Origin: an uncultured Bacteroidales bacterium | Lineage (GTDB): Bacteria > Bacteroidota > Bacteroidia > Bacteroidales > Muribaculaceae | Reading direction: 5' to 3' | DNA length: 64,000 bases | Assembly (NCBI GenBank): GCA_902777835.1 | Contig: CACYVC010000001.1 | Coordinates: 31,736 to 95,735 of the forward strand | Part shown: one piece after another, positions 1-64,000 of the stretch | Layout of the letters: each line of letters opens with the position of its first letter | Position numbering within the stretch: position 1 is the stretch's first letter | Notes under the pieces: generated by a model | Told to the model about the DNA's origin: nothing | What the model saw: the letters and a program-made list of their open reading frames with translations, nothing else | Database searches by the model: none | Made by a program: the position numbers and the translations under genes

Positions 1-2225
1 CGGAAAATGCCTGCGCCCTCTACCGAGAATTGCAGGTCATCGTCGGCATCGGGTAGGAGAGTGCCGTTTTTATCGATGAGGCTCACAGTAATGAATGCCA
101 AGTCGTTGCCGTCGGCACATAGAGTGGTGCGGTCGGCATCTAATTGCAGACGGTGAGGTTTACGGGCAGTTTTTACAGTCTTTTCACCAGCTTTCTTGCC
201 GTTTTCATCATATACCACCACTTTAATCTCTCCTGGCTCATACACCACGTCGCGCCAGCGCAGACGGTAGCGGTCGAGGCGGGTAGTGGGGTCTTTTGTG
301 ATCTTGCCTTGACTCTTGCCGTTGACAAAAAGTTCGGCAGTGGGGTAGTCGGTGTAGCAATAAACAGGTGTCACTTTACCTTTGCGGTCGGGCCATGTCC
401 AGTGTGGCAGCAAGTGGATGGTGTGGCTTTCCTTGTTCCAATGACTTCGATAGAGGTAGTAACGGTCTTTGGGCAGACCAGCGAGGTCAACGATACCGAA
501 ATAACTGCTGCGCGAGGGCCAATAGGCGTCGTAGGGGGTGGGCTCGCCAAGATAGTCGAATCCTGTCCATACAAACTCTCCGACAGTCCAGTCGAAATCG
601 TCTTGTAATCGCCAGTCGTCATCAGGAAGGTTGCTCCACCAGCAATATTCAGTGTCATAGCTTGAGCACTGGCCATTTTCATGAGCAAGCATTGTGGCGC
701 AGGTGTCGGGGAAGAAATACTCGCCACGGCTGCTCAGTGTCGAGGCGGTCTCGCTACCCAGCACGAAGCCTTGAGGCAGCAGTTTAACGCAGTCCTCATA
801 GCGGTGCACGCGATAGTTAAACCCTGGCACGTCGGCTTGCTGCGCAAAGCCGCATTTGATGTCGGCATCGGGGTTGTCCATGCCGCAAGTCACCAAGCGA
901 GTGGTGTCAAGCACATGGCACCATTGCACTAGCGCTGCATATCGCTCGGCACCTTCCTCCTTCCACTGCTCAGGAATTTCATTGCCCACGCTCCAGAGCA
1001 CGATGCTGGGATGGTTGCGGTGGTTCATGATGAGGTTGTAAATGTCCTTCTTCCACCATTCGTCCCAGAAGCGGTTGTAACCGTTTTTCACCTTAGGATC
1101 TTTCCAGCAGTCGAAACTCTCGGCCATAACCATCAGTCCTAAGCTGTCGCAAAGTTCCATCTGCCAAGTCGCGGGCATATTGTGTGAGGTGCGTATGGCA
1201 TCGGCACCCATGTCTTTCATCATCTTGAGTTGACGTGCCATAGCGGCCTTGTTGGCAGCTGCACCAAGTGGACCCAAGTCGTGGTGCAGACACACTCCTT
1301 TGAACTTACGTGTCACGCCATTGAGTTGGAAGCCGTGCTCCTTGCTGAATGCCACTGTTCGCACACCCAGGTTGTCGGTGCGCTCATCCACTATTTTATC
1401 ATTGAGTGCTACAGTGGAGTGAACCTTATATAAATAAGGCGACTCGGGCGACCACAGGCGGGCGTGAGGCATCATCAGCTCCATGCGGCAATATCCGTCG
1501 GAACCTATGCGGCGCTGTGTCTCGGAAACGACTTTGCCCTCACGGTCGATGATTTCCACTGTGATAACTGGATGGTCACCAACCACGCAGCCGTTGAGCA
1601 TGGAGTTGACAGCAACCCATGCGGTATCGTTTTGCACTTTCATAGTGTGGATGTCATGGCCCCAAGTGTCAAATGCCACTCTGCCGCTTGTGATAAGTTT
1701 TACGGGGCGATAGAGACCCGCGCCGGGATACCAGCGGCTGCTCTCCTCCACATTCTTGAGACGTATCTCAAGTCTCACACCTCTAGGCTTTTCTTTCAGA
1801 TATGGAGTCAAATCTACCCTGAAGGCGTTATATCCGTAGGCCCACCTTCCTATTTCCTCGCCGTTGAGATAGATGACTGGTTCACTCATGGCGCCGTCAA
1901 AAAGCAGCTCGGCGCGCCCGGGGAGTGCTGGCAGCAGAACATTAGTCCGGTAATATCCCTCGCCAATCCAGGGCAGGGCACCTGAGCGGCCGCTGTGCTC
2001 GGTTGCTTTCTCCTCGCCGTTCTCCTTGATGGCGACCACTTGCAGGTCCCATTTCTTGTCGAAGGGCCCGCTTATCGCCCAGTCGTGGGGGATGGTCACT
2101 TCTTGCCAGTTCTCACGGTCGCGGCTGAACTCCATTGTACTGAATTCAAAAACGTTGGTTACTTGAGCATTGACGCTAAGTGTCAAAATTGCTGCTGCAA
2201 TCGAGATAAAATGTCGTAGTTTCAT
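1..2225 (-). CDS. Glycoside hydrolase family 2 beta-galactosidase; N-terminal ~741 aa, with the C-terminus beyond the window start
   Basis: Absent from the ORF track because no stop codon falls inside the window. The reverse complement from 2225 reads ATG AAA CTA CGA CAT TTT..., giving MKLRHFISIAAAILTLSVNAQ (signal peptide). The reverse complement of ~1100-1330 gives LNGVTRKFKGVCLHHDLGPLGAAANKAAMARQLKMMKDMGADAIRTSHNMP, which is GH2 TIM-barrel-like. The + strand ORFs 144-2219 are antisense noise. Confidence 0.85.
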   Translation of the reverse strand, partial: MKLRHFISIAAAILTLSVNAQVTNVFEFSTMEFSRDRENWQEVTIPHDWAISGPFDKKWDLQVVAIKENGEEKATEHSGRSGALPWIGEGYYRTNVLLPALPGRAELLFDGAMSEPVIYLNGEEIGRWAYGYNAFRVDLTPYLKEKPRGVRLEIRLKNVEESSRWYPGAGLYRPVKLITSGRVAFDTWGHDIHTMKVQNDTAWVAVNSMLNGCVVGDHPVITVEIIDREGKVVSETQRRIGSDGYCRMELMMPHARLWSPESPYLYKVHSTVALNDKIVDERTDNLGVRTVAFSKEHGFQLNGVTRKFKGVCLHHDLGPLGAAANKAAMARQLKMMKDMGADAIRTSHNMPATWQMELCDSLGLMVMAESFDCWKDPKVKNGYNRFWDEWWKKDIYNLIMNHRNHPSIVLWSVGNEIPEQWKEEGAERYAALVQWCHVLDTTRLVTCGMDNPDADIKCGFAQQADVPGFNYRVHRYEDCVKLLPQGFVLGSETASTLSSRGEYFFPDTCATMLAHENGQCSSYDTEYCWWSNLPDDDWRLQDDFDWTVGEFVWTGFDYLGEPTPYDAYWPSRSSYFGIVDLAGLPKDRYYLYRSHWNKESHTIHLLPHWTWPDRKGKVTPVYCYTDYPTAELFVNGKSQGKITKDPTTRLDRYRLRWRDVVYEPGEIKVVVYDENGKKAGEKTVKTARKPHRLQLDADRTTLCADGNDLAFITVSLIDKNGTLLPDADDDLQFSVEGAGIF

Positions 2226-2247
2226 GTGTAAAAGTGTTTTATTTGTG

Positions 2248-2255
2248 CAAAGGTA
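2248..2255 (-). promoter_or_regulatory. Bacteroidota sigma-A type -7 box (TACCTTTG) for the GH2 gene
   Basis: The + strand caaaggta is TACCTTTG on the minus strand, matching TAnnTTTG. It lies 23 nt upstream of the ATG at 2225. Confidence 0.45.
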
Positions 2256-2260
2256 AGAAA

Positions 2261-2379
2261 TAGTTTTTAGATTTTAGTTCTTTAGTTCTTAGTTTTTAAT
2301 TCTTAGTCATTAGTTTTTTAGTTGTGAGTGGACATGTCGAGTGGACAAGTCAGACAGGTCCGACCAGTCAGTCAATCAA
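2261..2379. repeat. Degenerate 7-nt-period tract (TAGTTTT-type words drifting to GAGTGGA/AGTC words)
   Basis: Read in 7-nt steps from 2261: TAGTTTT TAGATTT TAGTTCT TTAGTTC TTAGTTT TTAATTC TTAGTCA TTAGTTT TTTAGTT GTGAGTG GACATGT CGAGTGG ACAAGTC AGACAGG TCCGACC AGTCAGT CAATCAA. Confidence 0.8.
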
Positions 2380-2410
2380 TGTCAAGAAAAATCTATAAAA
2401 AAACACGAGT

Positions 2411-2418
2411 TTAACTTT
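2411..2418 (+). promoter_or_regulatory. Candidate -7 box TAACTTTG upstream of the LRR gene
   Basis: Exact TAnnTTTG match, but ~140 nt upstream of the ATG at 2560. Confidence 0.3.
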
Positions 2419-2559
2419 GTTTAACCAAAATAGGCGGGAAAATTGTAAAATTTTGAATAATTTTGAACCAAAATCTATGACTTTGCTTACAAATCTAAAG
2501 TGTTTATGGGTTAATAATGGTGATTAATTAAACAATTAAAGCTATAAAACATTTTTATT

Positions 2560-5268
2560 ATGAAAAGAATTTTACTCCTAATGATGGCGATAGCCTCGAT
2601 TGGTATAATTGCCAATGCCGATAACTACGAAATCAACGTTGGTGGTGTGGAAGTCACTACCAGCAACTACAACAATGTGACTGGTGGTGACATCACTGTG
2701 ACCAGTGGATGCAGCAGTGGCTACGTGCGTTTTACCCCAAGCACTAAAACTCTCACGCTCTACAATATCACTATAGAGCGAACAGGAAATAACAATTACG
2801 GTGTACACAATCGTAAATATGACAACCTGACAATAGAGTTTATCGGGATATGCAAGTTAAAACCTAGTAATGCCCCTGGGCTGAAGATTCAGAGGAACAC
2901 TACCGTCAAAATTAGCGGCACACATAATTATACCTATATTTACGGTAACAGTAGTAATAACAAACCGGCAATAGAAGTAGATAATGACAGGACTTTGACA
3001 TTCACTGGTGACAGAGGCACAATGGATGAGAATTGGAACTTGCTAGAAATAAAAGGCGGCGGAAGCAGCTCAACTAATCCAACCATAAAAGGTGGCTCCA
3101 ACATAACATTTAAAGGGAATGCCAACGTCTCGATTGATTGGACAGGTACTGGTAGTAGTGGCTACTGTTTTTATAATCAGAGCCTCACCTTCGATACGGG
3201 ATGTGACGTGGTAATGTATGGAGGTGACCAAGGTGTGATGTACGGTTGCAACAGCACTACCATTAGCGGTTATCTGACAATCATCACCCCATTGCAAGGG
3301 AACAAAATTGGAACATTTAGCTCAGGAGCTATCTGGAACAGCAATGGTCAGCGTGCCAATAGGGCACGTATCACGAATCATCATGTGGCAATTCTCAACT
3401 CTAACTACTTCCCAGACTCAAAATTCCTTGAAGCGATAGATGGCCTAACAGCCCCTGGCTCTAGCGGCTATCTGTTTCATTGGGATGGATGCCTAATGGA
3501 CTATACAGTTCCACTTGTGACTTCTTTGAATATAAGTAATAAAAATATCTCAAACATCTCTGGCATTCAGTACTTCACCGCCCTCACTTCTCTTAATTGT
3601 AGTGGAAATAATATCAGTTCGTTCAACCTATCGGCACTAACAAAACTGATAACGCTAGACTGCCACAGCAACAGTCTCACCACGCTGGGAACACTGCCCA
3701 GTTCACTGCAGACATTAAACTGCTCTTACAACAACTTCTCGGGAACCATATCTTTCACTAATAATAGCACCCTGAAAACTCTGAACTTGAGCAGTAACAC
3801 ACGTTTGACAACGGTGAATGTTTACGGAAACAGTAACTTGACGAGCCTTGATGTTACCGGCTGCTCGGGAATGACCACTCTCAACTGCTACTCAAGCAAG
3901 CTGTCGTCGCTTAACCTGTCGGGATGCTCTTCTCTTGACTACGTCAACGCCTCTAACAACCAGCTCACTTCACTGAGCAACGTGCCAGCATCTTTGCAGT
4001 CGCTGTACTGCTTGACTAACAAGTTCAGCACTTTCTCATTGACTGGTCACAGCAAGTTGAGAAACCTGGATTTAGGCAGCAATGATAACCTCACAACGGT
4101 GAATGTGCAAAACAACAGTGCATTGACCAATCTCTATGTGAATAATTGCTCGGTATTGTCGGTCCTGAAATGTGGCAGCTGCAATATCTCAACGCTTGTT
4201 TTCACCGGGTGCTCATCACTTTATTACCTTGATTGCTCAAACAATAAACTCAGCTCTCTCAATATTTCGGACAACCATGCCCTGAAGAATGTGTATGCCT
4301 ACAACAATCTCATTACTTCGGTACCCACTTTCGGAGTATATAATCAAATCACTCTTGAGGTGTTAAACCTTAGTGGCAATAAGTTCACACAAGTCAATCT
4401 CAATGGCTTTAGCAAGCTTTATAATCTTGCACTTAACGAAAATGCTAACCTCTCTAATGTGGAAGTTAACAACAGTGCTATTACCACGCTTGAGCTTATG
4501 TCCTGCCCTGCTTTGACCACTCTCAAGTGCTATAACGATAAACTTAGTTACATAACTTATTCTTCATCGGCGGTTGATGGACTAAAACTATATGGAACTA
4601 CAGGAATTACATATTTAAGCTGCTATCTGAACCAGTTCACTTCGCTTGATGTGAGCAAACTGACCAACTTGACTTATCTTTATTGCTATAACAATAAGAT
4701 TCAGTCGTTGAATGTGGCAAACAAGACAAAACTGTATGAACTCGAAGTATATAACAACCAGCTCACTTCACTAAATGTGGAAGGGTGCTCGGCATTGAAA
4801 TATCTAGAGTGTTATAACAACTATCTCTCTTCGTTGTCAGTTCAGGGCTGCAACTCGCTCACTTTAATAGATTGTAGTAAGAATCAAATCAAAGAATGGG
4901 GGATGAACACGTTAGTAAATAGTCTGCGCACGATACCGTCGGGCAGTTTAGGCAACTTGAATGTTATCTCAAACTCTAATGAGGGCAACATCATCACCGA
5001 CGCACAGGTAAGGACAGCCCGCAACAAACGCTGGTTCCCTAAGAAATATGTGAGCGGCAGTGGATGGGTTGATATACCCGTCAACACTTCTGTTCCTGGC
5101 GACGTGAACGGCGACGGAACAGTGACTGCCGCCGATATCACCGCCCTATATGATGTGCTGCTTAATAATGACTACAGTCAAATCGTGAACGGCGACCAAA
5201 CTGGTGACGGCATCATCACTGCTGCCGATATCACCGCGGTTTACACCATCATGCTAAGCAGTAAATAG
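2560..5268 (+). CDS. Secreted leucine-rich-repeat protein with a C-terminal dockerin-type module
   Basis: 902-aa ORF with signal peptide MKRILLLMMAIASIGIIANA. It has a ~300-aa N-terminal Gly/Thr/Asn-rich region and ~20 tandem ~22-aa LRRs (LTSLNCSGNNISSFNLSALTKLITLDCHSNSLTTL...). The C-terminus is GDVNGDGTVTAADITALYDVLL...GDQTGDGIITAADITAVYTIML. Confidence 0.85.
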   Translation: MKRILLLMMAIASIGIIANADNYEINVGGVEVTTSNYNNVTGGDITVTSGCSSGYVRFTPSTKTLTLYNITIERTGNNNYGVHNRKYDNLTIEFIGICKLKPSNAPGLKIQRNTTVKISGTHNYTYIYGNSSNNKPAIEVDNDRTLTFTGDRGTMDENWNLLEIKGGGSSSTNPTIKGGSNITFKGNANVSIDWTGTGSSGYCFYNQSLTFDTGCDVVMYGGDQGVMYGCNSTTISGYLTIITPLQGNKIGTFSSGAIWNSNGQRANRARITNHHVAILNSNYFPDSKFLEAIDGLTAPGSSGYLFHWDGCLMDYTVPLVTSLNISNKNISNISGIQYFTALTSLNCSGNNISSFNLSALTKLITLDCHSNSLTTLGTLPSSLQTLNCSYNNFSGTISFTNNSTLKTLNLSSNTRLTTVNVYGNSNLTSLDVTGCSGMTTLNCYSSKLSSLNLSGCSSLDYVNASNNQLTSLSNVPASLQSLYCLTNKFSTFSLTGHSKLRNLDLGSNDNLTTVNVQNNSALTNLYVNNCSVLSVLKCGSCNISTLVFTGCSSLYYLDCSNNKLSSLNISDNHALKNVYAYNNLITSVPTFGVYNQITLEVLNLSGNKFTQVNLNGFSKLYNLALNENANLSNVEVNNSAITTLELMSCPALTTLKCYNDKLSYITYSSSAVDGLKLYGTTGITYLSCYLNQFTSLDVSKLTNLTYLYCYNNKIQSLNVANKTKLYELEVYNNQLTSLNVEGCSALKYLECYNNYLSSLSVQGCNSLTLIDCSKNQIKEWGMNTLVNSLRTIPSGSLGNLNVISNSNEGNIITDAQVRTARNKRWFPKKYVSGSGWVDIPVNTSVPGDVNGDGTVTAADITALYDVLLNNDYSQIVNGDQTGDGIITAADITAVYTIMLSSK
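5092..5265 (+). other. Dockerin type I-like duplicated Ca-binding loop-helix module (last 58 aa of the LRR protein)
   Basis: Two DxNxDGxxxxxD loops (DVNGDGTVTAAD and DQTGDGIITAAD), each followed by an ITA(L/V)Y helix, at the extreme C-terminus. Confidence 0.7.
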
Positions 5269-5582
5269 TGCATTATTTGTGAATCGTTCTATCACAATCA
5301 GTCGGTTTCTCGCCAATCAGTGCTTTGCGACTCGACAACTAATTGTGATTGCTCATAGTCGCTAGTGGCTTTTTGCTTCGCAGATAAAAAAATATAACAA
5401 CAAAAATAGCTTGTGATCGAAGATAATTAATAATGCAGAATCAACTCTCTACTCTCTCCTCGTAGCTGGATTGACTATTAAACTATTGATGAAAGTATTT
5501 GTCAAAAATAATAGGTAAATAGTTGCTGATTTAAGAGTAATTTTTTTTGTAAACTGAAATATAAACAATAAAAAACAAGATT

Positions 5583-6602
5583 ATGAAAAAGACCTATTTT
5601 TTACTAGGATTGATGTTACTATCGCTGAGTGCTACGCTAAGTGCAATGACTCCAATTGAGTTGAAAATTAATGGTGTATCTTTAGCTTTTGTTCAAGATG
5701 CTGTAGTCCCCGAGTCTATGAACGAGCAGTTCCTTAAGGGTGTATATTGTGGCTCGACAAGTGATCTTAAAGACGCGCAAATAATTATTACAAGATTTGA
5801 ATATGCTGATAATAACACCAACCCAGACATCTGCACAGCAGTGCTGAAGGTAGGTTATGATTATTATTTGGCAACATATAAGCTCAAAGGCGGTATCATT
5901 GATGGTGCGTTGCTGCTGAAGAAAGATGACATAGAGTTTTGTTGTGATTTTATGAATCCTGGCGGCAACAGGATGAATGCTGACTCACCGACTATATCTC
6001 TTGAGGAGAAAAAGGTGAGTGTAACACGCAACTATACGACACATGTCAATGCATTGAGAATGGGTGGACCTATAATCACAGAGGTTGGAAGCTTTACGAC
6101 TGTCTATAACGTTGATAATGCTGGAAAAATATCTGTAGGAGATGGTAGCCAGCACTCTAAATGGATTGTTGAAAATAACACAAGTGTTCCTGGCAAGAAA
6201 TTCGGTAGGGATGTGACCGAGAGTGATAAATGCCGCACATTAGGTCCTGGAATGAATATTATTTCATTATATACCACCCCCGTTAGCCAAGAGAACGAGG
6301 AAACTGCCAATAGGCTAGAAGTTCTTTTTAAACAATTTGACGAGATGATGGCTAGAGCCAAGAATCAAGAATTCGAAAGTGCGGCAAAGTGCATGGTGGA
6401 ACTTGAAATGGCCCAAATGGGCATGGTTCTACGCAACCCTCAGTTGTGGCTGTCTTGGCTCGACAAGAACCCAAACACTAGAAGTATGGAAACCCTCAAC
6501 AAATCGTTGGAGGATAAGGACTTTAAGGCTGAACTTCTGAAAGAGGTAAAATCGCTTAAAGACAAAAAGTTGCGCAAGGCTTGGGAGAAGAGGTTGAAAT
6601 AG
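5583..6602 (+). CDS. Hypothetical secreted protein; family not recognised
   Basis: 339-aa ORF with ATG start and signal peptide MKKTYFLLGLMLLSLSATLSA. The C-terminal ~100 aa are Lys/Glu-rich and helical (KSLEDKDFKAELLKEVKSLKDKKLRKAWEKRLK). I recognise no motif. Confidence 0.6.
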   Translation: MKKTYFLLGLMLLSLSATLSAMTPIELKINGVSLAFVQDAVVPESMNEQFLKGVYCGSTSDLKDAQIIITRFEYADNNTNPDICTAVLKVGYDYYLATYKLKGGIIDGALLLKKDDIEFCCDFMNPGGNRMNADSPTISLEEKKVSVTRNYTTHVNALRMGGPIITEVGSFTTVYNVDNAGKISVGDGSQHSKWIVENNTSVPGKKFGRDVTESDKCRTLGPGMNIISLYTTPVSQENEETANRLEVLFKQFDEMMARAKNQEFESAAKCMVELEMAQMGMVLRNPQLWLSWLDKNPNTRSMETLNKSLEDKDFKAELLKEVKSLKDKKLRKAWEKRLK

Positions 6603-6730
6603 TATGCCACTTCGCTAGTTATGATATTTCATAAGCGCTTCCATTCACTGGTGGCGCTTTTTGAATAGTGAATGAAGGGTACGCCATATATTATGACGCA
6701 CCCTTTATGCTATCGAATTTTGTAAAAGTA

Positions 6731-7945
6731 TTATGCCATACCCTTTAAATAGTCTTTGGCAAGCACATTGATGATGTCTTTTGCTACCTCAGTTTTTGGT
6801 TTGCAGGGGTATTCCATTTTCTTGCCATCGCTGGTGATAATGGTGATTACATTTGTATCTACTTGGAAACCTGCGTTTTTGTTCTGTAGTGAGTTTAGGA
6901 CTATAAAGTCGAGGTTTTTGCGTTGACATTTGCCGATGGCGTTTTCTATCTCATTGTCGGTTTCGAGGGCGAAGCCAATCGTCACTTGATCAGGGCGTTT
7001 CATCTCGCCTATGGCGCGAGCGATGTCGGGGTTTTTCTTGAGACGGATAACGGGAATCTCATCTTTCTCGCGTTTGATTTTGTGGTCGACGGCATTCTCC
7101 ACAGCATAGTCGGCCACGGCGGCACATAGGATTGCCACATCGCTCTTTTCAAACTCCTTGATTGCTGCGTCATGCATCTCTTGCGCGCTCATCACATCAA
7201 TGCGGTTGATGGCTGGCGATGATGTCTTGAGGGCAACAGGTCCGGCAATCAACGTCACCTCAGCGCCACGAGCGGCACATTCCTCAGCAAGTGCAAATCC
7301 CATCTTACCTGACGAGAAATTACCAATGAATCGCACTGGGTCAATCTTCTCATAGGTGGGGCCAGCGGTAATCATAATCTTCTTTCCCGCAAGGTCTTGA
7401 CCCTGTTCAAAGAAGCGGTTAAGCACCTCAAAAATTTTCTCAGGCTCTTCCATGCGCCCCTTGCCAATAAGGTGGCTGGCAAGCTCACCGGCAGCTGGCT
7501 CAATGATGTGGTTGCCATAGCTGCGTAGTAGTTCGAGGTTATGAGTTGTGGTGGGGTGCTTAAACATATCAAGGTCCATCGCTGGAGCCACAAAGACAGG
7601 TGCCTTTGCCGAGAGGTAGGTCGTCACGAGCATGTTGTCGGCCACGCCATGCGCCATTTTAGCGATGGTTGAAGCAGTAGCAGGCGCTATAACCATCGCA
7701 TCGGCCCAAAGACCGAGGTCCACGTGACTATTCCACTGCCCAGTGTTGGCAGTGAAGAACTCGCTGATAACTGGCTTGCCGCTCAGAGTCGAGAGCGTTA
7801 CAGGCGTGATAAACTCTCTTGCGTTGGGTGTCATTATCACTTGCACACTGGCGCCTGCCTTAACAAAAAGGCGCACCAGCGATGCGGTCTTATAGGCGGC
7901 AATGCCACCAGTGATTCCCACTATTATGTTTTTACCTTTCAACAT
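6731..7945 (-). CDS. coaBC: Bifunctional phosphopantothenoylcysteine decarboxylase / phosphopantothenate-cysteine ligase
   Basis: 404 aa. The N-terminal flavoprotein motif is NIIVGITGGIAAYKTASLVRLFVKAG; the C-terminal DFP/CoaB domain contains GPTYEKIDPVRFIGNFSSGKMG. Confidence 0.93.
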   Translation of the reverse strand: MLKGKNIIVGITGGIAAYKTASLVRLFVKAGASVQVIMTPNAREFITPVTLSTLSGKPVISEFFTANTGQWNSHVDLGLWADAMVIAPATASTIAKMAHGVADNMLVTTYLSAKAPVFVAPAMDLDMFKHPTTTHNLELLRSYGNHIIEPAAGELASHLIGKGRMEEPEKIFEVLNRFFEQGQDLAGKKIMITAGPTYEKIDPVRFIGNFSSGKMGFALAEECAARGAEVTLIAGPVALKTSSPAINRIDVMSAQEMHDAAIKEFEKSDVAILCAAVADYAVENAVDHKIKREKDEIPVIRLKKNPDIARAIGEMKRPDQVTIGFALETDNEIENAIGKCQRKNLDFIVLNSLQNKNAGFQVDTNVITIITSDGKKMEYPCKPKTEVAKDIINVLAKDYLKGMA

Positions 7946-7953
7946 TCAAAAAA

Positions 7954-8065
7954 TAAGTGTTAAGTTTTAAGTTAGCGCCTACGGCGCGTGGAAGGTGGGA
8001 AGTGGAAGGTAGAAAGAGGATTGTGAACGTATTCTCAACTCTTCCCCCTCAACTCATTTCTCTCA
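7954..8065. repeat. 16 phase-locked heptamers filling the exonuclease-coaBC spacer
   Basis: From 7954: TAAGTGT TAAGTTT TAAGTTA GCGCCTA CGGCGCG TGGAAGG TGGGAAG TGGAAGG TAGAAAG AGGATTG TGAACGT ATTCTCA ACTCTTC CCCCTCA ACTCATT TCTCTCA. Confidence 0.8.
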
Positions 8066-8067
8066 CC

Positions 8068-8865
8068 TTATTTAAATTGTATTGTCCCTGTGCTGTTGCG
8101 CTGCTTCATCTTAATGTAGATTTCGCGGAGCACGTTCTTGGTATCCTCGGCGAAGTCGCGGTTCTGAATCCAGTCATAGTATTGCGGTGTCTTGGTGAGC
8201 ACTTCTTCCACGCTCTTGCCTTTGTGCTGACCGAAGTTGAATACCACCACGCCCTCGTCGTTGCGGATGATGCGTCCGGCAAGATCAACATTACGGTTCT
8301 GGCTCGAATAGCTTGAAAGAAAATCAACATCATTTTGCAGGTCGTTGCCATAGCGGTCGAGTTGTGCCTTTAGTACTTCGAGAGTCGCGCGAGTGTCGGC
8401 ACTCGCCGAGTGAGCGTCTTTTAGGTCCTTGCCGCAGTAGAACTTGTAAGCAGCTATCAGGTTACGCGGCTCCATCTTGTGGAAAATGGTCTGCACATCC
8501 ACAAACTTACACTTGTTAAAGTCGAACTTAATGCCCGCATTGAAAAACTCTTGCGAGAGCACCGGTATGTCGAAACGGTTGCTGTTGAATCCGCCAATGT
8601 CGCAGCCCTCAAAAATCTGAGCCAGGCTCTTTGAAACCTGCTTGAAAGTAGGGCAGTCCTTTACGTCCTCATCGGTGATGCCATGCACAGCACTTGCCTC
8701 CTCGGGGATATGCATCTCGGGGTTGAGGCGGCGCGTCTTCTCTTCTTCATGACCGTCGGGGAAAACCTTGATGATTGAAATCTCAACAATCTTGTCCTTA
8801 GTGATATTAAGCCCTGTCGTCTCTAGGTCGAAGAATATTATGGGGCGTTTTAGATTAAGTTGCAT
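8068..8865 (-). CDS. DEDDh 3'-5' exonuclease (DnaQ / DNA polymerase III epsilon-like)
   Basis: 265 aa with Exo motifs FFDLETTGL, GFNSNRFDIPVL and HSASADTRAT. It sits between dnaN and coaBC. Confidence 0.85.
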   Translation of the reverse strand: MQLNLKRPIIFFDLETTGLNITKDKIVEISIIKVFPDGHEEEKTRRLNPEMHIPEEASAVHGITDEDVKDCPTFKQVSKSLAQIFEGCDIGGFNSNRFDIPVLSQEFFNAGIKFDFNKCKFVDVQTIFHKMEPRNLIAAYKFYCGKDLKDAHSASADTRATLEVLKAQLDRYGNDLQNDVDFLSSYSSQNRNVDLAGRIIRNDEGVVVFNFGQHKGKSVEEVLTKTPQYYDWIQNRDFAEDTKNVLREIYIKMKQRNSTGTIQFK

Positions 8866-8943
8866 AGTGCTAAATTTAATAGTTGCCTAGATATTCTAGG
8901 GTTTCTAGATGATCTAGGCAACTTATTATACAGTTTCAACAAT

Positions 8944-10065
8944 TTATGCCATCACCATCATTGGCATCAGCAGAACGAGCAGGTCTTCATTCTCGCGTTG
9001 CTCGGCGGGCTTGAAGATGCCGGCTCGCGATGGATCCATCAGCTCAACGGTCACCATGTCGTGGCCAATGTTGTTGAGCACGTCGATGATGTTGTCATCG
9101 TTGAAGCCAATGAGCATCTCGGTTCCGTTGTAGTCGCAGGCAACTACCTCCTCGCTCGACTTAGAGAAGTCGATGTCTTGAGTTGAGAGGTGTATTTGGT
9201 TCTCCTTGAGGTCAAACTTCACAAGACCGCCAGGACTTGCAGTGACCGAAACGCGCTTGATAGCGGTGAGCATAGTCATGCGGTCGATGGTGAGGGTGTA
9301 TTGGTTGTCCTGTGGGATTACCGAGTTGTAGTTTGGATAGCGTCCATTTACAAAGCGGCACGACATAGTGTATTCTTCGCTCTCGAAGGTAGCACTCTTA
9401 GAGTCGATAGTGATTCTAACGTCGCCCTCTTGCTTATCGAGAATGCTAGCAAGGATAGTGGCTGGCTTGGTGGGAAGGATGAACGACTGTTCAAGACCAG
9501 TGTTCAGGTTCAGCTCACGGAAACGCACCAACTTATGGGTGTCGGTAGAGACGAAGGCGATTTCCTCGGGCTTGATGTCCCAGAAGATACCCATCATCAT
9601 GGGGCGAAGCGACTCGGTGCCAACGGCGAATACAGTCTGCTGGATGCCGCGTGCCACTTTCTCGGCTGGGAGGACAAAGGTCTTCTGCTCCTCATCGCTC
9701 TGAGCCTTGGTGGGGAACTCGTTGCCGTTGATGCCAATGAAGTTGAACTGACCATTGAGGTAGTCAATGTTGATGGCAAGGTTCTGGTCGTTGATGTCGA
9801 AAGCAAGACCCTGATCGGGAATCTCCTTGAGCATGTCGAGAAGCTCTTTCACGCCAGCGGCAAACTTGCCACTTCCCTCGGCGTTAGTCACCTCCACTTT
9901 GGTTGTGAGAGTGGTCTCCTGATCACTAGCGGTAATCACCAGCGTGTTGCCGCTAAGGTTAAACAGGAAATTGTCGAGAATGGTGATGGTGTTCTTTGAG
10001 TTAACCACTTTACTCACAGCCTGCAAGTGAGTGAATAACAGTTTGCTTTGAATGTTGAATTTCAT
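8944..10065 (-). CDS. dnaN: DNA polymerase III beta sliding clamp
   Basis: 373 aa. The N-terminus is MKFNIQSKLLFTHLQAVSKVVNSKNTITILDNFLF and the C-terminus is LLVLLMPMMV, typical of DnaN. Confidence 0.93.
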   Translation of the reverse strand: MKFNIQSKLLFTHLQAVSKVVNSKNTITILDNFLFNLSGNTLVITASDQETTLTTKVEVTNAEGSGKFAAGVKELLDMLKEIPDQGLAFDINDQNLAINIDYLNGQFNFIGINGNEFPTKAQSDEEQKTFVLPAEKVARGIQQTVFAVGTESLRPMMMGIFWDIKPEEIAFVSTDTHKLVRFRELNLNTGLEQSFILPTKPATILASILDKQEGDVRITIDSKSATFESEEYTMSCRFVNGRYPNYNSVIPQDNQYTLTIDRMTMLTAIKRVSVTASPGGLVKFDLKENQIHLSTQDIDFSKSSEEVVACDYNGTEMLIGFNDDNIIDVLNNIGHDMVTVELMDPSRAGIFKPAEQRENEDLLVLLMPMMVMA

Positions 10066-10118
10066 CGTCGTTATTATTTTAAGTGTTTTGATTTTTCAAG
10101 CATTGTAATTTTAACTTA

Positions 10119-10126
10119 CAAAGTTA
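10119..10126 (-). promoter_or_regulatory. -7 box TAACTTTG for dnaN
   Basis: The + strand caaagtta is TAACTTTG on the minus strand, ~54 nt upstream of the ATG at 10065. Confidence 0.4.
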
Positions 10127-10251
10127 CAAATTTATTTTCAAATATTATAGTAATAATGTAAAAAACTGCCATCAAGTTATCAACAACAGGCAAAATTGCT
10201 TGAAAAACACAAAAAAAAGCCATTTTTCTTGCAGGATTTAAAACTTCGTTG

Positions 10252-10259
10252 TAACTTTG
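10252..10259 (+). promoter_or_regulatory. -7 box TAACTTTG upstream of tRNA-Ser
   Basis: Exact TAnnTTTG match, 84 nt upstream of the mature tRNA 5' end. Confidence 0.4.
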
Positions 10260-10342
10260 CACCCGCAAAAGAAATCAGAGGGCAGAGACGAGAGATCAGA
10301 AGTCTGGTATCTGAAATCTTAAGTCCGATAACTGATATCTTC

Positions 10343-10427
10343 GGAAAGATGGTAGAGTGGTCGATTACACCGGTCTTGAAAACCGGCGTGCCGAGAGGCA
10401 CCGGGGGTTCGAATCCCTCTCTTTCCG
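10343..10427 (+). tRNA. tRNA-Ser (anticodon UGA), class II with a long variable arm
   Basis: Folded by hand. Acceptor stem GGAAAGA/TCTTTCC. D stem GTAG/TTAC with an AGTGGTCGA loop. Anticodon stem CCGGT/ACCGG with loop CTTGAAA (anticodon TGA). Variable arm GTGCC-GAGA-GGCAC. T stem GGGGG/CCCTC with a TTCGAAT loop. Discriminator G. CCA is not encoded. Confidence 0.95.
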
Positions 10428-10440
10428 CAAAGCATTAAGA

Positions 10441-10472
10441 CTGGTTGGGTTTTCTCAACCAGTTTTTGTTTT
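10441..10472 (+). terminator. Rho-independent terminator after tRNA-Ser
   Basis: Hairpin CTGGTTG-ggttttct-CAACCAG followed by TTTTTGTTTTTT. Confidence 0.8.
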
Positions 10473-10510
10473 TTGCTGCGCAAAGTAAGCTTATGTGCAA
10501 GGGATAATTG

Positions 10511-10545
10511 CAGAGCCACTTCACAACATAATGTGAAGTGGCTCT
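10511..10545. terminator. 15-bp perfect hairpin between the tRNA and the convergent PepSY-like gene
   Basis: CAGAGCCACTTCACA-acata-TGTGAAGTGGCTCTG. T-rich on the + side only (ttgtttgttg). Confidence 0.6.
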
Positions 10546-10576
10546 GTTGTTTGTTGAAATTTTAAAGGGTGGCGAG

Positions 10577-11110
10577 TTAGTCGTCTGCCCCGATAAAGTT
10601 GCCCGACTGGTCGAACCTTAATTCTAAGTCGTTAGCCAACTCGATGTCATACCCTATACCGTTTTTGTCAATCTTGATGATTGGCGCTGACTGGAAATTG
10701 TTCTTGACATAGGTTGATATGGCCTGTGGCACCAGAGCTGCTGGAACCCCTTTGTAGCACTCAACTTTTTTCCATTGATTGTTCCTGTCGAAGTCAATCT
10801 TTGTTCCGTTGTCGAGTGTCACATCATACTCAAGGCCTCCATACTCCTGATCAGTTTCAGTATAAGTGATCTTAGCACCAGGGAATGTTTGTTGCACGAA
10901 TGTGTTGATAGCCTCGGGCAATGCTTGTTGAGCATTTGCTGCGGGTTGGGGTTGAGCGGCAGCCGCGTTGTTTTCGGGTGTCGCGGCTGGTGTTACTTGT
11001 TGCTGCTGTCCGTTAGAGACGGGCTGAGGTTGATGTGTTTTATTGTTGCCATTGCAAGCCACCAGCATGGCGGCAACAACCACCGCAAGTGATAATAGCT
11101 TGAATTTCAT
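10577..11110 (-). CDS. PepSY-like (DUF2874, beta-lactamase-inhibitor-like) lipoprotein, paralog 1, with a Q/A/P-rich linker
   Basis: The track ORF starts at a TTG (11119); the ATG at 11110 gives MKFKLLSLAVVVAAMLVAC (lipobox). The repeated motif is VPxA(L/I)xxYVKxxF...I(I/T)KID...GY(D/E)(I/V)EL. Confidence 0.8.
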   Translation of the reverse strand: MKFKLLSLAVVVAAMLVACNGNNKTHQPQPVSNGQQQQVTPAATPENNAAAAQPQPAANAQQALPEAINTFVQQTFPGAKITYTETDQEYGGLEYDVTLDNGTKIDFDRNNQWKKVECYKGVPAALVPQAISTYVKNNFQSAPIIKIDKNGIGYDIELANDLELRFDQSGNFIGADD

Positions 11111-11125
11111 ATCTTTCAAATCTTT

Positions 11126-11557
11126 TTAGTCATCAATGTCAATAACTTGAAATTCACGATTAAACTCGATCTCAAGTCCATTGTTGAGCTTCACCTCATA
11201 TCCACGGCGGTTGCGGTCAATTTTTATGATGGATGTGCCAGGGAACGAGGTTTTAACGCTTTTCTTAATTTGCTCTGGAATCAACGCCGAAGGAACGGTT
11301 GAAGAGTAGCTCTCAATGTCCTTCCAGTTGCCTTCCTTGTCAAACTCGATTTTCTCACCAGACTCATACCTGATGGTATAGTCATCCCAGTCCATAGTAA
11401 TAACCAATGGAACCTTATTAGCAAAATACTGTTTAAGCATCACTTGAGCTGTCTGAGGCAGTTGGTCATAAGTGATAACTTTGTCGTGGTCGGCCTTGGC
11501 GCTGAAACTTATTGTCAGCAAGGCAACTAATGCAATGATTGCTTTAATTTTCTTCAT
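11126..11557 (-). CDS. PepSY-like (DUF2874) periplasmic protein, paralog 2
   Basis: 143 aa with a signal peptide. Two PepSY-like half-domains: LPQTAQVMLKQYFANKVPL...YESGEKIEFDKEGNW and VPSALIPEQIKKSVKTSFPGTSIIKIDRNRRGYEVKLNNGLEIEF. Confidence 0.8.
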   Translation of the reverse strand: MKKIKAIIALVALLTISFSAKADHDKVITYDQLPQTAQVMLKQYFANKVPLVITMDWDDYTIRYESGEKIEFDKEGNWKDIESYSSTVPSALIPEQIKKSVKTSFPGTSIIKIDRNRRGYEVKLNNGLEIEFNREFQVIDIDD

Positions 11558-11615
11558 AGTGTACTGTGTAATTAAAAATATTATTAAAATGGATTACTAA
11601 CAATAATATATTATC

Positions 11616-12047
11616 TTAATCGTCCATTTCCATGAGCGCACCTTGCTGGTTGAACTTAAGTTCTAAACCATTGATAAGTTCAACCTCATATCCATTGTCA
11701 TCCTTATCAATTTTAGTGATTGATACGCCAGGAAACGAGGTGTTAATGTGGCTAGCAATTGGGGCAGGCACAATCGCGGTTGGGATGGGAGCAGTGGTGC
11801 TCGACACCTTATCCCACTCTTTGTTCCTATTAAAACTGATCATGGTGCCATCGTTAAGGGTCACGTCATACTCAGAGCCAAATAGTCCCCATTCTTTTTG
11901 GGCAAAAGTGATGGTGCTATTTGCAAAGTTTTGTTTAACAAAAGTTTGAACCTCTTGTGGCAGCTCGGTTGGACTGATAGGCTTTTCGCCACATCCTACC
12001 AATGTCAAACTGCAAATGATAATTAATAAAAAACTGAATTTTCTCAT
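11616..12047 (-). CDS. PepSY-like (DUF2874) lipoprotein, paralog 3
   Basis: 143 aa with lipobox LTLVGC. Same two-half architecture: LPQEVQTFVKQNFANSTI... and PTAIVPAPIASHINTSFPGVSITKIDKDDNGYEVELINGLELKF. Confidence 0.8.
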   Translation of the reverse strand: MRKFSFLLIIICSLTLVGCGEKPISPTELPQEVQTFVKQNFANSTITFAQKEWGLFGSEYDVTLNDGTMISFNRNKEWDKVSSTTAPIPTAIVPAPIASHINTSFPGVSITKIDKDDNGYEVELINGLELKFNQQGALMEMDD

Positions 12048-12122
12048 AATATTTATTATTTTGATTAGACAATAAACTCTTCCAAACGTTTAATACTATG
12101 TGGGTGAAGGTTAAAATTTTGC

Positions 12123-12130
12123 CAAAATTA
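12123..12130 (-). promoter_or_regulatory. -7 box TAATTTTG for the PepSY-like gene array
   Basis: The + strand caaaatta is TAATTTTG on the minus strand, ~76 nt upstream of the ATG at 12047. Confidence 0.35.
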
Positions 12131-12256
12131 GTGCCTTTATTCCAATTATACAAATTTTTATCCAATATTTACACATCAAAATTATCTTATTACGATTAAT
12201 AAGTGCTGGTAATGTTAAGTGGTATATGTCATCTTTTTTAGTTAGAGAAAAATGTG

Positions 12257-12264
12257 TAACTTTG
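12257..12264 (+). promoter_or_regulatory. -7 box TAACTTTG for rlmD
   Basis: Exact match, 32 nt upstream of the GTG at 12296. Confidence 0.45.
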
Positions 12265-12295
12265 CAGCAAAAATCAAAATAAAGCATTTATTCAC

Positions 12296-13705
12296 GTGGG
12301 AAAGAAGAAAAATTTGCCTCTGCTGGAGGATTTTGAGATAACTGGAGTTGCTGCCGAAGGCAAGAGCCTGGGGCGCTGGAACGACATGGTGGTGTTTGTG
12401 CCTTACGGAGCGCCAGGCGACATTGCTCGTGTGAAAATCACTCGCAAGAAGCACAGTTTTTGTGAGGGCGTGATAGATGAACTCATCAAGCCTAGCGAGG
12501 TGCGCGTGGAGCCTATGTGTCAGCACTTTGGCGTGTGTGGCGGCTGCAAGTGGCAGCACCTTCCTTATGAGTACCAGCTCAAGTGCAAGCAGCAGCAGGT
12601 GGTCGATGCCTTGGAGCGCATTGCCAAAGTGCCGTTGCCCGAAATCTCGCCGATTCTTGGCTCGAAGAAGACTACTTTCTACCGCAACAAGCTCGAGTTC
12701 ACCTTCTCCAATAAATGCTGGCTCACCACTGAGCAGATGCAGAGCGGTGAGGAGTTTCCCAACCGCAACGCCGTGGGTTTCCACATCCCTGGCGGCTTCG
12801 ACAAAGTGCTCAACATCGAGAAATGCTGGCTTCAGGACGACATCAGTAACCAGATTCGCCTATTCCTGCGCGATTACGCTCAGGAGCGTGGCTATACGTT
12901 CTACGACATCCGCAACAATGTGGGCTTTATGCGCATGATGATGTTGCGCACTGCCAGTACTGGCGAGCTGATGCTCGTAGTGGTCTTCAGCGAAGATAAT
13001 CAGGCTGCAATCGACGATGTGATGGGTGCATTGAAAGAGCGTTTTCCTCAGATTACCTCGTTGATGTATGTTGTCAATCTCAAAGTCAACGATTCGCTTG
13101 GAGACCAGGAGTTTGTGCTCTATAGTGGTCGCGACTACATTGAGGAAGAGATGGAAGGGCTTAAGTTCCGCGTGGGTCCAAAATCGTTTTATCAGACCAA
13201 CAGCGAGCAGGCCTACGAACTCTATAAAGTGGCACGCAACTTCGCGGGACTCACAGGCAATGAACTGGTCTATGACCTCTATACTGGTACTGGAACAATC
13301 GCCAACTTCGTCTCTCGTCAAGCGCGTGAGGTGATTGGTATTGAGTATGTTCCCGAAGCGATAGAAGATGCCAAACTCAACTCGCGTGTGAATGGCATTA
13401 CAAACACCAAATTTTATGCTGGCGACATGAAAGACGTGCTCACTGGTGAGTTTGTGGCGCAGCACGGCATCCCCGACGTTATGATCGTTGACCCACCGCG
13501 CGCTGGCATGCACGAGGATGTGGTAAGGGTGATTCTTGATGCTGAACCCGAGCGCATTGTATATGTGAGCTGCAACCCCGCCACCCAAGCCAGAGACATC
13601 GCGATGCTCGACGTGAAGTATCGTGTCGATGCAGTGCAGCCTGTGGATATGTTTCCTCACACACACCATGTGGAAAATGTGGCACTTTTAAGTCGTAAGT
13701 GTTAA
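12296..13705 (+). CDS. rlmD: 23S rRNA (uracil-C5)-methyltransferase, RumA/RlmD type (TRAM domain, 4Fe-4S, SAM MTase)
   Basis: 469 aa with an apparent GTG start. TRAM-like N-terminus, Cys cluster CQHFGVCGGCKWQH, and SAM-binding region LYTGTGTIANF...DPPRAGMH...YVSCNPATQARD. Confidence 0.9.
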   Translation: MGKKKNLPLLEDFEITGVAAEGKSLGRWNDMVVFVPYGAPGDIARVKITRKKHSFCEGVIDELIKPSEVRVEPMCQHFGVCGGCKWQHLPYEYQLKCKQQQVVDALERIAKVPLPEISPILGSKKTTFYRNKLEFTFSNKCWLTTEQMQSGEEFPNRNAVGFHIPGGFDKVLNIEKCWLQDDISNQIRLFLRDYAQERGYTFYDIRNNVGFMRMMMLRTASTGELMLVVVFSEDNQAAIDDVMGALKERFPQITSLMYVVNLKVNDSLGDQEFVLYSGRDYIEEEMEGLKFRVGPKSFYQTNSEQAYELYKVARNFAGLTGNELVYDLYTGTGTIANFVSRQAREVIGIEYVPEAIEDAKLNSRVNGITNTKFYAGDMKDVLTGEFVAQHGIPDVMIVDPPRAGMHEDVVRVILDAEPERIVYVSCNPATQARDIAMLDVKYRVDAVQPVDMFPHTHHVENVALLSRKC

Positions 13706-13830
13706 GTTATAAGTGTTAAGTGTTAAGTTATAAGTGTTAAGTGTTAAGTGGCTGCACCAATTTAAGTCGTGAGTTTTAAGTGTTAAGTGACTGGGTTGAG
13801 ATAAGTTATAAGTATAAATTTATAGTTTTA
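13689..13830. repeat. Two blocks of phase-locked TAAGTGT-type heptamers filling the rlmD-DUF5686 spacer
   Basis: Block 1, from 13689: TAAGTCG TAAGTGT TAAGTTA TAAGTGT TAAGTGT TAAGTTA TAAGTGT TAAGTGT TAAGTGG. An 11-nt break follows. Block 2, from 13763: TAAGTCG TGAGTTT TAAGTGT TAAGTGA CTGGGTT GAGATAA GTTATAA GTATAAA TTTATAG TTTTAAG. The tract begins inside the last rlmD codons. Confidence 0.8.
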
Positions 13831-13831
13831 A

Positions 13832-16384
13832 GTGAGGGGGATTAGGGAATATCTGTTAGTTTTGTTGATGCTGGCCGTGTCTATTGTTGCTCACGGGCAG
13901 GTGCCAGAAGGCTACACTACTATAAAAGGTGTGGTAACCGACTCCGTGACTGGCGAGGGCATGCCTTACGCTCAGATTTTTCTTATTGGTTCCCAAACTG
14001 GCGCATTGACCAACGATCAAGGCGGCTTCACTATCGTCACTGGGGTGAAGTTTGAGAAGCTGCGTGTAAGTGTTGTTGGCTATCAGACTAAAGAGATAAA
14101 GGTGCCTCTTGGTGTATATACAGAGCTTGACATCAAGTTGGTACCCACCACTGTGATGCTTAACGAGGTTATAGTCAAGAAGACCGCAAAATATGTCAAG
14201 AAAGGCAATCCTGCGGTGGCGTTTGTCGAGAAACTACGGGCACGGCGAAACCTCTATAATCCCAAAGATCACGACTATTACAACTATAATAAATATGAAA
14301 AGGTGTCGTTTGGTCTCAACAATTTCAACTCGTCGAGCACAAAGAACCTGATTGCCCAGAATTTCAAATTCCTGAAAGACTATATCGACACCTGCGACGT
14401 AACGGGCAAGATGATTTTGCCGCTCTCCATTCAGGAGAAGGTGTCGCACGAGCATTACCGCAAGTCGCCTGCTACGCATCGTGAGGTGGTGATGGCGACC
14501 AACCATGCCGGCATCGACGACCAGCACGACACCGAGAGCATCAAGAAGTTCATCGATGATATCTTCCGTGAGATTGACATCTTCAGCAACGACATCACGT
14601 TCATGCAGAACCGCTTTGTGAGTCCGCTCTCGAGCATAGGCACCGACTTCTATAAGTATTATCTCGACACTGTAATGGTCAATGGAGTGCAGTGCTATGA
14701 GTTGTCGTTCACGCCTTTCACCACTGAGACTTTTGGCTTCACGGGCCGCCTCTATGTTCCTGCTAACGATAGCACGATGTTCATCTCTAATATTAAGATG
14801 AACGTGCCCCGAACTATCAACCTCAACTATGTGAAACAGGTGTATCTTGAGCAGGACTACATCAAGGCCTCTGATGGCAGCCGCCTGAAGATACGTGACG
14901 ATGTAATGGTTGAGCTGCAGATCGCCCCCAAGACTCCTGAGCTATATGGGCGTCGGCAGACGTTCTACGATGGCCACAACTTCAAGATTCCTAAGGACTT
15001 GACTGTCTTTGAGGGAAATGCCGAGGTGCTGACTAACCAAGTCAAGGAGCAAGACGAGAACTACTGGGTGGCGCACAGGCCTGTGGTAGCTGTGAAGAAT
15101 GAGCACACCGTCAAGGATATGCTCGCGCGGCTGCGGCAGTCAAAGCTCTTCTACTGGTGCGAGAAGGTGGTGGTGACGTTGGTGAGCGGTTACATCAATA
15201 CCAATAAAAATGCCAAAGAGAGCCGCTTCGACATCGGTCCCATGAATACCCTTATCAGCGGCAACTCACTTGAGGGCGTGAGGCTTAGAGTGGGCGGCAT
15301 GACAACTGCAAAACTCAGTCCTCGATGGTTTGGCAAGTTCTATGTTGCCTACGGCACACGCGACGAGCGATTCAAATATATGGGGCAACTCGAGTATTCG
15401 TTTATAGATAAGAAAAAGCACCCCAATGAGTTCCCTGTGAAATCGATACGCTTGATGCATCGTTATGATGTAGACAAGCTGGGCCAGCACTATCTTTATA
15501 CCAACCCCGACAATGTTTTCCTCGCCCTCAAGCGTCAAAAGGACGATAAGATGATATATCTGCGTGAGACGGTTCTGGAATACAAACTCGAGACTCAGGC
15601 GGGATTTTCGGTTACTGCATCGGTGCTTCACCAGCGCCATGAGGCGTCGCGATTCTTGCCGTTCATCGATGGCAACGGCAACGCGTTAGGGCATTACAAT
15701 ACAGCAGGTTTCAACGTCACTTTGCGCTATGCGCCAGGTGAGAAGTTTTATCAGACTCGCTCGTTCCGTATTCCCATCAACCAAGACGCGCCCGTGTTCA
15801 CGCTCTCGCACACCTTCATGCCACGAGGCTTCTTGGGCAGCGATTATACCATCAACAAGACCGAGGCTGGAATCCAAAAGCGTTTTTGGTTCTCGGCATT
15901 TGGTTATACCGACATCATCGTCAAAGCAGGAAAGATCTGGAGCACAGTGCCTTATCCTGAGCTCTTGCTGCCTAACGCCAACCTGTCTTATACCATTCAG
16001 CCCGAGTCGTTTGCGCTCATGAACGCTATGGAATTTGTCAACGACCAGTATCTGTCGTGGGATGTCACCTATTGGATTAATGGTGCCATCCTAAACCGCA
16101 TCCCGCTGCTTAAGAAGCTCAAGATGCGCGAGGTGGTCTCTTTCCGTGGTTTATGGGGCAAGCTTACTGACAAAAACGACCCTGCTCAGCACCCTGAGCT
16201 GCTGCAATTCCCAACAAATGCCGACTGCCTGAAAATGGGCAAGCGGCCCTATATGGAGATAGGCGTAGGTCTCGACAACATCCTCACTTTCTTGAGAGTA
16301 GATTATGTGTGGCGCATCAACTACCGCGACAATCCCGGCATCAACCGCAGCGGCGTCCGCATCCAGCTGCATTTCACGTTCTGA
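13832..16384 (+). CDS. Carboxypeptidase-regulatory-like domain plus DUF5686 outer-membrane protein
   Basis: 850 aa. The GTG start gives a proper signal peptide, MRGIREYLLVLLMLAVSIVAHGQ. A CarboxypepD_reg-like segment follows (IKGVVTDSVTGEGMPYAQIFLIGSQTGALTNDQGGFTI). The long C-terminal region ends in an aromatic residue (QLHFTF), typical of an OM beta-barrel. Confidence 0.8.
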   Translation: MRGIREYLLVLLMLAVSIVAHGQVPEGYTTIKGVVTDSVTGEGMPYAQIFLIGSQTGALTNDQGGFTIVTGVKFEKLRVSVVGYQTKEIKVPLGVYTELDIKLVPTTVMLNEVIVKKTAKYVKKGNPAVAFVEKLRARRNLYNPKDHDYYNYNKYEKVSFGLNNFNSSSTKNLIAQNFKFLKDYIDTCDVTGKMILPLSIQEKVSHEHYRKSPATHREVVMATNHAGIDDQHDTESIKKFIDDIFREIDIFSNDITFMQNRFVSPLSSIGTDFYKYYLDTVMVNGVQCYELSFTPFTTETFGFTGRLYVPANDSTMFISNIKMNVPRTINLNYVKQVYLEQDYIKASDGSRLKIRDDVMVELQIAPKTPELYGRRQTFYDGHNFKIPKDLTVFEGNAEVLTNQVKEQDENYWVAHRPVVAVKNEHTVKDMLARLRQSKLFYWCEKVVVTLVSGYINTNKNAKESRFDIGPMNTLISGNSLEGVRLRVGGMTTAKLSPRWFGKFYVAYGTRDERFKYMGQLEYSFIDKKKHPNEFPVKSIRLMHRYDVDKLGQHYLYTNPDNVFLALKRQKDDKMIYLRETVLEYKLETQAGFSVTASVLHQRHEASRFLPFIDGNGNALGHYNTAGFNVTLRYAPGEKFYQTRSFRIPINQDAPVFTLSHTFMPRGFLGSDYTINKTEAGIQKRFWFSAFGYTDIIVKAGKIWSTVPYPELLLPNANLSYTIQPESFALMNAMEFVNDQYLSWDVTYWINGAILNRIPLLKKLKMREVVSFRGLWGKLTDKNDPAQHPELLQFPTNADCLKMGKRPYMEIGVGLDNILTFLRVDYVWRINYRDNPGINRSGVRIQLHFTF

Positions 16385-16448
16385 AAACAATTGTCTTGAG
16401 CGAGTTAACAATTCGCTATACAGAACTCCAGTGCAATAGAAGAAAAAC

Positions 16449-16478
16449 GAAACGCACCTCATTTTTGAGATGCGTTTC
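16449..16478. terminator. Bidirectional terminator between the convergent DUF5686 and GH31 genes
   Basis: GAAACGCACCTC-attttt-GAGATGCGTTTC (12 bp, 1 mismatch), flanked by an A-run upstream and a T-run downstream. Confidence 0.7.
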
Positions 16479-16501
16479 ATGATTTTTTGTTTTACATTAT
16501 C

Positions 16502-18880
16502 TCATTTTTCTATAATCACGTTAGTGACTACATTGATGTCGTTGATTGTCAATGGAATGGTGAGGGCGGGGATGGTTTTGTCGTAGTTCACTTTTACCTT
16601 CTTACCATTAACCTTTACCATTGAAGGCTTGACTTCTAGCCCAGGGATTATTAAGCGATACTCTTTCTTTGCTGGAGTGCCAGCGCCTGTGCCAATTATG
16701 GTAATGAGGCATGATTTGCCTTGTGGTGTGGCATCGAAATGGATAAGGCGATGCTTGCCCTCGGCCAGTGTGCCTGTTGACTTCAGGTCGTCATCAAAGA
16801 GGGTGTATTCTGATGGCTCATCGCTTGGGTAGTAGACGATATCGAGTTTGCTTGGGTTGTAGTCGCCCACGTTCTCTATCTTGCCATTCTTGTATTGGGC
16901 TTGTGGGATGAAAGCACCAGCGCGGGCAAAGATGGGCAGGACCTCGAGAGGCGCGTTATAGCTTATGGTTGTGTAAGCATTGTAGCGATTGCTGGGGATG
17001 TTGATGTCGACCCAAGTGCCCTCGGGGAAGGTGATGTCGCGGCTGGTAGCGCCTTGCTCCATCACAGGAGCCACCATCACGTCATGGCCCCACAGGTACT
17101 GGTCGCTCACGTTGTCAAAACGCTTGATGTTGTTGTCGCTCTCATAGAATCCAAGTGGACGCACCAGTGGCAGACCCTCGCTGGCGTTTTCGTAGGCTAG
17201 GGTATAGTTATAAGGTAGCCAGCGATAACGCTCCTTGATGATGCGCAGTGGCAGGTCGCCAAACTCGGTGTAGTGATATGGCTCGGCAATACCTTGTGCA
17301 TGTGTGCGCAGCACTGGAGAGAAGAGGCCCAGCTCAAGCCAGCGGATGTAGAGTTCGCCGTCACGTTTCTTGTTCTCGTCTAGGGCGAAGCCTCCTACGT
17401 CGTGCGACATGTAGCCAAGGCCGCTAAGTCCAGTGTTGAGCATAATGGTGACTTGAGGCTTGAAACCGCCCCACGAGCGCGAAACGTCGGTTGACCAGGG
17501 GAACACTGAGTAGCGCTGCAGACCTGCTGTGCCGGCGCGCATCATGATCATGGGTCGGCGATCGGGATAGTCCTCCTTAAAGAGCTCGTAGATGATGCGG
17601 CTCCATTCGTTGCCGTAGAAGTTATGGTATTGCTCGGCGCTGAGGCCGTTGTAGTGGCATATTGTTTCGGGATGTACCTCGGGCTCACCCAGGTCGCCCC
17701 ACCAGCCTGTAACACCTTCCTCTGTGAGAGATTTATAGCGGTTGCGTAGCCACAGGCGAGTGTCGGGGTTCGACACGTCAAACATACCACCTTGTCCCAC
17801 CCAGATGGTCACGGTCTGAGTCTTGCCAGTGTCGCCGTTCTTGCAGAACATGCCCTTGGGGTCTAGCTCGTTATAGTTGTCAATAGCGCGGCCGTTGGTG
17901 AGCACATAAGGCTGCGAGATGGTCACCACGTTCACGCCTTTCTTTTTGAATTTCTGAAGCATGGCGCGGTGGTCGGGCCATTGTGTCTTGTCCCATTCCA
18001 GGCGGCCCATGTCTTGCTCCTTGCCATACCAGTAGAGGTCAAACACGATGCCGTCGAGCGGATAGCCTGCGGTCTTGAGGGTGTCCACAACGCCCTCGCT
18101 CTCGCGCTGGTCGTGGTAGCCATATTTTGAGGTGATGTAGCCCAGTGTCCACAGCGGTGGTAGCTCTTGGCGCCCCACCAGCCAGGTGAAGTTCTTCACC
18201 ACGTTCTCCACTTTGCCGTTACCGTCGATGATGTAGTAGGAGAGTGGTTGCGGTGAGTTGCTCTTGTACTCGAAGCCGTCCTCGCCAATGTAGAGCGACG
18301 ACTTGCAGAAATCGTCGAACAAGATGCCGTAGCCCTTAGACGAGATAATGAACGGCATGGTGATGCCCATCTGCTTGATGCGCTTCTCGCCTGCGACGTA
18401 GCCGTAGTTCTGCTTGTTGAAGTTGATTAGCGTGTCGCCAGCAAGGTTGAGCGAATAGCCGCGCTCGCCAGCGCCGTAAAACGACTCCTTGCCAGTGTGC
18501 AGCAGTCTCAGCGTGCCATGCTCAGTGCGGTCGCATAGGTCGGTGAGGTAGAACGTGCTACCTTTACTGATCGTTAAACTGTTGAGGTCCTCATCATAAA
18601 CCACTTTCATGCCACTTCCAGTGAAGAGCCTCGTGTCTTGGTCGTTTGATTGTTTTTGATTAAACATATCAGAAACTTCTTTTACCACGAGCGATGGAAG
18701 CCGTTCACCTTTCCAAGAGTATGGTACCACATCCACTTTTATGATGCTTGGATTGATGAATGTTACTGTGATGGTCTGATTACGGTTCTTGTCAGAGTGT
18801 TGCATGCCTTGCGGTTGTGCATTGACGGCAAGAGCTACCAAAACAACTGCTAATAAAGTAAATAATCTAAGAGTTTTCAT
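16502..18880 (-). CDS. Glycoside hydrolase family 31 alpha-glucosidase-like enzyme
   Basis: GH31 motifs GWWGDLGEPEVHP and YMSHDVGGF. The ATG at 18880 gives signal peptide MKTLRLFTLLAVVLVALAVNAQ. The longer track ORF (to 18907) would overlap its own -7 box. Confidence 0.88.
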   Translation of the reverse strand: MKTLRLFTLLAVVLVALAVNAQPQGMQHSDKNRNQTITVTFINPSIIKVDVVPYSWKGERLPSLVVKEVSDMFNQKQSNDQDTRLFTGSGMKVVYDEDLNSLTISKGSTFYLTDLCDRTEHGTLRLLHTGKESFYGAGERGYSLNLAGDTLINFNKQNYGYVAGEKRIKQMGITMPFIISSKGYGILFDDFCKSSLYIGEDGFEYKSNSPQPLSYYIIDGNGKVENVVKNFTWLVGRQELPPLWTLGYITSKYGYHDQRESEGVVDTLKTAGYPLDGIVFDLYWYGKEQDMGRLEWDKTQWPDHRAMLQKFKKKGVNVVTISQPYVLTNGRAIDNYNELDPKGMFCKNGDTGKTQTVTIWVGQGGMFDVSNPDTRLWLRNRYKSLTEEGVTGWWGDLGEPEVHPETICHYNGLSAEQYHNFYGNEWSRIIYELFKEDYPDRRPMIMMRAGTAGLQRYSVFPWSTDVSRSWGGFKPQVTIMLNTGLSGLGYMSHDVGGFALDENKKRDGELYIRWLELGLFSPVLRTHAQGIAEPYHYTEFGDLPLRIIKERYRWLPYNYTLAYENASEGLPLVRPLGFYESDNNIKRFDNVSDQYLWGHDVMVAPVMEQGATSRDITFPEGTWVDINIPSNRYNAYTTISYNAPLEVLPIFARAGAFIPQAQYKNGKIENVGDYNPSKLDIVYYPSDEPSEYTLFDDDLKSTGTLAEGKHRLIHFDATPQGKSCLITIIGTGAGTPAKKEYRLIIPGLEVKPSMVKVNGKKVKVNYDKTIPALTIPLTINDINVVTNVIIEK

Positions 18881-18904
18881 AATTTTTATATCATTAATGA
18901 TATG

Positions 18905-18912
18905 CAAAGTTA
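18905..18912 (-). promoter_or_regulatory. -7 box TAACTTTG for GH31
   Basis: The + strand caaagtta is TAACTTTG on the minus strand, 25 nt upstream of the ATG at 18880. Confidence 0.5.
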
Positions 18913-18917
18913 ATGAA

Positions 18918-18952
18918 TAGTTTTTAGTTTTTAGTTGTCAGTTGTTAGTTTT
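18918..18952. repeat. Five phase-locked heptamers (TAGTTTT type) directly upstream of the GH31 promoter
   Basis: From 18918: TAGTTTT TAGTTTT TAGTTGT CAGTTGT TAGTTTT. Confidence 0.75.
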
Positions 18953-18987
18953 TTTGTAGTGGCACCCTTTTTTTGTTTGTGACAGAG

Positions 18988-19050
18988 ACGATTTTAAGCG
19001 AAGCGCCCCATGCGCGAAGTCGCCTGACGGCGAGAAATCATTCAAATCGT
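18988..19050. other. GC-rich nested-hairpin element in the GH31/debranching-enzyme divergent region
   Basis: Outer inverted repeat ACGATTT...AAATCGT encloses GCGC-cccat-GCGC and TCGCC-tgac-GGCGA hairpins. It also carries the direct repeat GCGAAGCGCC / GCGAAGTCGCC. Confidence 0.4.
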
Positions 19051-19253
19051 TCCAAATCTAACAAATAATTAATTTGCCTGAAGCCAATAAATATAAAATG
19101 TTTGATTTGTTATGATTTGTTGGATTTCTGCGCTAAGCGCACTCTTAAAGGGGCTTGTGTTCAATTATGCATGGAGTATTCAATATTTTTTCTAAAAAAT
19201 GCTTTTGTTGAAAAAAAAGTGGGAAATAGTTTGCTCATATTGCCGAAAAGCCG

Positions 19254-19261
19254 TAAATTTG
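19254..19261 (+). promoter_or_regulatory. Candidate -7 box TAAATTTG for the glycogen cluster
   Basis: Exact TAnnTTTG match, 83 nt upstream of the ATG at 19344. Confidence 0.35.
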
Positions 19262-19343
19262 TTACGATTACAAGAAATGTCATTATGTCCGTATAGAAAA
19301 ACGCATAAGAGAAACTTATTAACCATTACATACATATAACTTA

Positions 19344-21299
19344 ATGAGCTATTTAAAATTTGATAAAAACTTGATGATCAATCTTGAGCAGTCTCTTACA
19401 AGGGAGATACTCAGGACCAATCAGTCGGGGGCTTATCATTGCACTACTCTTGTAGGTTGCAACACCCGCAAGCAGCACGGCCTGCTGGTGATTCCCATTC
19501 CCGAAATTGACGACAACAGCCATGTGATGCTGTCATCGCTCGACGAGACGGTGATACAGCATGGCGCACCGTTCAACTTGGGCTTGCACCGCTACAAGGG
19601 CAATGTGTATAGCCCCAATGGTCACAAATACATTCGCGAATATGACTGTGAGCGAGTGCCCTCGCACCTCTTCCGTGTGGGTGGAGTGATCTTAAGACGT
19701 GAGAAAATCTTTATTACCAACGAGAACCGCATCCTCATCCGCTACACGCTGGTTGATGCTCACTCGAAGACCACTCTTCAGTTCAGACCCTTCTTGGCGT
19801 TCCGCAATGCCAACGATCTGTGCGTTGAGAACTCGGTAGCCAGCAGAGAGTATCATGAGGTGCACAACGGAATCGCCACCTGCATGTATGAAGGTTATCC
19901 CACACTTTACATGCAGTTTAATCACAAGCCAAACTTTGTCTTTGATCCACATTGGTACAAAGGCATAGAGTATATCAAGGACATGGAGCGCGGCATACCT
20001 TACACCGAGGACCTGTATGTGCCTGGCTACTTCGAGATAGAAATCAAGAAGGGTGAGCCACTGATTTTCTCGGCAGGTATTGACGAGGTTAACACCCGCA
20101 ACCTGAGCCGCATGCATGAGGAGGAGGTGCAATCGCGAACCCCTCGCACCAGTTTCTATAACTGCCTCAAGAACAGCGCTAAGCAGTTCTATTTGACCAA
20201 TGCCGACGGCAACTACATCCTTGCAGGCTACCCCTGGTTCAAGATTCGTGCCCGCGACGAGTTTATCGCGTTGCCTGGCTGCACCATCTCCAACCACCAC
20301 CGTCCCGATTTCGAGAAAATTATGGACACCGCCAAGGATGCGTTGCTGCGATTCATCGCTGACGGCTCGCTCGACAAGCACCTCAAGGGCATTGACCTGC
20401 CCGACGTGCCGCTGTGGGCAATGTGGTCGCTACAGGAATATGCCAAGGACGCTGGTTTCCAAGTTGCCCGTGAGCGCTATGGTGACCTAGTGAAGGCGAT
20501 GCTCGCTCACATCATCGACGGCAAACATCCAAATCTCAAGCTTGAGGACAACGGCCTGGTGAGCACCGATGGCACCAAGAAGCCAATGTCGTGGATGGAC
20601 TCTACCCACCCCGACGGCTCGCCAATGGTACCCCGCACGGGCTATCTGGTTGAGTTCAACGCGTTGTGGTACAACTCGCTGATGTTTGCTCAAGAGCTGT
20701 TTGGCGAAGTGGAAGGCGAGCAGGAATATGTCGCTTCACTCAAAGAGCTTAGCGACAAGGTGAAACCTGCTTTCGTTGATATGTTCCTCAATGACTATGG
20801 CTATCTCTACGACTATGTGGATGGACCTTACGCCGATCCAAGTGTGCGTCCCAACATGATAATCGCTGCTGGTCTTGACTACTCACCACTTGACCGCCGT
20901 CAGCGCAAGCGCCTGCTCGATGTGGTAACTCGCGAGTTGCTCACGCCAAAGGGCCTGCGCACCCTCAGCCCTAAGAGCTGGGGCTACAAGCCTTGGTATC
21001 TTGGCAATCCAGAGGAACGCGAGGTGGCCTATTATGCCGGCTCGGCACGTCCGTGGCTTATGGGCTTCTATACCGATGCCTATATCAAAGTGTTTGGACT
21101 CAACGGCGCATCATTCATCGAGCGCATGATGATAGGCTTTGAGGATGAGATGTCGCAGGGCGGCATTGGAAGCTTGTCGGAACTTTACGACGGCAACCCG
21201 CCTTTCATTGGCCGTGGCGCGGTGAGCTATGCGCCCAACGTGGGTGGAGTGCTGCGTGTGTTGCGCCTGTTTAAGAGCATTGGAGTTATAAATTCTTAA
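19344..21299 (+). CDS. Glycogen debranching enzyme (GDE N-terminal domain plus amylo-alpha-1,6-glucosidase (alpha/alpha)6 domain)
   Basis: 651 aa. The N-terminus is LTREILRTNQSGAYHCTTLVGCNTRKQHGLLV. The C-terminal half contains GYPWFKIRARDEFIALPG...MSWMDS...EFNALWYNSL...LRTLSP...YHNGSARPW-like (YAGSARPWLMGFY). Confidence 0.85.
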   Translation: MSYLKFDKNLMINLEQSLTREILRTNQSGAYHCTTLVGCNTRKQHGLLVIPIPEIDDNSHVMLSSLDETVIQHGAPFNLGLHRYKGNVYSPNGHKYIREYDCERVPSHLFRVGGVILRREKIFITNENRILIRYTLVDAHSKTTLQFRPFLAFRNANDLCVENSVASREYHEVHNGIATCMYEGYPTLYMQFNHKPNFVFDPHWYKGIEYIKDMERGIPYTEDLYVPGYFEIEIKKGEPLIFSAGIDEVNTRNLSRMHEEEVQSRTPRTSFYNCLKNSAKQFYLTNADGNYILAGYPWFKIRARDEFIALPGCTISNHHRPDFEKIMDTAKDALLRFIADGSLDKHLKGIDLPDVPLWAMWSLQEYAKDAGFQVARERYGDLVKAMLAHIIDGKHPNLKLEDNGLVSTDGTKKPMSWMDSTHPDGSPMVPRTGYLVEFNALWYNSLMFAQELFGEVEGEQEYVASLKELSDKVKPAFVDMFLNDYGYLYDYVDGPYADPSVRPNMIIAAGLDYSPLDRRQRKRLLDVVTRELLTPKGLRTLSPKSWGYKPWYLGNPEEREVAYYAGSARPWLMGFYTDAYIKVFGLNGASFIERMMIGFEDEMSQGGIGSLSELYDGNPPFIGRGAVSYAPNVGGVLRVLRLFKSIGVINS

Positions 21300-21449
21300 A
21301 ATTTTTGAAGGCAAAGAAGGACAAAACCTTTGTAATTTATATTATTAAGGACAAATGCCACCGCTGGCTCTACCACAGGCATTTGTCAGTAATAAAAGAA
21401 ATACGCATAGTTGTCCTTAATAGTCTTCCCTAAAAAACTAAATCAATAT

Positions 21450-22709
21450 ATGAAGGCTTTAATGTTTGGCTGGGAATTTCCTCCCCACATCTTGGGAGGA
21501 TTGGGAACAGCAAGTTTTGGTCTTACGAAGGGAATGGCGCAGTGTGGCGACATGGACATCACGTTTGTTATTCCCAAGCCCTGGGGTGATGAGCCCAAAG
21601 ACTTTGCACGCATCATTGGTGCCAACACCACGCCAGTAGCATGGCGCGATGTGAATTGGGACTATGTGGAAGGCCGCATTGGTAAGGTGCTTAACCCACA
21701 GACCTATTTTGACTTGCGAGACCACATTTACAGCGACTTTAACTACATGAATACCAACGACCTGGGCTGCATTGAGTTCTCAGGACGTTATCCCGATAAC
21801 CTCCTGGAGGAAATCAATAACTACTCGATAGTGGCTGGCGTGATAGCCCGCACAGTAGATTGCGACGTGATTCACTCTCACGACTGGCTAACATATCCTG
21901 CTGGCATACATGCCAAGCAGGTGACAGGCAAACCTCTTGTGATTCATGTGCACGCAACCGACTTCGACCGCAGTCGCGGCAATGTGAACCCCACGGTGTT
22001 TAACATTGAAAAAGATGGTATGAACAATGCCGACCACATCATCACCGTGAGCAACCTCACACGTAAGACGGTGATAGAGAAATATGGTATCAGTCCCGAC
22101 AAGGTGACTACAGTGCACAACGCTGTGGAGCCACTGAGTCAGGAACTGCTCGACCTAGAGGTTCCACTCATGCAAGAAAAGGTGGTGACCTTCTTGGGAC
22201 GCATCACGATGCAGAAAGGTCCTGAATACTTCGTCGATGCCGCATGGCAGGTGCTGCAAAAGGTGCGAAACGTACAGTTTGTGATGGCTGGCAGCGGCGA
22301 CATGATGGAGAAGATGATACGCCTGGCGGCTCGCCGCCATATTGCTGGTCGTTTCCACTTCACAGGCTTCTTGAAGGGCAAACAGGTCTATGAGATGCTC
22401 AAGGCGAGCGACGTGTATATCATGCCATCGGTTAGCGAGCCGTTTGGCATCTCACCGCTCGAGGCGATGCAGATGGGCGTACCGTCGATCATCTCAAAGC
22501 AGAGCGGCTGTGCCGAGATTCTCAACAACGTGATAAAGGTAGATTACTGGGATACCAACGCCATTGCCGATGCCATCTACTCGATTATCAAGTACCCCGC
22601 CATGTACAAGCAGTTGCGCGAGGCAGGACTTGAAGAGGTGAACCAAATCACTTGGGATAAGGCCGGCGCAAAGGTCATCGACATCTACAAGCGTTTAATA
22701 AATAGATAA
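21450..22709 (+). CDS. Glycosyltransferase (GT4/GT5 fold, glycogen-synthase-like)
   Basis: The ATG at 21450 gives MKALMFGWEFPPHILGGLGTASFGL; the track ORF starts at an upstream TTG. The C-terminal GT-B motif is MPSVSEPFGISPLEAMQMGVPSI. It lies between the debranching enzyme and GH57, as in other Bacteroidota glycogen loci. Confidence 0.8.
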   Translation: MKALMFGWEFPPHILGGLGTASFGLTKGMAQCGDMDITFVIPKPWGDEPKDFARIIGANTTPVAWRDVNWDYVEGRIGKVLNPQTYFDLRDHIYSDFNYMNTNDLGCIEFSGRYPDNLLEEINNYSIVAGVIARTVDCDVIHSHDWLTYPAGIHAKQVTGKPLVIHVHATDFDRSRGNVNPTVFNIEKDGMNNADHIITVSNLTRKTVIEKYGISPDKVTTVHNAVEPLSQELLDLEVPLMQEKVVTFLGRITMQKGPEYFVDAAWQVLQKVRNVQFVMAGSGDMMEKMIRLAARRHIAGRFHFTGFLKGKQVYEMLKASDVYIMPSVSEPFGISPLEAMQMGVPSIISKQSGCAEILNNVIKVDYWDTNAIADAIYSIIKYPAMYKQLREAGLEEVNQITWDKAGAKVIDIYKRLINR

Positions 22710-22738
22710 TTATCAACCACAATAATACACCAAGAATC

Positions 22739-24250
22739 ATGAAATCAATCTGTTTCTATTTCCAGATACACCAGCCGTTCCGTCTGAAGACCTATCGCTT
22801 CTTTGACATTGGTAACGACCATTACTACTATGATGACTTCGCCAACGATGACATCATCACACGCATTGCGCAGCGCTCTTATTTGCCTGCCAACCAGATG
22901 CTCCTCGACATGATTAAGGAGAATGGTAAAAAATTCAAAGTGGCGTTCTCAATCAGTGGCACAGCACTTGAGCAGCTCGAGCAGTATGTGCCTGAGTTTA
23001 TCGACTCAATGAAAGACCTTGCCGACACTGGCTGCGTGGAGTTCCTCAGCGAGACCTACGCTCACTCGCTCTCGTCGCTCGTTGATCCTGAGGAGTTCAT
23101 CGCTCAGGTGAAGGCTCACGATGAGAAGATTTATCAACTCTTTGGCCAGAAACCCAAGGTGTTCCGCAACACCGAGTTGATTTATGACGACGACATCGCC
23201 GCTATAGTGGCGTCAATGGGCTTCAAGGGTGCTATCACCGATGGCGCAAAGCACATCTTGGGATGGAAGTCCCCTAATTATCTCTACAAAGCAGCTTCGG
23301 CACCAAAACTGAAACTGCTCCTCAAGAACTCAAAGCTAAGCGACGACATCTCGTTCCGCTTCAGCAACCCCGAGTGGGCTTCTTATCCGTTGACTGCCGA
23401 CAAATACATCAACTGGATTGCCACGCTGCCCGAGGAGGAGATGCTCATCAACCTGTTTATGAACTATGAGACATTCGGCGAGCTGCAACCACGTGAGAGT
23501 GGCATCTTTGAGTTTATGAAGGCGCTGCCACGCTTTGCCGCAGAGCAGGGCATCGAGTTTATGACACCAAGTGAGGTGGTGAGCAAGATGAAGCCTGTGA
23601 GCGAACTCTCGGTAATGCACCCAATCTCGTGGGCCGACGAGGCACGCGACACCAGCGCTTGGATGGGAAATATCTTGCAGGATGAAGCGGTTAACAAACT
23701 CTATTGCCTGAGTGAGAGAATACGTCTCATACAAGACAAGCGTTTGCGTCAAGACTGGAACTACTTGCAGGCTAGTGACCACTTCTACTACATGAGCACC
23801 AAGCACAGCAGCGACGGCTCGGTTCATTCGCACTACAGTCCCTACGATTCTCCATATGCTGCGTTTACTAACTACATGAACGTGCTTAGCGACTTCTTGA
23901 TTCGTGTTAGAGAGCAGTTCCCCGAAGAGATTGAGAACGAAGAGCTTAACGCGTTGCTGCTCACTATCCGCAACCAGGAGAAAGAGATTGAGGAGCTGAA
24001 CCGTGAGGTGGAACTGATGCGCAACAACATCGTTAAGGACACCACTGGCGATTTCGTGCCTAATGTGGAGGAGAAAACGGTAGAGCCAGAGCCTGAACCC
24101 GCTCCAAAGAAGGCTCCAGCCAAGAAACCCGCCGAAAAAAAAGCTCCAGCAAAAAAGACTGCAGCAAAGAAGGCTCCAGCAAAAAAGACCGCTGAGAAGA
24201 AAGACGCTCCAGCTAAGAAACCTGCCGCAAAGAAAACCACAAAGAAGTGA
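22739..24250 (+). CDS. Glycoside hydrolase family 57 alpha-glucan enzyme with a coiled-coil and a Lys/Ala/Pro-rich (histone H1-like) C-terminal tail
   Basis: 503 aa. The N-terminus is MKSICFYFQIHQPFRLKTYRFFDIG...ETYAHSL (GH57 catalytic region). The tail, at 24083-24247, is EPEPEPAPKKAPAKKPAEKKAPAKKTAAKKAPAKKTAEKKDAPAKKPAAKKTTKK. Confidence 0.85.
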   Translation: MKSICFYFQIHQPFRLKTYRFFDIGNDHYYYDDFANDDIITRIAQRSYLPANQMLLDMIKENGKKFKVAFSISGTALEQLEQYVPEFIDSMKDLADTGCVEFLSETYAHSLSSLVDPEEFIAQVKAHDEKIYQLFGQKPKVFRNTELIYDDDIAAIVASMGFKGAITDGAKHILGWKSPNYLYKAASAPKLKLLLKNSKLSDDISFRFSNPEWASYPLTADKYINWIATLPEEEMLINLFMNYETFGELQPRESGIFEFMKALPRFAAEQGIEFMTPSEVVSKMKPVSELSVMHPISWADEARDTSAWMGNILQDEAVNKLYCLSERIRLIQDKRLRQDWNYLQASDHFYYMSTKHSSDGSVHSHYSPYDSPYAAFTNYMNVLSDFLIRVREQFPEEIENEELNALLLTIRNQEKEIEELNREVELMRNNIVKDTTGDFVPNVEEKTVEPEPEPAPKKAPAKKPAEKKAPAKKTAAKKAPAKKTAEKKDAPAKKPAAKKTTKK

Positions 24251-24831
24251 TGGGCAAGAAGAAACTGCTTTATATTCACGGTTTTAGAAGTTCGGCTCAG
24301 AGTAGCACAATCCTCAACATCAAGGCTAATTACCATGATGTTGAGGTGCATGCCTTTGATGTGACTCATCATCCTGTGGAGTCGATAAAGAAGATTGAGG
24401 ACTATATAGCTGAGTGTGACATCGACATCTTGGCGGGTACCTCGCTAGGAGGATTTTACACGCTATGCGCTAAGGTTGACATCCCCAAAATTGCTGTTAA
24501 CCCCGCAATCGCACCAGAGGATAGTTTGAGCGTCTTGCCCGAGATAGGGCAGGAGGTGGAATATTACAATCCGCGTGAGGATGGAGTAAGGTTTTTCAAG
24601 TGCACGCTTGCCGACCTTGACGAGTTTCGAGGTATTAAGAAGTATATAACACCTGTCACCCACATCATTGGAAGCGACAACGATGAACTTCTCGGCGATC
24701 TGCGTGAGCAATATCGAGCACTGGTTGGCGACAACTTCCACGAGTCGTCACAATTAGGTCACCGCATCACTCCTGAGTTCACTGCAATTCCCACTGGCGA
24801 TTTCTACAAAGTGCTGGCTAAGTTCCTATAG
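24250..24831 (+). CDS. YqiA/UPF0227-like alpha/beta-hydrolase esterase
   Basis: MGKKKLLYIHGFRSSAQS...LAGTSLGGFY (nucleophile elbow GxSxG). The ATG at 24250 overlaps the GH57 TGA by 1 nt (TGATG). Confidence 0.7.
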   Translation: MGKKKLLYIHGFRSSAQSSTILNIKANYHDVEVHAFDVTHHPVESIKKIEDYIAECDIDILAGTSLGGFYTLCAKVDIPKIAVNPAIAPEDSLSVLPEIGQEVEYYNPREDGVRFFKCTLADLDEFRGIKKYITPVTHIIGSDNDELLGDLREQYRALVGDNFHESSQLGHRITPEFTAIPTGDFYKVLAKFL

Positions 24832-24856
24832 AAACTATAGATTGATAAAGATAAGA

Positions 24857-24882
24857 GGCTGTTAGATAATGTTCTAGCAGCC
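24857..24882. terminator. Hairpin between the convergent esterase and aminotransferase genes
   Basis: GGCTGTTAGA-taatgt-TCTAGCAGCC (10 bp including one G-T pair). Confidence 0.55.
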
Positions 24883-24903
24883 ACTTATTGTGTTTCGTGT
24901 ATG

Positions 24904-26073
24904 TTATTTCATCGCTTTGATGATTCGGCGGGTAGCTTCTTCAACAACTGAGCGCTGGGTGGCGAGGTTGATACGGATAAAGCCATTGCCAGCCTTGCCA
25001 TACATAAGGCCATCATTGACCATCACCTTGCCGTCTTCGAGAATCTTCTTTGTTACCTCGGCGCTGGTCATGCCAGTAGGAGTGACATCAACCCAAGCCA
25101 GATAGGACCCTTCCATTGGGGTGATGTGGAAGTCGGGCAATTCTTTCTTCATCATGTCGCACATTACTTTGAAGTTGCCGGCGATATATTCGTTGAACTG
25201 CTCAATCCAACTCTCTCCGTGATTGTAGGCTGCCATAAACGCTTCGAGGCCGAAGGGGTTGATGGCGCACACCTGGTTGTCGATGAGCGCTTTGTTGATA
25301 TCGGCCTTGATGCGAGGATTGCTGCTCACGATAAATGCAGCTTGTAATCCTGCGATGTTGAACGACTTGCTTGGCGAACCGCAGGTCACGCAGTTAGCTT
25401 GTGCTTCAGGTGAGATTGAAGCAAAAGGAGTATAATGCTCGCCTGGCATCATCATCTCGCAGTGAATCTCGTCGCTCACAACAGTTACACCATGCTTGAG
25501 GCACAGCTCATTGACCTTAAGTAGTTCCTCTTTGCGCCACACGCGTCCTGCAGGGTTATGAGGGTTGCAGAAGAGCAAGGTGTGGGTTTTCTCGTCGGCG
25601 AGGGCGTTGTCGAGAGCATCGTAGTCGATAGAGTAAGAGTAGTCTTCATTGTAAGTCAGTGGCACCTCAACGGGAGTGCATTTGTTGCTCTCGATGCAAG
25701 TGAAGAAGCAGTTGTAGATGGGAGTAAGAATCACTACATTCTCGCCTGGTTTGGTGCCCGCTTTGAGAACAGCGTCAATGGCTGGAACCACACCGGTTGT
25801 GTATTCTATCCACTCGCGGTTGATATGCCAGTTGTGGCGGCGGTCAAACCAGTTGATAATTGAAGTGAAGAACTCTTCTGGCACGTTGGCATAGCCAAAC
25901 ACACCATGTTCTAAGCGTTGTTTCAGGGCATCCATAATGCATGGCGCTGCCTTGAAGTCCATGTCAGCAATCCACATGGGGATAACATCGTCGCTAGGAC
26001 AGTGATCCCATTTCACTGAATGAGTGTTGTGACGGTCGATGATCTCGTCAAAGTTGAATTTCTCGTTGTTCAT
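24904..26073 (-). CDS. PatB/MalY-type PLP-dependent C-S lyase (class I/II aminotransferase fold)
   Basis: The ATG at 26073 gives MNNEKFNFDEIIDRHNTHSVKWD, the hallmark MalY/PatB N-terminus, plus SPSKSFNIAGL (PLP lysine). The longer TTG-start ORF overlaps the promoter box. Confidence 0.88.
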   Translation of the reverse strand: MNNEKFNFDEIIDRHNTHSVKWDHCPSDDVIPMWIADMDFKAAPCIMDALKQRLEHGVFGYANVPEEFFTSIINWFDRRHNWHINREWIEYTTGVVPAIDAVLKAGTKPGENVVILTPIYNCFFTCIESNKCTPVEVPLTYNEDYSYSIDYDALDNALADEKTHTLLFCNPHNPAGRVWRKEELLKVNELCLKHGVTVVSDEIHCEMMMPGEHYTPFASISPEAQANCVTCGSPSKSFNIAGLQAAFIVSSNPRIKADINKALIDNQVCAINPFGLEAFMAAYNHGESWIEQFNEYIAGNFKVMCDMMKKELPDFHITPMEGSYLAWVDVTPTGMTSAEVTKKILEDGKVMVNDGLMYGKAGNGFIRINLATQRSVVEEATRRIIKAMK

Positions 26074-26103
26074 TGTTCTATGGTTAGTTATGTTTTTATG
26101 ATG

Positions 26104-26111
26104 CAAAGTTA
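26104..26111 (-). promoter_or_regulatory. -7 box TAACTTTG for the PatB-like gene
   Basis: The + strand caaagtta, 31 nt upstream of the ATG at 26073. Confidence 0.5.
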
Positions 26112-26148
26112 ATGCTTTTATGGTTTATTATAAAATATTTTGAGAAGT

Positions 26149-27579
26149 TTAACTGCTTGAGATGATACTTTTTTTAGACCACCGTCCTGACCATAGCCTG
26201 ATGAGGAAGATTGTGCCCCTTACCCACAACTCGATGCACATAGCAATCCACACGCCAATAAGACCTAAAGAGGGTGCCAACAAAGCAGCAAGGGTGATAC
26301 GCACAATCCACATGCTGCCTAGATTCATCGTGCTGGGAATGAGTGTGTCGCCTGCTCCTACCATCACTCCGTAACACACGATCGAGGCACCAAATAGCGG
26401 CTCAGCCCACGCCTCGATGCGCAGGCATTGAGCACCCAAGTCAACAATGTCTTGCACTGGCGACATTACCGACATCATCTGTGGGGCGAAGATATACATC
26501 AACACTCCTAGCGTCGTCATCGACAATACTCCCAGCGTAACGGTGATGTGAGCAAAACGTTTTGAGAGATCAAGGCGTTTTGCTCCAGTGCTCTGGCCCA
26601 CGAGTGTGGTAGCAGCCTCGGCAAGGCCATAACCAGGCATATAGCAAAGCCCTTCGGCAGTGACTGCAAAGGCGTTGGCGGCAATGGCAATGCTTCCTAG
26701 CGGTGCCACAATGACAGTGGTGGCAATATATGCTCCGCACATCATCACTTGCTGTAAACCGATGGGAGAACCTATCTTAACTGCTTTTTTAATGCAATCG
26801 AGAGTGGGAATGAAACTGCCTTTGGTGCCTTTGAGTTTCAAATCTCTTGACTTGAAAAGGAGGAAATATAACATCAATAGGCAAGTTACTACTTCGGCTA
26901 ACACAGTGCCTAATGCTGCACCTATTACACCTAGTCCTGCTCCTGGCACATGTAGCGCATATCCCGCTATTGAGATGTCTTGACTAGGAAAGATAAACAG
27001 AAAGTTAAACACAACATTAAGCACACACATTAAAATGTTGAGCATGCCTGGCACTTTCATGTTGCCGCTGCTGCGCAACATTCCTCCTGCAAGCAGTTCT
27101 ATCTCTAGGAATGGAAGGAACAGCGCTAGGATAAAGAAATAACGCGACGAATTGGGGCAGATGGCATCATGTCCGCCAAGCCAGTGGGGCAAGTAGCCGC
27201 TGATTAGGCATCCAACTAAAGCGAGCGCAATGCTGAAGATCATGCAGCATAGAAAAGATTGGCGTAGCACACAACGAGCATCATTACTACGGTTGGCTCC
27301 AAGGAGGTGGGCCACTTGCACGGTAAACCCCATTGCTGCGGCACTCAGCAGTCCGCCAAAGAGCCAGGTAGAACTAGCAACCAAACCAATAGACGCGCTG
27401 TCGTTGGCACCCAATTGTCCCACCATCGAAGAGTCGATATACTCCATAACGATAATCGACAGTTGGGCAAGGATGGCTGGCGTGCTAAGAGCAACGGTAA
27501 GCCTGAGCTGTTGCTTCAACGTCATTGAAGCGCCAGTCTTTATCATGTCGATAAGTTTATCCTTGTCAGTAGTTGCCAT
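26149..27579 (-). CDS. MATE family efflux transporter
   Basis: 476 aa, ~12 predicted hydrophobic segments. The N-terminus LRLTVALSTPAILAQLSIIVMEYIDSSMVGQLG is typical of NorM/MATE proteins. Confidence 0.85.
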   Translation of the reverse strand: MATTDKDKLIDMIKTGASMTLKQQLRLTVALSTPAILAQLSIIVMEYIDSSMVGQLGANDSASIGLVASSTWLFGGLLSAAAMGFTVQVAHLLGANRSNDARCVLRQSFLCCMIFSIALALVGCLISGYLPHWLGGHDAICPNSSRYFFILALFLPFLEIELLAGGMLRSSGNMKVPGMLNILMCVLNVVFNFLFIFPSQDISIAGYALHVPGAGLGVIGAALGTVLAEVVTCLLMLYFLLFKSRDLKLKGTKGSFIPTLDCIKKAVKIGSPIGLQQVMMCGAYIATTVIVAPLGSIAIAANAFAVTAEGLCYMPGYGLAEAATTLVGQSTGAKRLDLSKRFAHITVTLGVLSMTTLGVLMYIFAPQMMSVMSPVQDIVDLGAQCLRIEAWAEPLFGASIVCYGVMVGAGDTLIPSTMNLGSMWIVRITLAALLAPSLGLIGVWIAMCIELWVRGTIFLIRLWSGRWSKKSIISSS

Positions 27580-27628
27580 TGTGAGTTCCTATATATAATA
27601 AGGTGTAGTGACTAACCTAACCAAAGTG

Positions 27629-27636
27629 CAAAAATA
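27629..27636 (-). promoter_or_regulatory. -7 box TATTTTTG for the MATE gene
   Basis: The + strand caaaaata, 50 nt upstream of the ATG at 27579. It is followed upstream by AATAGTT and TAGTTTT-like words. Confidence 0.4.
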
Positions 27637-27690
27637 CAGAAAAATAGTTGAAATACAGTTGTAACTGTTGGTTTTTAGACAAAGAAAAAA

Positions 27691-27711
27691 GCCCCACAAC
27701 TTGTGTGAGGC
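27691..27711 (-). terminator. Terminator downstream of the OmpA-family gene
   Basis: The minus strand reads AAAAAAGCCTCACACAAGTTGTGGGGCTTTTTTCTTTG: an 8-bp stem with 1 mismatch, then a T-run. Confidence 0.7.
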
Positions 27712-27747
27712 TTTTTTAATCATTCGACGTTAATTCTGAAGTCAGAA

Positions 27748-29010
27748 TTATTTGTTACGTACGATAGTTACGCAACGGCCGAGAGGAGCGCTCTGTGCAC
27801 CGTAAACATCGGGGTGGTTAGCGTTGTTAGTCTCAGTGCTGAGACGGCCACCGTTGATGCCCTTATCCTCAAGAGCCTTCTTAACGCCGTTTACACGGTC
27901 GTGACGGAGCTTAATGTTGATCTCGTCGTTACCAGTGTAGTTGTCGGCCCAACCAGTGAGAGTGTAGTTGTCGTTCTCGTTGTTCATTACGTCAGCAACT
28001 GCGTTAACAACTTCCATTTGTACTGGAGTGATGTAAGATTTACCTCTTGGATAGTAGATAGTTGCAAGAGGAGCCTCTTTTGCTGGTCCAGGCTTGTCAC
28101 ACTTGTGGTTCTTCTTCCAGTTCAAGCAGTCGTTGAGCTGGTTCTCGAGGTCGCGGATCTTAGCGTTAGCTTGAGCAAGCTTGTTGCGAAGAGCTTCGAG
28201 CTCGGGAGTTGGATCTGGATACTGTGGGCAGATAGGTACCACGGGAGCATTCCACTCAGTCTTACCAAACTTGTAAGCGAAACCGAGTTGAGCACTTGGG
28301 TATTCATTCCAAGTCTTGTGTCCATAACCATCCATGTGCTCCTGAATCATGTCGAAACGGAGGTCGAGCAGGAGGTCAACGTGTTTGCCAAGAGCAAAGG
28401 TGTTGAGCAAACCAGCTTGGAGGGCGAAGTTGCGATCGTGCCAGCCTTCTTTGCCATTGTTATAGCCACCATACTTCCAGCTGCCTTTACCATCTCTCTG
28501 GTCTTTGTAGAAGTTCCAGCTAGTAGAAGCACCAGCATAAACAATAGCGTTGTAGAAACGACCAGGTTTGTAACCGCAGAGCCAGTTTGTAACATTGAAC
28601 AGAACGTCGCCAGTTACACCGATGCGGTTGAACTTCTGGCCTGGTAATTGAACGCCATCTTTCATTTGGTCAGCCATGTCAGTACGGAGACCAATAGCGT
28701 CAGATTGACCAGCAACACCCTTCATCTGCTCGAAATGACCGCCGATGCGAACACCCAGCAGTGGAGAGAACCACTTACCGATGAACAAATTAGCTTTGGG
28801 GGCGAGGATGCGTTTGCCAAGTTTCATGTTGGCATCTTTGTAAGACATCAATACACCTACACCGCCTGTTGCCTGTACGAACCAGTTGTCTTGCATACGA
28901 TTGAAGATGTAGCCTTGAGCTGGATCCTCTACGTACTGTACCTCCTGAGCATTAACTGCAGGGGCCAAGAAAAGAGCACATGCACATGCAAGTAATGTAA
29001 TCTTTTTCAT
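27748..29010 (-). CDS. OmpA-family outer membrane protein (N-terminal beta-barrel, coiled-coil linker, C-terminal OmpA_C peptidoglycan-binding domain)
   Basis: 420 aa with signal peptide MKKITLLACACALFLAPAVNAQ. The linker is LEALRNKLAQANAKIRDLENQLNDC. The C-terminus is TLTGWADNYTGNDEINIKLRHDRVNGVKKAL. Confidence 0.88.
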   Translation of the reverse strand: MKKITLLACACALFLAPAVNAQEVQYVEDPAQGYIFNRMQDNWFVQATGGVGVLMSYKDANMKLGKRILAPKANLFIGKWFSPLLGVRIGGHFEQMKGVAGQSDAIGLRTDMADQMKDGVQLPGQKFNRIGVTGDVLFNVTNWLCGYKPGRFYNAIVYAGASTSWNFYKDQRDGKGSWKYGGYNNGKEGWHDRNFALQAGLLNTFALGKHVDLLLDLRFDMIQEHMDGYGHKTWNEYPSAQLGFAYKFGKTEWNAPVVPICPQYPDPTPELEALRNKLAQANAKIRDLENQLNDCLNWKKNHKCDKPGPAKEAPLATIYYPRGKSYITPVQMEVVNAVADVMNNENDNYTLTGWADNYTGNDEINIKLRHDRVNGVKKALEDKGINGGRLSTETNNANHPDVYGAQSAPLGRCVTIVRNK

Positions 29011-29087
29011 AGACTTACGTTTTTTTAAATAAAAATTTTTATTTGTTAAACACTAAAATAAATTATATACCTTATCAAAACATTGTG

Positions 29088-29095
29088 CAAATATA
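29088..29095 (-). promoter_or_regulatory. -7 box TATATTTG for ompA-family gene 1
   Basis: The + strand caaatata, ~78 nt upstream of the ATG at 29010. Confidence 0.4.
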
Positions 29096-29148
29096 CACCT
29101 TTTTTTTTGATTGTTAATCATTTTCCCAAAAAAATCTTCAAAAAAAGG

Positions 29149-31203
29149 TCATTTTTTGCGTTTTTTGAGGGTTTTTTGGATTTCTGAGGCAATATTTTGG
29201 GGTGAAAAGCCAAATTTCTCGTCCAAAATCTTGTATGGAGCAGAGGCGCCAAAGTGGTCAAGTCCGAAAATGTCTCCGTTGTTGACCACACTTTGCAAAG
29301 TTGAGGGTAGTCCAGCGGAAAGTCCGAAGGCTGGCAATTCTGGTGGAATTACCTCATTTTGGTATTCCTCGGGTTGGTTTTTGAACAAACCGATAGATGG
29401 AATTGAAACAATCTGCACCTTGAAGTCATGTTCAGCCTTGATGATCTGAGTAGCCTCAACAAGTGTCGATACTTCCGAACCATTGCCCACTAGCACTATC
29501 TCGGGATTATCGTCTTTATATAATATGTATGCACCTTTTTCTGCCTGCAGGGCGTCATTGTAGCGAGCTGCGTAGTCTTCACCATGCTGAGATGGCAGGT
29601 CGGGAATGTTCTGGCGCGAAAGGATGAGGGCAGTGGGGGTGAGGGTGTTTTCCATCGCCATCTTCCATGCCACGGTACACTCGGCACTATCGGCGGGACG
29701 TAAAACTAGCACGCTGTTTCGACCGCTGTGGTTCTTGAGTTCTTCCATGAGGCGAATTTGTGCCTCTTGCTCCACAGGTTCGTGTGTTGGTCCATCCTCG
29801 CCCACGCGGAATGCGTCGTGAGTCCAGATAAACTTCACGGGCAACTCCATCAGGGCTGATAGTCGAACAGCAGGTTTCATATAATCACTGAAGACGAAGA
29901 AGGTACCGCAAGCAGCAATCATGCCACCATGCAAGGCGATACCGTTGATAAGAGCTGTCATCGCAAGTTCGCTCACGCCGGCCTGCAAGAATGCTCCCTC
30001 AAAGTCGCCTCGAGTGAATGCCTTGGTCTTCTTTAGGAAACCATCGGTCTTGTCGCTGTTGGCAAGGTCGGCGCTCGACACTATCATGTTGCCCACGCCT
30101 TGTGCTAATGCTCCCAGTACGTTGGCGCTCGAAGCTCGTGTGGCTAGGCCTGGCTTATGTTCGATTGCAGCATAATCGATGGCGTCAACTTCACCTCTTA
30201 TATATCGTTCAAGTTGTTCGGCCTTTTCGGGATTGGCATTGCGCCACGCTTGCTCTTGAGCTTTGCGCTCGGCAACAATGGCGCGAAGCTGCTCGGCGCG
30301 TTTAGCATATAGCTCTGCGGTCTCTGGAAAGACTTGCCAAGGATTGTCAGCGTCTCCACCCAGGTTCTCGATGGTCTTCTCGAAGCTAGCTCCAGACTTG
30401 CTCAGTGGGTTGCCGTGGGTGCTGCACTGGCCTTCGAAGTTCTTGCCGTCTTCGGTCACGCAGCCGCGCCCCATTATAGTCTTGCCTATGATTATAGTTG
30501 GACGCTCGGTCTCCTGCTGTGCCTTAACTATTGCGTCGGCGATGGCTACAGGATTTGTGCCGTCAATCTCGATGACGTTCCAGTTCCAGGCGCGGTATTT
30601 CATAGCGGTGTCCTCGCAACTCACGGCGTCGCACATGGTGGAAAGTTGTACCGAGTTGCTGTCGTAGAACATGATGAGATTGCTTAGTCCTAGTAGGCCT
30701 GCTAATCGTCCTGCCTCTTGCGATATGCCCTCCTGCACGCCACCATCGCTAATGAAAGCATAAGTCTTGTGTGCAAATGCTTCGCTGAAATGTGCAGCGA
30801 TGAATCGTTCGGCGATGGCACATCCAACTGCCATCACATGGCCTTGTCCTAATGGGCCACTGGTATTCTCCACTCCGTGCTCCACGTCGAGTTCAGGATG
30901 GCCAGGAGTGATGCTCCCCCAAGAGCGGAAAGCCTTGATATCGTCAATAGTGTACTTGCCAGTCATGAACAGAGTGGCATAAAGCATTGGCGACATGTGG
31001 CCAGGATCTAAGAAGAAGCGGTCACGCGAGAACCAGCGTGGATCATCAGGATCATGAACAAGGAAAGAACTGTAAAGCACGTTAGCAAAATCAGCTCCAC
31101 CCATGGCACCGCCTGGGTGCCCCGACTTGGCGTTCTCAACCATAGCGGCAGCAAGAATGCGGATGTTGTTGGCCGCACGAGTCATCATTTTATCGTTTAT
31201 CAT
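29149..31203 (-). CDS. tkt: Transketolase
   Basis: 684 aa. NIRILAAAMVENAKSGHPGGAMGGADF (ThDP-binding N-terminus), GPLGQG, and HDAFRVGEDGPTHEPVEQ. Confidence 0.95.
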   Translation of the reverse strand: MINDKMMTRAANNIRILAAAMVENAKSGHPGGAMGGADFANVLYSSFLVHDPDDPRWFSRDRFFLDPGHMSPMLYATLFMTGKYTIDDIKAFRSWGSITPGHPELDVEHGVENTSGPLGQGHVMAVGCAIAERFIAAHFSEAFAHKTYAFISDGGVQEGISQEAGRLAGLLGLSNLIMFYDSNSVQLSTMCDAVSCEDTAMKYRAWNWNVIEIDGTNPVAIADAIVKAQQETERPTIIIGKTIMGRGCVTEDGKNFEGQCSTHGNPLSKSGASFEKTIENLGGDADNPWQVFPETAELYAKRAEQLRAIVAERKAQEQAWRNANPEKAEQLERYIRGEVDAIDYAAIEHKPGLATRASSANVLGALAQGVGNMIVSSADLANSDKTDGFLKKTKAFTRGDFEGAFLQAGVSELAMTALINGIALHGGMIAACGTFFVFSDYMKPAVRLSALMELPVKFIWTHDAFRVGEDGPTHEPVEQEAQIRLMEELKNHSGRNSVLVLRPADSAECTVAWKMAMENTLTPTALILSRQNIPDLPSQHGEDYAARYNDALQAEKGAYILYKDDNPEIVLVGNGSEVSTLVEATQIIKAEHDFKVQIVSIPSIGLFKNQPEEYQNEVIPPELPAFGLSAGLPSTLQSVVNNGDIFGLDHFGASAPYKILDEKFGFSPQNIASEIQKTLKKRKK

Positions 31204-31304
31204 ATAATAATTATATTTAGATACATATTACGTCACGAAGATACAATATATTTAAATAATGTGCAAGAGTTTTTGCTGTTTTGTGAGAAAAAAAAGACAA
31301 AAAA

Positions 31305-31327
31305 GGCACCGAGTGACGCTCGGTGCC
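31305..31327 (-). terminator. Rho-independent terminator after the MFS gene
   Basis: The minus strand reads GGCACCGAG-cgtca-CTCGGTGCC followed by TTTTTTGTCTTTTTTTT. Confidence 0.85.
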
Positions 31328-31355
31328 ATAAAAAGATGTGAAAAATGCTTATCTT

Positions 31356-32921
31356 TTATTCATTTGCTGTAGCTTTGACGGCCTTCGCTGGTCGGCTGCC
31401 GATGAGTGCATAGAACAGGATGTAGGCAGCGCATGAGAGCGGGATGATGTAGCTTAAGATATAGCTGTTGGTGATGTCGGCAAGCCAGCCTTGCAATGGA
31501 ATGAGGATACCTCCACCAAACACCATCGTCATGAATGCTCCCGAAGCTATGCTGGTGTACTTGCCAAGTCCTTCAACCGACATATTGAAAATGCCTCCCC
31601 ACATCACTGATGTGCAAAGTCCCACAAGCACAAAGAATAAAACGCCTATTGGTGTCTTGCCCCAAACGATCTGCATTTTGCCCCAGTCGATACCTGGCAT
31701 GTTGAATGTGATGTCTTTTGGCAAGAAAATGCCAAGCAGAAGTAGGATTATTGCCATTATGGCGCAGAATGACACCTGCTTGCGGCTGCTCACTTTGGCA
31801 CCAATCATGCCACCAATAAAGCGCCCTATAAGCATTAGGAACCAGTAGATTGCGACAATGCCGCCCGCAATAGTGGCGTTCATCATAACTCCAGCCTCCT
31901 CATTTTCTTGAACCTCGGCCGTGAGTATGCCTTTTTCAATGTGTTCGGCAGTCGTTATGATGTCTTCTTCCAAGTCGGCTACTAAAATGGAGTCGGCTCT
32001 TCCCTTTTCATTGTCGGGATAATCTTCCTGCTTGAGATTCATGATGCTGTCATGGTTGGTTGTCACTTTGTGGTAAGCAATAGCGGCAAGTTTGGGGTCT
32101 TTGCCTTTATGCTGATTTAGCACTTCAGCCTTCTTGGTGATTATCTCAGGGGTGTCAGCGGTGAGGTATTGCAAGGCGTAGGTTGGAGGACCCACTTCAA
32201 GACCCATATAGAGGAAGATGGCGAGAATTCCAAGGTTAAAGTGACGGAATGAGAATGCGCCATATTTTCTCTCAACTTTCTGAACAGCATTGTCGCTATC
32301 GGTAGCCTCGTCTTCTTGTTTAGGTTCTTCAATTACAGTGAAAGTAAGTATAATGAAAGCTATAACAAATACTGTAATTGCTGCAATTAGTGCTGGAGTA
32401 GCGTCTTCAATCTTGGCGTGGGCAGCATCGGCAATGAGCGAGCCCATGATGATTGTGACAGCAACAGCGGCAAGGGAGTTGCACACGCCACCAAACTGCA
32501 CGAGCTGGTTACCTTTGTTACCACCACCGCCCATGGTGTTGAGCATTGGATTGACAACCGTGTTGAGCATACACATGCAGAAACCTGCAATGAAAGCGCC
32601 TAGTAAGTAAACCCAGAAACTCTCAATGCTATCCCATCCACTCATATACTGAATGAACACGCCCAAAATACCAATAAAGATCGCTAGTAACGCGGTCTTC
32701 TTGTATCCAAATTTCTTAAGGAGCATACCGCTCGGGATACCCATAACCAGATAGGCGATGAAATTGGCGGCATTACCTAATTGTGCTGCGAAACTTGACG
32801 CATGGAACTGATTTTTAACGATTACAGCCATGGGACTGCAAAGGTTGGTCACAAATGCTATCATTGCGAATAGGAAGAACATCATAATGATAGCAATCCA
32901 TTGTTTCTTTTTTTGTGCCAT
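31356..32921 (-). CDS. Sugar MFS transporter (FucP/GluP-like) with a ~95-aa hydrophilic insertion
   Basis: 521 aa. The N-terminus WIAIIMMFFLFAMIAFVTNL...FIAYLVMGIPSGMLLKKFGYKKT is typical of glucose/galactose/fucose permeases. An acidic insertion at aa ~254-347 lies between the seventh and eighth hydrophobic segments. Confidence 0.8.
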   Translation of the reverse strand: MAQKKKQWIAIIMMFFLFAMIAFVTNLCSPMAVIVKNQFHASSFAAQLGNAANFIAYLVMGIPSGMLLKKFGYKKTALLAIFIGILGVFIQYMSGWDSIESFWVYLLGAFIAGFCMCMLNTVVNPMLNTMGGGGNKGNQLVQFGGVCNSLAAVAVTIIMGSLIADAAHAKIEDATPALIAAITVFVIAFIILTFTVIEEPKQEDEATDSDNAVQKVERKYGAFSFRHFNLGILAIFLYMGLEVGPPTYALQYLTADTPEIITKKAEVLNQHKGKDPKLAAIAYHKVTTNHDSIMNLKQEDYPDNEKGRADSILVADLEEDIITTAEHIEKGILTAEVQENEEAGVMMNATIAGGIVAIYWFLMLIGRFIGGMIGAKVSSRKQVSFCAIMAIILLLLGIFLPKDITFNMPGIDWGKMQIVWGKTPIGVLFFVLVGLCTSVMWGGIFNMSVEGLGKYTSIASGAFMTMVFGGGILIPLQGWLADITNSYILSYIIPLSCAAYILFYALIGSRPAKAVKATANE

Positions 32922-33020
32922 AGTTTTATAGTATATTTTAACGTTAATAATCTATTATCTGAAAAGAACGTATAAAGTTAAACATTAAATTTTAATGCAA
33001 TGCAATAAATAGACGATTTT

Positions 33021-33689
33021 TCAATATTCTCTAGCTCCAAAAATATTGGTGCCGATGCGCACATATGTTGCTCCGTGCTGCACTGCGATGTGCCAGTCGT
33101 CGCTCATTCCCATACTTATCTCTTTGAAGGCAGTGTCGCCAGCAAAGTACTTGTCGCGAAGGGTGGTGAATGTGTTATGTACCAGTTCAAACTCGCTTGT
33201 CACCTGCTTCATGTCATCGGTGAAGGTTGCCATCGCCATCAGTCCGGCTATGGTTACATTGCTCAAATTGGTGAAAGCACCCTCGGCGGCCACTTTTAGC
33301 AATTCATCAACAGTGAAACCACTCTTTGTCTGCTCTTTAGCCACATGAAGCTGAAGTAACACATTAACATTGCGGTTAATTCTAGCAGCTTCCTTATTAA
33401 CAAGTTGAAGCAATTCTATAGAGTCGATACTTTGTATCGTTGATGCCCAGGGAATTATCATGCGCACCTTGTTCTTTTGCAAGTGCCCTATAAAGTGCCA
33501 CTCAATGTCGCTGGGCAATTGTGGTGCCTTTGCCGCCATTTCTTGTGCACGGTTTTCGCCGAAAATGCGCTGCCCTGCATCGTATGCCTCCATAATTTTC
33601 TCTACAGGGTGGAATTTCGATACCGCTACTAGTTTTACACCTTCAGGTAGCTGCGCTGTTATGTGTTCTATATTTTGAGCGATAGACAT
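33021..33689 (-). CDS. yggS: YggS-family PLP homeostasis protein
   Basis: The ATG at 33689 gives MSIAQNIEHITAQLPEGVKLVAVSKFHPVEKIMEAYDAGQRIFGENRAQE (PLP lysine in VSK)...LSMGMSDDWHIAVQHGATYVRIGTNIFG. The longer track ORF overlaps the upstream gene. Confidence 0.9.
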   Translation of the reverse strand: MSIAQNIEHITAQLPEGVKLVAVSKFHPVEKIMEAYDAGQRIFGENRAQEMAAKAPQLPSDIEWHFIGHLQKNKVRMIIPWASTIQSIDSIELLQLVNKEAARINRNVNVLLQLHVAKEQTKSGFTVDELLKVAAEGAFTNLSNVTIAGLMAMATFTDDMKQVTSEFELVHNTFTTLRDKYFAGDTAFKEISMGMSDDWHIAVQHGATYVRIGTNIFGAREY

Positions 33690-33693
33690 ATGC

Positions 33694-34161
33694 TTATTTC
33701 TCTTTTTTCTCAGCCTTGTCAGCGAGAGTTTCGGTGAGGTTTGCAGCAAAAACATCCATCAGAGGGGTCTCGTCGATGGCGGCAATCTCATAATCAAATG
33801 CAGTGCCGCGCATGTTCTCGAGGAATATATTGAGGGCTTCTTTAAACTCGCTAGCCTGTACTAGAGAGTTGCTTGATGTGCGTTTTTCGGCAGCGGTCTT
33901 CTCGTCGATGGTTATCATGTTTATTTTCACCTTGTACCAGCGGTCGCCGCCTAGATGGAAGAAAATATCGTCAAATTTCACCTTTTTCACAGCCGTGACA
34001 GCAAACTCGCCAGTGGTGAATGGCATCATCTCCTCGGTGATGCGTGCCTCGGCTTCAGTAAACGAGAGAGCGTCAACGAGATAAGGTTCAGTAACAGTCT
34101 TCTGCGCGCCAGTCTCAAGCGTGCGGTCATATTTTACTTTACATTCAAAATAGGTTGCCAT
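33694..34161 (-). CDS. DUF4494 domain protein
   Basis: 155 aa. MATYFECKVKYDRTLETGAQKTVTEPYLVDALSFTEAEARITEEM matches the conserved DUF4494 N-terminus found across Bacteroidota. Confidence 0.75.
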   Translation of the reverse strand: MATYFECKVKYDRTLETGAQKTVTEPYLVDALSFTEAEARITEEMMPFTTGEFAVTAVKKVKFDDIFFHLGGDRWYKVKINMITIDEKTAAEKRTSSNSLVQASEFKEALNIFLENMRGTAFDYEIAAIDETPLMDVFAANLTETLADKAEKKEK

Positions 34162-34227
34162 AATGCTATTTATGTTATTCGGTTGAAAAATACTTGTTTG
34201 TGCAATAGCTGTAATTAAAAACGGCTA

Positions 34228-34235
34228 CAAAGGTA
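34228..34235 (-). promoter_or_regulatory. -7 box TACCTTTG for the DUF4494-yggS operon
   Basis: The + strand caaaggta, ~67 nt upstream of the ATG at 34161. Confidence 0.4.
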
Positions 34236-34277
34236 CAAAATAAAGACGAGAAATCGCCCAAAGTGTGAATAATTTAT

Positions 34278-34285
34278 TATTTTTG
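34278..34285 (+). promoter_or_regulatory. Candidate -7 box TATTTTTG upstream of yigZ
   Basis: Exact TAnnTTTG match. The ATG at 34461 lies ~175 nt downstream, across the direct repeat. Confidence 0.3.
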
Positions 34286-34288
34286 CAC

Positions 34289-34436
34289 AAAATTAGTGCA
34301 AGGTGAGAGCAGAGCAAAATAATAAACGAAGTTTTTTATTTTTTATGCCGAATCCCCGCCTAATTTATCCAAAATTATTGCAAGGTGAATGAAATCCAAA
34401 CTTTTTGAGATTTCTGAACCGCCGCCTAATTTATCT
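34289..34436 (+). repeat. Two tandem ~66-82 nt units with conserved ends in the yigZ leader
   Basis: Both units start AAAATTA(G/T)TGCAAGGTGA (34289 and 34371) and end CCGCCTAATTTATC (34357 and 34420). The interiors differ. Confidence 0.65.
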
Positions 34437-34460
34437 AAAGTTTCATTGACTGGAAATGCT

Positions 34461-35057
34461 ATGAGTGATTTTTACAAGACATTGAAGGGCGTTTCGCAGG
34501 GCATCTATAAGGAGAAGATGAGCAAATTTATCGCTATTGCTCAGCCTGCAGCTAATGCCGATGAGGCAAAGGCGCTGATTAAGCAGATTGCCAATAAATA
34601 TCACGATGCGCGTCACTGCTGTTGGGCGTATATGATAGGCACCGACCGTAGTGAGTACCTCTCTAGCGACAACGGTGAGCCTAGCGGCACGGCGGGTAAA
34701 CCCATCTTGGGACAAATCAACTCCTTTGGACTCACTAATGTGGTGATTGCTGTGGTGCGTTATTTTGGAGGCATCAAGCTTGGCACATCTGGACTTATTG
34801 TCGCCTATCGTGAAGCGGCCCGCACTGCTATAGAGGCGGGTGAGATTCTCGAGTGCCACGAACAGGCAACTCTCTCGTTCACATTTCCTTACCTTGCCAT
34901 GAACGACGTGATGAAATTAGTGAAAAACGGGGACCTCAAAGTCCTTGATCAGCAATTTGACAATGTGTGCACCATGACCGTCCAAACTGATGCCGACAAA
35001 ATGCCCTCAATACGTGAGCGCATCACCAAAATTGATGGTACATCCTTTATAGAATAA
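34461..35057 (+). CDS. yigZ: YigZ/IMPACT-family (UPF0029) protein
   Basis: The ATG at 34461 gives MSDFYKTLKGVSQGIYKEKMSKFIAIAQPA...HDARHCCWAYMIG...DNGEPSGTAGKPILGQI. The upstream ATG at 34389 adds a 24-aa non-conserved extension that lies within the repeat. Confidence 0.85.
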   Translation: MSDFYKTLKGVSQGIYKEKMSKFIAIAQPAANADEAKALIKQIANKYHDARHCCWAYMIGTDRSEYLSSDNGEPSGTAGKPILGQINSFGLTNVVIAVVRYFGGIKLGTSGLIVAYREAARTAIEAGEILECHEQATLSFTFPYLAMNDVMKLVKNGDLKVLDQQFDNVCTMTVQTDADKMPSIRERITKIDGTSFIE

Positions 35058-35061
35058 TCCT

Positions 35062-35814
35062 TTAAGACCTTGGCGAGAAGATAAAGCGGCTGCGGACTCT
35101 GGTGAGATCATCGGCATTAATGTCGAGGCGTACGTTCATTGGGTCACTGTCGTCGATGGTGATATGTGCCTCGCTGTCGTAATATGCTTCTTTGACAAAC
35201 GCGATTTCCATACGCTCGATGAAATTCTCGGCATGCCACTGCATCGGGAAAGTATTGACCAAGTGTTCAAGATAGCGTACGGTATTTACATGACCGTTGA
35301 AGTCGATGTCGGTATAGCGGAAGCGAAAGTCCTCGTTGCGTGTGGGTTCAAAAGGCCTGAGGCGACTCTGTGGCTCGATGGGGCAGGGGTGCTGGGTAAC
35401 ATTTGCCGAAATATAGCTTAGCTTGGATATATCCACACTCTCACGTGTGTTTAGGTTAATGACTACCCAAATGGTGCGTGCATAACCTATTACGTTGCCA
35501 TTGTTGTCGCTGATCTCCATGTTGCGCTGAGAGAAGTGGCGGTTGTAGTCTTCAATCCATGTTGTGAGGGAGTACCACTCATCTACGCGCGGATAGCGCT
35601 TCATCTCAATGGTTACGCGTGATAGCACCCATCCTTGACCATCCTCGATGAGGCGGGAATAACCTACTCCCCACGTGTTGGCATGGTTTGTTGCTACTTC
35701 AATAATTCTGTTCATCAGCAGCGTGAGGGGCATCTCGGCCTGTGGGTTACACTCTCCTGCCGAGAGGTAGAACGATTGTTTGTATTCTTTCAGGTTGGGA
35801 TTACTCTCTATCAT
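35062..35814 (-). CDS. Acyl-ACP thioesterase (FatA/B-like double hotdog)
   Basis: 250 aa. GECNPQAEMPLTLLMNRIIEVATNHANTWGVGYSRLIEDGQGWVLSRVTIEMKRYP...DIDFNGHVNTVRYLEH. Confidence 0.85.
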   Translation of the reverse strand: MIESNPNLKEYKQSFYLSAGECNPQAEMPLTLLMNRIIEVATNHANTWGVGYSRLIEDGQGWVLSRVTIEMKRYPRVDEWYSLTTWIEDYNRHFSQRNMEISDNNGNVIGYARTIWVVINLNTRESVDISKLSYISANVTQHPCPIEPQSRLRPFEPTRNEDFRFRYTDIDFNGHVNTVRYLEHLVNTFPMQWHAENFIERMEIAFVKEAYYDSEAHITIDDSDPMNVRLDINADDLTRVRSRFIFSPRS

Positions 35815-36782
35815 TTTATTCCTGTGTGTTTTTTGAGTTCTTTTGTTGTGCTATGTTTCTTGCCGTTGAGGTCATAAATGTATTGATTGGTGTGCTTTGG
35901 GGGCATCTTCTTGGCGTTGTCAAATTTCTCGGGATTAGTGATACGAGTAAATACCACTCGTTGAATCTTAGTTTTGTCGCATCGGCCTATGCCATAGCCC
36001 ATCTCGGCGGGGTTCTCGCCTGGTCCGTTACTGCTCCAGTAGGTGACGTAGCCCTCATTGTCGATACCCATGAAAATTACACTGTGTCCATGTTCCTGCA
36101 GGTCGTCTTTGTTGCCGTTGTCGCCAATGATTGCTCCGCTGTCGTCGTCGCGGTTCCAGAATATCTTCATGAAGTCACCGGGCACAGCCTGTTGCCAGAT
36201 TGGCAGGTTGCGCCACTCATCGTCGGTGAGGTAGCGCTCATCGGGAGTCTCTTTGCATGCCGCTGTCTTTGCGCCGCGATAGGCAGTAAAGTTGTAGCCT
36301 GCCTTTAATTCGTGAATGGTCACAGCTACTGATGGGCCATTGCCGTTCATGCGCCCCCAGAATCCTTCACCGTCGCTCTGGTAGTAGCCTTGTGGATTCA
36401 TGTTATCGACGATGCCCACAAATGGCTTCATCGCTAACCATGCCTCACGTGATATTTTGTGTTCTTTATCCCATATTAGCAAAGCTTTGATTAATGCCAG
36501 GTAGGTTGCACTGGAGCAGAATGATGGTTGTGCCATTTGGAGGTCAAGCACGGGTCTAGAATCGGCGAGTGCCATTTTGTAGGCTTGATGCATTCCTTTC
36601 CATGCTGTTTTTTTGAAGGTGTCGTTAGGCATAGCACCAGTGTAATAACCGCCATTTTGCGGAAATGAATCAACTGCGGCTAGTACGCACTGCTGCCATT
36701 CCTGGTTGATTTTGTTTTCGTCAGCAATCGCAATGGGAGCTATCACTAAGATGATTAAAATTGAAACTATAACGTGTTTCAT
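35811..36782 (-). CDS. Hypothetical exported protein, possibly a papain-fold (NlpC/P60-superfamily-like) Cys/His hydrolase
   Basis: 323 aa with an N-terminal hydrophobic anchor, MKHVIVSILIILVIAPIAIA. The candidate nucleophile is in QPSFCSSATYLALIKAL and the candidate His in PGDFMKIFW...EHGHSVIFMG. This is a motif-level guess only. A 4-nt overlap links it to the thioesterase gene. Confidence 0.55.
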   Translation of the reverse strand: MKHVIVSILIILVIAPIAIADENKINQEWQQCVLAAVDSFPQNGGYYTGAMPNDTFKKTAWKGMHQAYKMALADSRPVLDLQMAQPSFCSSATYLALIKALLIWDKEHKISREAWLAMKPFVGIVDNMNPQGYYQSDGEGFWGRMNGNGPSVAVTIHELKAGYNFTAYRGAKTAACKETPDERYLTDDEWRNLPIWQQAVPGDFMKIFWNRDDDSGAIIGDNGNKDDLQEHGHSVIFMGIDNEGYVTYWSSNGPGENPAEMGYGIGRCDKTKIQRVVFTRITNPEKFDNAKKMPPKHTNQYIYDLNGKKHSTTKELKKHTGIK

Positions 36783-36809
36783 AATTGCTCGTTATTTTGT
36801 TTTGTGCCG

Positions 36810-36817
36810 CAAAATTA
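36810..36817 (-). promoter_or_regulatory. -7 box TAATTTTG for the 35811-36782 / thioesterase operon
   Basis: The + strand caaaatta, 28 nt upstream of the ATG at 36782. Confidence 0.45.
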
Positions 36818-36930
36818 CTCAAAAGATTCAAATATTCAAGTCATATTTCATGAATTTATAGATTACCCTTAATAATACTTTATTTTTATAAATAAATAAG
36901 TATAATAAATATTGTATAAAGAAAAAATAG

Positions 36931-36938
36931 TACCTTTG
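36931..36938 (+). promoter_or_regulatory. -7 box TACCTTTG for the CpsB-like gene
   Basis: Exact match, 43 nt upstream of the ATG at 36981. Confidence 0.45.
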
Positions 36939-36980
36939 TGGTCGTTTTTATAAAATCATCTCAAAACTGTTATAAACACT

Positions 36981-37733
36981 ATGTTCAATATATTCAAAAA
37001 GAAGTCTAAAGAAGCCGCTAAGCTGTTCTATCACACCGATATGCACTGTCACATCCTCCCAGGTGTGGATCATGGTTCGCAGGATGTTGGTCAGTCACTT
37101 GAGATGCTCAAGGCTGAGCTCAATATGGGAATTACACATGTAATATGCACATCGCATGTTACTGCCGAGACTTTCGAGAACACTCCCGAGACATTGAACG
37201 CCGCTTTCGACGTGCTCAAGGCAGCTATAAAGGAAGAGGGTTTGCCCATTGAAATTTATCTCTCGGCAGAGTACCGCATCGACGAGTACTGGACCAAGGA
37301 ATATGAGGCTGGCCACGTGCTTCCCATGCCTGGCAAGCGCATTCTCCTTGAGAACTCCTTTGCCCAGGAACTAATAGGCATTGACGACCTGCTGTTCAAT
37401 CTTCAGATTGAAGGTTATTTCCCCATTATCGCTCATCCCGAGCGTTATCGCTACTATTCCATGAGGAAAGATCGTTTCAAATCGCTTCATAGTGCCAGTG
37501 TTAAGTTCCAAGTCAATATTCTGTCACTAGCCGGTTACTTTGGCAAAAGTACGCGCGAGACCGCTTTGTGGCTCATTCAGAATAACTTGTGTGATATGTT
37601 TGGTAGCGATATGCACAATATGGAGCATGCCGAGATTATCATGGACTATATTAGCTCAAAGGAGTGGCGCAAGTTGTGTGAGAAATATGACTTGCCCCGA
37701 CGCATTATCAACGACCGCGAGTTTGGACTGTAA
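36981..37733 (+). CDS. CpsB/CapC-type PHP-domain protein-tyrosine phosphatase
   Basis: 250 aa. YHTDMHCHILPGVDHGSQD...ICTSHV...IAHPERY...GSDMHN are the metal-binding His/Asp motifs of YwqE/CpsB. Confidence 0.85.
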   Translation: MFNIFKKKSKEAAKLFYHTDMHCHILPGVDHGSQDVGQSLEMLKAELNMGITHVICTSHVTAETFENTPETLNAAFDVLKAAIKEEGLPIEIYLSAEYRIDEYWTKEYEAGHVLPMPGKRILLENSFAQELIGIDDLLFNLQIEGYFPIIAHPERYRYYSMRKDRFKSLHSASVKFQVNILSLAGYFGKSTRETALWLIQNNLCDMFGSDMHNMEHAEIIMDYISSKEWRKLCEKYDLPRRIINDREFGL

Positions 37734-37759
37734 ACACGCCTATTCTTGCTAATCCACTT

Positions 37760-39691
37760 ATGGCTTCACTTAAGATAAAGAGACTTTATTGGTTCATGTT
37801 AAAGACATTCTTGCCTTTATTCATGATGACTTTCTGTATATGTCTTTTTATCGTGATTATGCAGTTCTTGTGGAAATACATCGACGAGCTGGTTGGTAAG
37901 GGGCTGAGTGTAGATTTGATAGGCGAACTTTTCTTCTATGCTGCAGTATCGATGGTGCCACTGGCGTTGCCTCTGTCGATATTGCTGGCGTCTCTCATGA
38001 CATTTGGTAACCTTGGTGAGCATTTCGAGCTCACTGCAATGAAGTCGAGTGGAATATCATTGCTCAAGGTTATGAAACCGCTCACTGTGTTTATTGCCTT
38101 GGTGAGTGTGGGAGCGTTTTTCTTTCAGAACGACGTGTTGCCGCAGTCGCAGGTGAAGATGTGGACTCTGCTCTACTCGATGCGTCAGAAATCACCCACC
38201 CTTGACATCCCTGAGGGTGCAATTTATAGTCAGATTCCAGGCTATAACCTCTATGTTAAGCAGAAGAACCCCGAGACCAATATGCTCTATGGCGTCCTCA
38301 TTTATGATGTGTCAACATCCTCAATTTATCCGCGCATTGTGGTTGCCGATTCAGGCAAGTTGAGTATGGATCCAAGTAAGACCCATTTGGTGCTATCGCT
38401 CAATCACGGTAATTGGTATGAGGATTTGGCGCCCGATGCCACAATGAGCAACGAGCTAGGCAGCGACATGTATCGCCGAGAGGCATTTAAGAGCAAGGAG
38501 ATCATAATTCCATATGATGACAATTTCAATCGTATGGATGACGAAACCATGCGGCAGCAGTATATAGGCAAGAATATAACCGAGCTCAGGCATACTATTG
38601 ACTCGGTGACTGTGAAGGTTGATTCGGTTGGCGATGAGGTGACTCGTGAGCTAAGGTTGACGCCCACCTTGGGAGTGCCTATGTGCCGCCTTGATCAAGA
38701 CCACGATGCTGCCGATCTAACCCCTGTAAAACCTGTTGTGATGACACGTGAGATAGACTTCGACTCGCTCATGGCAGCACAATCATTATATATTCAGCAG
38801 TCGGTGACTGCCCGTGCTATCTCTAACCTGAAGATGAACAAACATAACTATGAGTTCAAGAACTATATGACCGAGGAACACCGCTTCGTCATTAGGCGAC
38901 ATGAGATAGAATTGCAAAAGAAATTCACTCTCTCGTTAGCGTGCCTTATATTTTTCTTCATTGGAGCGCCATTAGGAGCTATAATCCGCAAGGGTGGATT
39001 GGGTACACCCATCGTCATCTCGGTGTTGCTGTTTATCGTCTATTATATTATCGACAATATGGGCTACAAACTGGCTCGAGAAGGTCGCTGGCAAGTGTGG
39101 CAGGGCATTTGGCTCAGCTCAGCTGTGTTGCTGCCATTGGGCATTTTCTTGACTCATAAGGCGGTAAATGACTCGGCAGTATTCAATCCCGACGCTTATC
39201 GCAACTTCTTCCGCCGACTGCTTGGCTTGCACCAGACTCGCCACCTAACCCTCAAGGAGGTCATTATCGAGGAGATGGAGCCAGCAACAGCTCTTGCTAT
39301 GATAGGCTCTCTCAAGGAGCAATGCAACGAGTTCCTTGCTCGCTACAAGTCTCGCCAGAACTATCTTACGTATCTCCAGAATGGATATGATAAGCCTCAA
39401 CTGCGAGCTCTCTCCGACGAGATTGAGAAGGTTGTTGATTATCTCTCCAACTCCCGCGACCAGCAGGTACTCAACAAGGCGATGGATTATCCCATCATCA
39501 GGCAGATGCTCACTTATCATGTCACAAACTACAAGCATGTGGGTACCGCCCTTGCAGTGCTTTTCCCAGTAGGATTGCCACTATACTTGGTGGGTACACA
39601 TCATCAGTCTAATCTCAAGAAAGAGATTGCTACAGCTGTTAAAGTGTGCGACGAGATGACTCAGATTCTCACTCTTTTGGAAAAAAAGTGA
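37760..39691 (+). CDS. LptF/LptG (YjgP/YjgQ) family permease with a long C-terminal cytoplasmic extension
   Basis: 643 aa. The N-terminus is LKTFLPLFMMTFCICLFIVIMQFLWKYIDELVGKGL, followed by a periplasmic beta-jellyroll region and C-terminal TM segments FTLSLACLIFFFIGAPLGAIIRKGGLG. Confidence 0.85.
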   Translation: MASLKIKRLYWFMLKTFLPLFMMTFCICLFIVIMQFLWKYIDELVGKGLSVDLIGELFFYAAVSMVPLALPLSILLASLMTFGNLGEHFELTAMKSSGISLLKVMKPLTVFIALVSVGAFFFQNDVLPQSQVKMWTLLYSMRQKSPTLDIPEGAIYSQIPGYNLYVKQKNPETNMLYGVLIYDVSTSSIYPRIVVADSGKLSMDPSKTHLVLSLNHGNWYEDLAPDATMSNELGSDMYRREAFKSKEIIIPYDDNFNRMDDETMRQQYIGKNITELRHTIDSVTVKVDSVGDEVTRELRLTPTLGVPMCRLDQDHDAADLTPVKPVVMTREIDFDSLMAAQSLYIQQSVTARAISNLKMNKHNYEFKNYMTEEHRFVIRRHEIELQKKFTLSLACLIFFFIGAPLGAIIRKGGLGTPIVISVLLFIVYYIIDNMGYKLAREGRWQVWQGIWLSSAVLLPLGIFLTHKAVNDSAVFNPDAYRNFFRRLLGLHQTRHLTLKEVIIEEMEPATALAMIGSLKEQCNEFLARYKSRQNYLTYLQNGYDKPQLRALSDEIEKVVDYLSNSRDQQVLNKAMDYPIIRQMLTYHVTNYKHVGTALAVLFPVGLPLYLVGTHHQSNLKKEIATAVKVCDEMTQILTLLEKK

Positions 39692-39795
39692 CAAAAATTT
39701 CATTATGTGATAATTAATATGTATTTTTGCATTTTATTTCGGGAAAATAGTGAATAATATTATATAATGAGTATATGTTTTAAATTTATTGAAGT

Positions 39796-41025
39796 ATGAA
39801 AAAGTTTTTATTACTTGCTGTTGCTGCCATGACATTGAGCGCAGCTTCGGCACAGGTTACCGTACAAGGTAGCAAATGGTATGACAACATTTCGGTGACT
39901 TTGAAGGGTGGTATCGTTTCGCCATTCCAGCACTATTCGTTCTGGAAGGCTGCCCGTGGTGTGGGCGGTCTTGAACTGCGCAAGCAGATTACTCCAGTTT
40001 GGGGACTCGGTGTAGAAGGCGAGTGGTCTATCAACACTTCGTCTTGGACTAAGGGTTATGGCGAGCACACTTCGGTATGGGCCCCTCATAGCAAGACTAT
40101 AGTTGACCACCAGTTGGTGGGCGCTTTTGGTACCGTGAGCCTTACTAACCTGCTTCTCGGTTATCCAGGCATGCCACGCACTCTTGACGTGGAGGCAGTG
40201 CTTGGCGCCGGCTGGTGGCACGCCTATAAGACTGGCGAGATTCTTGGCCCCGATGAGGAGCTAAATGATCTTGCCGATAAGAACTCTTGGTACACCAAGG
40301 CTGGTTTGAACCTTAACTGGAATATGGGTGAGTCGAGAGCTTGGACTCTGTCGCTCAAGCCTGCTGTAGTTTGGTATATGGGCCGTGGTGCTTCTCAGCA
40401 AACCAACGTGTTTAACGCCAACACAGCTGCTGTGGAGATTGAGGCTGGTATCACTTACCACTTCAAGAACCACACTGGCGCACACTACATGACTCTTTGC
40501 CCAATGCAATACACCCAGGCCGACCTTGACGCAATCAACGCTCAAGTTAATGACTTGCGTGGCCAACTCAGCAAAGCTAAGGCCGATGCTGACGCTGAAC
40601 GCGCACGTGCAGCCCGCCTGCAGCAAGAGCTCGATGAGTGCAACAAGCGTGAGCCAAAGGTTGTGACTCAAACTAATGTTATCGACAACAGCGTTGAGAA
40701 TCTTGAGACCAACGTTTACTTCGAGATTGGTAAGAGCGTGGTAAGCACCGCTCAGATGCCTAACGTTGAGCGCGTGGCTATCTTCTTGAAGAATCATCCT
40801 GAGGCTACTTGCATCATCAAGGGTTATGCTTCTAAGGACGGACCAGAGGATCTCAACATCCGCTTGGCTAACGCTCGTGCAAAGACCGTTTATGACCTGC
40901 TCACTGGCAAGTACAAAATCAAGGGCAGCCGCATCCATTATGAGGGCAACGGCATCAGCGAGATGTTCAGCGAGCCTGAGTGGAACCGCGTTTCAATCTG
41001 CACTATCCAGAACAAGATTAAATAA
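39796..41025 (+). CDS. OmpA-family outer membrane protein, paralog 2 (barrel, coiled-coil, OmpA_C)
   Basis: 409 aa with signal peptide MKKFLLLAVAAMTLSAASAQ. The linker is LDAINAQVNDLRGQLSKAKADADAERARAARLQQELDEC. The C-terminus is IKGYASKDGPEDLNIRLANARAKTVYDLL. Confidence 0.88.
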   Translation: MKKFLLLAVAAMTLSAASAQVTVQGSKWYDNISVTLKGGIVSPFQHYSFWKAARGVGGLELRKQITPVWGLGVEGEWSINTSSWTKGYGEHTSVWAPHSKTIVDHQLVGAFGTVSLTNLLLGYPGMPRTLDVEAVLGAGWWHAYKTGEILGPDEELNDLADKNSWYTKAGLNLNWNMGESRAWTLSLKPAVVWYMGRGASQQTNVFNANTAAVEIEAGITYHFKNHTGAHYMTLCPMQYTQADLDAINAQVNDLRGQLSKAKADADAERARAARLQQELDECNKREPKVVTQTNVIDNSVENLETNVYFEIGKSVVSTAQMPNVERVAIFLKNHPEATCIIKGYASKDGPEDLNIRLANARAKTVYDLLTGKYKIKGSRIHYEGNGISEMFSEPEWNRVSICTIQNKIK

Positions 41026-41049
41026 TGTTCTGAACCGTAATGAATAGTC

Positions 41050-41078
41050 AAGGAGCCTTGCGCTAAGCAAGGCTCCTT
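41050..41078. terminator. Bidirectional terminator between ompA paralog 2 and hflX
   Basis: AAGGAGCCTTGC-gctaa-GCAAGGCTCCTT followed by GTTGTTTT. Confidence 0.8.
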
Positions 41079-41129
41079 GTTGTTTTATATAATTTATATA
41101 AGCTTTATACTGTCAGAATTTCTTACATA

Positions 41130-42368
41130 TTATCCTTCCAAATCATCATATTTTTGGAAGAGGAAGTCGTTGTAGGGGAATCGCTGAGTGTGTATTAACT
41201 TGGCTTTCTCGTAGAGGAGTTGTTTAAGGGCGTCGATATTGATGAGTTTCTTGGCACTGATGAAGACGCAGTTGTTTCCCATGCGCGACATCCATGTCTC
41301 TTGGAGTTCATCAAGAGGAATGTTCTCCCGCAGTCGTGGTGTGAGGTCATCTTCGTCTTTTTCAACGTAGGAGAACTGGTCAATCTTGTTGAAAACCATA
41401 ATCATCTCCTTGTTGCCAGCGTCACACACATCTTGCAGAGTGCGGTTAACAACCTCAATCTGCTCCTCAAACTGAGGGTGAGAGATGTCAACAACATGAA
41501 TTAACAGGTCACTGTCGCGCACCTCGTCGAGGGTGGTCTTGAACGACTCCACGAGGTGGTGTGGTAGCTTGCGAATAAAACCCACGGTATCGGTAAGAAG
41601 GAATGGGAGGTTTTCGATAACCACTTTGCGGACTGTGGTGTCGAGAGTTGCGAAGAGCTTGTTTTCGGCAAAGACATCGCTCTTGCTGAGCATGTTCATG
41701 ATAGTTGACTTGCCTACATTGGTATATCCCACAAGCGCCACGCGTGTGAGCTTACCGCGGTTTTTGCGTTGTATGGTCTTCTGCTTGTCCCAGTTCTCAA
41801 GTTTTTGCTTGAGTAGAGATATTTTCTGCTTGACGATGCGGCGGTCGGTCTCAATCTGCTCCTCACCAGGACCACGCATACCGATACCGCCTCGCTGTCT
41901 CTCAAGGTGTGTCCACATGCCAGTGAGCCTGGGCAGCAGGTACTGGTATTGTGCCAGCTCTACCTGCATTTTGGCATTTGCCGTCTGTGCTCGCTTGGCG
42001 AATATGTCGAGGATAAGGCTGGTGCGGTCGAGCACTTTCACTCGAAGCACCTTCTCTATGTTCGACACCTGTTTGGGGCTTAGGTCATCATCGAAAATAG
42101 CAAGGCTGATGTCGTTGTTCTCAATATAGGTCGCGATTTCTTCAAGCTTGCCTTTTCCCACGAATGTGGTGCGGTTAGGGGCGTCGCACTTCTGCGTGAA
42201 CTTTTTCACTGTCACAGCGCCGGCTGTCTCGGCGAGGAAGTCAAGCTCATCGAGATATTCTTTAGCTTTGGCCTCGTTTTGCTGCGGAGTAATTAAACCC
42301 ACCAGCACCGCGCGCTCTTCTTCTACGGTGCTTATACTGCTGCGTTTCTGGTCGTCAAGTAGTCCCAT
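41130..42368 (-). CDS. hflX: GTPase HflX
   Basis: 412 aa. HflX N-domain (QVELAQYQYLLPRL...GPGEEQIETDRR) and G-domain (VALVGYTNVGKST, DTVGF, NKID). Confidence 0.93.
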   Translation of the reverse strand: MGLLDDQKRSSISTVEEERAVLVGLITPQQNEAKAKEYLDELDFLAETAGAVTVKKFTQKCDAPNRTTFVGKGKLEEIATYIENNDISLAIFDDDLSPKQVSNIEKVLRVKVLDRTSLILDIFAKRAQTANAKMQVELAQYQYLLPRLTGMWTHLERQRGGIGMRGPGEEQIETDRRIVKQKISLLKQKLENWDKQKTIQRKNRGKLTRVALVGYTNVGKSTIMNMLSKSDVFAENKLFATLDTTVRKVVIENLPFLLTDTVGFIRKLPHHLVESFKTTLDEVRDSDLLIHVVDISHPQFEEQIEVVNRTLQDVCDAGNKEMIMVFNKIDQFSYVEKDEDDLTPRLRENIPLDELQETWMSRMGNNCVFISAKKLINIDALKQLLYEKAKLIHTQRFPYNDFLFQKYDDLEG

Positions 42369-42431
42369 ATGGTTTTATCAATGTATTACGTGTGCAAAGG
42401 TAATAATAAAGTAGGTAATAATCAAGAAAAA

Positions 42432-42462
42432 ATCACCACTGCCGTAGTGGGGCAGTGGTGAT
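42432..42462 (-). terminator. Rho-independent terminator after the OmpH-like gene
   Basis: The minus strand reads ATCACCACTGCC-ccactac-GGCAGTGGTGAT followed by TTTTTTCTTG. Confidence 0.85.
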
Positions 42463-42488
42463 AGACTCACAAAATGAGCTTGATGCTT

Positions 42489-43097
42489 TTATTTTTTAGG
42501 AGCTACTTTAGTGTAGCGCTTGTTGAGTTCGTTAACAACCTCGTTGGTGATGTCGAGATTAGAGTTCATGAAAGAGCCTGGTTGCTTAATCAGAATCATG
42601 TCGTAGTGATTCTTGTTGGCATATTCTCTCAAGAAGTTCTCGACTGAGTCGTTAAGTTGCTTTTGGCTCTGCTGCATTTGGTTCGCACTGCTTTCCTGAA
42701 GCTTAGCGAGCTCGTTCTGCGCATTTTGCTGCATTTGCTGCAGTTTCTGCATGTCGGCATTGTAGGATGTCTCAGTATATTGGTTGTTCTGATACTTCTG
42801 CTTCATGCTGTTTTCAAAGTTGGTGATTTGGTCGCTGAGTCGGCGTCCAGCTTGGTCATACTCGTTCTCGAGTCTTGTCGCCATCTCTTGGAAGTCTTTA
42901 GCAAGGTTGTAGTTCTTTATGATGCTGTCTTCCTCGATATACCTGATAGAGAGTTTTCCGTTAGGGTCAACAGGTACGTCCTTTTTATTCTTAGAAGCGC
43001 TCTTGTCCTGATCTTGATTGTTGTTGCATGCTCCCATAGTGATGATTAAAGCCATTGCGACCATCATCAGTTTAAAAAAAATACTAGATTTGTTCAT
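42489..43097 (-). CDS. OmpH/Skp-family periplasmic chaperone-like lipoprotein
   Basis: 202 aa with lipobox IITMGAC. It has a Gln-rich coiled-coil, QKLQQMQQNAQNELAKLQESSANQMQQSQKQL, typical of Bacteroidota OmpH proteins. Confidence 0.7.
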   Translation of the reverse strand: MNKSSIFFKLMMVAMALIITMGACNNNQDQDKSASKNKKDVPVDPNGKLSIRYIEEDSIIKNYNLAKDFQEMATRLENEYDQAGRRLSDQITNFENSMKQKYQNNQYTETSYNADMQKLQQMQQNAQNELAKLQESSANQMQQSQKQLNDSVENFLREYANKNHYDMILIKQPGSFMNSNLDITNEVVNELNKRYTKVAPKK

Positions 43098-43141
43098 TTC
43101 TTATTGTTACGTTTTATAATTATTATCGATTAAATATAATG

Positions 43142-43312
43142 TCATTTGAAGTACTCGTCTTCACGTACGCATTTGATGCCTCGTTTTCTCATCTCAGGAT
43201 TGCCGTGGATGTGAGAGTTAGGAAATCGGCCTCCCTTGACAAAGAAAACCTTGACTCCCAGCAAAACGACAGCCAAAAACAGCAAAATAAGGGTTAAAAT
43301 GAGTATCTTCAT
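43142..43312 (-). CDS. Small (56 aa) single-pass membrane protein, hypothetical; below the ORF-track cutoff
   Basis: The reverse-complement translation is MKILILTLILLFLAVVLLGVKVFFVKGGRFPNSHIHGNPEMRKRGIKCVREDEYFK. It has an ATG start and a TGA stop, with a -7 box 24 nt upstream. Confidence 0.5.
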   Translation of the reverse strand: MKILILTLILLFLAVVLLGVKVFFVKGGRFPNSHIHGNPEMRKRGIKCVREDEYFK

Positions 43313-43335
43313 GAGTTTTATTTCAAAAATGCGTG

Positions 43336-43343
43336 CAAATTTA
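43336..43343 (-). promoter_or_regulatory. -7 box TAAATTTG for the small ORF / ompH
   Basis: The + strand caaattta, 24 nt upstream of the ATG at 43312. Confidence 0.45.
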
Positions 43344-43474
43344 AAAAAGGTTTCTGATAAATTGTTGATTATTTAAAAAAAAATTGTAATTTAGCGGTGG
43401 CAAAAAGGCCGATTTAACAATTATTTTGGAACAACTATTTTAACTAATAATTTTTATTAATAAATTAACTTACT

Positions 43475-44953
43475 ATGACTATTAAAGATTTGAATCCACA
43501 GGCAGTGTGGTCTATATTTGACGAGATCACCAAAGTACCCCGTCCATCGGGCAACGAAGAAGGCAAGTTAGACAAAATCCGCGCATGGCTCGTGGATTTC
43601 GCCAAGAAGCACAATCTGGAATACAAGATTGACAAGACTGGTAACGTAGCAATCTTCAGGCCAGCAGCGCCCGGATACGAAAATTGCAAAGGCATCGTGC
43701 TGCAAGGCCACATGGACATGGTAGCCGAGAAGGGTCCTGGATCTACACACAACTTCGACACCGACCCCATCGAGACCATTATTGACGGAGATTGGGTTCG
43801 CGCCAATAACACCACTCTTGGTGCCGACGACGGCATGGGACTCGCTATTGCACTTGCTGCAGTAATTGAGCCATCGCTCAAGTGTGGTCCTCTCGAGGCA
43901 CTTGCTACCGTTGACGAGGAGACTGGACTCACTGGTGCTAGCAATATTGAAGCCGACATGCTCGTGGGTGATTATCTTCTCAATCTCGACGAGGAGGAAG
44001 ATGGCGTGATCACAATGGGTTGTGCTGGTGGTTTGGTGAGCATCTTCAAGTTCAACTACAAGCCCGAGGCTGCTCCAAAGGATCGCATCTACTTCGAAAT
44101 CAAGTTTGAGCATCTGCACGGTGGTCACAGTGGTGCCGATATCCACTTGGGTTATGCTACTACCACCAAGCTCAGCAGCCGCTTGCTGTGGAACATTGGT
44201 GCTGAGATGGACTATGTGCTGGCATGCATCGACGCCGGTAACCTGCACAATGCTATCGCACATGCCGCTACCGTTGTTGTAGGCATCAAGCCTGAGGACA
44301 AGGAGAAGCTTAGCGTTGTTCTCAACACTTTCATCGCCGACGTGAAGAACGAGTACAAGCGTACCGAGCCCAAGATGGAAATCACTTGCAAGAGCATCGA
44401 CGTTCCCGAGACTATTATCGACACCGACACAGCACGTAGAGTTGTTGATGCAGTCTATGCTGCTCCTCACGGCATTGCTGCTATGAGCATGGAGATTCCT
44501 GGACTCGTTGAGACATCTACCAACCTCGCCAGCGTTAAGATGCGCGAGGGTAACCAGATTGTTGTAGAGATGTTCCATCGCTCGTCAATCGAGAGTGGCA
44601 AGTATGACCTCACTCACAAGTGCGAGACTATCTTCCGCTTGGCTGGCGCCAACGAGATTATCAGCGAGGGTGGATACCAGGGATGGGAACCCATCGCCGA
44701 CAGTCACCTCCTCACTGTTGCACAAGAGCAATGGGAGAAGCTCTTTGGCATTAAGCCCGAGGTTAGAGCCATCCACGCAGGTCTCGAGTGCGGTCTGTTC
44801 CTAAAGGCTCGTCCCGATATGGAAATGATTTCTTTCGGTCCCACACTGCGCGACGTTCACTCGCCAGCTGAGCGTTGCCACATCCCCGCTGTGGAGAAGG
44901 CATGGAAGCAAGTTCAGGCCATCCTCAAGGCACTTGCCGAAGAAAGCAAGTAA
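43475..44953 (+). CDS. pepD: Aminoacyl-histidine (Xaa-His) dipeptidase, M20 family
   Basis: 492 aa. LNPQAVWSIFDEITKVPRPSGNEE...LQGHMDMV...GADDGMGLA...DEETGLTGA are typical PepD metal-site motifs. Confidence 0.92.
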   Translation: MTIKDLNPQAVWSIFDEITKVPRPSGNEEGKLDKIRAWLVDFAKKHNLEYKIDKTGNVAIFRPAAPGYENCKGIVLQGHMDMVAEKGPGSTHNFDTDPIETIIDGDWVRANNTTLGADDGMGLAIALAAVIEPSLKCGPLEALATVDEETGLTGASNIEADMLVGDYLLNLDEEEDGVITMGCAGGLVSIFKFNYKPEAAPKDRIYFEIKFEHLHGGHSGADIHLGYATTTKLSSRLLWNIGAEMDYVLACIDAGNLHNAIAHAATVVVGIKPEDKEKLSVVLNTFIADVKNEYKRTEPKMEITCKSIDVPETIIDTDTARRVVDAVYAAPHGIAAMSMEIPGLVETSTNLASVKMREGNQIVVEMFHRSSIESGKYDLTHKCETIFRLAGANEIISEGGYQGWEPIADSHLLTVAQEQWEKLFGIKPEVRAIHAGLECGLFLKARPDMEMISFGPTLRDVHSPAERCHIPAVEKAWKQVQAILKALAEESK

Positions 44954-44984
44954 TTTTCTTTAAGAGGATAGAATAATAAAAAAA

Positions 44985-45017
44985 AGAGGCTGCATTCCAC
45001 TAAGGGATGCAGCCTCT
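44985..45017. terminator. Bidirectional terminator between pepD and the 3D-domain gene
   Basis: AGAGGCTGCAT-tccactaaggg-ATGCAGCCTCT, flanked by A8 upstream and TTTAAT downstream. Confidence 0.8.
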
Positions 45018-45037
45018 TTAATCGTGTGTGAGAGAAG

Positions 45038-45421
45038 TTATGACTTCTTGCGAATTTGCACTTTTATTGGTCCGTGGAAGTTCATCTTGTCACCTTTAGG
45101 AAGAAGGATGTCGATGTGGTTTCTCAGGCGTGGCGCCATTTTGTCTTTCACGATCCATACACCATTGAGTTTCTCATTAGAGCACTCGATGATAACTTCG
45201 TCGCCCATTTTCACTCCCAGTTTTTTGAACAAGTCGTGCGAGAGAGCGACCCATTTAATCTCATAATTTCTTAGCTTGTTGTTGTCGATTCTCGAACCGC
45301 TGGCTGTTACCCAACCTGCGCCTCCCATGCCAGGGTGATACTTTGTAGCTGTCACAGTCACTTGACCACTTGCATTGATTGAACAGATTAACAACGCTAA
45401 TAAAAATAAAACTTTACGCAT
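45038..45421 (-). CDS. Small secreted 3D-domain / double-psi beta-barrel (MltA/RlpA-like fold) protein
   Basis: 127 aa with a signal peptide. TATKYHPGMGGAGWVTASGSRID...WVALSHDLFKKLGVKMGDEVIIE...NHIDILLPKG resembles 3D-domain proteins. Confidence 0.55.
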   Translation of the reverse strand: MRKVLFLLALLICSINASGQVTVTATKYHPGMGGAGWVTASGSRIDNNKLRNYEIKWVALSHDLFKKLGVKMGDEVIIECSNEKLNGVWIVKDKMAPRLRNHIDILLPKGDKMNFHGPIKVQIRKKS

Positions 45422-45502
45422 ATAAATATGTGTTGGTTAATAAATGTGCTTTTCGGCTTGCGACTTAAATTTAAGAAGCTTTGTAACACTCAAAAAGCGC
45501 TG

Positions 45503-45510
45503 CAAAGATA
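45503..45510 (-). promoter_or_regulatory. Candidate -7 box TATCTTTG for the 3D-domain gene
   Basis: The + strand caaagata, ~82 nt upstream of the ATG at 45421. Confidence 0.35.
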
Positions 45511-45548
45511 CGAAGTTTTTTTGAAACTGCAAAATGGTATAAGCAAGT

Positions 45549-45599
45549 AGAGGACAAGAGTGCTGTGAAATGGTTTGCATTAGCAGCACCTTGTCCTCT
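45549..45599 (-). terminator. Long hairpin just downstream of ftsH
   Basis: AGAGGACAAGAGTGCTG...18-nt loop...CAGCACCTTGTCCTCT (16 bp with one bulged A). No clear U-run on the minus strand. Confidence 0.5.
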
Positions 45600-45624
45600 A
45601 TTTGTTGTTTATTCTATGTTGCTG

Positions 45625-47688
45625 TTATTCAGGAATTTCGGCCTTGAACTCTGGAGGTAGTTCTTCGTTGGGGAGTGCCGGCACGTCGTCGTCTTGCTCA
45701 CCGCTGGGGAGGGCAATGCTTGTGTTGTCGTCCGACTCGCTAGATTTGTTTTGCCCCTCACCCTCAAGGATGTCGTTGCGCGAAGTCCATTTGCGTTTGC
45801 CGAAGATATGTTCCATGTCTTCGGTATAGATTACCTCTCGTTCGAGCAGCATTTGAGCTAACTGGTGATGCCCGTCGCTATATTCGCTGAGCACCTCACG
45901 TGCACGCACATATTCCTTGTTGATGATTTCTTGCACTTCTTTGTCTATAGCTCTAGCACGCTCTTCACTGTAGGGTTTAGAGAAGCCATATTCATCGGTG
46001 CTGTTGTAGTAAGACACATTAGGCATTGTTTCGCCCATGCCATAGAATGTCACCATTGCTGTAGCAATCTTGGTGGCGCGTTCCAGATCGTTGAGTGCAC
46101 CAGTGTCAATCATTCCCAAGTACATCTCCTCGGCAACACGTCCTGCTAGGAGCGAGCATATCTTGTCGAGCAGAGCTTGACGAGGAGTGATTTGCCTTTC
46201 TTCAGGCATATACCATGCTGCGCCTAGAGCTTTGCCTCGTGGCACGATGGTCACCTTGATAAGTGGGTCGCCATATTGCAGCTGCCAGCTTACTGTGGCG
46301 TGGCCTGCCTCATGCACGGCAATAGACTTACGCTCCTCCTCGGTCATAACCTTCGATGCCTTCTCAAGTCCGCCAATTATGCGGTCGATGGCGTTGTTGA
46401 AGTCTTGTTTTTGCACAGCCACTTTATTGTTGCGAGCGGCGATGAGTGCCGCCTCGTTGCACACGTTGGCGATATCGGCACCCGAGAAGCCTGGTGTCTG
46501 TCGTGCCAGCAGATTGAGATCTACGCTGCCGTCGGTCTTCACGCCGCGTAGGTGTACTTGGAAAATCTCCTTGCGGTCGTTCAACTCAGGTAGATCCACA
46601 TAGATTTGTCGGTCAAAACGTCCAGCACGTAGCAGAGCCTTGTCAAGCATATCCACGCGGTTGGTAGCGGCAAGTATGATAATACCGCTATTGGTGCCAA
46701 AACCGTCCATCTCGGTGAGCAGCTGGTTGAGGGTACTTTCGCGCTCATCGTTGCTGCCCATCTTTGGGTTGTTGCCACGTGCACGACCCACAGCGTCGAT
46801 CTCATCAATAAAGACAATGCATGGGGCTTTGTCTTTGGCCTGCTTGAAAAGGTCACGCACACGTGATGCGCCCACGCCCACAAACATCTCGACAAAATCA
46901 CTACCCGAAAGAGAGAAGAATGGCACGTCGGCCTCACCAGCCACTGCCTTAGCAAGCAAAGTCTTACCCGTTCCTGGAGGGCCCACAAGCAGAGCGCCCT
47001 TAGGAATTTTGCCTCCAAGGTTTGTGTAGCGCTTTGGACTCTTGAGGAAGTCAACGATTTCGGCGACTTCAGTCTTTGCCTCAGCTAGACCTGCCACGTC
47101 TTTGAAGGTAACCTTCGACTGGTTGTTTTTGTCAAAAAGCTTGGCTCTTGACTTGCCTACGCTAAAGATACCACCTCCGGCGCCTCCTGTCATGCGTCGT
47201 GACATGAAAATCCAGAAGGCGATTAGCAGCAGGATTGGTCCAAAGCCCCAAATCCAATAGGAGTAGTCGTTGGCAGCGTCATATTTGCATGTGCCATTGA
47301 ATTTTTTGTCTTCCTTTAGTTTTGTGATATATGTCTCAAACTGATCGGTGCTTGGGATTTTAAATGAAAGGTAGGGTTTTGCCTTACCTGTGTTCTTGGA
47401 ATCGTTGGGAATGCCAAAAGCTTTTGCAACAGAGTCGCTGACAAAAGCTTGTGCCTCATCTTTGTTGCTATACACCAAGACGCTATCAATCTGTCCTTTC
47501 TCGGCAAGTTCTTGGAATTGTGTCCAGTTGATGGTGCGGTTTGGCGAATAGTCATTGAAGAAATACATGCCCAGGATTATGGCCAAGATGATTATATAAA
47601 GCCACATTATGTTAAACCCGCCTTTTTTGTTTTGAGACGAGTTTTTATTGCCTGAGCTGTTATTGTTGCCAAAAATGTTGTTTGCCAT
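45625..47688 (-). CDS. ftsH: ATP-dependent zinc metalloprotease FtsH
   Basis: 687 aa. Walker [14 protein letters not shown], Walker [13 protein letters not shown] region, and the zinc motif HEAGHA. Confidence 0.97.
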
Positions 47689-47716
47689 TTAATAAAAAAA
47701 GATGATGTGTGATACA

Positions 47717-48076
47717 TTAATCGAGATTAGGTATTTGCCTTACGTCGGCATCGGCCCATAGCTCCTCAAGGTTGTAGCGCTGACGCTCCTCAGGAAGGAA
47801 TATATGAGCAAAAACTGTGCCATAGTCAATTACTATCCATTGCGAGTTTTGATATCCGTCGTAATTATAAGGTTTTTGACCTGTTTTTTCTTGCACATAC
47901 TCCCTTACGCTGTCGGCAATAGCCTCTACTTGAATCTTAGTGTTGCCAGTGCCAATAATAAATGCAGTGGCGGTTGCATACTCAAGTTTCGTGAGGTCGA
48001 TGTGTGTGATGTCATGTCCTTTCTTCTCTTGTATTCCCTCGATAATACGTTCTATAAGTTCAGATGTTTCTGTCAT
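47717..48076 (-). CDS. rsfS: Ribosome silencing factor RsfS (iojap-like)
   Basis: The ATG at 48076 gives MTETSELIERIIEGIQEKKGHDITHIDL...WIVIDYGTVFAHIFLPEERQRYNLEELW. The longer track ORF (to 48118) would include the -7 box. Confidence 0.9.
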   Translation of the reverse strand: MTETSELIERIIEGIQEKKGHDITHIDLTKLEYATATAFIIGTGNTKIQVEAIADSVREYVQEKTGQKPYNYDGYQNSQWIVIDYGTVFAHIFLPEERQRYNLEELWADADVRQIPNLD

Positions 48077-48103
48077 TTTAAAATATTTATAACTATTTAA
48101 TCT

Positions 48104-48111
48104 ACAAAGAT
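48104..48111 (-). promoter_or_regulatory. -7 box TATCTTTG for rsfS-ftsH
   Basis: The + strand caaagata, 28 nt upstream of the ATG at 48076. Confidence 0.5.
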
Positions 48112-48180
48112 AGAACATTTATTATTTATAGCAAAAAAAATAATGCTCGTTTTATTTTTTTTAGAAAAACAAATATAAAA

Positions 48181-48208
48181 ATCGCCAGTTGCAGAGGCTG
48201 CTGGCGAT
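48181..48208 (-). terminator. Terminator after the DUF3127 gene
   Basis: The minus strand reads ATCGCCAG-cagcctctgcaa-CTGGCGAT followed by TTTTATATTTG. Confidence 0.7.
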
Positions 48209-48230
48209 TTTAGATATTATGTATGCCTAA

Positions 48231-48620
48231 CTAGAATGGTAGGTCATCTTCTTGTGTCTGCTCAAAACTCATATCAGCAGCAGGTGCTGGAGGCACTGGA
48301 GCAGCTGGAGGTGCATCGTTGGTGGGGACAGGTGCAGCAGCGGGAGCGTTTGCGTCGATTTTCTCGGCTTTCCATCCACGTATGTCGGTGTAGTAGCGTC
48401 CTTGATATTCACGGCACTCGATGTCGAAACTAAGGTTAATCATATCGCCAACTTCGAGGTTAAACTGGTCGGCGCGGTCACCAAAGAAGTCGAAATAGAT
48501 TTTGCGTGGGAAACTGTCGAGAGTCTCGAGCAGGTAGTTCTGCTTTTTCCAAGGGTTACCTGCCTTAGAAGTGCCGCTTTGGAGGTCAAACTTCTGTATA
48601 ATTTTACCTTTTACTTCCAT
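48231..48620 (-). CDS. DUF3127 (OB-fold-like) protein with an Ala/Pro-rich acidic tail
   Basis: 129 aa. MEVKGKIIQKFDLQSGTSKAGNPWKKQNYLLETLDSFPRKIYFDFFGDRADQFNL...DIECREYQGRYYTDIRGWK is the conserved DUF3127 pattern. Confidence 0.75.
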   Translation of the reverse strand: MEVKGKIIQKFDLQSGTSKAGNPWKKQNYLLETLDSFPRKIYFDFFGDRADQFNLEVGDMINLSFDIECREYQGRYYTDIRGWKAEKIDANAPAAAPVPTNDAPPAAPVPPAPAADMSFEQTQEDDLPF

Positions 48621-48669
48621 TTTTCTTGTGTTTTATGATGTTATTGTTTATGCGTTTTTAAAAGTTGTG

Positions 48670-48677
48670 CAAAGTTA
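48670..48677 (-). promoter_or_regulatory. -7 box TAACTTTG for the DUF3127 gene
   Basis: The + strand caaagtta, 50 nt upstream of the ATG at 48620. Confidence 0.45.
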
Positions 48678-48767
48678 GTGAATCATTTTGTTTAATGAAA
48701 ATTATGTGAGAGGAATTTATTAACAATTTTGTATTTGCAAGGCAATAGTTAATTGTACTAAGAAAAA

Positions 48768-48800
48768 CCAGCCTTACTACTGGTGAGGTAGCAAGGCTGG
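48768..48800 (-). terminator. Terminator after the amidase-dockerin gene
   Basis: The minus strand reads CCAGCCTT-gctacctcaccagtagt-AAGGCTGG followed by TTTTTCTT. Confidence 0.65.
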
Positions 48801-48831
48801 AAAGGGGAGAGGGGAAAAGATTAAATGTCTA

Positions 48832-51378
48832 TTAATTGCCGAGGATGATGTTATAGACGATGGTCACATCAGTAGATGTGATTATGCCGTCGCCATCTTG
48901 GTCATCATTGACAACACCAGTATAATCATTGCTGAGTATTATGTTGTAAAGCAATGTTATATCGGTTGCAGTTACATCTCCGTCACCGTTCACGTCGCCA
49001 GGAATTGCAGTAGATGCTGGTATGTCGTCAACCGATGCGGTTTGTACGGCAGAGCGGTCATAGTGTACGTACTTGATGTTGCCAAACAAGATGTCGCCAT
49101 CCCACGCTTGAACAGGTAGGAGTTCGCCTTCGTCATCATATTCCTCGTCGGTGTTGTAGTGACGCAGGTAGAACGAGTCGTAGCACCACTTTTGAGCGGC
49201 GCCCACTGTCTCGCCTTCACCAGTGAAATGGATGAATGGCTCGTTGTAGATGTCAAATGCCATAGTCTTCCATCCGCGGAAGTCAAGCACTACATGCTCA
49301 TTCTGGATAAGACCCGAAGCGCCTGTGCCATTGAGACGTACCATGTGGCACACCTCGTTGTTAGAGCCGTCGGCATATACCTCGCACTGGAGCACAGCAT
49401 CGTAGCTGTCGGTGTTGTAGTGGTTCTGGTCATAGCTGCGATACTCACGAATCTGCCAAGGACCATCGCAGTCTTGGTTGAACTCGTAGTGCAACAGATA
49501 AGACTTGGTGAGGTCGGTGCGTGGCACGATGCTTGTGAGTGCGATATAATTGGAGTTAGGATCAGCAACGCCGTCTTTTGAAGTGGTGTGGGTTGTGGAA
49601 CCTGAACCGTCGGGACTCCACCAGTGGTTCAATGCCGAGCCATCTTCAATCATTGTGTAGTCGAGCACTGGACGGTACTCTGTCATGAAACGGATATACT
49701 GAGTGATGGTGCTGGTGTTGCCCGAGAGGTCGATAAAGGTGCCGTTAATCTTTACGCGGTAAGTCTTGTCGAGCTTGAGATCAACATTAGGATAGAAGTG
49801 TACTACCGAAGCGTCGCGCACCACTGCATGAGTGGTGATGCCTTCCACTGTCTCACCATCGGCACACTCAAGTGTTATCATCTCGGTGGCGTCGTCATCG
49901 TTCCATGCAAGTTCCTCGTTAAACTCCACACGGATTGCTGGACGCAAGGTGTAGAGCATGGTCTCGCCCTCAACGGGAGTAGTGCTTGCAATGTAAGGCG
50001 CCTCAAGGTCGGCTGGCACGGTCATGAAGTTGAACACGTAGTTGCCGCCTTCTTCACCGTCGGCGTCACCGTCGAGCAGTTGGTTTGTCTGCGAGTTGCG
50101 AGCAATGCTGCCATCGATGGTGATGGTGTAGCTCATGTCGTCAAGCAACTGGTTAAGCACAATGCGCAGTGTGTAGTCGTTGTCCCACGAGAGAGTGACA
50201 TTGCCATTGTGGTTGATAGAGAACGCTTGCTCTACACTTTCTCGGTTCATGTTGCGTGAGAATGTGAGTACCATGTCGTTGATGATTTTCACAGCGTTTG
50301 GATTGCTGATGTTGTTAGAAGATACCACGGCAGGGGAGTTGGATGTGAGTTCTACATTGCCCCAGGTCACATTGTCGCCAGCGAGCCCCTGAGTGTCGTA
50401 GTTCAAAGTCACGGTGCGGGTAGCACTGGTGTAACCAGGGCAGGTGTAGGTGATTTCATAAGTCTCACCGGGAGTGAGCCCCTCAAAGAGGAAGAAACCG
50501 TTGTGTACCAGGTCTTTGCTGTTTACATAGTTGTGGAACAGTGACTCGTAGCTGTCGGTGACGATTGTCTGGCCGTTGCAGGTTACACTCACATTGTCAA
50601 TGGGCTGACCGTTCTCGCTGTTTTTCACAACGCCGGCGAGCATCACCTTCTCAGGTCGGTCGATGCCGCGATACTCCAAAATAGAACGGAAGGTGCCAAA
50701 TGCCTCCAGGCGTTTGTAGCTTTCGTTAATGTTCAGAGCTTGTTGCATGGGCAGGGTGTGGAAACCGCCCTCGCTAAGCAGCGATGCCATGTTGGTGCGG
50801 CGGTTCACCGAGAGGTAGGGGTATTGGTTGGTGTGAGTAGCAGGTGTGGGGTCATACCAGCAGCGGTCGTACCAGTTTCCGCGAGTAGTAGTCTCATACA
50901 TCACACTAGTGAGGTTAGGCGTTAGAATATCTCCATAGGCTTTGCCTCCGTGAGGCGTTTTCTCAATCTCCACACCATTCTTGCGCCATCCGCCAAAGAG
51001 CATAAGGGTGCTGTTGGTGTTAGCGCCGGCATCGCTGTGGATGGAGTAGAAGAAGTCGGCTCCCCAGGCGTTTGCCATGTCGGAGCGCTCCTCAAGGCTC
51101 ACCTCTGTTTGGTCGTCTTCACGAGTCATGTGAATGTTGTCGAGGGTTGCAGTGGTATATTGCATGAGATATTCACGAGTGGCAAGCCCCACGCGTAGCA
51201 CCTTTTGTGCCTCGGTGTAGCCATACATGCCCATGTTCTCGGTCTTGCTGTGCCCTGGGTCGATCCAGAGCTTGAAGTCACCCCATTCGGCCTTTTCTTG
51301 ATCTTGTGCGTTAACAACTGGTGTTGTCGCGAAGCAGCCAATAGCAGCCACTATCGCTAGTTTTATTAAGTTCTTCAT
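48832..51378 (-). CDS. Multidomain exported protein: N-acetylmuramoyl-L-alanine amidase (Amidase_3) domain, CarboxypepD_reg-like domain, SbsA/Big_5-type Ig-like domains, an unknown ~230-aa domain, and a C-terminal dockerin-type module
   Basis: The ATG at 51378 gives MKNLIKLAIVAAIGCFATTPVVNAQ. Amidase_3 pattern: LWIDPGHSKTENMG...EAQKVLRVGLATREYL...HMTREDD..VSLEERSDMANAWGADFFYSIHSDAG. CarboxypepD_reg-like segment: LAGVVKNSENGQPIDNVSVTCNGQ. Ig-like segments: LTFSRNMNRESVEQAFSI and LRPAIRVEFNEEL. The C-terminus is GDVNGDGDVTATDITLLYNIIL...DDQDGDGIITSTDVTIVYNIILGN. Confidence 0.8.
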   Translation of the reverse strand: MKNLIKLAIVAAIGCFATTPVVNAQDQEKAEWGDFKLWIDPGHSKTENMGMYGYTEAQKVLRVGLATREYLMQYTTATLDNIHMTREDDQTEVSLEERSDMANAWGADFFYSIHSDAGANTNSTLMLFGGWRKNGVEIEKTPHGGKAYGDILTPNLTSVMYETTTRGNWYDRCWYDPTPATHTNQYPYLSVNRRTNMASLLSEGGFHTLPMQQALNINESYKRLEAFGTFRSILEYRGIDRPEKVMLAGVVKNSENGQPIDNVSVTCNGQTIVTDSYESLFHNYVNSKDLVHNGFFLFEGLTPGETYEITYTCPGYTSATRTVTLNYDTQGLAGDNVTWGNVELTSNSPAVVSSNNISNPNAVKIINDMVLTFSRNMNRESVEQAFSINHNGNVTLSWDNDYTLRIVLNQLLDDMSYTITIDGSIARNSQTNQLLDGDADGEEGGNYVFNFMTVPADLEAPYIASTTPVEGETMLYTLRPAIRVEFNEELAWNDDDATEMITLECADGETVEGITTHAVVRDASVVHFYPNVDLKLDKTYRVKINGTFIDLSGNTSTITQYIRFMTEYRPVLDYTMIEDGSALNHWWSPDGSGSTTHTTSKDGVADPNSNYIALTSIVPRTDLTKSYLLHYEFNQDCDGPWQIREYRSYDQNHYNTDSYDAVLQCEVYADGSNNEVCHMVRLNGTGASGLIQNEHVVLDFRGWKTMAFDIYNEPFIHFTGEGETVGAAQKWCYDSFYLRHYNTDEEYDDEGELLPVQAWDGDILFGNIKYVHYDRSAVQTASVDDIPASTAIPGDVNGDGDVTATDITLLYNIILSNDYTGVVNDDQDGDGIITSTDVTIVYNIILGN
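48835..49002 (-). other. Dockerin type I-like duplicated loop-helix module (last 56 aa)
   Basis: Loops DVNGDGDVTATD and DQDGDGIITSTD, each followed by a hydrophobic helix, at the extreme C-terminus. Confidence 0.7.
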
Positions 51379-51386
51379 AGCTGCTA

Positions 51387-52229
51387 TCAATAATTGAGGT
51401 TAATAATGTAGATGGCACCGTCGGTGTCGTTGTCGAGGGCAAGTTTGGTGCCGTCGGGCGACACAGCGATAGTGACAGGAATAATATCAGTGTTGGGGGT
51501 TATGTTGATGGCGTTGCCGCTGTCAACATTCACGCAGTAGATGTCGCTGCCTATGAAGCGGTGGCCGTCGTCGGCGATGAGTGTCATCATCAGATTGCGA
51601 CTGTCGGGCAGCCATGTGGCGTGCGAACCTTTGCCTAAGCTCACGAGATTAGAGCCGTCGGCATTGCACACAAAGAGGCCTTTGGTCACAATTTGGAACG
51701 CGATTTTTGTGCCGTCGGGCGATAGGGCTGGGTTGATTACCCAGTTGCCAGCGTAGTCGCTAAGACCAGCAACTTTAGTGGTGGCGTTCTGTGGCTCGTC
51801 AAGCATGATTTGCAAAACATTGGTTGCTCCAGCTACTGTAGAACGCTTGAGGTTGTGAGTTGCGGGTGCTACTTCTTGTGCCTTGCCAGTGGCTACATTA
51901 ACACGCTCGATGCGTGTCATGCGCTTTTGATTCTCGATAGTGTAGGGGGTGCTCAGGATTTCCTGGTTGCTCTCCCATCTCATCTGGTAGCCAGCGCCCG
52001 GTGCTTGTGAGATTTGTCGCAGATCGGTTCCGTTGGCTTGCGCAACCCAGATTCCAACGAAGTTGTCGCCGGTGACAGCTAGCTGAGAGCCGTCGGGCGA
52101 CCAAGTAGGAGCCATAAGACCCTGCTCTGCCTTGATGAGCAGCTGTGGCTCGCTCCAAGATGAGGGCTGTGCCAAGAGACTGCTGCATGACAGCAATGCT
52201 GCTGCCGCAATGATTAGTTTTCTTTTCAT
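51387..52229 (-). CDS. TolB-like / PD40 (WD40-like) beta-propeller repeat lipoprotein
   Basis: 280 aa with signal/lipobox MKRKLIIAAAALLSCSS. Repeated PD40 signatures: PTWSPDGSQLAV, ALSPDGTKIAFQ and AVSPDGTKLALD. Its stop is 8 nt before the amidase ATG. Confidence 0.75.
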   Translation of the reverse strand: MKRKLIIAAAALLSCSSLLAQPSSWSEPQLLIKAEQGLMAPTWSPDGSQLAVTGDNFVGIWVAQANGTDLRQISQAPGAGYQMRWESNQEILSTPYTIENQKRMTRIERVNVATGKAQEVAPATHNLKRSTVAGATNVLQIMLDEPQNATTKVAGLSDYAGNWVINPALSPDGTKIAFQIVTKGLFVCNADGSNLVSLGKGSHATWLPDSRNLMMTLIADDGHRFIGSDIYCVNVDSGNAINITPNTDIIPVTIAVSPDGTKLALDNDTDGAIYIINLNY

Positions 52230-52511
52230 TGGCTTTGATTGTGTTAAACGGTTAGTAATTGGTTTGTTATTGTGAACAAAAGTAGTTGTTGTCTCGGTTT
52301 TTATTTCATTTGCTAAGATAGCGCAAAATTTTGGATTGACAAAATATTTTTAGTTTTTTTTGGAAAAACAACTTTTTTCAGTGCCTGTTATTGATTACCA
52401 GACATTGCCACAGCTTGTTTTTACATTATCTAGAGGCTTTTGAAATGCTCTATATTGCCCGAAAAATGTCTTTTTTAAGCTGATTTTTGCTGTTATTTTA
52501 AACTTTATTAC

Positions 52512-52519
52512 TACTTTTG
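52512..52519 (+). promoter_or_regulatory. -7 box TACTTTTG for porin copy 1
   Basis: Exact match, ~98 nt upstream of the ATG at 52617. Confidence 0.4.
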
Positions 52520-52616
52520 CGTCAAAATTTGCGGTGTGACTCCCTTGTGGGCATCACCACTCGCAATAAGAAAAAACGAGTTTAACAATATTATTTTAAT
52601 TAAATTTTTACTGATT

Positions 52617-53237
52617 ATGAAAAAAATCGCAATCGCACTGATGTGCACAATTTTTGCCGTTGGCGCTGCCATGGCTCAAAAACAATTCACTTTTGGTCCT
52701 AAGATTGGTGTTGACTACACTCACTATTGGGGAGAGGATGCATATCATGGTGGTCAATTAAACTATCAGGCAGGTTTGTTCATGGAGTATCGTTTTACCA
52801 ACAAGTTCTCAGTAGCTCCCGAGGTTGTATTTGCTGCACAAGGTGGTAAGTTTGAGTATGATAATGGAAGAGGTAGCGTTTACAAAGAGACCGACAATGT
52901 AAACTACATCAATGTTCCTGTAATGTTGAAATTTTATGTTGTTCCTGAATTAAGTATTGACTTTGGCCCACAAGTTGGTTTCAATATTTACAGCAAGAAC
53001 ACACAGGAGCTTAAGATTGGTGGTGAAGGCGGCAAAAAAACTTACGACATGAAGAATGGCACTAAGAGTGTTGACTTCGGTCTTGGCCTTGGTCTGACCT
53101 ACAATATCACCAACGATGTATTTGTTCAAGGTCGTTACACCATGGGTATGACAGAGGTATTTAAAAAAGAGTTAGGTGTCCTTAATGGTAAGGCTAAGAA
53201 CGGCAATGCTCAAATCGCCATTGGCTACCGCTTCTAA
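52617..53237 (+). CDS. Small outer-membrane beta-barrel (porin-family, OMP_b-brl_2-like) protein, copy 1
   Basis: The ATG at 52617 gives MKKIAIALMCTIFAVGAAMAQKQFTFGPKIGVDYTHYWG...NYINVPVMLKFYV...NGNAQIAIGYRF (C-terminal aromatic residue). Confidence 0.8.
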   Translation: MKKIAIALMCTIFAVGAAMAQKQFTFGPKIGVDYTHYWGEDAYHGGQLNYQAGLFMEYRFTNKFSVAPEVVFAAQGGKFEYDNGRGSVYKETDNVNYINVPVMLKFYVVPELSIDFGPQVGFNIYSKNTQELKIGGEGGKKTYDMKNGTKSVDFGLGLGLTYNITNDVFVQGRYTMGMTEVFKKELGVLNGKAKNGNAQIAIGYRF

Positions 53238-53271
53238 TCAAGCGATTTCCGCAAGAATTTAAAGAATTCAA

Positions 53272-53308
53272 GTGACCTACGCAAATGGTGCGTAGGTCAC
53301 TTTTTTTT
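53272..53308 (+). terminator. Rho-independent terminator after porin copy 1
   Basis: GTGACCTACGCA-aatgg-TGCGTAGGTCAC followed by TTTTTTTT. Confidence 0.9.
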
Positions 53309-53340
53309 GAATATTTTTTTGATTATTAAGATAATAGTAT

Positions 53341-53348
53341 TACTTTTG
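53341..53348 (+). promoter_or_regulatory. -7 box TACTTTTG for porin copy 2
   Basis: Exact match, 45 nt upstream of the ATG at 53393. Confidence 0.5.
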
Positions 53349-53392
53349 CAAATCAATCAATTTTTTGTTGAACTTTTAAATACGAGTATTTT

Positions 53393-53992
53393 ATGAAAAA
53401 GATTACAATCGCACTTATGTGCATGATTATGGCTACTGGCGCAGCCATGGCTCAAAAACAATTCACTTTTGGCCCTAAGATTGGTGTTGATTACACACAC
53501 TTCTGGGATGCTGATGGAGACTATAGTGGAGTGTTGAACTATCAGGCTGGCTTGTTTATGGAGTACCGCTTTACTGACAGGTTCTCTGTTGCTCCAGAGT
53601 TTGTGTTTGCTGCTCAAGGAGGCAAGTTTAAATGGATTGATTATGGAAATAATGAGATTAGCTCAACCTATCACATGAACTACATTAACATTCCTGTTAT
53701 GCTCAAGTTCTATGTTATTCCACAGTTAAGCATTGACTTTGGCCCTCAACTGGGTGTTAATGTTTACCACAAAGCAACCGATAAGTGGAAACTCCTTGGA
53801 CAAGAATATAAAGAAACTAGTGAATTGAATGGTGTAAAGTCTATTGACTTCGGTGTTGGTCTTGGCTTGACCTACAACATTGCCAAGGACGTGTTTGTTC
53901 AGGGTCGTTACACCATGGGCGTGACTAAGGCGTTTGAGAATGGCAGCGAAAAGAACGGCAACGCTCAAATCGCAATTGGCTACCGTTTCTAA
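53393..53992 (+). CDS. Small outer-membrane beta-barrel (porin-family) protein, copy 2
   Basis: 199 aa. MKKITIALMCMIMATGAAMAQKQFTFGPKIGVDYTHFW...NYINIPVMLKFYV...NGNAQIAIGYRF. Paralog of copy 1. Confidence 0.8.
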   Translation: MKKITIALMCMIMATGAAMAQKQFTFGPKIGVDYTHFWDADGDYSGVLNYQAGLFMEYRFTDRFSVAPEFVFAAQGGKFKWIDYGNNEISSTYHMNYINIPVMLKFYVIPQLSIDFGPQLGVNVYHKATDKWKLLGQEYKETSELNGVKSIDFGVGLGLTYNIAKDVFVQGRYTMGVTKAFENGSEKNGNAQIAIGYRF

Positions 53993-54027
53993 TAAAGCGA
54001 TTTCCGCAAGAATTTAAAAGAACTTGA

Positions 54028-54059
54028 GTGACCTGCAAACCTTTGCAGGTTACTTTTTT
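54028..54059 (+). terminator. Rho-independent terminator after porin copy 2
   Basis: GTGACCTGCA-aacctt-TGCAGGTTAC (1 mismatch) followed by TTTTTTG. Confidence 0.85.
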
Positions 54060-54101
54060 GTGTTTTGTCGTTGAAAATTAGCAAATTATAATAATAAGGT
54101 G

Positions 54102-54109
54102 TAATTTTG
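54102..54109 (+). promoter_or_regulatory. -7 box TAATTTTG for the CBM-like/dockerin gene
   Basis: Exact match, 44 nt upstream of the ATG at 54153. Confidence 0.5.
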
Positions 54110-54152
54110 CGCTGAAATTATAATCATTAACAAATAAATAACATTAACTCTT

Positions 54153-55361
54153 ATGAAGAAAAGTATTACTCTTAGTATTGTTGCATTGCTCGCAATGATT
54201 GGGCTGCAGGCTCAGGCTGCAATGTATCTTGTGGGAGAAGGCTTTAATGGCTGGACTACCACTGGTAACGTTGAGATGACTGATGACGGTGATGGTATGT
54301 ACTCTTGGTCGGGTAATTTAGTTGCTGGCTCGTCGTTCGCATTCTTCCGTGACACTGAGGATTGGGGCTCACAACGTGGTCCTGCTAATGGCGATGGTTC
54401 GGCACCTACCGGCGACTGGGAAGATACCCAGGCGATGGGCGCTTGGACATTGACCGCTTCGGGTGGTTATGTAATTCAGTATAATTACAATACCGACCAG
54501 GCTAAGATTGTCCTCACCGATGAGCCTGTTTTCAACCCCGCTCAGCGTCGCTTTGCTGTGACAGGTGCTGCTTTTGGCGGCTGGAATATGCCACCTGCTG
54601 GCAATCAGATTTTTGCTAATAACGGTGACGGTACCTATACGCTGGAGTTTGAAGGTGCTACAGCTGCCGATTTCAAGCTCTCAAGCATCGACATCAACGA
54701 TGCTGGTTTCAACAGCTGGAGTGTGTTTGACGCAGGTGTAATGGGCGCAAGCAATCTTGCCACTGGCGACAATGAGCTCTCGACATCCTACGGCACTGCC
54801 AACATGCATCTCCCAGTTAGCGGCAACGTCACTCTCACTATCAGCAACGTGACCGAGACTGGCTGCACACTCAACATCACTTTGACTGAGGAGATTATCC
54901 CCGACAAGGCTTATTACTTGATTGGTGCGTTCAACGAGTGGAGCGAGGAGACTATGGTTGCCTTTGAGGAGAACGACGGCGTGTTCACTTTGACTAAGAC
55001 CTTCGGTGGCGAGTTCAAGGTGAAAGACGAGAACGGTAACTGGTTGGGTGGTGGTGTAACACTCACCGAGGAGAATCCCAGCGTTACCTTGGTCGACGGT
55101 GGCAACTTGGTTCTCGTCGAGGAGAAAGAGTACACTCTTACTATCGTGGATGGCGTTCTTACCGTTACTTTCCCATCATCAGTTTATGGTGATGTCAATG
55201 GCGACGGAGTAGTAACGAGTGCTGATATTACAGCTCTTTATAACTTCCTGCTCAACGATGATACAAGCGACCTCGTGAATGGCGATGTAGATAATGATGG
55301 AAACATCACAAGTTCTGACATCACCAGTGTCTATGACGTCTTGCTTGGCAATATGAAATAA
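54153..55361 (+). CDS. Secreted protein with three tandem (Y/F)L(V/I)GxxFNxW-type beta-sandwich (CBM-like) modules and a C-terminal dockerin-type module
   Basis: 402 aa with signal peptide MKKSITLSIVALLAMIGLQAQA. The modules start at MYLVGEGFNGW, FAVTGAAFGGW and AYYLIGAFNEW. The C-terminus is GDVNGDGVVTSADITALYNFLL...GDVDNDGNITSSDITSVYDVLLGNMK. Confidence 0.8.
   Translation: MKKSITLSIVALLAMIGLQAQAAMYLVGEGFNGWTTTGNVEMTDDGDGMYSWSGNLVAGSSFAFFRDTEDWGSQRGPANGDGSAPTGDWEDTQAMGAWTLTASGGYVIQYNYNTDQAKIVLTDEPVFNPAQRRFAVTGAAFGGWNMPPAGNQIFANNGDGTYTLEFEGATAADFKLSSIDINDAGFNSWSVFDAGVMGASNLATGDNELSTSYGTANMHLPVSGNVTLTISNVTETGCTLNITLTEEIIPDKAYYLIGAFNEWSEETMVAFEENDGVFTLTKTFGGEFKVKDENGNWLGGGVTLTEENPSVTLVDGGNLVLVEEKEYTLTIVDGVLTVTFPSSVYGDVNGDGVVTSADITALYNFLLNDDTSDLVNGDVDNDGNITSSDITSVYDVLLGNMK
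54909..55166 (+). other. 86-aa module shared with the T9SS-CTD protein at 58936-59193
   Basis: AYYLIGAFNEWSEETMVAFEENDGVFTLTKTFGGEFKVKDENGNWLGGGVTLTEENPSVTLVDGGNLVLVEEKEYTLTIVDGVLTV. About four-fifths identical by eye to the other copy. Confidence 0.8.
55185..55358 (+). other. Dockerin type I-like duplicated loop-helix module (last 58 aa)
   Basis: Loops DVNGDGVVTSAD and DVDNDGNITSSD, each followed by a helix, at the extreme C-terminus. Confidence 0.7.
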
Positions 55362-55399
55362 GTTGGAGGAGTTGAATAACAACCTTTTTAGGTAAAAAA

Positions 55400-55437
55400 G
55401 ATTAGCGCTCGGGCATTTGGTTGCTCGGGCGCTAATC
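55400..55437. terminator. Hairpin between the convergent dockerin gene and clpB
   Basis: GATTAGCGC-20-nt loop-GCGCTAATC. The loop contains the direct repeat GCTCGGGC twice. Confidence 0.45.
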
Positions 55438-55498
55438 GTTCGGTGAATAGTGTGGTTGCGTTGACTACGCAACTACACTTAGCAGGTCTTGTGATTAT

Positions 55499-58087
55499 TT
55501 AGTTGCGGAACACGATGGTGCCGTTTTGGGCATCAATGGTGATTGGGCGGTCACGGTCCACACGGTGGGCGATGATGTCACGTGAGAGTTGATTCAGAAC
55601 TAAGTTCTGGATGGCTCGTTTCACGGGTCGTGCGCCAAACTCTGGATCATAGCCCGCTTGTGCGAGCAGATCAATAGCGGCAGAGGTGTATTCCAACTCG
55701 ATTCCACTTGTGTGGAGCATCTTCTTCACGCTCTTGAGTTGCAATTCCACGATTTGTGCAATCTGATGCTCGTCGAGAGGCGTAAACATGATAGTCTCGT
55801 CGATTCGGTTCAGGAACTCAGGACGGATAGTCTGCTTGAGCATGGTGAGCACGTCGTTTCGGGTTTTCTCCACCACCTCATCATGGTTGCTGGCGTTGAG
55901 TTTCTCAAAGCGCTCACGAATGAGGCTTGAACCCAAATTGCTTGTCATGATGATGATGGTGTTCTTGAAGTTGACAGTGCGTCCCTTATTGTCGGTGAGT
56001 CGTCCGTCATCAAGCACTTGCAACAGCACATTGAACACGTCGGGATGAGCCTTCTCTATCTCGTCGAAGAGCACCACGCTGTAGGGTTTGCGTCGCACCG
56101 CCTCAGTTAGCTGTCCACCTTCGTCGTAGCCTACATAGCCTGGAGGCGAACCGATGAGCCTAGTCACCGAGAACTTCTCTTGATACTCGCTCATGTCGAT
56201 ACGCGTCATCATGTTCTCGTCGTTGAAGAGGTAGTCGGCGAGAGCCTTGGCAAGCTCGGTCTTGCCTACACCAGTGGTGCCCAGGAAGATGAATGAGCCG
56301 ATGGGTCGGCGGGGGTCGTTAAGGCCAGCACGGCTGCGTCGCACGGCGTCGCTGATGGCTGTGATTGCCTCATCTTGACCTATTACGCGCTTGTGGAGCT
56401 CGTCCTCGAGGTGCAGCAGTTTCTCGCCCTCGCTTTGCAGCATCTTGGTAACGGGAATTCCTGTCCATCTCGAAACCACCTCGGCGATGTCGTCGCTATC
56501 GACTTCCTCTTTGATTAGCGCTGTGTCGCCTTGCATCGAGCGCAATTTCTCTTGAAGTTCGACGTTTTCATCCTGCTTCTGCTTAATGAGTGAGTAGCGG
56601 ATCTCGGCCACGCGGGCGTAGTCGCCGTTGCGCTCAGCGCGCTCGGCGTCGAAGTTGAGCTGCTCAATGTCGATTTTGTTCTGCTGAATCTTGTTTATAA
56701 GCTCCTTCTCGCTCTGCCACTTTGCCTTGTAGTCATGCTCACGGTCACGCAGGTTGGCAAGTTGCTCGTCAAGTTGCTTAATGCGCTGCTCGTCGCCGTC
56801 GCGCTTGATGGCGGCGCGCTCAATCTCTAGTTGTGAGATTTTACGAGTCACTTCGTCTAGCTCCTCGGGTACGCTGTCCATCTCGATGCGCAGTTTTGCT
56901 GCAGCCTCATCTACGAGGTCTATTGCCTTGTCGGGCAAGAAACGGTCGCTTATATAGCGCTGACTTAGCTGCACAGCGGCGATGATGGCATCGTCCTTGA
57001 TACGCACCTTGTGGTGGTTCTCGTAGCGCTCCTTCAGTCCACGCAAGATGGCGATAGCGCTTTCCTCATCAGGTTCATCAACCATGACAATCTGGAAACG
57101 TCGCTCTAGCGCCTTGTCCTTCTCGAAATACTTCTGATACTCGTCGAGGGTGGTTGCGCCTATGCTGCGCAGGTCACCACGTGCAAGGGCGGGTTTGAGG
57201 ATATTTGCGGCATCCATCGCTCCGCTGCTCTTGCCAGCCCCCACGAGGGTGTGAATCTCATCAATAAAGAGGATTATCTCGCCTTGTGCTTGGGTAATTT
57301 CGTTAATGACGGCTTTAAGTCGCTCCTCAAATTCACCTTGATACTTAGCGCCAGCGATTAGTGCGCCCATATCAAGTGAGAACACTTGCTTTTGTTTCAG
57401 GTTCTCGGGCACGTCGCCTCGTACGATACGTTGAGCAAGCCCCTCTACAATAGCGGTTTTGCCGGTTCCTGGCTCGCCGATTAGGATAGGGTTGTTCTTG
57501 GTGCGTCGGCTCAAGATTTGCAGCACACGGCGAATCTCGTCGTCACGGCCGATGACGGGATCTAACTTGCCTTGGCGTGCACGCTCGTTGAGGTTCACGG
57601 CGTACTTGCTCAAAGCGTTATATTGTTCCTCCGACTCTTGGCTGTTGGCTTTCTTGCCTTTGCGCAACTCATCGATGGTTGCTTGCAGCTCTTTTTTGGT
57701 GATACCTGCGTCTTTCAGTATAGTGGATGCAGGTGACTGCACCTCATGCAGAGCCATGAAGAGTGCCTCGATTGTGACATACTGGTCGCCGTTCTTCTGC
57801 GCAATGTCATTAGCTTTGTCGAGCACACGGCTACTGTCGTTGCTCAGATAGGGCTCGCCACCGTTCACCTTGGGCAAGCGTGCGAGTTCGTTTTCCAATG
57901 GTCGCTCAATCATCGACGGTGCAATGTCAAGCTTCTGCAAGATGAACTTCACCACACTCTCGCCCTCGCTCATCACTGCCTTAAGGATGTGCACGGGCTC
58001 TAGAGCCTGGTTGCCGTTGCTGCGCGCGAGCGTGACAGCCCGCTGCAGCGTCTCTTGTGATTTGATGGTAAAATTGTTTAAATTCAT
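55499..58087 (-). CDS. clpB: ATP-dependent chaperone ClpB (Hsp100 disaggregase)
   Basis: 862 aa. Clp_N repeats, NBD1 [15 protein letters not shown], the long middle coiled-coil, and NBD2 [15 protein letters not shown] plus [10 protein letters not shown]. Confidence 0.97.
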
Positions 58088-58117
58088 ATCGTTTTTTCTC
58101 CTTTCTGACCTTTAATG

Positions 58118-58133
58118 TGCAAAGGAGGTGCCA
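58118..58133 (-). promoter_or_regulatory. Sigma-54-type -24/-12 element TGGCAC-N5-TTGCA upstream of clpB
   Basis: The reverse complement of 58111-58140 reads CTCTATTGGCACCTCCTTTGCACATTAAA, so GG and GC have canonical spacing. The ATG lies 31 nt downstream of the TTGCA. No TAnnTTTG box is present (the overlapping octamer is CTCCTTTG). Confidence 0.45.
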
Positions 58134-58199
58134 ATAGAGTGAAAAAGTGATAAATGACAGGATGTCAGAGGTTTATTAATGAATTAATGACAAAATGAC

Positions 58200-58233
58200 A
58201 GCACCACTATGACTCATCGGTCACAGTGGTGCT
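58200..58233. promoter_or_regulatory. 14-bp-arm palindrome ~85 nt upstream of the -24 element (candidate activator site or hairpin)
   Basis: AGCACCACTATGAC-tcatcg-GTCACAGTGGTGCT (1 mismatch). Between it and the promoter lie three AAATGACA words and TGACA-gga-TGTCA (58155-58167). Confidence 0.4.
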
Positions 58234-58357
58234 ACATCAATAGTCTAAGGTCAAAATCGATGTGAGTCACAAGCAATCCTTGGGCACTGCGCCATCGTTG
58301 TCCCAGTTGTAATCAGAATAATTCATTTGGTCAGCTACTGCCATGCCAGATAAAAAA

Positions 58358-58384
58358 GATGCACCCCAATTTTGGGATGCATCT
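58358..58384 (-). terminator. Rho-independent terminator after the T9SS-CTD gene
   Basis: The minus strand reads AGATGCATCCCA-aaat-TGGGGTGCATCT followed by TTTTTTATCTGG. Confidence 0.85.
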
Positions 58385-58410
58385 AATTATACTAAATGGC
58401 TTTTAGTTAT

Positions 58411-60264
58411 TTATTTGATAACAACTTTTTTGCCGTTGTGGATGTAGATGCCAGGAACGCTTGGCACGCCATTGAACTTAACACCCATCAGGTTGTAGTA
58501 AGCGTTGTCGGCTTTAACATCGGTAGCAATAGTGCTGATAGCTGTAGGAGTTTCGTTCTTAGTGATAACCATTGCGAGAGGCTCGCTGATGCCCTTTGAT
58601 TCTGGATATGCCATAACGGTGATATCGTAGCTGCCAGCTTCTTCAACCTTGAAGTTTGCGCCATCCACGAGGGCGATGTTGCCTCCGAGGAGTTCGGTGG
58701 TGATAAGGAAGTAGTTGCCCTCGGCTTGGCCGCCAAACCACTTCCAGCCGCCAGCCAGGTTGTGGGTGATGAGCTTGAACTCGGCATCGGCCTCAAGCTC
58801 TACAGTGCCTGCGAACTCGGTGCCTTCCTCATTGATAGTGAGCTCAACAAGGCCTTCGGTCTGGTTCCAGTTGTTGAATGTGCCGCAAACGAAGAAGTCG
58901 TTGTACTCAACCACTTGTGGTGCAGGGAAGCCCGATACGGTGAGAACGCCGTTCTCGATAGTGAGAGTGTATTCGGCCTGCTGGTCAAGATTGAGGTTGC
59001 CTCCGTCAATCAGGGTAACGCTTGGGTTCTCCTCGGTGAGGGTAACGCCGCCGCCCCACCAGTTGCCAGCCTCGTCCTTAACCTTGAACTCGCCACCGAA
59101 GGTGTAGGTCAGAGTGAAGACGCCATCATTCTCCTCAAATGGGATCATAGCCTCTTGGTTCCACTCGTTGAAACCACCAATCAGGTAATAAGCGTGCTGT
59201 GGAGCAGGGGTTGGATAAACAAACTCGCTGTCGTCGATGAGAGTGATGGTAGTGCCAGTGCGCTCGCCGAGCCAGTAGTTAGTGTTGGCATCAAAGCCAG
59301 TCCATCCATCGCCAAATGTGAGCACTTTTTCAGTACCAGTACCAGTTACTGCACCATAGTCGGTGAGGTTAGATAATGCGAAGTTGTTGTCGCCCGAAAC
59401 GTAGAATACGGTTTGGTCGGCAGTCCAAGTGTTGCCTTCCTCAAGATTGATGGTTACTGGAGTGGTTCCAACACCAGCGAAGTTGCCAACTGAAACAACG
59501 TAGGTGGCGTAGTCCTCGGTAGCAATTACTGGCCAGTCATAGATGCGAGTGTTGTAGGTGAAACTCATCATAGCGTTGAGATTGGTCTCTGGAATCATTG
59601 TGCTACCAGGAACATAGATCCAGCCTAAGCGATAGTTGGCATAAGTGCCACTCATGATCTTCATGTAGAAGTGAACGTCGGGGTCCATGATGATGCCTTG
59701 GTCGAGGATGATGCCCATAACGTCGCCAACGTACCAGCCAGCATCATAGGTGTCGTCGCCCTCATAGTACCAAGCTGCTCCAAGAGTGCAATCGCCGTAA
59801 GAGCTGTGAGTGTAAACAACCTGATTCTCATCTACGGTGAAGGTGGTGTAGCCGCTTGTCTCTCCCATAGTAGCGGTAACAGGGAATGGCATGAAACCGG
59901 TGAGACGGATCTGGGTGTCTGAAATCTTGTTAATGCCAAGGAGATCAACATTGTCCTCCTGGTCGTACTGCTCGGCTGACAAGGTGTCGGGCTGAGTGCT
60001 AAAGCCACCAGTATATTGACGATAGGTCCATGCATAGCCGCCCACTAGGTCGTCGGGGGTATTGGTTACTGGAAAGCTTGGAGTAGCTTTGATTTTAGAG
60101 ACAAGGTTTGCCATCATTTTTGCCTGCATGCCAGCAGGAGCTTTTTTCACGTTTTCCATCTTCACTGGAGTGCCCATTTGGGTCTCGTTGGCTGTGAAGA
60201 AGTTTGCTGCTGTCATCGAGAATGCTGCGACAGCTGCGAGAAGTAGTGTTAATGTTTTCTTCAT
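58411..60264 (-). CDS. Secreted protein with CBM-like beta-sandwich modules and a T9SS (Por) C-terminal sorting domain
   Basis: 617 aa with signal peptide MKKTLTLLLAAVAAFSMTAANF and an unrecognised ~340-aa N-terminal region. The modules are AYYLIGGFNEW... and FFVCGTFNNW.... The C-terminus, AYYNLMGVKFNGVPSVPGIYIHNGKKVVIK, is typical of TIGR04183-type CTDs. Confidence 0.8.
   Translation of the reverse strand: MKKTLTLLLAAVAAFSMTAANFFTANETQMGTPVKMENVKKAPAGMQAKMMANLVSKIKATPSFPVTNTPDDLVGGYAWTYRQYTGGFSTQPDTLSAEQYDQEDNVDLLGINKISDTQIRLTGFMPFPVTATMGETSGYTTFTVDENQVVYTHSSYGDCTLGAAWYYEGDDTYDAGWYVGDVMGIILDQGIIMDPDVHFYMKIMSGTYANYRLGWIYVPGSTMIPETNLNAMMSFTYNTRIYDWPVIATEDYATYVVSVGNFAGVGTTPVTINLEEGNTWTADQTVFYVSGDNNFALSNLTDYGAVTGTGTEKVLTFGDGWTGFDANTNYWLGERTGTTITLIDDSEFVYPTPAPQHAYYLIGGFNEWNQEAMIPFEENDGVFTLTYTFGGEFKVKDEAGNWWGGGVTLTEENPSVTLIDGGNLNLDQQAEYTLTIENGVLTVSGFPAPQVVEYNDFFVCGTFNNWNQTEGLVELTINEEGTEFAGTVELEADAEFKLITHNLAGGWKWFGGQAEGNYFLITTELLGGNIALVDGANFKVEEAGSYDITVMAYPESKGISEPLAMVITKNETPTAISTIATDVKADNAYYNLMGVKFNGVPSVPGIYIHNGKKVVIK
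58414..58548 (-). other. T9SS C-terminal sorting domain (core strands)
   Basis: PTAISTIATDVKADNAYYNLMGVKFNGVPSVPGIYIHNGKKVVIK at the extreme C-terminus. Confidence 0.7.
58936..59193 (-). other. 86-aa module shared with the dockerin protein at 54909-55166
   Basis: AYYLIGGFNEWNQEAMIPFEENDGVFTLTYTFGGEFKVKDEAGNWWGGGVTLTEENPSVTLIDGGNLNLDQQAEYTLTIENGVLTV. Confidence 0.8.
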
Positions 60265-60338
60265 AACTTCTGTGTGATTAGTTGGTTAATAAAAAAATGA
60301 AATAGTATGTTGTTTTAATTTTTTAGGTTTTCAAAATA

Positions 60339-60346
60339 CAAAAATA
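60339..60346 (-). promoter_or_regulatory. -7 box TATTTTTG for the T9SS-CTD gene
   Basis: The + strand caaaaata, ~75 nt upstream of the ATG at 60264. Confidence 0.4.
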
Positions 60347-60422
60347 AGCTTTTTTGATTATAAGATATATCGTGATATTGCCGTTTTTTTTTAAAATATT
60401 ACGAATGGGGTGGATATTAAAG

Positions 60423-60458
60423 CAAAACCGCATTTTGACTTGGCAAAATGCGGTTTTG
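60423..60458 (-). terminator. Terminator after the PG0541-like gene
   Basis: CAAAACCGCATTTT-gacttggc-AAAATGCGGTTTTG (14-bp perfect stem). Confidence 0.75.
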
Positions 60459-60488
60459 TCTATAATCTATAAGATGTAAATAGAGCTT

Positions 60489-60782
60489 TTATATCGACTT
60501 CTCGATGTTCCAGACAAAGGCTCTCAAGCCCAATTTAGGTGTTGCGAGATCCATCTCGTGAAGTTTCTCGAGAACAGTATCTACACGCTTGTCTTCAACC
60601 ACAGTGAGAATGCCTTGCACGAGCGATGGCCAGGCGTGGGTGCCGTAGTGCGGGTCGCCTGTTGATGAGCCACGTCCCACAACGTCATTGAAGGCTGTGA
60701 ATCCTCGGCATCCACTCTTGTGAAGCATCTCAACGATTCTCTCGTAATAGGCCTGGTCGAAAGATATAAATATTGCTTTCAT
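60489..60782 (-). CDS. PG0541-family transporter-associated P-II-like protein
   Basis: 97 aa. MKAIFISFDQAYYERIVEMLHKSGCRGFTAF...GRGSSTGDPHYGTHAWPSL...LTVVEDKRVDTVLEKLHEMD...GLRAFVWNIEKS. It lies directly downstream of an RND permease, as is usual for this family. Confidence 0.8.
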   Translation of the reverse strand: MKAIFISFDQAYYERIVEMLHKSGCRGFTAFNDVVGRGSSTGDPHYGTHAWPSLVQGILTVVEDKRVDTVLEKLHEMDLATPKLGLRAFVWNIEKSI

Positions 60783-60929
60783 TTTTTCGTTTATCGTTTT
60801 TCGTTTATCGTTTTTCGTTTTTCGTTTATCGTTTTTCGTTTATCGTTTATCGGGGACCGGGGATAGGAGATGCTCTAATCTTTATCCTTAATCCATAATC
60901 CCTAATCCTTAATCATTAATATTAATCCT
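60783..60929. repeat. 21 phase-locked heptamers filling the RND/PG0541-like spacer
   Basis: From 60783: TTTTTCG TTTATCG TTTTTCG TTTATCG TTTTTCG TTTTTCG TTTATCG TTTTTCG TTTATCG TTTATCG GGGACCG GGGATAG GAGATGC TCTAATC TTTATCC TTAATCC ATAATCC CTAATCC TTAATCA TTAATAT TAATCCT. Confidence 0.9.
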
Positions 60930-63900
60930 TAGCGCTTGCCTTCTTGGCTTGTGCCTTGCGCAACTTCTTGCGGTTGCGCTTAATGCCATTGTAAGCAAAG
61001 ATGGTGTACATAGTGGGCACGAAGAGCAGAGTCAGGATTGTAGAGAAGGTGAGACCGCCAATCACGGCAACACCCATTGGTCTCCACATCTCGGCGCCTT
61101 CGCCAGTTCCAACTGCCATTGGCACCATACCAAGGATTGTTGTTAGTGAAGTCATGAGCACAGGACGCAGACGCGATTTGCCACCGTCGATAACTGCTCG
61201 CCTCACACTCATGCCACGCTCGCGGTTGAGGGTGATGTAGTCGATGAGCACGATACCGTTCTTCACCACAATACCGATAAGCATGATGGCTCCAATCATC
61301 GACATGATATTAAGGTTGGTGCCTGTCAAGAGCAGGATGAGTACAATACCCGAGAATGCAAACATGATAGAGCTCATGATGATGCCTGGATAGGTAAACG
61401 ACTCAAACTGCGCCGCCATAACGATGTAAACCAAGATGATGATGAGGATAGCCAAAACTCCCATATCGCCAAATGATTCCTGCTGTTGCTCATAGGAACC
61501 ACTAAGCTCAATGATAACGCCTGGTGGTAGGTCGAGCTTGTCGATTTCGGGTTGAGCGTCGGCAATCACCTCACTCATAGGCCGGTCTTGAACAACAGTA
61601 GATACGGTAATGACACGCTCACGGTCTTTACGTTCAATGGTTGGAGGGGTGAAACGTTCTACCACTTTACCCACCTCCTTGAGTTTGATGCCGTTACCCA
61701 TGGCATTGTAGAGGGTAATGTTCTCAATGTCCTCGAGCGACTGGCGGTGTTCTGGGTCATACATCACCTTGATGTCGTACTCGTCACCGTCCTCACGGAA
61801 GTAACTAGCCGTGTTGCCATTGATACGGTTGCGTATGTAGGTTGCGGCTGTTGAGAGGTTCAGGCCATATAGCGCCAGTTTCTCACGGTCGAAATCCACT
61901 TGGTATTCAGGTTGATAGTCGCTTCGGCTGATGTTGATGTCGGCAGCGCCCTTAACATTTGCTAATAAGCGCTTGAGTTGCTGGGCCACGCTATCGGTCT
62001 TCTCGAAGTCGAAGCCATAGATTTCATAATCGAGAGTTGACTGTCCGCTCATGCCACCACCTCGTTGGCCACCCACATTGACGAGGGCTTTCTTGAGTTC
62101 AGGATAATGCTTGAGGTCTTCACGCATGAGTCCTGCTATCTCGGTGATGCTGCGGTCGCGCTCGCTAGGGTTAACCAGCCTGATGTTCATCGACATGATG
62201 TGTGAGCCATTGCTTTGCATCGATCCCCATGTGTTGTCGCTGCTGGCCTGTCCCACTGTGTAGTTAAATACCTTTATCTCGGGGTATTTCTCGGTCCATT
62301 CCTTGTGAATGCGCTCACACACGTCTTTAGCAACTTCTACACGTGTTCCTATAGGCAGCTCAAGGTTAACACCAAGACGGCTGTTGTCCATAGTTGGGAA
62401 GAACTCGCTACCCACAAATTTCATCAGGAACATTGATGCCACAAACACGCCTAGCACCACAAGCGAAGTGATCCAGCGATGTCGCACACAATGGGTTAGC
62501 AGCCAAGCAAAACCGTCATCGAGTTTGTCAAGTACTTTCTCGATGGGTCCGTAGAATTTAGTGAAGAACTTGCTTTGAGTGCGTTGCAGTCGCAGCATGC
62601 GGCTACACAACATTGGAGTGAGCGACAGCGCTGCGGTGGTAGAGATAATCATCATAATGGTTACCATCCATCCCAACTGACGGAAGAACACACCAGTCAT
62701 ACCAGTGATAAGTGTCAATGGGAAGAACACAGCGATAAGCGTCAAGGTAGATGCTATTACCGAGATTGCCACCTCGTTAGTGCCATGCACCGCCGCCTGC
62801 TTCGGCTCGGCTCCTCGCTCAATGTGTGTCGTGACGTTTTCAAGAACCACAATGGCATCATCGACCACCATACCGATAGAAATTGACAATGCCGATAGCG
62901 ACACGATGTTCAGTGAGTTGCCAGTAGCATAAAGGTAGATGAACGAGGCGATAAGCGAGATTGGAATAGTGAGCACAATGATTACTGTAGCTCTCCATCG
63001 TCCGAGGAAGAAGAATACCACAATTACCACAAACAGCAAAGCATAAAGAACCGTCTCAACAAGAGATGAGATGGTGTTGCGGATGTTGTCGCTGGTATCT
63101 ACGATGTAGTCGAGCTTGATGTCGGCTGGTAGATTCTTCTGGATGTGTGGCAACTGTTTCTGGATCTTGTTAGAAATATCTACTGAGTTGGCTCCACTCT
63201 GCTTCTGAACGATAATCATGGCACCACGCACACCATTGGTGAATGTCTCCTGAGCGCGTTCTTCGAGTGAGTCGTCGATGCGTGCCACATCGCTAAGATG
63301 GATGGCAGCACCATTAGATGCACCTACAACTAAGTTCGCAATCTCTTTAGGATCGTTAAACTCTCCTTCTACACGCAGTGCATAGGTTTCGCTACCGATG
63401 TCAAATGTGCCACCAGGAATGTTTCTGTTCTCAGCACCAATGAGTTGAGCGATTGTTTCAATAGAGAGGTGGTAGCCCTCAAGTTTAAGAGGATCAACAT
63501 AGACGTGAACCTCACGCTTTGGTGCACCGGCGATTGACACCGAGCCCACTCCATCAACACGCGCCAATGCGTTGGCGACATTTTCGTCAAGGATCTTGTA
63601 GAGACCTGGCACACTCTCGTGAGCTTGCGCCGAGAGCAGCACGATAGGAATCATGTCGCTTGAGAACTTGAAGAGGATGGGGGTGTTGGCATCGTCGGGA
63701 AGCATACTCGACACCATGTTTAGTTTATCTCGCACATCATTTGTGAGAACATCGATGTCATAACCATACTCAAACTCAAGAGTAACAATCGAGATATTCT
63801 CCTTAGAATTGGATGTTATGTGCTTGAGGTGCTCTACCGAGTTGAGTGTGTTCTCAAGAGGTCGAGTTACGTTTTGCTCTATATCTTCGGCACTTGCACC

Positions 63901-64000
63901 CGAATAACTGGTCATCACCATGATAGTGTTAGTATCAATGTCGGGCATCAAGTCAATAGGCAATTTCTGAAGTGAAAACAAACCCATGATAACAACCGCC
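60922..64000 (-). CDS. Efflux RND transporter permease subunit (AcrB/CzcA superfamily); N-terminal ~30 aa beyond the window end
   Basis: The frame stays open upstream of the first in-window ATG (63987): ...AVVIMGLFSLQKLPIDLMPDI, which is the end of TM1. It has a 12-TM architecture with two large periplasmic loops; typical segments are GMVVDDAIVVLENV and VLMTSLTTILGMVPMA. Confidence 0.92.
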   Translation of the reverse strand, partial: AVVIMGLFSLQKLPIDLMPDIDTNTIMVMTSYSGASAEDIEQNVTRPLENTLNSVEHLKHITSNSKENISIVTLEFEYGYDIDVLTNDVRDKLNMVSSMLPDDANTPILFKFSSDMIPIVLLSAQAHESVPGLYKILDENVANALARVDGVGSVSIAGAPKREVHVYVDPLKLEGYHLSIETIAQLIGAENRNIPGGTFDIGSETYALRVEGEFNDPKEIANLVVGASNGAAIHLSDVARIDDSLEERAQETFTNGVRGAMIIVQKQSGANSVDISNKIQKQLPHIQKNLPADIKLDYIVDTSDNIRNTISSLVETVLYALLFVVIVVFFFLGRWRATVIIVLTIPISLIASFIYLYATGNSLNIVSLSALSISIGMVVDDAIVVLENVTTHIERGAEPKQAAVHGTNEVAISVIASTLTLIAVFFPLTLITGMTGVFFRQLGWMVTIMMIISTTAALSLTPMLCSRMLRLQRTQSKFFTKFYGPIEKVLDKLDDGFAWLLTHCVRHRWITSLVVLGVFVASMFLMKFVGSEFFPTMDNSRLGVNLELPIGTRVEVAKDVCERIHKEWTEKYPEIKVFNYTVGQASSDNTWGSMQSNGSHIMSMNIRLVNPSERDRSITEIAGLMREDLKHYPELKKALVNVGGQRGGGMSGQSTLDYEIYGFDFEKTDSVAQQLKRLLANVKGAADINISRSDYQPEYQVDFDREKLALYGLNLSTAATYIRNRINGNTASYFREDGDEYDIKVMYDPEHRQSLEDIENITLYNAMGNGIKLKEVGKVVERFTPPTIERKDRERVITVSTVVQDRPMSEVIADAQPEIDKLDLPPGVIIELSGSYEQQQESFGDMGVLAILIIILVYIVMAAQFESFTYPGIIMSSIMFAFSGIVLILLLTGTNLNIMSMIGAIMLIGIVVKNGIVLIDYITLNRERGMSVRRAVIDGGKSRLRPVLMTSLTTILGMVPMAVGTGEGAEMWRPMGVAVIGGLTFSTILTLLFVPTMYTIFAYNGIKRNRKKLRKAQAKKASAKD

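Follow-up and report, generated by a model that had tools for sequence, protein, structure and literature searches.

Tandem heptanucleotides are a described class of bacterial intergenic simple sequence repeats (SSRs; PMC4679880, PMC4692102). As related in these two papers, the survey of Mrázek, Guo and Shah (2007, PNAS 104:8472) found heptanucleotides to be the top category of long SSRs in most genomes, and Mrázek's hypothesis links slippage to a segment of ~7 nt held by the polymerase. An excess of period 7 has been found in phylogenetically scattered bacteria (PMC4679880). Beggiatoaceae, cyanobacteria and five Bacteroidetes carry direct repeats of TAACTGA immediately before start codons, and binders of the Csp, S1 and CsrA types as well as translational roles have been proposed for them (MacGregor 2015, PMC4679880). 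Gramella, Aequorivita and Elizabethkingia carry long TAACTGA arrays along with other heptamer repeats, and their close relatives have short repeat-free spacers (PMC4679880). Arrays of GGGAATC and GGGGA(C/T)T (GGGGAYT) heptamers are known from Xanthomonas and Nostoc (Rehm et al. 2015, PMC4692102); those of Xanthomonas obey the same strand rule as the arrays described below, vary between species in both length and sequence, and have no function found (PMC4692102). Calothrix possesses three tandem heptanucleotide repeats (Mazel 1990, as cited in PMC4692102). In Haemophilus influenzae, (TGAAAGA)n is located upstream of hmw1A and hmw2A, and (AACAACC)n precedes a TonB-dependent receptor gene by 13 bp (PMC2651432). 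Our search of the literature on rumen and gut Muribaculaceae-like Bacteroidales, Prevotella, Bacteroides and Bacteroidetes gut taxa found nothing specific on heptamer repeats.

The locus considered here lies in a stretch of 64,000 nucleotides from an uncultured Bacteroidales bacterium, the whole of which was analysed and is called the window. In it an AcrB-type RND efflux transporter gene, whose N-terminus is near the window edge, is followed by a gene for a P-II-like protein (Table 1). The RND gene ends with the codons K-D-TAA (stop at 60922-60924), at the same place as in the gene calls on identical contigs. The P-II-like family has 1355 homologues and is conserved across Bacteroidales (Muribaculaceae-labelled MAGs); in the relatives covered by our junction census its gene usually begins ~20 nt after the RND gene. 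In the window the spacer measures 139 nt. The two genes had been proposed to form an operon, which agrees with their shared strand and with the absence of a sigma-70-type promoter or a terminator within the spacer, as judged by a scan that was not built for Bacteroidetes promoters. Reading the spacer by eye likewise revealed no Bacteroidetes -7 box (TAnnTTTG), and a terminator-like hairpin beyond the P-II-like gene likely marks the end of the transcription unit. A search of both strands of 60400-61100 against Rfam 15, at E-values up to 1, gave no covariance-model match.

Table 1. Coordinates of the genes, arrays and related features in the window.
Feature	Position	Strand	Basis
(AAAACTA)~9 array, sense strand of GH2 gene (ATG ~2225; Pfam GH2)	2261..2323	-	
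Operon spacer, RNase T-like exonuclease to coaBC, laid out like the RND-to-P-II spacer	7946..8067	-	TRF, folding
(TTAAGTG)9 array	13688..13750	+	TRF
(AAAACTA)5 array, sense strand of GH31 gene (ATG ~18880)	18918..18953	-	
Terminator-like hairpin after P-II-like gene, 15-bp stem	60423..60458	-	Terminator scan
97-aa P-II-like gene, downstream cistron	60489..60782	-	Pfam P-II, E=7.8e-8
Start-proximal array, (CGATAAA/CGAAAAA) x10 on sense strand, abutting the P-II-like ATG (0 nt)	60783..60852	-	TRF: period 7, 10.0 copies, 88% matches, 0% indels
C-rich middle, GAGC then ATCTCCT ATCCCCG GTCCCCG (three degenerate heptamers, sense strand)	60853..60875	-	
Stop-proximal array (GGATTAN), ~7-8 units, sense strand	60876..60931	-	TRF: period 7, 8.3 copies, 80% matches, 5% indels; phase analysis
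AcrB-type RND efflux transporter gene	60922..63987	-	ORF list; Pfam ACR_tran, E=1e-255

Reading the + strand in 7-nt steps from 60783 reproduces exactly the 21 heptamers of the original prediction, including the ten TTTTTCG/TTTATCG words (five of each). The spacer does consist almost only of period-7 material, and its first repeat unit spans the RND stop and the last two codons. The perfect register claimed for these 147 nt, supposedly free of any indel, breaks down upon phase analysis: on the sense strand GGAT occurs in phases 4, 3, 3, 3, 3 (mod 7) and GATTA in phases 5, 4, 4, 4, 4, 3, and the slip is betrayed by the last word of that very list, TAATCCT as against TTAATCC. The spacer is thus made up of separate arrays, namely (GGATTAN)~7, three C-rich units and (CGAWAAA)10. 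The stop-proximal array is G/A/T-rich and C-poor on the sense strand, and contains a unit of 6 nt (TATTAA) and another short of a G (GATTAG), which amount to two 1-nt phase slips. The CG ends of the C-rich middle are in phase with the downstream array (CCCCG phases 0, 0), and the CGAWAAA array together with the two preceding CCCCG units keeps strictly one phase over ~12 units. The start-proximal array also displays a 21-nt super-period at 93% (TRF).

A sliding period scan of the whole window against Markov shuffles reveals a specific enrichment: period 7, with its multiples, is the sole tandem period present, and 0 tracts are expected in the shuffles. Four further period-7 tracts had been noted, and TRF locates these at 2261-2323, 7954-7973, 13688-13750 and 18918-18953; array density in the window is ~1 per 11 kb. 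The comparison set of 80 related Bacteroidales genomes (L011-L090) amounts, with the window, to 1.38 Mb, in which TRF identifies 45 arrays of period 7 versus 1, 4, 9, 18 and 7 of periods 5, 6, 8, 9 and 10 (1-18 for each of periods 5, 6 and 8-11). An independent autocorrelation scan of the 1.3 Mb of L011-L090 yields 31 for period 7 versus at most 6 for any other. By a crude gene call that leaves ~10% of the DNA non-coding, 43 of the 45 arrays are intergenic. One of the two exceptions is an orthologous RND-to-P-II spacer. The arrays employ at least 26 different canonical words, some of which recur both at unlinked loci and in different species (TTAAGTG seven times, ATTATGC six times, and ACGAWAA-type words at several start codons). 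In intergenic DNA as a whole, the autocorrelation has a bump at lags 7, 14 and 21. A pervasive period-7 signal was considered and rejected: masking the discrete arrays nearly removes the lag-7 bump, and hence the signal comes from these arrays. Distant relatives lack the lag-7 bump.

Elsewhere in the window, a TrmA/RlmD-like methyltransferase gene on the + strand (12296..13705; Pfam PF05958, E=2e-20) has its TAA stop (13703-13705) within the (TTAAGTG)9 array; the array is accordingly stop-proximal, and on the sense strand it is rich in G and poor in C. The same word recurs at the adk stop in two relatives (L012 and L017). A 269-aa ORF on the - strand (12860..13669) was discarded as a neighbor of this array, since it is not on record and has no Pfam match; the methyltransferase is the real gene. 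The spacer upstream of coaBC carries G-rich words of period 7/14 after the stop, complementary C-rich heptamers of the ACCTTCC type that pair with them into a hairpin, and an (AACTTAA)3 adjoining the ATG; its predicted fold has -31.8 kcal/mol (z=-2.06), and its gene-to-gene spacing is identical in all contigs retrieved. A -7 box of the Bacteroidetes type lies 5 nt downstream from the end of each of the two (AAAACTA)n arrays; it is TACCTTTG in the case of the GH2 gene and TAACTTTG in that of the GH31 gene.

These features run counter to the earlier remark that no described class of element was known to fit: the spacer arrays are bacterial heptanucleotide SSRs, and nothing sets them apart as more than a usual case of that class. 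Their 7-nt units are iterated beyond chance (10.0 and 8.3 copies, with none in Markov shuffles) and polymorphic by whole units (5, 7, 8 and 10, with one difference in the stop-proximal array that is not a multiple of 7), and period 7 exceeds the other periods of 4-11 nt in non-coding DNA. As far as later accounts describe Mrázek's long SSRs (5-11 nt units), the likeness extends to tandem 7-nt units, period-7 excess, intergenic location, length variation by slippage and the want of a demonstrated function; in those accounts such SSRs are mainly from Burkholderia, Xanthomonas, cyanobacteria and actinobacteria, whereas the present host is a rumen Bacteroidales. With the TAACTGA arrays they share the forward orientation, a position few nt upstream of starts, and genes devoid of Shine-Dalgarno (SD) sites. 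However, a single word dominates genome-wide in Beggiatoaceae, while here there are many, those of the RND-to-P-II spacer being CGAWAAA and GGATTAN; the spacer array conforms to the TAACTGA network in position (0 nt from the ATG) and not in word, and AACTGANAACTGA, which the window lacks, is confined to L012 and L014. Units of the form NAACTGA occur directly before a start codon at L012:1330-1391.

The Xanthomonas and Nostoc arrays are similar in being of period 7, intergenic and transcribed, in having several recurring words per genome and inverted array pairs, and in varying in length and sequence between close species. Even their words are approached by the GGGATTA and, reversed, GGGGAT/GGGGAC units of the RND-to-P-II spacer. 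Nevertheless, those arrays form G4 structures from runs of G3-G4 and belong to another phylum, while most of the present words are AT-rich, and their G runs are too sparse to form quadruplexes. The Calothrix heptanucleotide repeats are known as STRR. Our arrays resemble the cyanobacterial STRR and are not members: the host is a member of Bacteroidales and there are at least 26 words, though recurring word families exist. The three published STRR words are not seen among the listed arrays. The Haemophilus SSRs offer a parallel in 7-nt units placed between a promoter or upstream gene and a start codon, with a strain-variable unit number. They are contingency loci of a host-adapted pathogen that act on surface and virulence genes with a measured effect on expression, while the genes involved here are housekeeping or mixed. 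The neighbors of the arrays (P-II-like, RND pump, TrmA-like methyltransferase, adk, coaBC, GH2 and GH31) do not have the association with surface, virulence or restriction-modification functions that marks phase-variable contingency loci. Judging by position and polymorphism, the arrays would still be compatible with an expression-modulating SSR of the contingency-locus type.

The exclusion of CRISPR, REP and MITE elements in the original prediction stands, given that the units are contiguous, 7 nt long and without spacers; the repeats of ~23-50 nt and the unique spacers of similar length that mark CRISPRs are absent. There is some likeness to REP/BIME elements, in the placement in transcribed operon spacers and in the long hairpins that complementary arrays form after stops in several relatives. 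In contrast to them, there is no conserved palindromic unit, the stems consist of tandem heptamers, and the main array of the RND-to-P-II spacer is unpaired. Nor does this spacer qualify as a heptad operator of the omega type, as it is inside an operon with neither a sigma-70-type promoter nor a TAnnTTTG box found, and words differ among loci. The two (AAAACTA)n arrays at the glycoside hydrolase promoters are the only hint of such an operator.

A comparison of strains gave a positive answer to the question of unit-number polymorphism. The spacer was retrieved from more than 10 independent assemblies and samples. Contigs encoding an identical 97-aa P-II-like protein have 5, 7 or 10 CGAWAAA units, one close relative has 7 and another 8, and the alleles co-vary with flanking SNPs; this variation is ordinary whole-unit slippage. 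The stop-proximal array has a length of 53 nt in the window and of 40 nt in other alleles, a difference of 13 that is not a multiple of 7. The gradual drift of words had been held to be foreign to slippage, but it dissolves into three juxtaposed arrays of different words that change by whole units between strains, and re-amplified point mutations, as in the TTTATCG/TTTTTCG pattern with its 21-nt super-period, are just what slippage combined with mutation is expected to produce.

Conservation of the register in orthologous spacers, which had been posed as a further check, was not found. Among 66 recognizable RND-to-P-II junctions, 52 have no periodic array, 3 have one of period 6 or 9, and 11 have one of period 7, such that about one in seven orthologous spacers contains heptamer arrays. 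These 11 use at least 10 unrelated word sets and have a median spacer of 93 nt, as against 20 nt in the junctions without a period-7 array; close relatives with a 90-98% identical P-II-like protein are among those with the plain ~20-nt spacer. L011 and L016 offer examples of the plain type. TRF arrays are nonetheless present in 10 of 81 such junctions versus 23 of the 857 remaining intergenic regions (odds ratio 5.1, p=2.4e-4). The junction is a hot spot for arrays, and this could reflect selection rather than mere tolerance.

The base composition of the arrays follows a strand rule. Start-proximal arrays have 50% A and 12% G, compared with 39% and 12.5% in ordinary leaders; stop-proximal arrays have 5% C, compared with 20.5% in ordinary trailers, and G exceeds C in 12 of the 12 non-tied cases. 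In the predicted RNA the CGAWAAA array is fully unpaired, as are the last ~80 nt of the MFE structure, and the C-rich middle pairs weakly with GGGAUU/GGAU of the upstream array in a hairpin of about -15 kcal/mol. This hairpin does not constitute significant structure, with a z-score of 0 to +1 that is no better than shuffles, and is not kept in L015. In several spacers of relatives, G/U-rich and complementary A/C-rich arrays form long hairpins after stops, with z-scores down to -7.9. Two other potential roles of the period were dismissed. A "three-frame stop trap", in which period 7 combined with a stop triplet places stops in all frames, is unnecessary because base composition explains the content of stop triplets (13 of 15 units versus 11.4 expected; 8 of 10 versus 5.1 expected, p=0.04). 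A planar DNA bend would not be expected from A-tracts 7 bp apart, a spacing that does not keep step with the helical repeat.

In light of the above, we propose that the spacer probably consists of heptanucleotide SSR arrays generated by slippage and filtered by local constraints, with the A-rich array acting as an SD-less leader. The arrays are tandem and strictly non-coding, and are part of a surplus of period 7, relative to all other short periods, that extends through the lineage. They would be born in a normally plain ~20-nt spacer, where replication slippage would add or remove one to several units, and point mutations within units could be re-amplified to give the mixture of CGATAAA and CGAAAAA and its super-period. 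The preference for 7 nt may be a property of the replication or repair machinery, in line with Mrázek's published conjecture. Selection would mainly filter the words and strands that can persist in the transcribed spacer of an operon: those kept after a stop would be G-rich and C-poor, and those kept before a start would resemble ordinary SD-less Bacteroidales leaders in being unpaired, rich in A and poor in G. The folding predictions suggest that (CGAWAAA)n may provide the P-II-like gene with an unstructured leader, or at the least does not conflict with such a role. As the array is periodic, changes in unit number leave the 30-odd nt adjacent to the AUG unchanged, and the polymorphism of 5-10 units is therefore probably close to neutral. 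Four patterns fall outside a purely mutational model, namely the junction hot spot, the depletion of C in stop-proximal arrays, the recurring words and the hairpins from complementary arrays.

In a rival reading, the spacer would be a selected cis-acting RNA module at an SD-less operon junction, comprising a hairpin and a landing pad, with unit number tuning expression as in the 7-nt repeats of Haemophilus hmw and the AGAT 5'-UTR repeats of Moraxella uspA2. The G/U-rich array after the stop and its C-rich partner would form a hairpin insulating or stabilizing the upstream cistron, and the long, unpaired A-rich array would offer the ribosome (S1) a landing pad, through which translation of the P-II-like gene would be both uncoupled and set. 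Such a function could explain why this junction has independently and recurrently acquired arrays (at least 10 word sets, odds ratio 5.1), why the unpaired CGAWAAA array abuts the ATG, the asymmetry between stop-proximal and start-proximal arrays, the repetition of the three-part layout at 7946-8067 and the spacer-spanning hairpins of relatives; it also has precedents in expression-modulating heptanucleotide SSRs upstream of genes (PMC2651432) and in the translational proposals for TAACTGA. Yet most orthologous junctions, including those of close relatives, manage with a plain spacer, the hairpin of the window is no stabler than shuffles and is lost in L015, the AUG-adjacent sequence is unaltered by unit changes, and the associated genes show no bias to surface antigens. 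Altogether we regard this module as unlikely. A bolder version sees the heptamer arrays of SD-less Bacteroidales as selected modular operon-spacer elements that were recruited repeatedly and independently at certain junctions, RND-to-P-II being one, with a G/U-rich array at the stop and a complementary A/C-rich or unpaired A-rich array at the next start, such pairs building tunable hairpins and ribosome landing pads, and the period being set by an RNA-binding factor with a 7-nt footprint and not by the polymerase; as a whole it appears distinctly unlikely.

That the period is imposed by a protein with a 7-nt footprint, for which the arrays are platforms, is very unlikely. CspB binds heptanucleotides and omega binds heptads, and either a cold-shock-domain, S1 or RRM protein on RNA or an omega-like cooperative binder on 7-bp heptads in DNA might be envisaged. 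The fixed period, the word families recurring at many loci, the same (AAAACTA)n ending 5 nt from the -7 box at two glycoside hydrolase promoters and the Csp, S1 and CsrA-type binders proposed for TAACTGA are in keeping with such a platform; at least 26 canonical words in 45 arrays, unrelated words in orthologous spacers and the lack of an identified candidate binder are not, and the period-7 excess of phylogenetically scattered bacteria points to a general cause. Dispersal by mobility or copy-pasting, whether as a miniature element or through gene conversion, as opposed to birth in situ, might account for the presence of TTAAGTG/CACTTAA, ATTATGC and ACGAWAA at non-orthologous loci across species, and inverted array pairs do look like terminal inverted repeats. 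We deem it highly improbable, in view of the absence of conserved flanks, target-site duplications, a fixed element length or any associated transposase found; apart from the 13-nt case, arrays differ by whole units only, and the AAG GAT TAA with which the RND gene ends, stop included, itself makes up the first unit of the spacer, which points to seeding in situ. An artefact of metagenome assembly or sequencing would be conceivable in a lineage known only from metagenome-assembled contigs, but its probability is practically negligible: the same spacer comes from the independent assemblies and samples mentioned above, its discrete alleles co-vary with flanking SNPs, and the arrays, at no more than 70 nt, are shorter than the reads and k-mers used.

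The slippage-based reading of the spacer adds an uncultured, abundant gut and rumen Bacteroidales lineage to a known class of repeats. The preference of bacteria for intergenic 7-nt repeats has been a low-profile open question since the cyanobacterial repeats of 1990 and the survey of 2007, and three regularities seen here are beyond the obvious reach of a mutational model: the strand rule, the spacer-spanning hairpins and at least ten acquisitions of arrays with unrelated words by one junction. The alleles with 0, 5, 7, 8 and 10 units would provide a ready series for tests of translation in Shine-Dalgarno-independent bacteria, if cultivable Muribaculaceae or Bacteroides share the trait.

The 139-nt spacer between the genes for an AcrB-type RND transporter and a P-II-like protein consists of heptanucleotide simple sequence repeat (SSR) arrays that are polymorphic and not conserved, and the host lineage has a strong period-7 excess. 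In sense orientation, the last codons of the RND gene are ...AAG GAT TAA, the 5' part of the spacer reads TATTAA TGATTAA GGATTAG GGATTAT GGATTAA GGATAAA GATTAGAGC ATCTCCT ATCCCCG GTCCCCG, and ATAAACG/AAAAACG units follow, leading through AAAAA to the ATG. A sliding scan of the entire window returned period 7 and its multiples as the sole tract periods, and Markov shuffles gave no tracts. The original prediction of 21 heptamers is largely correct, apart from the perfect 7-nt register: successive 7-nt steps along the + strand, starting at 60783, reproduce all 21 listed words exactly, and the CGAWAAA units of the start-proximal array share a common phase with the two CCCCG units ahead of them. 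The register fails in the stop-proximal (GGATTAN) array, where GGAT falls at phases 4,3,3,3,3 (mod 7) and GATTA at 5,4,4,4,4,3, and which includes one 6-nt unit (TATTAA) and one unit that lacks a G.

Coordinates of genes, arrays and predicted hairpins (window positions unless a locus is named)
Feature	Position	Strand	Support or description
AcrB-type RND transporter	60922..63987	-	Pfam ACR_tran, E=1e-255
P-II-like protein, 97 aa	60489..60782	-	Pfam P-II, E=7.8e-8
Start-proximal array	60783-60852		TRF: period 7, 10.0 copies, 0% indels; 21-nt super-period, 93% matches
Stop-proximal array	60876-60931		TRF: period 7, 8.3 copies, 5% indels
Terminator-like hairpin	60458-60423
Exonuclease-to-coaBC spacer	7946-8067		z=-2.06
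(AAAACTA)n, GH2	2261-2323
(AAAACTA)n, GH31	18918-18953
L017 adk spacer hairpin	L017:13400-13549		-49.5 kcal/mol, z=-7.9
L012 spacer hairpin	L012:11685-11825		z=-4.8
L054 spacer hairpin	L054:1905-2054		z=-3.65
L013 spacer hairpin			z=-2.6
L012 RND junction hairpin			z=-2.7

A promoter and terminator scan found neither a sigma-70-like promoter nor a terminator in the spacer, no Bacteroidetes -7 box (TAnnTTTG) was seen on reading its sequence, and the sole terminator-like hairpin lies 3' of the P-II-like gene; on these grounds the two genes are likely to be co-transcribed. The spacer has no Rfam match, and it folds no better than its shuffles (z from 0 to +1), with a weak predicted hairpin pairing GGGAUU/GGAU with AUCC/GGUCCC and the ~80 nt preceding the AUG left unpaired.

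An identical 97-aa protein is encoded on ten contigs of independent origin (rumen metagenomes and MAGs), whose spacers differ by whole units, with ten (the window type), seven or five CGAWAAA copies, so that the proposed comparison of unit number across strains proved positive. Flanking SNPs co-vary with these alleles, and the stop-proximal array of the seven-unit allele is 40 nt long, versus 53 nt. A close relative (L015) has seven units with a different T/A order and an L015-like relative (L095) has eight. The tract is thus a polymorphic SSR, whose alleles are the expected product of multi-unit slippage and re-amplified point mutations. The independent origin of the contigs and the discrete alleles with their co-varying SNPs exclude an assembly artefact for practical purposes.

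A scan of species-representative genomes yielded 80 related loci (L011-L090), all from ruminant or gut Bacteroidales MAGs and most labelled Muribaculaceae. A TRF census of these loci and the window (1.38 Mb) recovered 45 arrays of period 7, together with 1, 4, 9, 18, 7 and 6 arrays of periods 5, 6, 8, 9, 10 and 11, respectively; an independent autocorrelation scan (1.3 Mb of the 80 loci) gave 31 for period 7 versus at most 6. By a crude gene call (~90% coding) 43 of the 45 are intergenic, and one of the other two is the orthologous RND-to-P-II spacer. Intergenic DNA of the window and close relatives displays autocorrelation bumps at lags 7, 14 and 21 that largely disappear when discrete arrays are masked, and none were found in that of distant relatives.

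The arrays tend to begin at or a few nt from a stop codon, or to end a few nt from a start codon. On the sense strand, stop-proximal arrays (n=15) contain A 33%, C 5%, G 27% and T 35%, with G exceeding C in 12/12 non-tied cases, and ordinary trailers (n=575) A 35%, C 20.5%, G 17% and T 28%; start-proximal arrays (n=10) contain A 50%, C 18%, G 12% and T 19%, and ordinary leaders (n=629) A 39%, C 19%, G 12.5% and T 30%. The idea that the words provide stops in three frames was tested and is accounted for by base composition. Certain words appear more than once, both at unlinked loci and in different species (TTAAGTG seven times, ATTATGC six times), and ACGAWAA-type words directly precede several start codons. 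A TTAAGTG array starts at the adk stop codon in L012 and L017, and a (TTAAGTG)9 array in the 12296-13750 region of the window encloses the stop codon of a gene for a TrmA/RlmD-like methyltransferase on the + strand; an overlapping 269-aa ORF (12860..13669, - strand) has no Pfam match or protein-collection record and is probably spurious.

At 66 RND-to-P-II junctions with both gene ends recognisable, a periodic array is absent from 52, often even in close relatives with a 90-98% identical P-II-like protein; 11 carry period-7 arrays, two period 6 and one period 9. The median spacer is 93 nt with a period-7 array versus 20 nt without. The word sets (CGAWAAA+GGATTAN, CTAAACA+TAGTTTT-like, GGTTTAA, TAAYAGT, GATAARA, TTAGGAA+ACCTAAA, ATTRTGC, GTTTTCA+CTGAAAA, ACTRAAG and ACTARRA-like, with an additional sub-threshold TAAACGA set in L014 and L017) are mutually unrelated: the period recurs, the word does not. 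The junction is an array hot spot (10/81 vs 23/857 other intergenic regions; TRF, odds ratio 5.1, p=2.4e-4). In L014 and L017 a period-8 array (GCTAACAA/GCTGACAA) extends from the final RND codons into the spacer and is complementary to GTCAGCTTGTTAGC farther downstream, forming a hairpin that is followed by the short TAAACGA array before the ATG. ACGAWAA/CAACGAA-type arrays also stand 1-5 nt ahead of a gene (L011:5549-5591, L012:5436-5476) that lies ~4.5 kb upstream of the one for the P-II-like protein and is probably the membrane-fusion gene of this efflux operon; in different species, a single word family is thus present at two of the operon's junctions.

Several spacers carry a G/U-rich array behind the stop codon and, ahead of the next start, an A/C-rich array complementary to it, as in (TTAAGTG)n with (CACTTAA)n or (GTTTTCA)4 with (CTGAAAA)4, predicting spacer-spanning hairpins, of which the target has only a weak version, its main array being predicted unpaired. 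The sequence of the L069 RND-to-P-II spacer has a like arrangement, and that of L072 a hexamer version (TTGGCN with NGCCAA). Unit numbers of the two arms are roughly equal, pointing to joint expansion of the arms or to selection for their pairing. The exonuclease-to-coaBC spacer has the same three-part layout; it is largely period-7/14, with a G-rich array, a complementary C-rich (ACCTTCC-type) array, a small GC hairpin (GCGCC TAC GGCGC) and (AACTTAA)3 adjoining the ATG. Similar GCGCC...GGCGC hairpins occur at ~18990-19035 and in L035.

Two - strand glycoside hydrolase genes, GH2 (ATG near 2225) and GH31 (ATG near 18880), share a near-identical promoter layout, in which (AAAACTA)n arrays end 5 nt upstream of a Bacteroidetes -7 box (TACCTTTG / TAACTTTG) lying 22-24 nt ahead of the ATG. 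The array stands where the -33 element would be, and may represent an operator or an upstream element that both genes share. The region 2560-5268 encodes a 902-aa protein with leucine-rich repeats and a C-terminal type I dockerin domain, a combination that is unusual in Bacteroidales and that rumen Firmicutes typically have in their cellulosome-associated proteins. A period-15/30/60 repeat (24096-24247) inside the coding region 22739..24250 (+ strand) encodes a low-complexity tail rich in Lys/Ala/Pro; it is a coding repeat of the ordinary in-frame kind and has no relation to the heptamers.

The view that no described class fits the tract is wrong, as bacterial heptanucleotide SSR arrays have been described before (Mrázek 2007, MacGregor 2015, Rehm 2015). 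According to the summaries in PMC4679880 and PMC4692102, Mrázek et al. 2007 found that heptanucleotides outnumber every other category of long SSR in most prokaryotic genomes, and proposed that DNA polymerase interacts with a ~7 nt segment, favouring slippage. MacGregor 2015 reported that TAACTGA arrays precede start codons by a few nt at most in Beggiatoaceae, cyanobacteria and five Bacteroidetes; the intergenic regions concerned also hold other heptamer repeats in Gramella, Aequorivita and Elizabethkingia, and close relatives have short, repeat-free spacers (PMC4679880), just as at the present junctions. The intergenic, transcribed GGGAATC/GGGGAYT arrays of Xanthomonas and Nostoc include inverted pairs (Rehm et al. 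2015), vary between close species and had no function found (PMC4692102), and (TGAAAGA)n at Haemophilus hmw1A/hmw2A provides experimentally supported expression modulation by such an SSR (PMC2651432). We found nothing specific in the literature on heptamer repeats in gut or rumen Bacteroidales.

The array hot spot at the RND-to-P-II junction, the C-depletion after stops, the recurrence of words across loci and the complementary array pairs would all favour the arrays being a selected RNA module, which we regard as unlikely. That a binder with a 7-nt footprint accounts for them appears quite improbable, and that a mobile process dispersed them very improbable.

We instead propose that the arrays arise by slippage, that the preference for 7 may stem from the machinery of replication and repair, as conjectured in the literature, and that selection might filter which words and strands a transcribed spacer can tolerate. 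The array beside the ATG, rich in A, poor in G and apparently unpaired, would resemble an exaggerated ordinary leader lacking a Shine-Dalgarno site, and is, at a minimum, compatible with translation starting at the P-II-like gene. Gain or loss of units in a periodic array does not alter the 30-odd nt nearest the ribosome, so that the polymorphism is probably almost neutral. The spacer thus represents a new lineage-level example of an already described class, the bacterial heptanucleotide SSR arrays.
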